This document shows, piece after piece, positions 1 through 48,449 of a stretch of DNA of 48,449 nucleotides; within the stretch, counting starts at the first letter, position 1; each line of letters begins with the position of its first letter. The position numbers were made by a program, and so were the translations under genes. This DNA comes from Klebsormidium nitens (Eukaryota; Plantae; Klebsormidiophyceae). The notes under the pieces were generated by a model that was given only the letters and a program-made list of their open reading frames with translations, made no database searches and had not been told where the DNA came from. The DNA lies in contig DF237586.1 of NCBI GenBank assembly GCA_000708835.1, positions 1-48,449 on the forward strand, read 5' to 3'.

Positions 1-233
1 TGAGTGAGAGTGGATGACTTGGAACGCAGAGTCAGTGTGCCAGCCTGGGCCGGATGATCATCATGTTGGAGGGGCGCCACCACTGCCAGGAGGATTGGAT
101 TCGATAGCATATTTAATCAAGAGCAAGCGTTCAAGCTTGCCATACGGTATAATAATACAGGCATTGGGGGAACAACTGCACACGAACCCTTCTTTGGCTT
201 CGGTCAACACACCATGGGCACTCTAGAAGGCAC

Positions 234-847
234 TCATTGACGCACGTCTGAGCAATGCACTGCTGCACATGGGTGATGAATGCAGGACATACAAGAAGCT
301 GGCCATGCGCGCAGGCCAAGGTGCTTGCAGGAGCCTGATGGGGTGGTGCAATGTTCGGCTTTGTCAGATACATCATCCTTCTTAGCATTGACCTCTGTAG
401 CTTCTTCTGTTCTCTGTTTCTTGTGGTTTGGATCCTTGGCTTCTTGCTGTTCAGCTTCACAAGCTTCCAGTTTCTGCGAACTCTCTTCTCGACCCTCACC
501 ATCTGAGGGTTGACCGGCAAGTAGGCTTCTAGCAGCATTGTAGAATGTGGAGTCGATAGAGCGCCGTTCTGACCAGGGACATGCCCATGCATTGATTGAG
601 GTACAGACATACGCCCAAGCTTTCTCAGGATTCTTAGCTTTGACAGCGGCCTCAACCTTTTTAGCATGTGGGAAGTCCACTTGAAGAGAGCCTCAAATGG
701 GCACTTCAGCAACCTGCTCTCTGGTTATAGATCTACCTCCCTACCAGCGACTGCTCCTCGAATCTTTGCCCATGTAGAAGCCCCCAGGGCTATCAGAGCG
801 TGCTCTTTTCCTTTGAGATCCTGGAGCCGCACTGTATGGAGTGGCAT
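234..847 (-). CDS. Possible exon(s) of an unidentified gene at the left edge (Glu/Lys/Ala-rich ORF 234-680, possible first exon 847-745)
   Basis: 148-codon ORF with coding-like composition (AKKVEAAVKAKNPEKAWAY...EEATEVNAKKDD) and no early in-frame ATG. A phase-1 GT donor at 744 and an AG acceptor at 680 would join it to ATG 847. No family recognised, and it overlaps the antisense ORF 666-1145. Confidence 0.3.
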
Positions 848-2519
848 CCTGGCAGCGTCTTTGCTGAGCGGGCCATGGACTGGTGGTAGCTCTCAAGCTG
901 TCGTCTTGGAAAGCAGACAGGCGATCAGTGATGCTCTAGCTCAACAAACTATGAAGGATCAGCACTCCAGCCTTCTAAGACAGAGGGTGACAAGCGGCAA
1001 GCCAGTCGCTGCCCCGATGGCCCAGGCAGCGGTTAAAGAAGCAGCCAGTGACACCAAGTCCCCCGTGCGGTCAGAGGGGTACCTGAACGCTAAGGGGCAC
1101 AACGGTCAAATCAACCGCGTCTACTACTCTGTCCCCAAAGGCCAGGTTTGGGTCTTACCCTCACACCCTTTCTAAAGCTAGGTCTTTTGAAGGCTCTGAC
1201 CATCAAGAGATGGACATATGGGTGTCAGTGCAGCGCTAGGCAGAACAAGTGACGTGCAGGAAGTGTGTTCCAATCTGTGCTCGATGCCCAAACCTAGTTG
1301 AGAATGATGTCTGTGGTCAAATATGAATCATGCCGACTGTAGCCATTCCTGCGTCTTGGTACAAAGCCGGTTTCTAGAGTCTGACTTTCTCGAGCTTGTG
1401 GACAGGGACACTTTCAACTTATGACTCGCTCTGGACACTCCCTCAAAACTCCTAACTTGCCTAAACTGGTGCACACATCGTGATCGCCAGTCTGCTTGTA
1501 TGCTGACTTCATGTCGCATGTCCCTCTCGCAGGCTGCCACTCAGAACGCTCTGTACTTTGTTGGGGACTACGTTGACGGCGACGGAGACGCCCTGATTGA
1601 GCGGCTTAACACCGGGGAGGGCGTCGCGGCGACTCTCCTCCCAAAGTTAGACCCGGGGTCAAACCTGTTCATTGTGTACCCCTCCATGTACCAGGACCGC
1701 ATCTGGGCGTGCTACACCAGCATGCTCCCCGCCACTAGCCGCACCGGCGAACCCCTGGGCTTCGATGGGAAAGACCCCATGGCTGCGCGGCAGCTGGGGG
1801 CCCTGCTCCAGGACGCCCTCCGACAAATTTCGGCCTTCCCTGAGGGGACCCAAGGGGGGAACGAGGAAGCGTCTGCGAACAATGAAGCGGGCCGGTCAGC
1901 AGCCGGACTGCCGGTGGGACATACGGAGACGTCCGTTCCCGGCGTTTCGGCACCCTCCGCTTCCGCGTTGCCCACTTTCGTCATGGGCTTCTCCAAGGGT
2001 GGGGTCGTGCTGAACGAGATCCTTGCAGAGATAGCCGCTCTGGAGGACCGCCGGCCAGCAAGCGGCGCCAGTGGGCGAGAATCTAATACCGTGGGGAAGG
2101 TGCGCTCATATACGAGTTCGTCTGGAGGGGCGAAGTCCTCTGGGGAGGGTTTCAGCGGAGCGGAGGCCTTCCTCGAGAGCATCACCGAAGTACACTATGT
2201 CGACGTCGGGCTCATCTGTCCCGGCGCATACCTTACCGACCCGCAAAAGCTGAGCAACGTGGTGCGGAGGGGGGCAAGGAATCCTCTTACGATCGGCCTA
2301 CATGGAACCCCCCGGCAGTGGGAAGAGAGGCGGCGGCCATGGATAGGGGAGGAGAAGGACCGCATGCTGGCGACCCTGCGCGCAGAAGCAGCGGCTGCTG
2401 GTGCGAACAGTGGCTTCGAGGTCTTTGAGAGGGGCTACTGTGAAGGGGGAAAGGTTGGCATGAGAATGCACTTTGAGATCGTCGATCTGGCGGACTTTGG
2501 ACGGCCAGGACCGGCATAG
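666..2519 (+). CDS. UPF0565 / C2orf69-like alpha/beta-hydrolase-fold protein, 2 exons (666-1145, 1533-2519)
   Basis: Motifs NALYFVGD, GFSKGGVVLN (GxSxG elbow), HYVDVG, HGTPRQW and MHFE. Phase-0 intron CAG|gtttgg ... gctgac ... ctcgcag|GCT. The start could instead be ATG 950 or 1017. Confidence 0.85.
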
Positions 2520-3670
2520 AAAGATTCGGGATATTGTACAGGAAGCACTGAACTTTAGTGGAAGGATTGTGTTGTTCTGCTATTTCGCTGTAAGTCTGCT
2601 CTACACTCGAACTAGGTGAAGGAATAGTGCACCGCTTCTGAAAGGACTCCATGGTGGCCAATGAAGCGCACAATGTCCTTTTGTACAGGCGTGTACTCGA
2701 GGCCAGCGGGGTTGAAAGATTTGACATGCTCGTCAAAAGCTTCTTAATCAAATTACGGGCCAGACCAGGTAGTGGACAGTTGTGCTTGCATGCAACCGCG
2801 TGACATGCATACATAGTGCATATCTGATCGATATTATGCGACTGGTGCAGTAGGGCGCAATCAGCTGTTGCTTACAGACTATGCCCAAGGAGTTTTGGAT
2901 TCCGACATTCCCGTCATTACGATCGAGGCCGGATTAAGAGACCATCAAGCTTCATATGGACGGTCATGCTGCCATGGGCCGCATGCAGATTTGATTCGTC
3001 TATTGCCCGCATAATTGCCAAAATGTATATGTACGTGTGTACGTTTTGCATGATGTGTACTTAGTATGACATGACTATAATATACATCGGGCTAGTCTCA
3101 TTGCAAGCACGAAAGTTGCAAGTTCATGCAGGAAGCAGCATGTTATCTTTACAAGAAGTCAGGCCAGGCTGGGCCAGGCTCGGGTGGAATGTAGCACGGG
3201 ACCTTCTTTGGCATGGAATTGTTATCATATCAGCTAGCTGCAGCAAGCTCCGACAATCTGCATGAAACCGCAAATGCGGGTGTTACAGCCCTCGGCGCAG
3301 TCATAGTATTTGTATATGATCTCCAAGTCTACAAATCGACTAAGTATCATTCAAATTAGTTTGAAATACGTCGGCCCGTCATGTAGACCCGTTGGTCTTC
3401 ACACGAGTTCCTCCCAAAAATTTGGAAGGAAGGTATTCAACGGACACGAAATACTACGACACCGTGTCAGGACACAAAAGATTAGATCTCGTGCTCGTTT
3501 GCACGGACTCACGAATATTGCCTGCGGCCAACGAGGCTTTGACCAGTGACCGCAGTCAGCCAGCGTCACGAGTGGCGATTCATGAGAAACCGCCACCATT
3601 CCTTTTTTACCCCAACAACTTTCGACAGACAGGGCCAGCTATTTACTGACCAGAGAGCCTTCCGCATGGA

Positions 3671-6057
3671 CTACCGTTTCCGTTTTCTGCGCCTCGCAGG
3701 CTGCCCACTTGCGGCCGTCCCGACTGCATCCAATCCCTGGTCCGAGCAGCCAAAGAGATCGGGGCTCAGCTTGAGCTCCTGCTGCAGCGTGTACTTGAGC
3801 TCGATGGGAATCTCGTCCGCCAGCCGCTTCAGCAGCACCTTCCAATAGGCGCCCACTTTGATTTGCAACCCCTCCGCCCGTTCTAGCTCTGCCGTTGCAG
3901 GGGCCCCAAACCGCTGCCGTAACCGTGTCCTCGCCTTGCCCACGCTGTCCTGCAGGTAGTGCGAATTGCTCGTAAAGATCACTGTCCGCCCCTTCTCCTT
4001 CGCCCGCTCTACGTATGCCAGCCCGCTCGCTTCAAACCGCGCCAGGCCATCTTGCAGAGCTCTTCTCCGTTGCTGCACCATGGCCGAGTGCTCGAGCGGC
4101 AACCCCTCAAGCGCCGCAAGCCCTTCGGTCAGCGCGGCCGCCTTGACTTCTCTCACCAGCGCACAGCAGGTCAGGTGCGCCTTCCCCACCTCCTCCTGGA
4201 CCAGCTCTCGCAGTACAGCTTCCTCGCCCCCGACAGAGCCCCCCAAGCCGAGCAGCTTAATCACGATTTTGTCTCGGTAGCTCTGCTCATAGAACTGTGA
4301 AGCCCTGGCCTGGAGCCGCCCATAGAAATTCTCCAGCACCGTTGCGACGGCCGACGACGGCCTTTCGCCCCAGCACTCTTCCCAAGCCAGGGCGCCCCCT
4401 GCCTCGGAGGCTTGGAGGAACGAGAACGATTGCGGAGCTATTAAAGCAGAGGGAGCGCCGTTCGTCGTTTTGGAGACGCGCCGCCGTTTTGCAGTGCTCT
4501 GCCAAAGTAGAAGAAGCGTGCTTGATTTAGTTGCATCATTGCGTAAAATTGATCCCACAGGAGGTGGCGTTGATTCTGTCGAACGCACGGCGAAACATAA
4601 AAGATCTTGAAAATTGAATAAGCAGTATTAAGGAGAACACGCCGAGGACCAGAGGTGGGAGAAAACTGCACGGACGAGCATGACAAGTCCCCAGAGGTCC
4701 TGGTCCATGACATGGGGCAATCATCAGACAGCTACACAGGAATAGAAGGATACCAAGACGCACCTGGTGAGAGGCATTTTGGCCTGCCATAAGGACGCCA
4801 ATGTCAAACGCAGGGCCTGCTGCTGGAAGGGAAGCGGTGGGCGCAATACAGACTGCTGGGGCTTGCACTGGAGGGCTGTAAACGGGGATGGGGCTGAGCG
4901 AAGGAAGCACACTGAATGGAGCGGTGTAGTAAGGGTATGGAGCTGGTGTTAAGTAAGGATATGTATAAGCCGCCGGCTGGAAGTAGGTGACAGGGTTCAC
5001 AACCAGCGGACAGGGTGCTGCAGGAACCAGCGGCGGAGAGAGCAAGGGGGGAGCTGGGGCGACGGTAGGGGGGCTGTCTGTCAGGCCAAACTCAGCTAGA
5101 AGGCTTTGCGTCTGAACTGTGTCTAACTCAAATAGGAACTTTCCGTTGGTGTAATAGTTCGCCTGCAGGATTGGCCCAAACACCTCCTCGGTGAGAACAG
5201 GGCACTGCTCCCATAGCTGCACTTGGACCTGCAGCAAGCAAGCATAGAAGTATGGACATCAACATGGACAACGACGTTGCCTTCTCGAAGACCCGTGAAT
5301 TTGGGGGGCTGTCCCTGTAGAAGCAGATTGAAGAGAGGACCCCCTTAAAGCTTACAGACCATCTGTGCAAGTCTGTTCACCGAACTGAGCGACCGGAATG
5401 TGCAGTCTTTGAAGCACGTTACCAATGCGGCAAACAAAAGGCCTCCGGCTCTCTCACCTGAGCGGGAAACCGAGTTGCAGAGAAGTTGTTGCCACTCCAA
5501 GCAGTTCTGTCAATCTCAAGGCCACCATTGCTGGTCGCACGGAAAACCCCGCTCAAGGTTCGGCTTTGGTAGTTGAAAAGAAAGAGCGGCAGCCCCGGAG
5601 TTATAAGGCGGACATAACTATAGTGATTAGAGGGGAGACCTGAAGAAAAGGCACCACAATGTCAATGCCAGGGACTCTAGCGACCTTTGTCTTGACAGAG
5701 GCAACCTTTCTTTATGGAGGACACAGCATTGTTACATGGTATGCACAGCTTTGTCTATCTTGAGCACTCCTTGAACAACAGATAAAGTGTCGACTGGCCG
5801 TCTGGGTTGATTGTGGACAACCACCGTAGTCAGAACAAACACGTGAATATCAGACATGAGATGCTTTTTAACATGGCTTAGGCAGTCCACGAGACCGCAG
5901 ACCCACCGAAAAGGCCCTTGCGTAGACAATCTGACTCTGTAGAGTTGGTGCAGCCCAAGATCACTCCGGCAAGTTCGGTGCAGCTAAGTTTTCTGCTGGG
6001 GGGGACGAAAGCTTGATGCCTCAAATGAGGAGAAAGGCCATACTTCTTCGCCCCCAT
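3671..6057 (-). CDS. DCD-domain protein fused to a dynamin/Mx-like middle (stalk) + GED region; exons 6057-5907, 5639-5458, 5228-4764, 4498-3671; about 541 aa
   Basis: The DCD domain reads LAGVILGCTNSTESDCLRKGLFG|LPSNHYSYVRLITPGLPLFLFNYQSRTLSGVFRATSNGGLEIDRTAW...RFPAQ|V...FLFELD. The C-terminal exon has EAVLRELVQEEV, VIFTSNSHY and AYWKVLLKRLADEIPIELKY. All three introns are GT-AG with matching phases. Confidence 0.8.
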
Positions 6058-6913
6058 CCTCAACGAAACAATAACCAGCCTCGTGCCCTGATGGCAGAGG
6101 AACTCTTGAGCAACTTTCGCGCAGGCTCTGAGCTCCGTCCGTTTCTGGGTCCGAAGTCTGGAAAGTACCACAGCGCACGCTCCTTGCACAATCTGGCCCA
6201 CTTGCACAAAACAAATTAAAGCTTGCCACACCGGGCTGATCACTTGCAAAATCCGGGACGAGCACAGCGACACCAATCTACCTAAACGATCGCCATCCAC
6301 AGGAGGGATATTAGATCTGAAGCTGCGTAGTTTTAGCCCCTCCCCCTTGGCGAGCTCGCAGAAAGAGGTCACCGTTCCCAGGGAAACGATGACAATGGGC
6401 TCATGATATCCAGAAGCGCTAAGTTAGCTACCTCATCAATGACATCGAGTCATGCTCTGCCATGCTCTGCCTGCATGTGCACATGGCGATACCTATATCG
6501 AGCTGGCGGCCCGCCGGCGCGCCTTTGCCGAGGCGCGGCCGCGCCGTCCGGCACAAGGCGGCCGCGCGTCGCCTCCCGGCACAAGGCGGCCGCGCGTCGC
6601 CTCGGGCATGATGAACTTACTTATCGGAAAGGTCACGGTGCTCACTGCACGGCGCACGCACGCTTTCGAACAGGTCAGAATCGAAGGGATTGCCCAGGAC
6701 TGCCCAAATTTCGTGATCAGGTGCTCCGCATCTGGCTGCGTTGCCTTCACCTTGAACGATGTCACCAGTAGTCAACCTCTCTCATGGTTGAAGAAACGAC
6801 GAGGGTGACATTGAATCAACACGTTTGCTCAAGATTTCGGCTGACGCTGACAATCCCAAGAAAGCCACTAGGGGGCCACTAGTGGCAGTAGTTCCGCTTT
6901 TAGCTGAAGGGCA
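6058..6913. promoter_or_regulatory. Inferred bidirectional promoter/5' UTR region between the DCD-stalk gene and the rhodanese gene
   Basis: Head-to-head ATGs 856 bp apart, with a GC-rich core at about 6505-6605. Confidence 0.5.
6548..6603. repeat. Exact 28-bp tandem duplication (ccggcacaaggcggccgcgcgtcgcctc x2)
   Basis: Copies at 6548-6575 and 6576-6603 are identical. Confidence 0.95.
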
Positions 6914-7899
6914 ATGGCGGCGGAGTATGGGAATGACAAAGAGCGGCTGGACGGAGTGATTGGAACGTATCGGGCCAAAAAGGCGGACTCGTTTCCCAAT
7001 GTGGAAGACCTGACGCCAGCAGAGGCACTCTCTCTCAGCCCTGAATCTGTTCTGTTTGTTGATGCAAGGAGTGATGGAGGTAAGCGTTCAGTTTCTTTGG
7101 CCACCATAGAAATTTGTGTCAGCATCCTAATTCCAGGGGCGTCAGCGAATTCTAGAGATGAAAGGGTCCGATCGGAGTTTCAGCAAGCTCCAAGGTGAGC
7201 CTGTGTATGATCTTCAGCATCATATTAAAGTACTCCTTCCTCATGATGTTGGTCACTCCTTGTTTCGCTGATGGTTGATGATCAATCAGGCAAGGCTGTC
7301 AATCCAGTCAATCTGCAGACTCCACAAGGCTTATGTCCAGCCTCCTCCTATACTGCAGAGAGAGCCATATCCACAATCCCAGGAGCTGTAACAAAGGAGG
7401 AGTTCTTGCGGGATGGAGAGAAGCTTGCAGCCGGGAAGGACCTGGTCGTCACTCACTGCGCCCTGGGCGCAAGAGGAGGCAATCTGGCTAAGCAGATCAA
7501 GGATACACATCCAGACTTGAAGGTGAGGTCAGTATGATATTGGCTGTTGAGCCAATAGTTGGTTCAAGTCAGCTTGGCAGAATCCAGGACAAGCAAGACA
7601 ATGGCTGCTTTTAACATTTTGAAAGGAGTCTCCGCCAGATTTGGAAAAAAAGGACACATTTCTTGGTCAATCAAGTTCCATAGGTTGAACCCATTTGAGA
7701 TCCTCTATGAAAGGTAGATCTTGTTGCCCTTTTGCAGGTCAAGAATCTCGAAGGTGCCCTCCTTGCTTGGGCGCATGCAGGTGGGCCTCTTGTTGATGCA
7801 AGTGGTGCACCCACAAAGAGCTTTCACCCCGGTGGTCCTGGACAGCTTAAGTTTGCACCAAAAGAGAATGGTTATGAGGCCAAGCTCGAGGAGCAATGA
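6914..7899 (+). CDS. Single-domain rhodanese / sulfurtransferase; exons 6914-7079, 7359-7522, 7738-7899
   Basis: VLFVDARSDGE-RAISTIPGA, active-site loop HCALGARG, and VKNLEGALLAW. Splice phases are consistent. Confidence 0.92.
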
Positions 7900-8554
7900 G
7901 GACCTTCAGCCCAGGTTAACTATCAGACGTCAAGTCTTCTTGCATATAGTGTATTCAAGTATTCAAGATTCGCTGTGGCGGTTGCGATGGTCTACTCTGC
8001 TTGGGTTGTTTGTTGAGTCGACAGATGAATTTTGGCGAGCTATTATAAAGCACACGTACTCTTGGCTTGTTGAACGCCTGTTGGATGTTTGTACACTGTG
8101 GCCCTTACTTTGTGCACGTGAAGGAAGACATAGCGGTAAGAGAAGGCTGCCGCACCTATTTTTGGCAGGAGCAAGCCAGCGCCATCCGGCCTGATCTGAG
8201 GTGCAACCGCACACCGAATCAGCGGAATGATTGATTACGTCGCATATGTACCCATTGATGTCAATGAAATACGTTGGTGAACGTCAAAATTTTAACCTAT
8301 GACCGAATTCCGCAAAGTCCCGGCTTCTGGCGGGCCTCCGCGTCCAACGAATTTGATGATGTCAACATTTTGAATGTCATATTCTCTCAAATGTTCGTGT
8401 CCTGTGTCCTTGCCTGAGACCTTAAATATCGCACTGTGTATGCTGTGATCGTGTAATAGCTGATCATTCATCTAAAATATGCACACGCGTAGCTAGATAT
8501 AGAGGTAGTTCGCACATGCACGGATTTTTCGCCTATCTCTGGTCGATGACATAA

Positions 8555-8588
8555 GATGCAAATGTGACCCTAGGGTCACATTTGCATC
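8555..8588. repeat. Perfect 34-bp palindrome gatgcaaatgtgaccctagggtcacatttgcatc
   Basis: Identical to its own reverse complement, no spacer, centred on CTAG. Confidence 0.98.
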
Positions 8589-8962
8589 CACCATGAGAGC
8601 TCTTGGTGGAGAGACCCTGACTCAAATGATCATAGCATAGCGTGATCGTGCATCCCACACCGCATGTTGAGGAAATCAATTTTAGTGACTGCCGCCGCCT
8701 ACTAGTATAGATCATGTGTCTGAAGAACACTCCATAGATCTCAAGTCAGCGAGACATCACAGCAACTACGATTTTTTCACTGCAGAAGCAATCGAGAGAC
8801 GGTGTGAGTGAACCAAGCTTTCACGGATTGTCACAGGTGAGCAACACTTCTGAGTACAGCCATACGGGCTGATGCATTTGTACAGGACTTGCCGACGAGA
8901 CCAGCGTCCAGAGCTTTGCTGACACCTATGAATCACCTAACAAACGGCTTAGCACCCATGTA

Positions 8963-11900
8963 TCACCATGGGTCTGCCGGCGGCTCCTTGGGCTCTGGTG
9001 CTGCGGGGGCATACCAGGCCCTTTCGGCCAAGATGAGCGTCAGCCGCTCCATCAAAGCCCGCAACGCAGCCCCTTCACGGGCTGCCAAAGGATTGAACAA
9101 AGAAGGCACGCCCGCCGTGCCCTGCAAGACAAAATGGGGCTTGAAGAACGCTTAAAGAAGTCCTGGCATGAAGTCGGGTGAATGCGATAAAAGGTCATGA
9201 AGCTGCTCTGCTGGGTGTTGCAAGAACGTCGTTGGGCCGTATTTGAAGTCTCGGCATGCGTGTCTCAATGTCACAAACTGCTAAATGCTAACTCCGCCAC
9301 ACTCTTGCTCCAACCGCACCAGAGTCACGTACGTTTTCTGGGGGTGCTTTGACCCTTTTTGGAATGCTCCGAACGCTGCCCAGCAAACCTCTCAGCTGCT
9401 GAAACGTTTACCCATATCAACCGTTTGCCTGAGCTTTGCATACCTTGAGCGTCCAATTCGACAACGACGGCGCCACATTCCACGACCGACCCGCATCAGA
9501 TGGGGCATCTCACCTCCCGAGCTTGGTACGTTTCGAGGAAGTGGTAGGCCTGCTTGTACTGGCCGCAGTGGAAGAGCAGCACCCCGTAGTCGCGCAGGTC
9601 CTTGTTGTCCAGCCCCAGCAGGCACAGCCGCTCCGACGCAGCCAGCGCGCGCCGCAGGTCGCCCGCCCCCACCGACGTCCAGATCCCGCGCTTCAGCCGG
9701 TACCTGACGCGAAGAACGCAAAGCTGGAGACATGTCGTGGAAGAGCGGCGGACCTCGTACACAGAACCTTGACTTAGCCACAGGAGACAGCATGTGCCGA
9801 CCTAAGAGAAAGGCTTTAAACAGGTTGGGGGTTCAGCCAACACTGTTTATTCGCATGCCGACCTTTGCCCCTCAACTCAGGCTTTGTAGTCTACGCCGCC
9901 AGTCACTCTTTGTGAGTATTTTCTACAAGAAAGCGGAGCACCCCGACAACCGAGGAGCGAACACCTTGAGCACGTCGTGCTATAGATGTGCGCTGCGCTC
10001 GCACTTACTTGGCCGACCGTGCCGCTGCTATTTCTGCACCCGATCCCCGACCCGCTTCCGAGTTATCCAGAAGGCCCGCCCCCAGCTGCGCTCCTTCGCC
10101 CCCCCGCGCTGCCGCCTCTGCAGCTTCGAGAAACCCACTTCCCGTACTGTTGGTGCGGTGCCATCGCCAGGGCCAGTAGGCACGCTTGAGAGCAGTCAGC
10201 ACCTGGGAACGAAGAGCAACAGGCTCAGAAAAGCAACAGCGTCCAGAATGCGATGCACACGGCCGATGACGAGTCACAACTTATGGGACTAGAACGAACC
10301 AGGGAGGCGGTCGATCAGTATCGGTTATTCACACGCTTCTGACATTTAGAACGCGTTAGGAGCAGGAGAAGAGTAGGAAACATGAGGGCGCCTCGTCCGA
10401 GCTTCGGCCATCATCGAGAAACGCCCATGACGAAATTACTGAAACCCAGCCGCAATACGAGCGTCTTTACCTCGGCCAAGAGCAGCACGGGCGTCAGCAT
10501 CACGGCCTCTCCCCGCAATACCAAGTCGGGGTCCAAGTCGAACTCGTTGTCCTCGTTGGGGGAAGCGCCTTCAGCACCTGGGCAAGATGAATGCTCTTGC
10601 AGTTGGTGCCACAATGGAATCTAGATTGATGCAAGGCGACTCTGATTTGTCCTTGCCATCTATCACGACTGTCATATCGCAAAGTCTTTTGTCAGTGGAT
10701 GAGCCATTTCTCCAGCGATGAAAATACCTGGCAAGAAGATCCTAAACACCCGGAATTACCCTACGGACGATCCCGGTGCAGTCGTTCCGTTTGGATCCAT
10801 TCCGTATCTTCGGAAGTTTGACCTTGTTCCGAAGTCGTTGCGCCTCACTTTGTTTCCACATTCGGCAAACTTCGTCATCTGACGTCATTTTCGAAGCAAG
10901 CAGGGCGCGTGGCAGTGGGAGGTCAACCAGGAACGTGGCTCACCGTCATCCCGGACGGCCTGCGGCTGCGGGAGAGTGATGGGGTCTGAGGGCAGCTGCA
11001 TCTGGACTTGGAAGTCGATGAACCCCCACCGCAAGAGCCGCTGGGCAATGTCGCTGTAGATGAGGGCCAGCATCATCGAAGTACCAACTCGTCGTGTAAG
11101 GACCTGATCGGCAGAAAGACAGAAGCGTCAGCTGCATGCAACAAGCTGCCCACCTGGAAGCACCCCAAGCCTTGCGCCTAACATACCTGGGGCGCCGATT
11201 TTCTTTCTGAATGTATGTAGGAGGTTTTGCCTGAATTCCGCAAGTCTGTTCGAGCAATAGCCTTGCCTTTGAGCCGGCCAGCATCGCTTTTCGAAGCAGG
11301 CGGTGTCATGAGACAAGTAATTGATCGGAACCTGACACCAACTTCTTGTTAACTTTCTCCAGGTTAATCTGTGCCAAAAAGGCCGCACATGGAGAAAAAG
11401 ACCTACCCCATTCAAGTAGGACTCCCTCGGATCATCCCTGGTCCTCATCTGAGCTCGCTTGAACCCCTGCAGGAATGGCAGATTTTGTCAACAATGACCT
11501 TTCATTGTTCGCCTCTACAAGCAGTAGAAAGTGCATGACGAGTGAAACGCTCAAGCACTCCACCGCCCCTTACAAGTATATGTCTTTAGAAGCTTTGTTT
11601 CAAATGATGGTGGTAGTGGTGACGAAGGCATGAATGTTTACCAAACAGATCAAGGCCTGAGGATAGCTAACCTGGTATACAAACAAATACTTGTTAAGAG
11701 CGTCAAAGACAGCCCGCGGTGTTCGTTCCTCCGCGCTTGTGGGCAGATGGTGATTGGCGACCTCGGCAGCCATCACGTCCAAACGCGACAGATACGACTC
11801 CACGGGCAGCGGGACCACAGAATGTGAGACCAACGCGTCGTCCTCCGCCGCAATCTCAAGCGCCGCTCGGGCAAGGTCTAATGTGGGGTCGTTTGTGATA

Positions 11901-12722
11901 GCACGGGCTGCTTCAACCGCAAAGTTGGCCCTTGCTGCCTACATAGAGGAGAGAGACATGGCTGAGCTTACCATGTGAGAGCAAACCAGGATGTTTGACT
12001 TTCATGACATTGTTGTGACAATGTTACAACCGTCCCAAGCTGCAGCTTGCTGGAAGAGTGGGGTAAATTTATAAAGACACTGAGCCTGATCCAGAAGGCT
12101 TTGATAGACACCGATCCACAGTATCTTCGAGCTTCTGTTAAGTAGACAAAGCTGGGGGTTCAGATTAAGAACGGAAGGGCTTGCTCATCTTAAGTGGTCG
12201 AGCAGAACTCACCTTGGAGTATTCAACACTGACCCCATCGTTGTGCATCAGGTCGTGCAACACGAAGCGCTGGGGTTGTCCGTCCAATTCAACAGACTGC
12301 CCGTCCGAGCACTGATCCCCAACTTCTACTGCATCTGTGCCCCCAGTGCTGGCACACACCCATCGAACCAACCTATACGAACTGCCACCAAACCTGGCTT
12401 TCTGTGAACCGAAGCGGCAAGCACCACCACTTGAAGACACAGCTGCTGGCAACTCAGACAGATCCGTCTTCTTCAAACCAGCACAGGCGCCAATGTGACC
12501 AAATGTCGTATTCTTTCCCATCTGGTGGAGCACCATGCTTCTGACCGATGTTACGGGCAACTTGGTATGGCTCTCCTTCAATAGCATTGCAGCTTCTCCA
12601 CCAATGCTTTCGCAACTTCCAAACGAGACTTGTGGGTGCTCCTGGAAACTGCTTGATTGCCTTGCAAACCCGCAATGGCCATGGCTCTGACGCAGCAGGC
12701 CCGCTGCCATAGCATTGGTCAT
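8963..12722 (-). CDS. SirB1 N-terminal / Transglut_core2 family protein (At4g19160-like) with a predicted plastid transit peptide, 8 exons
   Basis: LDLARAALEIAAEDDALVSHSVVPLPVESYLSRLD, DDPRESYLNGVLTRRVG, RLKRGIWTSVGAGDLRRALAASERL and LRDYGVLLFHCG, ending PW*. The start is ATG 12722 or 12710. Confidence 0.88.
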
Positions 12723-13072
12723 CAGCACCCTTTCACAACAGGCTCTCGAACCCTCACATTCGGCTTGATGGCCAAGTGCGAAATCCTGAACTGGCTTTGT
12801 CAACTCTCTCGATCAGGACTCTGCTCTAGCCTACTAGGTAGTACTAGTACTAGGACTGCATGGACATCCTTGTCTGGTGATCAAGAGGAAGAGCATGTGG
12901 GCACTTCCCCCTGCGCCATGCACGGACAAGGCATGTTCTCAGCTATTAACGAGAACGATAATAGATGAGCGCAGTGCGAAGCACTGCGAATTGATGAAGT
13001 GAGAGGAGAAAGTGTAGTAGGCAAAGTCGGCTCGTGCAGGCTCTCACAGATATAAAGCCGCGTTTCGGGTTA

Positions 13073-13100
13073 AGAGGTTCTCGTTAAGCAGAGAACCTCT
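13073..13100. repeat. Inverted repeat agaggttctc-N8-gagaacctct in the SirB1/LptG divergent promoter
   Basis: Perfect 10-bp arms at 13073-13082 and 13091-13100. A TATAAA lies at 13051-13056. Confidence 0.85.
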
Positions 13101-13371
13101 GTTTTCGACTAACTACGAACGTCGAAAACTATCAAATTTGCCGACTTTGTGCGCAGTGTTTGGTCACCTGGCAGTGGCAGTGGATGCTGGACGTTTTGAT
13201 ACTTCCTCTTGCATTGCATTCATCAGCGGGCATCAGCGCCCTCTAGCTTGTGCGGTGGTGACACTCCTGAGTCAGCACTGGGCGGATCAAGCAGTGTGCC
13301 CATGAGTGGGCCATGTTGAGCTGCATTTCTGAGAAGCGAAGAGCCTTAGAGGCTTCCACCAAGTCGATGCA

Positions 13372-16300
13372 ATGGGGTGCACGGACCTTCTCGCGAAACC
13401 CCTGAAAGCAACTCATCCATGTGGCCAATGTCAATCACGAGAGAGACAGCCAAAAGCGTTGGGTGGTGCGTATAATCGTGCGCATTGGAGCAGTCTGCCC
13501 TATAGCCCCCACTGTTTGAGGGGGTTTTGGCTCTCAGATGCTTTGCGAAAGCCGCACGCTGGGTTCTCAAGGGGAAAAAGAAGTAAAGAGAGAAGTACAG
13601 AGGGATTTCAATCGCCGTCATGCTCTGCAACCAAGCAATCAGACAATCTGAGTTGCAGGTCAAATCTAAGTGTACCCTCCAGTTCATGGCCAGTCCTTGA
13701 TCAATATCTGCTGCAAGAGCTGATTCAGCCCCTGCTGTATGGGCTGCTTGCATTCTCCAGCTTGGCAGTTTCAATAGGTGAGACTTCTGCTCATTTTAGC
13801 GATGTTGCTTGTTGGGGCAATCTTGAAGTGGTCTTCATTTCAGGAGGGCTTTGGGAGGTTCACCGATCGTGGCCCCCATCTTCTCTATAAAATGCTTCTT
13901 TGCCTAATGCAGCAAGCCTTACGCAGCTCTTCAAGGATTCAATACCCTTTCATTGATGCTCGAAGTAGCTGCCGATGCCCTTTCAACTGTTCTCAGGAAC
14001 ATCGGGCGAGGTCTCCGCAGTACTGTCCAAACTCTCAGGACTTGCTGGGGCAAGAGCCGCTGCCATGGTACTTATCCTCAGGATTCCGGTGAGCCTCTCA
14101 AGTATCCTGATCCAAACCATCTCACAATGTTTCGAATTTGGCTTATCATGTTTATCTGTGTTTGAAGATTCTGCCTGTCGGAAGTCCAAACGGAAGATCA
14201 TGCTGGTGGCCACAGATGTTTCTGAACCAATTCGCTTGGGAACGTCAGCTGTCCCTGATGCTGTGATCGGCCTCGTTGTGCAGCACTTCCTTGCCTTGGC
14301 TCTTCCAATGGCATCCTTGCTGGCGCCTTTACTAGCTTTCGGAAGGCTTGGAGCAAGCAGCGAAATAGTAGGTACAAGGAAGGCTCACAAACCTCTACAG
14401 TCATTTTCATTTCGCAGGGAAGCCTTGGAGATCAGATGCGCTCACAGTTCCAGAACTTTCTCGTCTTAACTTCAACTGTGTGTGAACCCACCTCCTGCGT
14501 GTGGACCTGCATGCTGTTCGAAGTTGCTGCAAAACTTCTTCAGATTCATCACCAAGAATGTCCAGCTTCAATAGGAAGCCGTTTGATCAGTAAGCGTGTT
14601 CTTTCATAATCTTACTCTTTTTCTGTTATTTGCAGCACTGCAATCGAGTGGCGTGAAAACCATACGGATGGTTGTGCCAGCGGCCCTCCTCTTCCTTGGA
14701 GTCACACTTGTTAACCTCCTCCTTTCTGAAGTGAGTCGAACAAGCATATCTTTCACCAATGTCGAAAATATCCTTCCCCTCTACACTATGTATTCTGCTA
14801 GATACCAAAAAAGCGTTTCTTATGAGCAGAGCCAACTGCACCAAATGATTTTTATCCTCAATCGCTTGCAACAACTAGCACAATCTGCACACTCTGTTCT
14901 TCTTTCTGTTTAGAAGTTTGCATTTGACAATCTTCAGTGCTCTGCAGGGAGTGGCGCCGTTTGCGAATGCGAGGTCCACGCTCCTTGTCGAGACCCCCTC
15001 CGACGTCCGGTTCGTTCATCGCAAAGTACGGGCTTCCTGCCTCGAATTCGGTCGGAAGTTTTGCTGCCTCCTGCTTCGAGCACATGGCTGCTTGTTTCGA
15101 AATATCAGCAGCCATCTGCATTGCTTTCCTTCGACCAGCCAGGTTCTGAACCTGCGCTTGATTTGGACGAGTGAAAACCGCAGCTCGGGAGGGCCAGACC
15201 TCTTTGGAGCTCTCTCGCTTTTCGACCCCATCAGTTGCCACTGTTTACAGGCACGCTCTACGCCTCTCGTGGCGTCCAGGCACCCCATCGTGTATCCTGA
15301 GTTCCACAAGGACGGCGGCCTCGCCCGCCTCTTCTTTGCCCGCCGATTCGATAGCTCCCGCATGCTGGACGTTACTCTTGTCGAGATGCAACCAAGTCCT
15401 GAGCCCGAAACCACAACCAGCGACCCTGCCCAGCTGTCCTTCGCAAGTGGGACCGTCCACAGTCCTCCTGATCAGAGTGCACGCAGCAGTGTGGAGAAGA
15501 CGGAGCTATCGAAAGGTAACAAGGCCCAAAGAGTGTCGAGAGCAGTCTTAGCGAAGGCTGCTCGGTGGCAGGGAGACGGTCGCGGCTGGATCTTTCTTGA
15601 AGGGGCGGAATACTGCTATGACGGAGATCGAGTGAGTGGCCCCAGTAACAGCGCCCCAACGTTACCCAAGTTACTACATGAGCAACGTTCCCTTCAAGAG
15701 CTCCACACATTTCAGCAAAAAGGTGAGTTGCGAATCCTGGTTCCTCCCCACCGCTGAAGTCGCCGTTTTGAAAATATTTGGGGCCACCTGTACCATTGAG
15801 GATAGCCTTGTTTCTCCAAGTTCCTCATCTAGTGGCTTTTTGTGCTCAAAGACGGCCTCGTCAATTCGCATCGCTTTGGCGCCCCCTGTGCAAACCTATA
15901 TGCGGCGGGCTGTCTCGTTACTGGCCCCCTGATCGAGATTGTCTCCTCGTCGTGCAGCCGTATTTGACCTAGCCCACACGCCCATTGACCTCGCCCAAGC
16001 CGCCGGCCGCAACTTCGACGACATGTCGCTCGCTCAGGTAAGGCGCACCCCCTCATCCGACGCCGTCATGTTCGTGGGGATCTCGAAGCAAGAAACCTCC
16101 TCTCGAATTCCGATCGCTGTAGTGCAAAGTGTTAAATCCAAGTTACCGAAGTGCAAGCGTAAAGGCGAAAGCACGCGACGAATCGCAACCCTCACGTTGG
16201 ACACCGTTCTAAGCTTGCCTCAATTGTCGGCTTGAGCACGACGTCCTTCTCGGGTAACACAACCGTACATATTGCAGGTGACGTCCCTCCAGAAGATGTT

Positions 16301-17225
16301 CGAGAGCAGTAGGAACGTCAAAGAAAGCCGGAAAATGAAGGTACGACGATTCAAAGCACTCATTTGCCTTGCGGATTCGTCACTTGATTGCCGAGGCATG
16401 CGTCTCTTCCATTTTTTATGCTACGAGATTCCTTTCGATTCTTCGACCGCAATCGACGACGTACTTCCATCCTACGCTCCCTCCGTGCAGCTCAAGATGC
16501 ATCAGCGGCTTGCCCTGCCCTTTGCGTGCTTCGTCTTCGGCGTCTTGGGCTCGCTCGTCAGTCTGCGGCTCCCGAGCGATCAAAAGCGGGTGAGCAAGGC
16601 GAGCCGAATTGGTTTATGCTCGAGGTATGGCCTTACGCACGTGCACGGTTCCAACCGCGCTTCCTGCCAAAGCGACACAAACGCTTTCCTTAACATAAAG
16701 CGCTGAGTCTGACAGAGTGACAAGAACCAATACGTTTCCGGCGCAATTTCGGCGTTCAGGATAAGCAGGGGGCATTCTGACTCATGTCTCCTTTATCAGG
16801 TGGGATTCGCCCTGACTCTCGCCATCGTCTTCGGGTACTATGCCATGTCTGTGACCGGCTCCGTTCTGGCACAGGTGAGAGGCTCACGTATCGACCGGTT
16901 GCGACATTACGAACTCTGCCTGAACTATTGGAGTGCAACTGGCCAGCGTCATTAGAATCTCGCTCCATGTCTGCACTTTGAATACGGTGCAACCGATGAT
17001 AGTTGCATCTCGACGTTTGCCCTTCCCAAACCATGGACCACTTGGAAACGGGAAGGTTTGCAAGTCCGCGATTTGGCTCTGCTTGCTTTGCTTCAAGCCG
17101 AGACATATATTTGCTCTTCTCTTGAATGCCTGCAGTTGGTGGTCGTTCCCCCGCTAGTGGGAGCCTGGCTCCCAAATCTTTTTGGTGCGGCAAGTGCTGT
17201 TTCCTTGTTCCTTGAGCGCGAATAA
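13372..17225 (+). CDS. LptF/LptG (YjgP/YjgQ) family permease, cyanobacterial type, with a long N-terminal presequence, about 10 exons
   Basis: LDQYLLQELIQPLLYGL, LALPMASLLAPLLAFGRLGASSEIVALQSSGV, IVYPEFH...RLFFARRFD, HQRLALPFACFVFGVLG and GAWLPNL. The exact start is uncertain. Confidence 0.9.
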
Positions 17226-17490
17226 GCGACGTCCGTTCCAGTTGCTCGTTCTCTTTTGGACTCATTCTTCTGCATCGGCAAACAAGGATGCTTTCCTCCA
17301 ACCAATGAATGAGAATGTCCAATCACGGAGCGGTGATATGAAGCTGAGCAATAGGCAACACTTTGATTTTGCAATTCAGTAACATTCAGGATGGGACGCA
17401 CTGTGTAGCAAACGGCCTATTTCAGATATCTTGGCATGGAAGCCAGCCTACGCCACATGTTGACTCTAGTTTAATATACTGCGGCACACC

Positions 17491-17508
17491 GCCGCAGTGC
17501 ACTGCGGC
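17491..17508. repeat. Perfect 18-bp palindrome gccgcagtgcactgcggc
   Basis: Self-complementary; cggca/tgccg flanks extend the stem past a bulge. Confidence 0.9.
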
Positions 17509-17679
17509 ATGCCGGCCGGTCAGTGGGTTACTGCAAATCATGGTATTGCACAGCTTATGTTCCGATGCGACATATGCAACCCGGACAAACATGCACGTGC
17601 CATGGTTTTTCCTCAGGCATGCATGTTTTCTTTTACATTTACACATGGCGGCACACCGTATGAGACATCTGGCGAGCCA

Positions 17680-17700
17680 TGCAAATTGCAAATTGCAAAT
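17680..17700. repeat. (TGCAAAT)3 tandem heptamer
   Basis: Read directly from the sequence. Confidence 0.9.
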
Positions 17701-18278
17701 TTCCGACTATAGAAGAAGAGCTCCCTAGGACTTCACTAAGTTGCTATATAGAATAGTGATATATTCGTTGAAGGCGCAAGCGCGGCTCTGGCACGCATGT
17801 ATGTGCTGCGAGTTCAAGCGGAATCAAGCGGACAGCTTGCATGCAACATTGCGCGCCCGTGATGGTCTCAAATTCATTACCATGTTATTATGTCAATCAA
17901 ACCGATGAAGTCGGCAGCCATCAATCTTGAATGCCTCCATGTTTTTCGAACAAGGTGAATTGAAGATGCATCATCCCTTCGTTACACCTAGATCCGGATT
18001 GATCCTACATGTCGCTGCTCTATGACGATTAATGACCATGAGATGTGATGGTTCGAGCTACTCTTACACGTGCTTCTTGGTCTCAACTTAAAGTGGATTT
18101 ATCATTTTCAATACCTTCCGACGACCAAAACACGAGGTCATATTATACTGGATCCTAAGCTCCCCATGATTCGGCCAGAATGGGTCCCCTTCGACTCCTG
18201 GAAATTTCAGTAGCAGGCTTCAACCAGGAACACACGAAAACCGATGGCCATGGAGGCACTTCAATGAGTTGCTCTTTT

Positions 18279-19716
18279 TTAGACATCTAGGTTTGACAGA
18301 GGAGCCAAGGGACTGTCCTCATCACTCGGACTTTGTGGTTCCAATATTTCCGTACCAATGAAAAGCCACCGACCCTCCTCCTTTACAAAACGACTCCTCT
18401 CAGTTATATGCCTATCTATGCCCCTTCCCAAAGAGAAGTCGAATCTAAAGGTTACAAAAGCCTGCAAGAACAAGCAACTTTCTGACAATCCTGATACTGA
18501 GAGTAAGGACAGAGCATCTATGGAGCATCATCCTATCAATCAAATCCTCATGTATGCTTCAGAGATAAGGGCATTGCAATAGACAAGAAGAAGCAGCTTC
18601 CAAGCACGCTTGTCCTAACATGCTTACCTCGTTTTCACCATTCGTGGAATCTTGAATATCTAACTTTTTGAATCTGACCCTGTTAGTTGTGTCCCGAACG
18701 CTTTTCCTCATGGTGTCATAATCTGTGGAGGCAAACAGGCGGATAATGCTTGGAAACTTTGCAAGAAACAATAGCCAAGCAGGGGAGTACAGTTTCGGAG
18801 CAGATGGGTGAGGGTGTAGGAAGAGCTCATCTAAGGTTGATAAGAAGGGCACGACATTTTAATATGCAAGCGAATCTTACTTTTTGTCTGGGGCAGGATA
18901 CTAAGCACAATCCGCTAATCCTAGTAAAGACTGCCAAGACTGGTGCCCTCTTGCTGCAATTAGGAATTCGGTCAGCATGCAATCAGTGCCTGTTTTTAAT
19001 GGGCGGTGTGAAAGAGGAACTTCGGAGCATAACCTTGCACCATCTGTTAAAGTCTGACTGGTACCTGGATGATCAGGATGCGTCGTGTCCACTAAGTAGT
19101 CTACGAGGCCTTTGACGTATGCTGTGTACCTGGATCCTGCACATGAGCAGCACGGCGTTCTTGAGAACGTTGCAAGCTGCAACAAAGTATGGGCATAACC
19201 TCAAGTTTCGCTCTCTGACCATTGGCATCTGACTACCTTACAGTTTCAAAGCTGGGAGTGCAACTAATCCTAGCTATGTAAATAAAGTGAAAGGTGCTTA
19301 CTCATGAGCAGCAATGCAGTTGTAGGAACGAGGCCCTTCTTATGGAACCTTGCGCAACAGGTCTGATACCTGTCCTTTTCTACACCACCACCACATGGGC
19401 AGACATCTGTTGGCAAGCGTTTTGAATTCTGCATCTCCCAAAGAGCCTTGGACTTCAACCCGCCTTTGGACCCTGCTCGGATTGCCAAGCATTTCTGCCG
19501 AGTTTCTAACAAGCTGACAGATTCCGCTATCCTCAAGCCAGGGGGTAGAAGTTTTCTTCGAAAGGTCTTGTGCATTGGATGCCAAATACCAATGCTGGCA
19601 CTAGATTCGTGCCAAGAGGGCTTGCTAGAGTCCTCCGGAACATTTTGACCGTTCACCCACAGCTTGCTCTGGCTGCTCCTCTGCAAGATACTGTTCTGGA
19701 TGGTGGCGCCAGCCAT
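18279..19716 (-). CDS. SEC-C motif / YchJ (UPF0225) family protein with a predicted transit peptide, 4 exons
   Basis: CPCGGG...YQTCC (SEC-C), LMRSRYTAY, YLVDTTHPD, AFVTF and ERSRFVKEEGRWLFI. Confidence 0.92.
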
Positions 19717-20483
19717 GAAACAAAATGAGCAATGGGCAGAATTAAGTTGTATCTTACTTAATGTGCAGTCATGAGGACTACAAGTAACTGCATTGGGCCT
19801 TCAAGGTTTCGCTGTGGCACCACCCAGCTCCTTGATAATGACAATGTTCTGCTGGCTCTGAGTCTGCTGCCCACAGGCATCTTTCTCCAGGCATCTTTCT
19901 TCAGTTTCTGCTGGCTGTCATCAGATATCAACTCGCTTATCATTTATGCTCGGGTCTTGTGTGAACCATACGGACGCAGACAAGGTCCTAAAATGGCCGT
20001 CATATGACTCATATTATCCGTACCTAATATTATTTTCCCAAGTACCATATCGACCATGCTCTAAGCTGGCCCAATTTAACTGACGCGAAGAGTTCGAGAT
20101 TTGGCAATCTACGTGGCTTATACTGTCTCGCTTATGTACGTGCCCAGGTCAGCATTTTAGACCAATAGCTACTCTGGCAGACTCAATATTGCAAGGTTCA
20201 GGTTGACGAACTGCCGTCCCTTTCGCCCTAGCTGGGCCTGGGACTCGCTAGATTAGGTGGAGATTTCTGAACCATGAGAGATGTACACTGTCTGCTAGGT
20301 GACAGGTCGCCTGTGGTCGCATACAGCTTCGATCAGGGCAGCTAGCGTTGATTGTAGCCAAGCAATCTGGTGTTTGATCAGCGCAGATAGGTTACATTGA
20401 TTCTTTGTGGAGGCGACAACTGCGGAGAGGGAGGTCTTCGCTGGCAAACTTAAATCTCTCGAAGTCCATTTCAAGGAGGCAAC

Positions 20484-23400
20484 ATGGCTTTAGTAAATCC
20501 ACGAGACAAGAAGGATGAGGACCGAGACGACGAGAGTAAGTTTGACTGGAAGGCATTGAGTGCAGCATCTGAGGCCAGTGTAACTTTTTACCTTATGATC
20601 TTGCTGCCACTGTGTTGGCCTAGTCTGTTATGGTTCGTGAGCAGGCCTGGATTTCCGAGCTTGCTTGTAAGCGCCCAATTGGCATCTCTAGAGTCGTCCG
20701 CCGCTGTACACCAACAGTGTCTGTTGTCTTGCAGCCGAGTATTCCCCTTTCTTCGGTATTGAGAAGGGTGCAGTCCTGCAAGAAGCGCGGGTTTTCAACG
20801 ACCCTCAATTGGACACACGGAGATGTCAGCAGGTCAGCCGCCCCTCCTTATGTGAAGAGTTGCCAATGTTTCGATAAGTCAGGATCCAGTGCAATGCATT
20901 GCAGCTGAATTGATGGTTCCGCACTGTTACTCGAGCTCCATTTGGGCCCATCTTGTGTGGGATCAGATCCTAGTGAAGTTATGGACATTTGTGAATTTTA
21001 GTGGTCGGGTGGGGCTGCAATCAGTCTGCAACGCTCATATTGAAAGCCCATTCTTGGAATTCCTACTGCATTCAGGTTATCACAAAGCTGCTGTACCTGC
21101 TCAACCAAGGAGAGAGTTTCACCAAGGTAAGACTCCATCGGGATTGAGGTTGGCCCGTCAAGGGCATTCTCGGAGATATGATATCCTGCGTGCTATCAAA
21201 TCCAGAATCTATTATCTGCTTATGATGGTGAGGTCTCATGTATACTTCATGTCTTGCCAGTAAGCTCTCTCTTGATTGTGATACAGACGGAGGCAACCGA
21301 GGTGTTCTTTGCGACGACCAAGCTTTTCCAGTCCAAAGATATTGCGCTTCGACGGATGGTTTATCTCATGATCAAGGAAATTACACCATCTGCTGACGAG
21401 GTGAGCTTCTCTACCTGGGGCTGCGCTTATCTTGGAAGCTGCTTTTCGTTATGCTGATGACAATCTCTCATCAATCTTAATGTTAGATGCTCACATGTAC
21501 AAACATCCTGATTGCCTGTCAAAAGCCTTAAGATTGAGCATATGAAGGTCCCAGACCATATGGAAGGCTAGTGTGCTTAAATTGGGAGGGAACGCTGCTT
21601 CTGCTCTCTGCAGGTGATCATCGTGACGAGCTCGCTCATGAAGGATATGAACAGCAAGACAGACCTGTACAGAGCCAATGCGATAAGAGTTCTCTGCAGA
21701 ATCATTGATGGAGGTCTGCTGGGGCAGATCGAAAGGTATTTGAAGCAGGCAGTTGTGGACAAGAACCCCATTGTGGCAAGCGCAGCGCTCGTCAGCGGAA
21801 TCCATCTTTTGAAGGTGAGCTCAGCTCGTGTGACCTATGTCAGAAGCCGGGGGTTTGCAGGTCAGTCATGAGGTTGCCCGTATGTTCTGCCCACTCGCTT
21901 ACTTGCCCTTCCAACTATACGGTTCCTCATCGGTGGGTTATGAACTACTCTGAGGACTCATGCCCACATCTTGCGCTGTACAGAACAACCCGGAGATCGT
22001 GAAAAGGTGGAGCAACGAGGTGCAGGAGGCTGTAAACTCAAAGGCGCCACTTGTCCAGTTTCACGCGCTGGCATTGCTCCACCAGGTGAGAAGTGCCTTC
22101 TAATCATGTCCTGACACGTTGCATCCATTCTGCAGTTTCCAGATCACAGTTACGTAAGACATTTGCAAAGCATGTATCTTCCAATTAGGCACTCAACTCT
22201 CAATTGGTGTGACCCGTTGGACGAGGTGCCAAGGCTGATGTTTGGTGCCTTCCACTTGTGCAGATCCGCCAGAACGACAGATTGGCCGTCAGTAAGCTGG
22301 TAACCAGTCTCACCAGGGGCAACGTCCGGTCGCCGCTGGCCCAGTGCTTGCTGATCCGCTACACTGTGCAGGTGAGTCGGTTCTTACTATTGTAGACAGT
22401 GCACTCTCGGGCTGCCTCTCAGTGACTTGGAGATGATGCTTTGGCGCTCAGATCGTTGAAGCATCAATCGCCCTTGCTTCCTCCTTGTGAACAACTCTGC
22501 ATTTTGCGGCACAGGTGATCCATGAAGCTTCTGGCATCAGCTCATCGGGTGGCGAGCGGCCCTTCTATGAGTTCCTCGAGGGCTGCCTGCGCCACAAGGC
22601 AGAGATGGTCATCTTTGAGGCCGCCCGGGCAATCACGCAGCTGGAGGGGGTCACCAGCCGCGAGCTGACACCAGCCATCACAGTCCTCCAGGTATGGGTG
22701 TTCCCAACCAGCAGGAGTTGAGCCACACCAGGTGGCGCTGTGCTTGCTGTCATCTGGCCTGGTAGCCAGTGTGTCGAAGGGCTGTCACTGGGCAGATGCT
22801 CTGTGGGCAACGTGACTCACAGGAGTTTGAGATAAAGGCATACCCAGCACAGCTGTGATTGCATCTAATACGGTTTATGTCTTCGTGCAGCTGTTCCTGA
22901 GCTCCTCCAAGCCAGTGTTGCGCTTCGCTGCTGTCAGGACTCTGAACAAGGTGAGACATGTGCTCGTGTGCATCTTTGAGTGTATTCGGCCCGGATGTGT
23001 GCTCTTGGCTTGAACTCCCCTTGTCCAAGATTCGCGGTCGAAGTCTCAAATCGGCACTTCCCTAGCAGGTCGCAATGACGCACCCGCTGGCCGTGACCAA
23101 CTGCAACATCGACATGGAGAGCCTGATCAGCGATCAGAATCGGAGCATTGCGACGCTTGCCATCACGACGCTGCTCAAGACGGGCAACGAGTCGAGCGTA
23201 GACCGCCTGATGAAGCAGATTACCAACTTCATGTCGGACATTGCGGACGAGTTCAAGATCACCGTGGTGGAAGCCATCCGCTCGCTGTGCCTCAAGTTCC
23301 CCCAGAAGTACCGCACCCTGTAAGGCTCCCCTTCCTTCTGAACTCGCAGCTTGGGCGAGACATCGTCAATCTCGGCATCCAAGTTGCGGGGTTGACTCTC

Positions 23401-26400
23401 TTTTAGACGCAAATTGACTGTAATGCAGCTTGTCAGCGTCCTTGAACGTTTTGTGAGCTTCGGACATGTTGGTGCTTTGCACTCTTGCTGCTAATCTTTC
23501 AAAGTTTGCAGTTCGCAGTAGTTGATGCCGTTGCGGCCTTGCCTTGTTGCAGGATGAACTTTTTGAGCAACATTCTGCGAGAGGAGGGCGGCTTCGAGTA
23601 CAAGAAGGCCATCGTGGACTCGATCCTGATCCTCATCCGGGAGATCCCGGACGCCAAGGAGAGCGGCCTCTCGCACCTCTGCGAGTTTATCGAAGATTGC
23701 GAGTTCACCTACCTGTCCACGCAGGTAACCTTAGCGCTTGCATTCTTTGTAAAGCAGTTCTGAAATTATCCACCAGAAAACGTTGCGAGCTATCTCTATC
23801 TAGCCCCAGATATCGTGAAAGGTGGCGCGCAGATCAAAGGCGAAGGGGCTGCAGATTGTCTCTCGCTGCTAAGATCTTCGACCTTTTGTGCTGTGGCCAC
23901 CTGCTCTCATAACTTGGTGGGGCCCTAGTCAGACGAACGTATGGCCAGTCCGGCTAACGGCACTCTGCACAACGCTCCAGATCTTGCACCTGCTCGGCAA
24001 CGAGGGCCCCAAGACCGCCGACCCCAGCAAGTACATCCGCTACATCTACAACCGGGTCATCCTGGAGAACGCCACCGTGCGCGCCAGCGCCGTGAGCGCC
24101 CTCGCCAAGTTCGGCGCCATGGTCGATTTCCTGCAGCCCCGGATCATGGTCCTACTCCGGCGCTGCCTGCACGACAACGATGACGAGGTACGCGCCTGTC
24201 ACCACGTCCGATTGGAGCGACGGTGTACAGTTTATCGTTCCAGCTAGGCAGTTCGTAGCAGCACAAGCTCAAGGACTCCGCGCCTCAGTGTGCTGTGGCC
24301 TGCTCCGATTGTGGCTTTGAATATGCATGTATTCACGGAGTCTTTTTCCGAAGCAAAGGGAAGCGGCGAGCCGAATCTGTGATCAGATGGCAGTTCTTTA
24401 TGCTCCGTCTTGCTCCGCAGGTCCGCGACCGTGCGACCCTCTACCTCCAAGTGCTGGGTGACACCAAGGACATTGCGCCTGACGGCGCGGCGGCCTTCCT
24501 TTCCGAGACCCTCAACGTGCCCCTAGCCAATCTGGAGGCCAGCCTGAAAGCCTACGTGAGCTCCTCACCGGTTGCTAGATCGGGACTGATTCTCCAAAGT
24601 GGATGCCAACGGCTTATGTACTGCTCAGGTAGCTGGCTCGACAGAAGCCGGAATCTGTCAAACAACAACTCTTTGCAGCTTCCAAATCAGTTCGATGGCC
24701 GCTGGCTCAGAGCTTTGGTTGCAAATGAGTATGTCATCAATGTGCCGTGCCATTGAAGAGTTCGGGAAGCGCTTTGGACCGTTTCTGTCTATGCTCACCG
24801 AAAATGGCTTTGTCGGTTTGCAGGAGCCGAGCGAGAAGCCGTTCAACATCGCTGCCGTCTCAAAAGAGGCAAAACCCCTCACCATTGCCGAGAAGAAGAA
24901 GGAGAAGAAGGCACAGCGGGAGGCGGCGGCCACGGGCGCACATGCCAACGGAGTTGCCCCAGCGGTCTCGACCAGCTCGTACGAGAACCTCCTCAACGCG
25001 ATCCCAGAGTTCGCCTCCATTGGAAAGCTCTTCAAGGTGGGTTGGCAGATGTTACGTGCTTCGACCCAGCAAGTTCTGGTAGCGTAGACCGTGATCCAAG
25101 ATTTATACCTTTCATAACCCCTACAAGGACTTGTCAGCGGCGCCTGATCGGTGCTTGGTTCAGTGTCCTGCTTACTCACTGTCGTTGTCGAGTGCGATGA
25201 TCTGATAAGTTTGACCTTTGTGTTCTGTATGCAGTCCTCGAAGCCGGTCCAACTTACAGAAGAGGAGACGGAGTACGCTGTGAACGTGGTCAAGCACACG
25301 TATCCCGCACATGTCGTGTTCCAGTTCAATGCTACCAACACCATCCAAGAGCAGCTGCTAGAAAACGTGAGTATGCACCAAGGAATCCACATGCAATCTG
25401 CGTTCTCATGCAGTAGCAAGGTAAACCATGATTTTGCGCTGCCGCTCTTATAGCACCTCGACTTCCTTATCTGGGAACATGATGCTGTTTGTGTGTCAAC
25501 GGTTAATGATCGAACACATGTGTCGTTGAAGCCGAGGAAGCGCTTCCCTGCCGCCACTATCATCTTTGAAAAAGAGCGAAAAGGCGATCAGCTGCGATGA
25601 CAAAAACGAGATTCTTACACACGTTTTTTCTGGCTCCCTTCAGGTGGAGGTGGTGATGGACACGTCCTTGGCCGATGAGTTCGAGGAGGTGGCCTCCATC
25701 CCGCTCAAGTCGCTCCCTTACGGCTCGCCAGGCCAGACCTTCGTGTTGCTGGCCAAACCGGAGGGTGCTGTTGCGTTGGGCAAGTTTGGGAACGTGCTCA
25801 AGTTCAAGGTCAAGGAGGTGAGCGCGCCATGTGCTCGCAAACTTTCGACTTTTTGACGAAGAGATCCGTGATGATTTGAGACGCTGCTTAGACCTGCAGA
25901 AATGAGCATTTGCGGCACACTGACCATTTCCTGTGTGTGTTCGTGCCGCAGGTGGACCCCGCCAGCGGAGAGCCTGACGAGGAGGGGTACGAGGACGAGT
26001 ACGCTCTGGAGGACGTGGAGGTGAGCTCCGATTTAGCGAACGCTTGGCAATCCCCCAGCCTGCAATCTCTAACCAGGAGTAGCCTTTTGCTTGTGCCGTG
26101 TTGGCAGCAGAGAAGCGAAGTCATGTCGGTGATTATTTCACAACTTGCCCCGTTCGTGCAGGTGACCATTGGCGACTACATCCAGCGGACGTCGGTCTCC
26201 AATTTCCGCAACTCATGGGAGGCGCTGGACCCCGGGCTGGAGAAGGTGGACGAGTACGGGCTGGGCCCTCGCGAGAGCCTCCAGGAGGCGGTCAAGGCGG
26301 TCATCAACACGCTAGGCATGCAGCCAGTGGAGGTGAGCGGCACAAACATCTCGCATTCTCGTTAGCGACCTCGATAAGTGCAGCTGCAGTCAAAGCATAC

Positions 26401-26719
26401 CTGCTTCTCGACTTCAGTAGCTCTGCTTTGCTGATCAAAGAAGGGCAGGCAAGCCGTTCCCCATGAGAGCCCGTCCGGCAGTTTCTCAACACCCTTGCTG
26501 AGCAGCCGTCATGCTATTTTCCAGGGGACCGACCAAGTGCCGAGCAACGCGCGCTCTCACACAGCACTCCTAGCGGGAACGTTCATAGGAAACGTCCCTG
26601 TCCTTGCACGGCTGTCCTTTGGCATCGACGCACAAAAGCAGGTCGCCATGAAGCTTGCTGTAAGGTCAGAGGATGAGTCAGTGAGTGAACTGATTCAAGA
26701 TATCATAGCCAGTTCGTAA
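20484..26719 (+). CDS. COPG: Coatomer subunit gamma (gamma-COP), multi-exon
   Basis: Near-identity to plant gamma-COP, e.g. [75 protein letters not shown] and FVNKHVVFQ-type appendage exons; ends [10 protein letters not shown]. Confidence 0.98.
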
Positions 26720-27977
26720 GAAGCCCGAATGTTTGTTTCTACTGCTGCTGTCGGAACTGGCCCCCGATTGAAGTGATCCGTTCTGATCTTGACAAGAGTT
26801 GCGTTTGCTGTGGTACCGGTTTCAGCACGTAAGCTGCGTGTATTGGTGAAGGAAAGTCAATGTCCTTTGCATACCCTTGCTTCTTGGTTGCACATTTGGG
26901 ATGTTGTGTCTTTTGAGTCCTTCGCTGGATGCAGTACATGCTGGATCCGCCGGCCACATAACCCAAACCGGTATATTTGAGCGGTTTTACATGAAGCTGC
27001 GGATGGCGTCTATGATCGCACCAGGAAGGCCACAATGTTGCATCTTGTTGTGCCGAGACCGTACATGTGCATGGGCCGCTAGTAGAGCTCGAACATGGAC
27101 CATGGATGCATGCCGGAAACCTGTCGATCGTCTAGCTTGCAGTCCACTGGTCAAACTATCATCAGATGTTTGGTGAGGTACATAACAAAAGCTTATATAG
27201 CCAGAGACTTGTGGTTAACCATGGCCCGGCCGGCACTAGTGCACTTTTTGATCGGCGATCGTGCTGCAGCGGCTGTATAAGATCATGAAGGTCGACATCT
27301 TCCGATCGACTCCAAGGCTGATGATCGAGAGCTCATGCTTGTGGCATGATATGTTGCCTCGATCGACATCGGTCGAAACTTAGAATCATGCGTGAGCATC
27401 ATTTACTTAAATAACGCGCTCACATGCATGGTCTTTTTCAAATCATACGGGCTGTGAAGGGCCCCGCGAAACCCAGATGTGGGCCCCCTAAATGCTGGTA
27501 TTTGTATATCAAAAACCACGCGGGGGCCGCCGGCAATAGGTAACAATGTTGAAAGCGCCCGGGCGAGCATTCATGAAATCGGACTCGAATCATCCAAGCT
27601 CAAACCCGCGAGCTGGCTGCCGATCGAAGCACTTGGTGCCATCCATGCAGCTCTGCACTTATCAAGAGCAGCAAAGTAGGCTGGCAACTATTGTAACTTT
27701 GTATGAAAGAAGTCGAGCGCCACACATGCTATCTTTCCGGTAGACTGTGGTTCGAAAGTCATGTCCTCTCAACTTTATGTTTCAATCCATGCGAATCCGT
27801 ATGCGGTTGATAAGCTTGCTGTACGGTTTGTAGACGGCATTACCCGTTCGAAGCTGTTCAAAGAGCATCTTTTCATTACTAAGTTGTGGCCGCTTATGAA
27901 ACGCCAAAGGCATGTCAAGTAAACTTATGCGTAACGCCTTATAGACCCAAGGTAGCATGCTTTCAAATTCTGAACAG

Positions 27978-30254
27978 CTATTCTTCGACAAGAAAAGCAC
28001 CGTCCCGAGCACTACCGCGTTCATGACGCTCGAGCCTTCCTGTGCCCGTGCGGTTCCAGCTTCCTGGCGGCAAAGGTGGCTTTCTTGTTTGAGACGTACA
28101 CTGATAGTAAAAGCACGCCGCCCTTTCAATACCTGGGTCCAGTACTTCACTAAAGCTGCGGTCTGCTTGCGCTTGAGCATCCTCCAAGTGGCACTCGCCC
28201 GTCGCCACAAAGCTGCCGTGGCGCCTCATTCGTGGTCCGTGCTTTCTCAAAGTACCCCCGGGACTTGGACACGCTAGACGAACCAACCAGGGTGCTGATC
28301 CGATACACTCTTCGAAGTCCTGCTGCAGGTGTCTCTCGCGATGAGATCGATTTGCCCCTCTTCCTGATTCTGTTCGCCTATACATGCTAAGAAGCTCCTT
28401 TAAGGAGATCAGAAGTAACTGCAAGTACCTCGTGAGCAGATAAGAAACTATGGCAGCCGCGGGAAGGTAGAACGTGGTCCATGCTCGCACGATGTTCAAG
28501 TACCGAGGCCGATAATCTGGATTGCACACCGCTTCTTCGGACGAGGTCTCTGCATCGCCCCTGCAACTAAACCGGGGCCCGGTCTCCACCCCCGCTGAAA
28601 TTGTGCTGGAGTTGCTGCCGCTATCCACCGGCACACATTCTCTTTCCCCTTCAATCCAGCAAGTAGCGGGTTCGGGTACTTCTCGTTCCCGCGACCCCGA
28701 ACCGACTACTAAGCTGTCCTTTCTGCCTGCACCTGCACAAGGACGGAAGTTCCTTGCTTTCGAATTGATGCAGCTTCACCTCCTTGGACGGTCGACTCAG
28801 GCGTCAACTATCTTGTTCCTTCGAGCAGGCTTGGAGTCAAGTGCGACGAAAAGTCGACGCCTTAAAAAACAGGTTGCCTTGTACATCCATCTAACATTGC
28901 TTTTGGGCTCTAGTGATAGTTTCAGACTACTATTCTGAATGTTCTTGGCGCTAATACGAGGTGTTTCAGCCATGATAGAAGAGCTGTGTGCTTCCGTCAT
29001 GTTTGCTGCTCTTTTTTCCGACGTGCCTTTCAATAAGTTGATGTGATTCAGCCCGACCAATTGTCATGATTTGATGAAGCTCGAATTAGTCAGCGAATCG
29101 ACCGAAGAGACAGCCAACGAAGCTACTTACCGGAGGAAGCTCTCTTTGTAGACCGGATCGATCTAAGTACGATTGTAGCGTCCAGCTGAACCACAGTCTG
29201 ACCTGCAGCATGAATCAATCGTTCTTGCACCGTTCCAAGCTTATAATGCAAGCAGCTCTCTTCTCAGAGCGTTAGGTATGAGCCGCGAATATCTCTCACG
29301 ACGCCAATGGTCAATTCAGTTTGAAGATGATCTGAACAGCATTTGCACAGACTGTTTTTTCAAGAGCTGACCAGGACGCCTGCAGTGCTTTTGCGTTGTT
29401 CTCACCAGCCATTTTTGTTATTGAGACTACTAAAACTCACCTGCTATTTGAAAGTGACGAAGCCAGACTGGAGACCTGTCATCCTCGTTGTCTTCATCGA
29501 TGAGAGACACTCCTACGGTACCCCGGTGAATGGAACTTTCCGCGCTATTGATGTCAGCGCTCGGAAGCAATGTAAATGTGTAGTCAGGCGAAGGACAGCG
29601 CTCTTCCCATTTCTGCAGAAGCGATGTTGTAATGAGCAAAAGGGATGGGACAGAAATGAATACTGCATCACGAGATCGAGGTACATTGACAGGCACCTTA
29701 ACTGTACCCCCAACTCAACGAAAGCACTACTGAGAGACTGCAACTCAAACTCGTAGCGCATGCAGGTCAGAATTGTATCAAGAGCTGGAGGAATTAGTTT
29801 GACCCTTTGAAAACGCTTTATGTAAGAAAGTTACTTGCCTGTTCACCTATTTGGACGACGACTTTGAAATGACACCCTTCCTTCTTTGGAGAAAGAGAGG
29901 AACTGGAGTCGAAAACGGTGATGGACCTGCAAATGAAGGTTTCATTTATGAGGGTACGAAATACGCCGCACGAAGCGCGTCCGAAGAATCAACCGACATG
30001 GTCACTATGAGACACAACATTGCAGGACTTGGACATCTTTCAGCACATGAAACAGGAGAGGGTTAGGCAAGCCTTCGAAAACGCTGTGTGAGAATTCAGA
30101 GTAGCTTGCGGACTCACCCAAATAACACAAAGGCATTTTGTTGCTTCCAGCTCTTCTCGTGCGTTGGATCCCCGTCAAGAGCGTCTTCTGTGGAGCTGGC
30201 GGCGGTTGCTAGTAGAAAAGTCGCGAAGCAGAGTGTGCTCGCAAAAGTCGGCAT
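27978..30254 (-). CDS. Uncharacterised predicted type I membrane protein (signal peptide, C2-like segment, Cys-rich segment, one TM helix)
   Basis: ATG 30254 begins MPTFASTLCFATFLLATAASS. Exons 30254-30118, 29926-29839 (GC donor), 29737-29708 and 29612-29441 join in phase. The ORF at 28732-27978 has TTFYLPAAAIVSYLL. The middle and 3' exon structure is uncertain. Confidence 0.5.
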
Positions 30255-31171
30255 TGTTGGCGGACTCCAGGTCCTTTCTCCAGGAAGACTTAAGCCTTCT
30301 ACGTGATCGTACAAAGGCAGTCTTCCAAAAAGACTTTCCAAGCAGACAGCCCGTTGCAAATAATCGCTGATCAATAAGGATTCTGTTCAAAGCAGCTGGT
30401 TAAACACGCTCGAGTTTTTGTTCGGAAATTGCGCAAACTAAAACAAACTCTCAAGACGTGCCGGCCAGCAATCAAAGCGCAGATATGTACCTGTCCGGAA
30501 TTGGTCTCTTAGGTCCATGCAACTAGGCTCAGGCAGCTCACCCTACGGCGGTCTCATGGCACCACAGTAGCTAGGCGTAGCGTGTTTCGAATTCACATAT
30601 GCAGCGCTTTTCTAAAATGTTGGTTGGCTGATCATGGGACCGTCTTGCTACACGTCCCGCTTTGATCGTTACGCATCTGCCTGACCGCTTTCCGAGATTT
30701 AAGCCTGCTCATAAGCCACCAGAATGGGGGGTCCTTGGTGACGGTCGAATGAGAAGGAGCTTGTTTCTTGTCCTGAAAATCAACACCTACAATGCCATGC
30801 CCCGGGTAAAAGTCGAGGCCGGGTTAGCTCGATGGTTAGGGTGCAGGCTTCGGGTGCGAAGCATGTAGTAGCTGATGACTTGTACCGTCTGCACCAGGTA
30901 CAATCTTACAGGAGTTCCGAATAAGAACCGTGTTAAGAGTCAGATTAACGGGCATAGGCTCATAAACACTGACCAGCTCAAGACCATGTACGTTCCTTTG
31001 TCTGTCAAACAGCACTCGCAATCGCATGCGGTTTCCCATTTGTTTCCGTGGGCTTGAGAAGCTTCTACCCTCAAGAGTCTTTGCACGGGGAGTGGTACAT
31101 GAGTTGTGCTAGAGGAACCCCATGTGCATTCAGACCACTTTGAGTAACGTGTTGGACTGGGCCTCAAAGCA

Positions 31172-33704
31172 ATGGAAGGACCACCAGCATCTCCTTCTCA
31201 ATCTTGTGGTGAAACGCCATCTTTTTACAGCCATGATGCAGTTGATAGCAGCTCAGCAAGTGAAGATGCCTCGGAATTTCAACAAGAACTCGTGCAATGG
31301 TTGCGCATCGACCACCTAGGAAGCAGCCTGCGGCGAAAGATCCTCAAGAAGACCGAAGTCATCATTTTGAAAGTGGACGTCATGGAGCTCATAAGCAGCT
31401 TTCCAATCTTAGCTGGCGAGATCATCCGGTGCCCTGAGGATGTCGGAGTCTCCATCATCAAACACATTGTCAATCACAATACGCAGGATCTAGCCATACA
31501 AGAAGTCCTTCTTCAATCGAGGATCCACATAAGATGGCAAGCAGTTCCGATACCCGTGTTCACGTCCGTTCAAGAGGTTACTGAGTGCAGCAGGGAGCCA
31601 TGCCCTCTGCCTGGGTACCCTGTACAATTTCTCGGTGTCGTATATGAAGTCTCTTCGCTTCAAAAAAGGACCTATGTTAGGCGAGTCCGCTGCCACGCAT
31701 GCGGGGCGGAGCATCTTATATACCAAGAGAACCCGGGAACACCACCCTGCAGCTGTGGGACTTCGTTCGAAGAGGACATTGCCTCCCGGGTCGAAGTTGC
31801 TTATCAGGTAAGACATTCATAAGAGAGCACACATGTTGGCTGTAAAGAAACTTTTGTCGTTTCTTGTTTGTGATGTTTGTTCCTTGCCAACAGTGTGACT
31901 CTCAATATCGGTTTCGACAATTCTTTGCGGTTGTTGTCCAAAAGGTAGCGGAATCTTTGCCTGCAGGAAGTACTCCTGCGGCCAGTCCCTACAATGAAGG
32001 ATCCTGAACGCAACTCATTCCAGGGAAGCATAAGAGCTGTTCTCCTGGAGGATCTTTGCTGCGAGGTCCGCCTTGGAAACTGTGTACTGCTCAAAGGGCA
32101 TGCAAGGAGCTTTTTTGACGCTTCATCCACTCTTCCCTTGGACGGCAAGCTGGCAGCATCGGCTTGTCTGAGTACAAACTGTGTCAAAAAGGTCAACGCT
32201 CTTTCCTTCTTCAACACACAAGTGCAAGATATCCCCCTTTCAGCATCTTTGTTGGATCAAGACAACATATCGCTTGATGCTTTGGCGCAAGCACTTCGTC
32301 CGGCAGGATACACGTCCATCTGGTCAACTGAAGTGTGTATTAGCTTGCTCCTTAGCCTCGTTTCCGTATGGAAAACAGAAGGTGAAAGCGAGGAGGATTC
32401 GCAAGAAGCATTGCTGGAAAGTTCGCAGACCAGGAAGAGCATCCACGTACTTCTGGCTGCTTCTGCATTTTGCAGTGCGGCTTCTCGTTTGCTGCTAGCG
32501 GCTGCAGTTCTCTCTCCGAGGTCAATCCGTTTTGACACAAAGAACAAGAACGTGATAGCAAGATCATCTGCGGTTGACGACAAGACGGGCGTACTTTCAG
32601 TCACAGCAGGAACAATGGCGCTGGCCAACGACGGCGTGTGCGTGGTTGACATCAGCAAAGGCAGCCTCCGGAAAGACGTGGTCGAACAACTGCGGCATTG
32701 CATGGACAAACAAGTTATGCCGGCCGCTGACAGACCCGAGCTGTCAGTCGCCACCCGTGGCTCTGTCTGGGCATTCTTCACCTCTGAAAGCAGCAAGAGG
32801 TCTCTTCTCAAAGACGGTTCCGCGTGTCTCTTTCAAGAGCCGAGTCTTGATCCCAGACTCTTGAGCAGTTTCGACATAGTGCATAGGCTTTCAGCATTCG
32901 AGGGCAGAGAAGCAGATCGGAGATCATCGGGGGAGCTTCTCGACAGCACGGAAGAACATAACGCACCTGAAGTTGCCGAGACTCTGAAAGTGCACCTGCA
33001 GAGAGCGGGACTGCTGCCAAGCCCTCGCGTCACCCGGGATGCAAGAGAATTGCTGCAGGCCTACTACATGCTGGTCCGTCGGTCGCAGTCTTTGGGCACT
33101 GAGAATGCTTACGTGTCCTTAGCAACGCTTGAAAGCTTGATGCGGGTCGCGAGCGCTAGCGCGAGGCTGTTTCTGCGAGTTGAGGTTCTGGAAATGCCGG
33201 ATGCTACCCTCGCGATCTTCATGCACGAAAGGTCCTTGGAGGCAAAGGTAAGACGCACGTTCCCTGCTATATGACAACTAACCAATAAAGGGTTATTAGC
33301 TGCAGCCACGTACCATGATGCTCTTGGTTTTCTTGCGCGCAAAACATTTGTTTGCAAAACTTATTCTGCTCAAGGGTCTGCATCTCCGCTGCAGTCTGCT
33401 CTTTCGATTCACGTACAGTATTGCCTTACGGAGATAATATGTCCTGTTACTAACTTCAGACTACAATTCTATGTGATGTATCCTGTTACTAAGGTCAGAC
33501 TACATTTCTGTGTGGCCCTACGTGCAGTTTGGGGAAAAGGTCATCAGCAGGACTTTCAAATCCCGGCAGCGTGCGGCTCTGGGTGGAGCTCTGTCCGGAC
33601 CACCGTCCAGCATGGCCGTCGACTTTGAGCAGGAGCTGATGGACTTCCACGACGACCTGGAAGACTACATGGCACCGTTGGCCCTGCACAGGCCTGAAGA
33701 ATGA
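31172..33704 (+). CDS. MCMDC2: MCM-family protein with degenerate ATPase motifs, MCMDC2-like; exons 31172-31807, 31967-33247, 33528-33704
   Basis: Zn finger CHAC..CSC, AGTMALANDGVCVVD, ARELLQAYY and TLESLMRVASASARLFLR. Walker A reads AASAFCSAAS, Walker B reads VVDISK, and the Arg finger reads LLSSFD. GSVWAF resembles MCMDC2 CSFWSF. Confidence 0.8.
33439..33514 (+). repeat. Imperfect 39-bp-period tandem duplication spanning the branch site of the last MCM intron
   Basis: tcctgttactaa occurs at 33442 and 33481, and cagactaca follows both copies. Confidence 0.85.
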
Positions 33705-34925
33705 TTGCTTTCGGAACGGGCCTTCGCCATTATCACTCGAATTGGATACAGCAGCCGGACAGTGGTATTAACGATATACACCTCAGGAACCGCGTATGAA
33801 TACTTTGGGGTCGCCTTCACATATCAAAATTTCCCGAGTTGTTCAGGGATATTGTGCTATTGACTTGATGCAAGGCGATAAAGGTGTCATGCATGAGAGG
33901 TCTGCAATACTGACCTTCTACGTTAGGATACTGACGGTTGGCGCGCATGTGCAAGTTGCGTAAGCATTGAAGCGCCTCTTTGCGATTGGACCGCGCCTCG
34001 CCCGGCAGGCTACGTTATGCGGCATACATACGATTAGCTAAATGTGCAGCAGAGTTCCGGCCGGAGCGAACGAAACGGTTTGGACCGTTCTCTGCAATCC
34101 TTACCGTCCAAATCAACCGCGTGCCGTAGCGTTCATTTCAGAGGTGAACTCGCCGTCCGTGCTCACGTGCAGTGCGCATGAGGAAGGGCTGGCGCGGTGA
34201 TATTAAATCATGCACACGCGAACTTGTATTTAAGCTGGACACGTAAAGTGACAGTAAGTTGGCCATACAGCGCACATGGTAAGTTTTGATCGTTTCCAAG
34301 CTAAATAAGTGCGAGGCCTTCTGCAGACAACATGCACGAATCGAGTCTTAAGCGTCCTGCGACAAACCGCGGTAGATGATAGTAAGACTGACATAGACTT
34401 TTGAAGCGTGCATGTGTGACGGTTTCCGCGAGTCGGTCACTACAGCGAGAAGCCCACGTACAAAGTTGAAGGTGCATATATGCAGGCTCGGCTATGGCTG
34501 CTGATCAAGCTTGCATATTCAAATTTCAAGCAGCTCTGCAAACGCGATGGTGAAACATTTAAGTATGGGATCAATCTGCAATGGCAGTTGATTCAGGGTA
34601 GATCACTACCGCTCCTATTCTGTACTATCTTCAAAACTTCGTTCTTCGAATCTCTTTCCGTAGAGGTACAGTATCAATACGACCAGGCGCGTATGACACA
34701 AGAAGGCATTTTAGCGAGCTAGAATGGACCTCGATCTACTCGACTGAAGTGCGGTTGTGTATCCAGTCCACACCAGCTTTATTTGATCCATTGAAGCGCC
34801 GCAGTAAGAATGTCGTTTATCTATGAATTCTCTCATGATGAGAGCTGTTGGTCAACACATGAACTCAATACCGTGCGCCACTGTCTGCATGACATGGCCG
34901 GTGAGACACACAACTCTTGTCTACG

Positions 34926-37900
34926 TCAGTTTTGCCGAAGCTCGAGCTGGAAATCAGCATACCCGTGCTTCGCCTTGTGCGCATGGAAGAGATCGGCGAC
35001 CGCCTGGAAGTAGCGGACCCTCATGGCTTCCACGTCTTCTTCGGTCGGGTTGGCCCAGCCGTCCTGTGCTAGCGCGGCCTCCGCCTGAGGTGGTCGCGTG
35101 GGGATGGGCTCTCCCACGACGATGGACACGGCGTCCTTCTCGGGCACGGGCAGAACGCCCCACAGGCCGACGGGGAGGAAGGGCACGGGGAAGCCGAGCT
35201 TCCGGTACGTCCATCGCTGCAAGCAGGAAGAATCCGTAATGAAGGCGAACAAAGCACAGGAAGCAGATCAGAGGAGGATACAAAAGCAGCGTGCGCACGG
35301 GAGGGTAACTGATATTATCTTGGTCAGCCTGAGGTCAAACCCCGTCACAGAATTCACAACTGCACAATGACTCGTGTGCTAGGCACAGACGTCCACGCAG
35401 TTGCCAGCCAGCCGCGGCGCACACCTGGATGGCGGGCCAGTCGAAGAGGTTGTGCATGTTGAAGCTCTCCCCGAAGCAGAAGACGGGGACTAGCGCGGCG
35501 CCGTTCTGCATGGCCAGCCGGATGAAGCCCTTCTTCCGGGCGCACAGCACAAACTTGCGGCGGTAACGCGGCTGGTGCAGGCACAGCTCCGACTGCACGA
35601 CAACCGGGGGCGCTGTCAGGTAGAGCAAGTAAGCGAGCGGGGCCGAAAGGTATTACCTGGCTTTGCATCAAGGGGGAAGCAGGACACGACAAATCAGCAG
35701 CTCCCTCGTACCAACGCCCCGTTGCCGCCACAAGCTTGACATACAATCATCTTTGGGACAAAAGGACGAACTTTAGGAAGCTAAGGCCAGGCCAACAATC
35801 TGAATTTAGGAAAAGCAGCAAACCGCTCTGCGGCAACAGCGCGGACAGTGACTCGCCTGGCCGCCCGGGCAGATGACGACCGCCCTCTCTTGGCTGAGAG
35901 CGTTCTGGAAGCCCCTTCGGGACACCTCACGATTGCCGGCCCACAACATCAAATCGCGCAGAAGGGGCGCCATGAAGATGGCAGTGGCGGCCAGGCTGAC
36001 GGGGCGGATACCAGGGAAGAGCTGGCGCCACGCGGACGTGTACTGGAACCAGGCCGCAGTCACGGGGAACAGGCCGTGCGGCTACAAGGGGAGGAGGGAG
36101 CTAAGGCTGACGAGAGAGGTAGCTCAAAATATATTGAAACAGGGTAAAAAGAACCAGGTGAAACTATTGGAACACGAGGACCTAGTCTCAAAAGCTTGCA
36201 GTACTGTCTGAAAAGAAAGAGTGAGCATGCCGCCGAACAATGCCATGCGAGGATGAGAAAGCTGACGGCTCAAAAGTGTAAGTTAGTCCAGCGCAGGTCT
36301 GCTCACGTGGTACCCAAACACGTACGACTGGGATGCGTCCAGAGGCACTTTCGAGGTTCGCACGAGGCGCAGGCCCCCCCAATGGCGGATGGCGACCTCC
36401 TCCAGAACAGCAGCTAGCCTGCAGCGAAGGATTTGAAAGACCGGTGATGAACAGTAAAGACAGGCAATCCACTGGCAACCAAGCTTCTGAACAAGTGCTG
36501 CAGCCCCACGATTCCGCTATCGTTGGCAACAGCCGAGCATAGATCCTGGAAGCTTCGTTCGTGCGTCCACAAGCTAAAGGCCTTTATGAAGACAAGAAAC
36601 ATGTGAAGAATCAAGCATTCACTGGATCTTCGAGCCACTAAGAAGCCCGGGTCGTCAGCTGTGTATAGTCCAATCAGTGGAATGCTGGCCAAGCTGCAGT
36701 GCCCTCACTTGTCTCTTGCAGCGTTCCAGGTGCGCCGGCCCGTCGTGTGGGGGCTGCCCCGGTAAGTAGGCAGGTACAGCAGGACTGCGATGGCCAGCCC
36801 CGCCAGGTACCGCCAGCCCAGGAGCAGCGACAGGCTGATGACCGCAATCGAGAAGAGGTGGTTGCAGTAGAACAGCGCCAGCACGGCCCACACTTTGAAC
36901 TGACCCCACACGGACTGCGCAGCCAGGGCGAGCGGCCGTGGGGGAGAGCTCTTGTTCAGTGCCTGCTGTGCGAGCCAATGGGCTGGCAGAGCAATGGCTT
37001 CAAGGTGACCCGTGCTAGGGGGAAGGAGGGGCGTGCAGAGGGCACTGGTGAGCTCTTCAGAAGGAGCTTCGACAGCCATTGTCGTCCCGTCAGACAGCCT
37101 GAAAACAGCAGTCTCCGTCCCCAGGGTCTTGTCACTGTTCACTGTGACAGGTGTCTGCGCGACGGGTGCGGCGGCGGACACCTCCTGCTCGATCACAGTA
37201 TCTAACCGCATGAGCTTCCCCTGGCTTCCCTTGAGCTTTTTGACCGGCTGCGGAGCGACATAGCACAGGAGCGAAGCCGCCATGAGCACCTCGGACGCCA
37301 GGCCCCCGAACCCTGCACTCGCCAGCAGGCCGTTCCCCAACCGAGAGCCGGTGAGGGCAGTCGCACAGTACGCGGCCAGCAGGAACGCCGCGAGGGCGGC
37401 CGCAAACATGGCCCACGCCAGGGCCTGGATGACCACAAACGAGAGGCCCCCCACAAACGGCTGCCAGAAGGACCACGTGTTGCGGTACCGCAGTGAGCCG
37501 CCGAGGCCGTATGTAGAGGGCCCAATCACCGCCAGGCTGGCAAACCCGGCAACCGCCACCAGGACGTGCTTGGAGGAGGGCAGGCGGGAGAGAGGGGGCC
37601 CGTGGAACCATATGTCGCACACGGCGGCGACGGCGCACAGGAGGGTGGCCAGGCTGATGTTGATGCTCATGAGGGCGCGGTAGCAGCGCCGGCTGCGGGC
37701 CCAGAGCGCGGCCGCGCTGGCCTCCAGGCTGCCCCGCACGCGGCGGTGACGAGGGGGGGAGACCGGAGCTGGGGGGGCCAGATGGGGGAGTGGGGGACGT
37801 AGACATGCAGGGACACGCTGGTCTGCAAGAGGATGTGACAGCGCCAGTCAGCGACGGCAACGGCAAGACCTGCCTGAGCGGCTCCTTATCTGTTTGACGT

Positions 37901-39140
37901 TGCAAGCTTCCAACAACATATAAATGAATCGCCTATGCAACAAAGCATCAGTAGTGGAACGGTGCTGACATTGTTAGGAATGCGACATGGCCACTCACTG
38001 CGAGTTGGGCGAGGGCACAGGCGAGCGCACTGAAGGCGAGATGCACTGTGGGCAGATCAGGCACCACCTGGCTGCGGCCCTGTGATCCGCAGGCCTTGGA
38101 TGGGTGCTCCACCCCGAGGGGCATGACAAAGGGGGCTAAAGCCCAGGCCCAGAAGAACCAGGTGGCGGCCTGCAGGAGGACAAAGGAGGGCCCCCCCTGG
38201 AAGGGCTGCCACGCATGCCAGGAGCGGGGGAAATGCAGGGCACCTCCCAGCGTGTAGCTCAACGGAACTGCAGACCGGCAACAAAGAGGCCATCACATTG
38301 GATGTAAGGTGCTCACAAGATTGAATGAAGTCTGCTTTTGAGGCCAGAGGCCGCTTCTGCACCTTTGTCAACAGATTGTAGACGAGGGACTGCAGCCTCA
38401 GTCCCTCGTCAACACCACAGAAATTGCATGCCTGCCTCACAAAGTTCAAACCTTTCCCGTGTCTTGAAGTGCAGAAGTGCCCCATACAGTGAAGTTAAAA
38501 GACTTGCATAAGAGGGGAAGCACAGCTACCAGGCAGTTAATTGCATGTGCTCCACGATCAAAGAGTAGACTAACCCCTCACCAGCCAGGACAGCCCCCGC
38601 CCCTGCCAGTGCGCTCCAGGGCTGCTTCTCCCGCCTGCCCAGGTAGGCCCCCCCTTGCGCCCACAGCAAGGCAAACACTGCCACCACACTGCCCCACACA
38701 AGGAGGCACCGCAGCAGTCTATGTGCCAAGGTGTCGGCTGCCTGAGGAGTGCTGATGCGCCGAAATGCACCGGCAGCACTGGACAACCCCTCTCCTGGCA
38801 AGCTAGCATTGTGTGACTCTTGCTGCTGTCTTGTCAAATCAGGCTCTTTGCTGTTGCCAGCAGACACTCCCCCTTTGGCCGCAGCTCCCAAACATTCCTG
38901 CTCTGATGTGCTGCGAGACAGCTGGTCCCGCTGTCTCCTGGGCACCTTTTCCAGAGCTTCCTCTCTGCTGGCTTTATTCTTCCTGTGGAATTGCCTTGTC
39001 GAAGCCCCATGGGTGTGTGGATTGATAAGCCAATACTCCCCAGAGTCTCCGGGCCATGAACCCCAGGTTGCTGCCTGACGCCTCCGGGCAAGGCGGGCCT
39101 GGCGCCGCCGGCTGAGCACAGGGTCGGTCACAACGTCCAT
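34926..39140 (-). CDS. DGAT2: Type-2 diacylglycerol acyltransferase (DAGAT family) with a long multi-TM N-terminal extension; apparent 1-nt frameshift near 37792-37796
   Basis: YVFGYH|PHGLFP, CPGGQ|SE, RKKGFIRLAMQNGAALVPVFCFGE and IVVGEPI. Two N-terminal WQPFxGG modules. Confidence 0.9.
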
Positions 39141-40041
39141 CAATGGTCAAATGCTGTCAGCCAGTCCTCAGAGAGAATTAGCCACACTGATCACACTACG
39201 TGGAAATGATCTCCAAAAACTTCGGCGGAGGGACGCGCCACCAGATGGCCGCTGACAATGGAGTAGGAGCTGCAGATTGCTTCAACTATGATCTGTACGT
39301 GGCTCTTTGCTTCCTACTTTGACTCCTCTGCCCACAGCGGGCCCGCAATGGCGTCCACCAGGGCAGGCTGCTGGCCCTCTGCTGGCCCTGCGAATTGCCT
39401 TCACCAAGGCATAGCAATACGGTGTCCTTCCCAGCCAGCCTCGACAGGGCGCCCCGCCGACATGAACGCAATTCGGTGGTACCTACTTCCTTGTTTGGCC
39501 GGTGCCTTCTTCATGAGAGCTACCGTATTACCTAACCCTACCTCATCATGCGAGGCAGCAGGCAGGCCGCAGCAGCTGCTAGCAGCTAAAGAATGCAGCC
39601 TCAGGCCATGCATGATTGCCTCCATTGACCAAGTCCATGTGGGCACTGGACTGCGCCTGCAGCCTCAGGCTCAGGCTTACGTCACTCAGCGTGGAAGATC
39701 CCAAGTCACTCTGGTCGTACGGAATACCTATACTGGCGGCGGTAGGATCCGCAGTCAAAACCCTGAACAGATTCCCTGGGTGCAAACCTGGGTGCCGCGG
39801 GAGCGCCGCGCAGTGCATTGTGGGCCTCGGGGGAGCGGCCGCGCCGCTACACATCCCCTGCCCTCTGCTGAAGCAGCTGCATGGAGTCTGGACTACAGTA
39901 GTCACTGTTTTACTTCTGAAGACGGTGGAGCGACGGAGTCCAGCTTTGCTTTGGCATCAGAGGTCCTTCACCTTCGCGAAGGCAGCTGAGCAGCTTCGCG
40001 GGCAGGCAGGCGGGTACAGATGCATTTGATCCTTCGCAGCT

Positions 40042-42795
40042 ATGATGCAGACCTTGGCTAATCTGGCACAAACCCGGCCAGCGCTGCAATTGGCAGCTAC
40101 ATCTTTGAGACAAAAACAGAACTTCGTTCTTCCAACCAAGAGGTAAGTGATATGCTCCAATGAAAGGTAAGACTCTTTGGAGTATGTGCAGGGACTTTTT
40201 AAGTGGGTGCATACTTTTAGTATCATTGACAATCTATGCCTGCTGCAAAACCTTTCAAGCACCATTCCTCCACCTCACGCCACCGGAGTCTTGTTCTTTG
40301 ATGGAGGGCTGCAACCTACATGATCAAAACATAAAAAGCTTCCAAAAATGGGCTAAATGTGTTTGGTGAGTTTTTGTGTGCTTCAGTGCAAGCAACACAG
40401 AGTGGTACTAACGTCAAATACGAACATCTTTGCATCATATCTGCTTTGCGCAGCAGTGTCAACTGAGGTCTGTAAGGTACTCAAAATTGCAGCACAAGGG
40501 ACACAGACCTTCGTACCTGTACTCGGTGCAATTGTGGGCTCACTGATCTTAGAACAAAGTCATGCTCCATGATATTACAAGTACAGCGTTTCACCACAGT
40601 GCTGTCCAACCAGTCTTTTTCAGAAGGCGGTGGCCTCAATCAACTTGCTTGGCTTGCAGCTTCTTGCATGGCGCGCCAACATTCCCCTCTGTCCGCTTCT
40701 TCGATAGCCTTGATAGTCTAATAGCTGGCCGCCACAATGGACACCAGAATCAGGCAACGAGGTGTATGCACCAATCTGGTGAGGGCACATCTATTTCCAT
40801 CTCACCGTACTAGACTGATTTAGAGGTGATGTACGGCTGTTTGGGCTTGTTGATATACTCTTTGAAGTCTGTAGCCCCCCGACATCTGCCCAAGGCCAAA
40901 AGTGAGTGCATCGGGCATGATCAGAGATTCTGCAAGCCCCGCCAGCTTCTCTATTCTAATTTCGTGTTGGCAGGAAGGGAGCAGTCATCACTTGTCTTGT
41001 CTTGTCAAGATAACAACCACTGACGCCCTATGCTTTTCTGCAGCACCCCAATATGCAGACTCCTTCCCCGCGCAATCCAACTCGCAATCCCCCTCCCAAA
41101 AGCGGGTGTTTCTCAGCCACACAATCTACAAAGGAAAAGCGGCCATGGGAGTGGTCCCAATGAAACCCACCTTCGTCAACAAGGTGCGCCTTTCTCCACA
41201 GAGTCTGATCAAACGAGGAAGTCAAGGTTTCTGAGTTATGCTTTTAGGAAAGGTCTAGAAAGAGACTGCCCCAGCAAGCCCAGAACCACATCATTCGTGG
41301 CAAATTGCCCTCGACCAGGCCTCATGTTCCGATAACTCACAGTGGCTGTCTATGCAGAACGGGAATCTGTCAGTGGATCGGGATGGAGCCATCCTGCTGG
41401 AGTTTGCGCCCATCGTCAGTGCCCGCAGTTACGACTGGAGCAAGAAACAGGTGAGGCCGGGGCAACCACCCAAGGCTACACTCCTCGTGTTACGTCTGCA
41501 GACAGCTGTTTCAAAAGAATGGTGAACTTGAATTGTGAATAAGAAGAAAAGAGATTCTGAAGAGGTTCTGAGAGATTCTGGTGGGATGCATGTGACAGTG
41601 TCTGTATGCTCCTCAAACCGGACTGAGCTTCCCCTCGGCTGCTCTGCAGACGTTCGCTTTGTCTGTCCTGGAGTGTGGTGCGCTGCTCGACCTTCACCCG
41701 GGCATGAAGCCTCTCGACTTCTTCCACGACCCCTTTAAAGGACAGCAGTAAGCTGCAAGGACCCTTCATCCCAAAGCGGACACGGGTGTTGGCATGCAGT
41801 CAGATCTGAAAACGTTGGGAACGACTGGTCATCCTGCGACGGGTCATAGCACAGGACGGAAGCCCTGCTACACCACTCCTTGCTGAGCAACAGACCCGCC
41901 AAGATGCATCAACCCCTACGGAGTATTGCCCTTTGACCGGTATGAATTGCAGTCGCACTGAATTCCGAATTGCTGAATTGCTCGACGGCCCACCCCTTTT
42001 CCTGCGACTGCAGGGGCCAGGAGGGCAAGGTCCGGAAAAAGCTGGTGGTCCAGACGTCTCAGAACAACGACTCCTACTTCGTCGCTCTCAGTAAGTGCTG
42101 ACAACTGGTGGCCTTACTTCAAGCATATGCCGTGCTTTTCCAAGAATTGCAGGGCATGTGTACTTGCAGCTTCAACCAGGACACTGGATGGGAATCCTCA
42201 ATCGCTAGGAAGGCTCGGAAGTATCCGGCTGGGCTAGCTGCTCGTCAACGAGGCCAGAAGCGTGAAGCCGATGCTTTGGACGTTCCCAGATGTGACGGGT
42301 GCCAGCCAACCCGTCAACCTCACCCTCCCCGTGTCGTTCGCTGAGATGGCCGTGCTTAAGACGCTCATTCAGGTACGCACCGATTCTTTGTGCTAGACTG
42401 TCAGTCATACGCGACTAGGCCATGCTTCAATCACGATCGTTGGTGGGGTACGGAGCTGGTGAAGGCCTGAGATGTAGGCTGTCTTTTTCCCGTGGATATA
42501 ACGAACACTTATAAGGTCAGATCAATGCCCAGCAGTTCTCACCATCTCAAGCGAGTTGCATTGACGCATGCATGCTTCTGGGTGGCTGCTCTTTCTTTTG
42601 CCCGCCTCAGCCTCGCTGACTCAGCACACCCGTCGACGCCCGTCTGCTGCGTCTGCCTGACCCGTGTGCGTTGTGCAGTACTCGCTGCCCACGCTGATGG
42701 GGTGGGACGTGTGGGCTAACCCGGAGCTGGCCGCGCAAGCCAACGTGGTGGACGAGGGCACGCAGCTGGGCGGGGCGCAAGAGTGGAATCAATAG
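40042..42795 (+). CDS. WHY: Whirly single-stranded nucleic-acid-binding protein, organelle-targeted; possible extra upstream exon from 39348
   Basis: HTIYKGKAAM (KGKAAL motif), GAILLEFAP, YDWSKKQ-TFALSV, FFHDPFKG, EGKVRKKL and SLPTLMGW. The presequence exons 40042-40142, 40624-40778 and 40875-40901 join in frame to the exon at 41044. Confidence 0.93.
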
Positions 42796-43993
42796 GGGGG
42801 ATCGGGCCATACCTACCAGGTTCGTGCATGATCTGGCTTTATGTGGCGAACCAATCGAAGGCAGCAACAACTTGCCGAACACCGCAACTGGTCCCAGTTC
42901 TTCCTGCAAGTGCAAGCCTGATAGTGTTCTGCGAGTTAATTCGTGTCCATGTTCCGCTCGCGTTTGGGTGATGTAAGCAGTATGGCAGACCTTGGCTCGA
43001 GTAATTGATTCGACTCTCATATTTCTCTCATGTTTCAACCTGTTGAATCTGCAGGACCTTGGAGGACTGAGACCAATGAGCTGTGTTCGTATCTATGTAC
43101 AGAAGGGAATTCATCAGAAGAGTACGTCTCGAGTCTCGGCTTCTTAGCGCTGTGTAAGTGGATACTTCGTCATACTGTTGAACTTAGGAGACGTCGTGCT
43201 GCCAGGCGGTCTTCGGTTGAAGAGCAGACAGCGGATGGCCTAGGGCGGAAAGTATCCTAAGGGACCTTTACGCCTAGGCTCTGAGGACATCTGCAATTCG
43301 TGATTCCTGGACGGACGTGAAGATCCGTGCGCGCTTGAAAATCCGCACAACGACCTGCTCATATGTACTTAAAGAAGCTGAGCTGAGCATGATAGTGGAC
43401 GTTGAAGTACCGAACGGTCTCAGTGGGCCGTTTGCTCACCATGGCGCCGCGCGCAGTTTGTTTGCAAATGTGCGGATCTCATGTTTGGCATATGCAACTG
43501 CGCTTAGAAGATTTCGGCAATGTGGACCTGTGCGCTTTAACATTAGCAATGCGATGTCTTCAGCCTTCGAGTATTGGCGGCGGCTAGCGTCGATCAGCGT
43601 TTATACTAACTTGCCGCCACAACATGGTCGCAATCGCATATGTGCGACGTCGTCATCATGCATTCAGCTTGTTCATTCCTGGGAAACACTTCAGCAGATA
43701 CGGCACTGTGCAAGAATGTGGTGTAAATGCGCTGGATATACGAATTAGGTATACATTGCCCAGCCAAGCTCAAGCTTATCACAGGCCTGGCCGCTTACAA
43801 TACTAAAGATATAAGTCTCCGCAATGACAGCGTAGAGCTAGCCGCCTGCTATAGCATTATAGGATGGCTGTGCTTGCATGCGTGCGGTGTAGAAACTTCT
43901 CATTGGTCTGATCTGGAAGAAGCTAGCTATGTACATAGGGATGCCCGTTAAGCTGAACCAGACGCAAAGAGACGGGCAACCATCACTGAGCTT

Positions 43994-47667
<3,674 letters not shown>

Positions 47668-48241
47668 GCTGCTGGCCGCGCTGCTCCGGAAGTCACTTGT
47701 TAGGCGATGACTAGCAACGTCCACTACTACAAGCTCATCCTGTACTGCCTAGCTTGGATATGCTGGCCCCAACACACCGTTCAAAATAGATATTCTCATA
47801 GCACAAAATCTATGTTTACAGATACATGGTACAGGGGACAGGGGCTTTGGCCTGTCCACGAAGACCACCACTAGCAGGTGCTACGGTATGTGTAGGACCT
47901 AGCCTCCTCGCTCCTTTCTCCCTACAACATCTGTAAGATTACGTCCTATCTGACTCTACGGTAGCGCTGTTCGCTGCTGGTGCCAGCTGCAGCCTCGGGC
48001 CTTGGCGAAGATATCGCTGGGACGTAACCGATGGTTTCTTGAGACCTCTACCGAGATTGCCGCTCGTGCGGCGCGCCATGGATCACGGTTTTTCGGAAGC
48101 ATAGGCCCATGACCTCCTCTGCCACCCAGGCACATCGAGTTTCGTCCCGGCCAGCCAGCCACAGGCAGCCTCCCGGTCATACCAGCTGGGAGAGGGCGGT
48201 TGGCTCTTCCGGCCAGCTGTGCCCACTGTCGATTTTACCAC

Positions 48242-48449
48242 ATGAGTCCACTGACACATGAGCTACCGGTACCGGTGCCTTCGCACCAGTCAGGGTCCTT
48301 TCCCGACCAGCCAGGTCCGCCCGCCGCCCAGGCCGCTGCATGGTGGCCAGCACCAGATGTCAGGCTGCCACCACCATGCGTGTACGGTGTAGCTAAGCCA
48401 CAGCCTACAGCCGATGAGCCTCTTCAAACAGAAGGCGAGGTGTTCACAG
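48242..48449 (+). CDS. Possible 5' end of a downstream gene, open to the window edge (Pro-rich)
   Basis: ATG 48242 opens a frame with no stop to 48449 (MSPLTHELPVPVPSHQ...). The orientation fits the alternating pattern. No family recognised. Confidence 0.2.
   Translation, partial: MSPLTHELPVPVPSHQSGSFPDQPGPPAAQAAAWWPAPDVRLPPPCVYGVAKPQPTADEPLQTEGEVFT

Follow-up and report, generated by a model that had tools for sequence, protein, structure and literature searches.

A Klebsormidium nitens protein that joins a DCD domain to a dynamin/Mx-type stalk lacking the GTPase

Results

A spliced, expressed gene encodes a DCD domain and a stalk on one mRNA

We describe a gene of the streptophyte alga Klebsormidium nitens, KFL_006370020, whose product is almost certainly a fusion of a DCD domain with a dynamin/Mx-type stalk that lacks a GTPase. 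The gene lies on the minus strand at 6057-3671 of the window, that is, of the whole 48,449-nucleotide stretch of DNA that was analysed, and its four exons, separated by GT..AG introns, encode 541 aa (Table 1). The product is identical in sequence to GenBank GAQ90417.1 ("hypothetical protein"), with the exon translations at residues 1-50, 52-111, 112-266 and 267-541. The intron phases are 1, 0 and 0, and all acceptors end in CAG.

The splice joints 4498/4764, 5228/5458 and 5639/5907 are exact in assembled RNA contigs from four runs belonging to four studies, with CT..AC ends on the plus strand. A preliminary description of this DNA had proposed four exons with canonical, phase-matched splice sites and one ORF of about 541 aa, a model that matches both GAQ90417.1 and the RNA splice joints, and had singled out the 4764/4498 junction for an RNA check. 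Spliced contigs cross this junction, one in each of the four runs (side 255), with zero depth within intron 3, which is covered by no RNA contig from the four studies. Since a single contig spans exon 2 to exon 4 plus the 3'UTR, the DCD domain and the tail are on one mRNA; rather than stopping after exon 3, as had also been considered, transcripts continue, with contigs linking exon 3 to exon 4. KFL_006370020 is a spliced, expressed Klebsormidium gene with one DCD-stalk product.

At the 3' end, other RNA contigs extend past the poly(A) site at 3467, to 3331-3382. Separately, one low-depth RNA contig retains intron 1 (5640..5906).

Table 1. Features of KFL_006370020 in window coordinates
Feature	Position	Strand	Remarks
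5'UTR	6058..6400	-	RNA contigs reach and pass 6400; 4-codon uORF at 6296-6282
Exon 1, coding part	5907..6057	-	ATG at 6057; aa 1-50 and first base of codon 51; DCD starts at aa 30
Intron 1	5640..5906	-	267 nt, GTGGGT...CAG; skipped in RNA contigs of 4 runs
Exon 2	5458..5639	-	aa 51-111; DCD core; PF10539 2.3e-17, profile positions 23-79
Intron 2	5229..5457	-	229 nt, GTGAGA...CAG
Exon 3	4764..5228	-	aa 112-266; DCD end (to aa 156, position 5094), then linker (5093-4764)
Intron 3	4499..4763	-	265 nt, GTGCGT...CAG; its splice joins DCD to stalk
Exon 4, coding part	3671..4498	-	aa 267-541 and stop codon
Basic motif KRRRVSK (aa 270-276), NLS-like	4469..4489	-	by eye from sequence
Dynamin/Mx-type stalk (aa ~315-511)	3764..4354	-	helices α1C, α2, α3, α4; second half of Dynamin_M and first half of GED
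C-terminal basic cluster RRRKRKR (aa 535-541)	3674..3694	-	site where GED BSE helix would begin; protein end
3'UTR	3467..3670	-	to poly(A) site; one run, poly(T) loose end at 3467

The DCD domain is followed by a Pro/Tyr-rich linker and two basic motifs

In plants, DCD proteins have been linked to stress and to hypersensitive cell death. The DCD domain of KFL_006370020 (PF10539; residues 30-156) scores 135.3 bits against a cut-off of 27.8 (E 1.3e-39) and covers profile positions 1-124 of 126, collinearly exon by exon (positions 1-21 in exon 1, 23-79 in exon 2 and 80-124 in exon 3). A match across nearly the full profile, far above the gathering score, bears out the earlier view that the domain is complete. 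The linker that follows (residues 157-266) is disordered; of its 110 residues, 26 are Pro, 17 Ala and 8 Tyr, in agreement with its description as Pro/Tyr-rich. AKRRRVSK and the C-terminal RRRKRKR, both noted before, are present in the product, and KRRRVS and RKRKR-stop are kept in two relatives, L001 and L002, and thus in three taxa. These two conserved basic clusters, called NLS-like by eye only, suggest a nuclear site of action. The linker sequence YPYL had been put forward as an ALIX-type binding motif; this idea is weakened because L001 has YPSF at the same place, and we have dropped it.

The tail is related to the stalks of streptophyte DRP4/Mx-type dynamins

In a phmmer search of 1.84 billion representative proteins with the 275-aa tail encoded by exon 4, the credible distant matches are all dynamins (E 7.9e-15, 3.3e-13, 1.5e-9 and 2.6e-5). 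The best two are full-length Chara dynamins with Dynamin_N, Dynamin_M and GED, and the tail is also matched by moss and lycophyte DRP4/Mx-like proteins. The aligned part comprises the second half of the middle domain and the first half of GED; the conserved blocks are collinear and align without ambiguity, and the stalk strings quoted in the preliminary description fall in the best-conserved columns. Every streptophyte DRP4-like protein fetched matches the tail by itself, at 33-71 bits, and a protein-language-model search for look-alikes places it at 0.97 to GED/Dynamin_M clusters, with 201 of 256 features in common. The phmmer and look-alike searches uphold the proposal that the helical region is a dynamin stalk.

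Curated profiles gave a different outcome. The preliminary description had named HMMER searches with PF10539, PF01031 and PF02212 as a check; PF10539 is matched at 135 bits, but PF01031 (Dynamin_M) and PF02212 (GED) have no match at E<=1, either with exon 4 or with the whole protein. Because these two profiles fail, the dynamin reading would have been wrongly dropped on that check. The tail alone likewise has no match in Pfam and, by phmmer against PDB sequences, a single chance match (E 2). A word-index search with the tail returned only two near-identical 222-aa ORFs, and one with residues 267-541 of GAQ90417.1 found no match, a result that says nothing on the absence of relatives. Another phmmer match, P0007 (543 aa, THBD-like, with seven repeated stretches), was judged spurious on grounds of low complexity and repeats.

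All credible relatives of the tail come from one streptophyte subfamily. This subfamily includes the moss protein P0015, found among the tips of the DRP4 tree file from Langley et al. 2025 (PMC11789081); of the solved structures, Mx1 and Mx2 match P0015 best, in line with the earlier view that the helical region is closest to Mx/DRP4. The A1 alignment profile spans MxB end to end. In a stalk tree built without outgroup dynamins, a very long branch, of length about 3, separates the DCD-stalk clade from the DRP4 stalks of Chara and land plants. As judged by sequence comparison, the stalk was probably inherited from a streptophyte DRP4/Mx-type dynamin.

The stalk has lost the GTPase and its connections

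The tail has the antiparallel helical bundle of middle-domain helices and a GED helix. Helices α1C, α2, α3 and α4 are kept, including the near-invariant AYWK..KRLADEIP helix. A dynamin G domain is present neither in the gene nor in any frame of the window or of the orthologous 18.5 kb locus L001, by tblastn with five DRP4-like proteins and a P-loop scan of all six frames; these searches confirm that gene and window hold no GTPase motif. Dynamin_N (PF00350) has no match on GAQ90417.1, and tblastn turned up no trace of either a G domain or a BSE helix within the introns, linker or 3'UTR. The BSE helices and helix α1N are missing from the gene and the window: the protein stops at RRRKRKR, level with the start of the BSE helix in its relatives, which run on for ~25 residues more. 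In this basic cluster, alignment column R273 is invariant with the dynamin 'KR'. The earlier assignment of the tail to the dynamin/Mx type stands, with the correction that the stalk is incomplete, having neither α1N nor the closing BSE helix. Its ancestor was a dynamin, of which the G domain, helix α1N and the two BSE connections are gone.

The L2 loop, which in dynamins takes part in higher-order assembly, has also changed. Its motif, R/H-G-V/I..L/F.P in dynamins, has become LGLGGSVGG, three residues are deleted, and L4 is a very short loop. Because L2 is degenerate with a deletion and α1N is missing, filaments or rings may not form.

The stalk is predicted to form a homodimer

AF2 models the tail with confidence, but from an alignment made mostly of true dynamins, so the fold match is not independent of sequence homology; from the single sequence the model is poor (pLDDT 47). 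A Foldseek search of the tail model against the PDB has a best E-value of 0.019, and its high-probability rows are dynamin, Drp1 and Mx stalks. A search of the ESM Atlas by shape was uninformative, with no row above TM 0.34 by query.

A homodimer through Mx interface-2 positions is predicted, with an ipSAE of 0.77 in three of three runs, where the best control has 0.01; the runs have at least 75% of contacts in common, and the partner pLDDT is at least 76. Of 30 proteins solved as pairs, 21 reached the mark used, against none of 23 solved as single chains (among eukaryotes, 17 of 29 and none of 30), although the score may merely reproduce known structures, because dynamin and Mx stalk dimers are solved. 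The predicted interface covers tail residues 168-178 and 221-239 and includes the positions aligned to the Met of MxB 'RMEQ' and the Tyr of 'IIQYF', which we take to be interface-2 residues (MxA M527/F602).

Both halves of the protein are under purifying selection

The relative L001 is 75% identical in DNA and keeps all four exons and the splice sites, and neither L001 nor L002 has a frameshift or stop. Estimates of ω indicate purifying selection on both halves (0.08-0.18): 0.08 for DCD exon 2 against L001, 0.18 and 0.145 for exon 4 against L001 and L002, respectively, and 0.135 for the stalk. The linker has 67% identity and an indel relative to L001. So far, the DCD-stalk combination has been seen in the genus Klebsormidium only.

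Discussion

Dynamin-family stalks are the assembly engine of GTP-driven machines. To our knowledge, no natural protein consists of a dynamin stalk only with a different domain attached, and no other stalk-only dynamin fusion turned up in our searches. Because the GTPase is missing, the orphan stalk of KFL_006370020 cannot act as a mechano-enzyme; we propose that it is most likely a self-association module. Dimerisation of the stalk would use interface 2, the conserved criss-cross contact, and would bring together two or more DCD domains on flexible tethers, giving higher-avidity ligand binding; the two basic clusters would place this action in the nucleus. We consider this explanation as a whole, the DCD-stalk architecture together with its self-association mechanism, to be probable, if well short of the confidence we place in the architecture alone. 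The DCD ligand, the localisation and the biological role are inferred. The DCD domain has a PUA/EVE-like fold and is a predicted reader of modified bases in nucleic acids (PMC7641849); the literature searched yielded no measured DCD ligand.

Several known systems share parts of this architecture. In plant DRP4C and animal Mx proteins (PMC11789081), the stalk from α1C to α4 is homologous, the KRLADEIP helix is common to all, and the dimer predicted here uses Mx interface-2 positions. By contrast with DRP4C and Mx, the Klebsormidium protein is without G domain, BSE helices and α1N, has a very short L4 and a degenerate L2, and carries a DCD domain at its N-terminus instead; because the G domain, BSE and α1N are absent, no GTP hydrolysis or power stroke is possible. 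Plant DRP4A is likewise a lineage-specific truncation product of the DRP4 family (PMC11789081), but a reciprocal one, since DRP4A proteins are GTPase-only truncations whereas the Klebsormidium protein keeps the stalk, has no GTPase and carries a foreign domain fused to it. Among plant DCD proteins (NRP, B2, DCD-Kelch and ParB-DCD; Tenhaken et al. 2005, PMC1182354), an N-terminal DCD is found in subgroups III and IV, with the difference that the C-terminal partner here is a dynamin stalk and not Kelch repeats, ParB or an Asn-rich region. We found no description of a DCD domain paired with a dynamin in the literature searched, and a 2020 survey of DCD architectures makes no mention of dynamin (PMC7641849). 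That survey places DCD beside YTH and EVE. By analogy only, YTH-type readers combine a PUA-like reader with a disordered low-complexity segment that brings multivalency; in the Klebsormidium protein, multivalency would come from a folded dynamin stalk.

Rather than pairing with itself, the orphan stalk could join the alga's full-length DRP4/Mx-like dynamins, either capping them in a decoy or dominant-negative role or serving as an adaptor through which a DCD reader enters Mx-like oligomers. Indeed, the interface helix AYWKVLLKRLADEIPIELKY is nearly identical to AYWKIMHKRLADEIPIQIKF and AYWKVVQKRLADEIPLEIRF of true DRP4-like proteins, and plant DRP4 genes have rapid turnover and truncated paralogues such as DRP4A (PMC11789081). 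Nonetheless, we consider such hetero-assembly unlikely: the homodimer is confidently predicted, the DCD-stalk clade is separated from the Chara and land-plant DRP4 stalks by its very long branch (about 3), and no full-length Klebsormidium dynamin is among the HMMER matches, although library clustering could hide one.

A somewhat less likely alternative is a higher-order scaffold, in which Mx-like rings or filaments built through interfaces 1, 2 and 3, together with the linker, seed, independently of GTP, large nuclear DCD assemblies or condensates on modified nucleic acid. In favour of this, the stalk has its helices α1C to α4 in full and evolves under purifying selection, the isolated MxA stalk crystallises as an oligomer (3ljb, by entry title), and the linker is of low complexity and rich in Tyr and Pro. 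The degenerate L2 loop with its deletion, the absence of α1N and the very short L4 argue against such assemblies, and the in silico prediction covered the dimer only. It is highly improbable that the tail is an unrelated helical segment resembling a stalk, one of two merged genes or a decaying remnant, given E-values of 8e-15 and 3e-13 from a search of 1.84 billion proteins, the collinearity of the conserved blocks, the joining of exons 3 and 4 in spliced RNA contigs from four studies, and a stalk ω of 0.135 with no frameshift or stop in two relatives.

The DCD-stalk protein has consequences for two fields and for annotation. For work on Mx and DRP4, it shows that the stalk is reusable as a free-standing module. 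For work on DCD proteins, it offers a simple DCD protein, predicted to be a dimer, in an early-diverging streptophyte, which could be used to test whether DCD domains read modified bases and require multivalency. For annotation, because curated profiles miss this stalk completely, more orphan stalks may hide in other genomes. As a long shot, we also envisage Mx-like nuclear oligomers whose arrayed DCD domains recognise modified nucleic acid, for example of viruses or transposons, independently of a GTPase, and trigger restriction or cell death. If true, such a nuclear sensing assembly would connect, in an alga, the antiviral lineage of Mx/DRP4 with the DCD cell-death pathway of plants.

Structure, expression and conservation of the DCD-stalk gene

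The four-exon model proposed in the preliminary description is identical to the deposited annotation, and all four exon translations are found in GAQ90417.1 (P0011; "hypothetical protein KFL_006370020 [Klebsormidium nitens]", 541 aa; UniRef name "DCD domain-containing protein"). Reading the reverse complement of 6400-3400 places the ATG at 6057 on the minus strand, and the coding length of 1626 nt corresponds exactly to 541 codons plus a stop. Intron phases are 1, 0 and 0, with the split codon GGT at the exon 1/exon 2 joint encoding G51.

Coordinates of the DCD-stalk gene and of other open reading frames
Feature	Position	Strand	Detail
Upstream ORF	6282-6296	-	four codons, ATG GCG ATC GTT TAG, inside the 5'UTR
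Exon 1, coding	6057-5907	-	P0011 1-50
Intron 1	5640-5906	-	267 nt, donor GTGGGT, acceptor end CAG
Exon 2	5639-5458	-	P0011 52-111
Intron 2	5229-5457	-	229 nt, donor GTGAGA, acceptor end CAG
Exon 3	5228-4764	-	P0011 112-266
Intron 3	4499-4763	-	265 nt, donor GTGCGT, acceptor end CAG
Exon 4, coding	4498-3671	-	P0011 267-541
C2orf69-family ORF	1500-2516	+	single ORF, 339 aa, E 1.7e-9
MCM-like ORF	31994-33271	+	426 aa; weak matches, MCM P-loop E 9e-8, MCM lid E 2e-7
TAF8-like ORFs (on L001)	12102-13171	+	Bromo_TP, TAF8_C

We placed assembled contigs from four runs, each from a different study, on 3300-6400. The run records give the RNA label merely as a guess; spliced contigs and a poly(A) end are the expected output of RNA sequencing. 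All three splice joints occur at exactly the predicted positions in all four runs, with CT..AC ends on the plus strand (GT..AG on the gene strand). These include the 4764/4498 junction, for which the preliminary description had proposed a transcript check. Every run has one contig that spans this exon 3-exon 4 joint and continues into the 3'UTR; in two of the runs it extends over exon 2 as well (e.g. a 1816-nt contig, 3331-4498 / 4764-5226 / 5456-5640). Depth within intron 3 is zero in all four runs, no contig retains this intron, and the contigs over 3300-6400 give no sign of transcripts stopping after exon 3. A loose poly(T) end at 3467 in one run corresponds, on the strand of the gene, to a poly(A) tail, and the contigs cover roughly 350-400 nt of 5'UTR. 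Introns 1 and 2 are retained in low-depth contigs (intron 1, depth 5.6-13 versus 30-90 for the spliced form; intron 2, depth about 8).

An orthologous gene on a Logan contig from a related alga (L001) is 75% identical in DNA, with the same four exons in the same order, identical donors and the terminal CAG kept at all three acceptors. Amino-acid identity for exons 1-4 is 82%, 92%, 67% and 84%, and Nei-Gojobori ω against this relative is 0.18 for exon 1, 0.08 for exon 2 and 0.18 for exon 4 overall (0.135 for its stalk part); against a second relative (L002) ω for exon 4 is 0.145. The C2orf69-family ORF lies just downstream of the gene in convergent orientation and is also its neighbour on L001, where TAF8-like ORFs lie about 3.6 kb beyond the DCD-stalk gene; their counterpart would fall at or beyond the window start. 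Elsewhere in the window, the ORF with MCM matches putatively encodes all, or one exon, of a divergent MCM-like AAA+ protein.

A DCD domain joined to a dynamin-like stalk

PF10539 is the single profile match on P0011 (residues 30-156, 135.3 bits against a cut-off of 27.8, E 1.3e-39), and its positions 1-21, 23-79 and 80-124 are matched collinearly exon by exon. A low-complexity linker follows (157-266; 26 Pro, 17 Ala and 8 Tyr in 110 residues). The YPYL motif singled out in the preliminary description as possibly ALIX-binding does not persist: it reads YPSF in L001, and the linker also carries an indel relative to L001. KRRRVS and RKRKR-stop, from the two NLS-like motifs, are conserved in all three taxa.

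The preliminary description proposed a search with the dynamin profiles PF01031 and PF02212, but the 275-aa exon-4 product (the tail) has no Pfam match at E≤1, nor did a PDB sequence search give a meaningful match. A word-index search yielded two ORFs of 222 aa and nothing else, with identities of 93% and 86%. A language-model look-alike search ranked GED/Dynamin_M clusters first (0.97, 201 of 256 features in common), and because the stalk claim rested on this result, we ran an exhaustive HMMER search against 1.84 billion representatives. Besides P0011's own cluster, the six matches include two Chara braunii proteins (E 7.9e-15, query 57-243 on target 403-588; E 3.3e-13, query 51-245 on target 412-605), a 179-aa protein (E 1.5e-9) and a 671-aa protein (E 2.6e-5); the sixth, a repeat protein, we regard as spurious. 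According to Pfam, both Chara matches and the 671-aa protein contain Dynamin_N, Dynamin_M and GED, and the 179-aa match is a GED fragment. The aligned stretch runs from mid-Dynamin_M to the first half of GED, and the stalk strings quoted in the preliminary description lie in its best-conserved blocks: RELVQEEVGK in the tail versus RRLVREEVDK in dynamins, TVIFTSNSHYL versus TIIFTTNDYYL, and AYWKVLLKRLADEIPIELKY versus AYWKIMHKRLADEIPIQIKF and AYWKVVQKRLADEIPLEIRF. Relatives fetched for the 671-aa protein include dynamins of about 660 aa from mosses (Ceratodon, Physcomitrium) and a lycophyte (Diphasiastrum); the tail alone matches every one of these, at 33-71 bits. These alignments indicate that the homology to dynamins is real, though curated profiles miss it.

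An AlphaFold2 model of P0011:305-541 from a 23-row alignment (mean pLDDT 79.4, pTM 0.75) has helices at 12-32, 34-46, 52-93, 97-134, 141-159 and 165-205, with the last 28 residues disordered. Foldseek E-values were weak (best 0.019), and the high-probability rows were Drp1, dynamin-1 and the MxA and MxB stalks. Since true dynamins make up most of the alignment and a model from the single sequence was of poor quality, the fold match confirms the homology and is not independent of it.

Plant DRP4 belongs to the Mx-like lineage, in which DRP4A proteins are GTPase-bearing truncations (Langley et al., 2025, PMC11789081). Dataset S14 of that study, the tree behind its DRP4A/DRP4C figure, includes the Ceratodon dynamin KC19_9G097200 among its tips. 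Among solved structures this protein matches Mx1 (236 bits) and Mx2 best and dynamin-1 less well (196 bits), and a profile built from the tail and its first matches spans MxB chain positions 385-610. Together, these observations support the Mx/DRP4 affinity suggested initially, although our own stalk tree has no outgroups. That tree resolves three groups, namely the Klebsormidium DCD-stalks on a very long stem, Chara, and land plants.

Two side observations concern Chara braunii proteins. GBG64786.1 (1478 aa) has two Dynamin_N/Dynamin_M stretches and two complete dynamin stalk units (400-640, 1141-1388), which reflect a tandem dynamin or, alternatively, adjoining genes that the model merges. 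In GBG59145.1, the G domain, middle domain and GED of a DRP4-like dynamin precede a complete TatD DNase domain (799-1102, E 3.6e-58); this arrangement may be a genuine fusion or stem from a gene model that merges two genes.

Neither a G domain nor the first half of a middle domain occurs in the gene, elsewhere in the 48 kb window or at the orthologous locus (18.5 kb), and a six-frame scan found no P-loop; matches to DRP4-like proteins are limited to 4348-3773. The first residue of the model is equivalent to dynamin residue 337, and it therefore lacks α1N. RRRKRKR ends P0011 at the alignment column where the last GED helix (BSE helix) of its relatives starts, and the relatives run about 25 residues further. 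In the L2 loop, LGLGGSVGG and a 3-residue deletion replace the relatives' R/H-G-V..L/F.P.

Novelty and possible function

In the literature collection searched, we found no paper pairing a DCD domain with dynamin (the sole co-occurrence of the terms concerns dCMP deaminase), and no mention of such a protein in surveys of DCD architectures (PMC7641849, PMC1182354) or of Mx/DRP4 evolution (PMC11789081). The gene was deposited but unnamed, with a tail invisible to Pfam. The DCD-stalk is a new architecture that combines two known modules and has so far been seen in just three Klebsormidium-type sequences. Bell, Wolf and Koonin place DCD among PUA/EVE-like readers of modified bases (PMC7641849); we found no measured DCD ligand in the literature.

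Lacking a GTPase, the stalk cannot be a motor. Self-assembly is the best-documented property of dynamin stalks, and a GTPase-less stalk would retain it. All three runs of a two-copy prediction gave an ipSAE of 0.77, whereas the highest of three controls scored 0.01. This passes a mark that 21 of 30 proteins solved as pairs attain, against none of 23 solved as single chains (17 of 29 and none of 30 for eukaryotes), although the tool warns that such a pass may reflect memory of solved relatives. At least 75% of contacts were common between runs, with partner pLDDT of at least 76. The predicted symmetric interface comprises tail residues 168-178 and 221-239 (P0011 434-444 and 487-505), and includes the positions that align in MxB with Met in 'RMEQ' and Tyr in 'IIQYF', the interface-2 residues of Mx proteins (MxA M527/F602, MxB M574/Y651).

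The main alternative is that the stalk co-assembles with full-length DRP4/Mx-like proteins, which is plausible because its interface helix is near-identical to theirs. Our best reading is that P0011 would form a dimer, perhaps a larger assembly and perhaps in the nucleus, that displays DCD domains on flexible linkers. Such display through the stalk would increase avidity for the DCD ligand.
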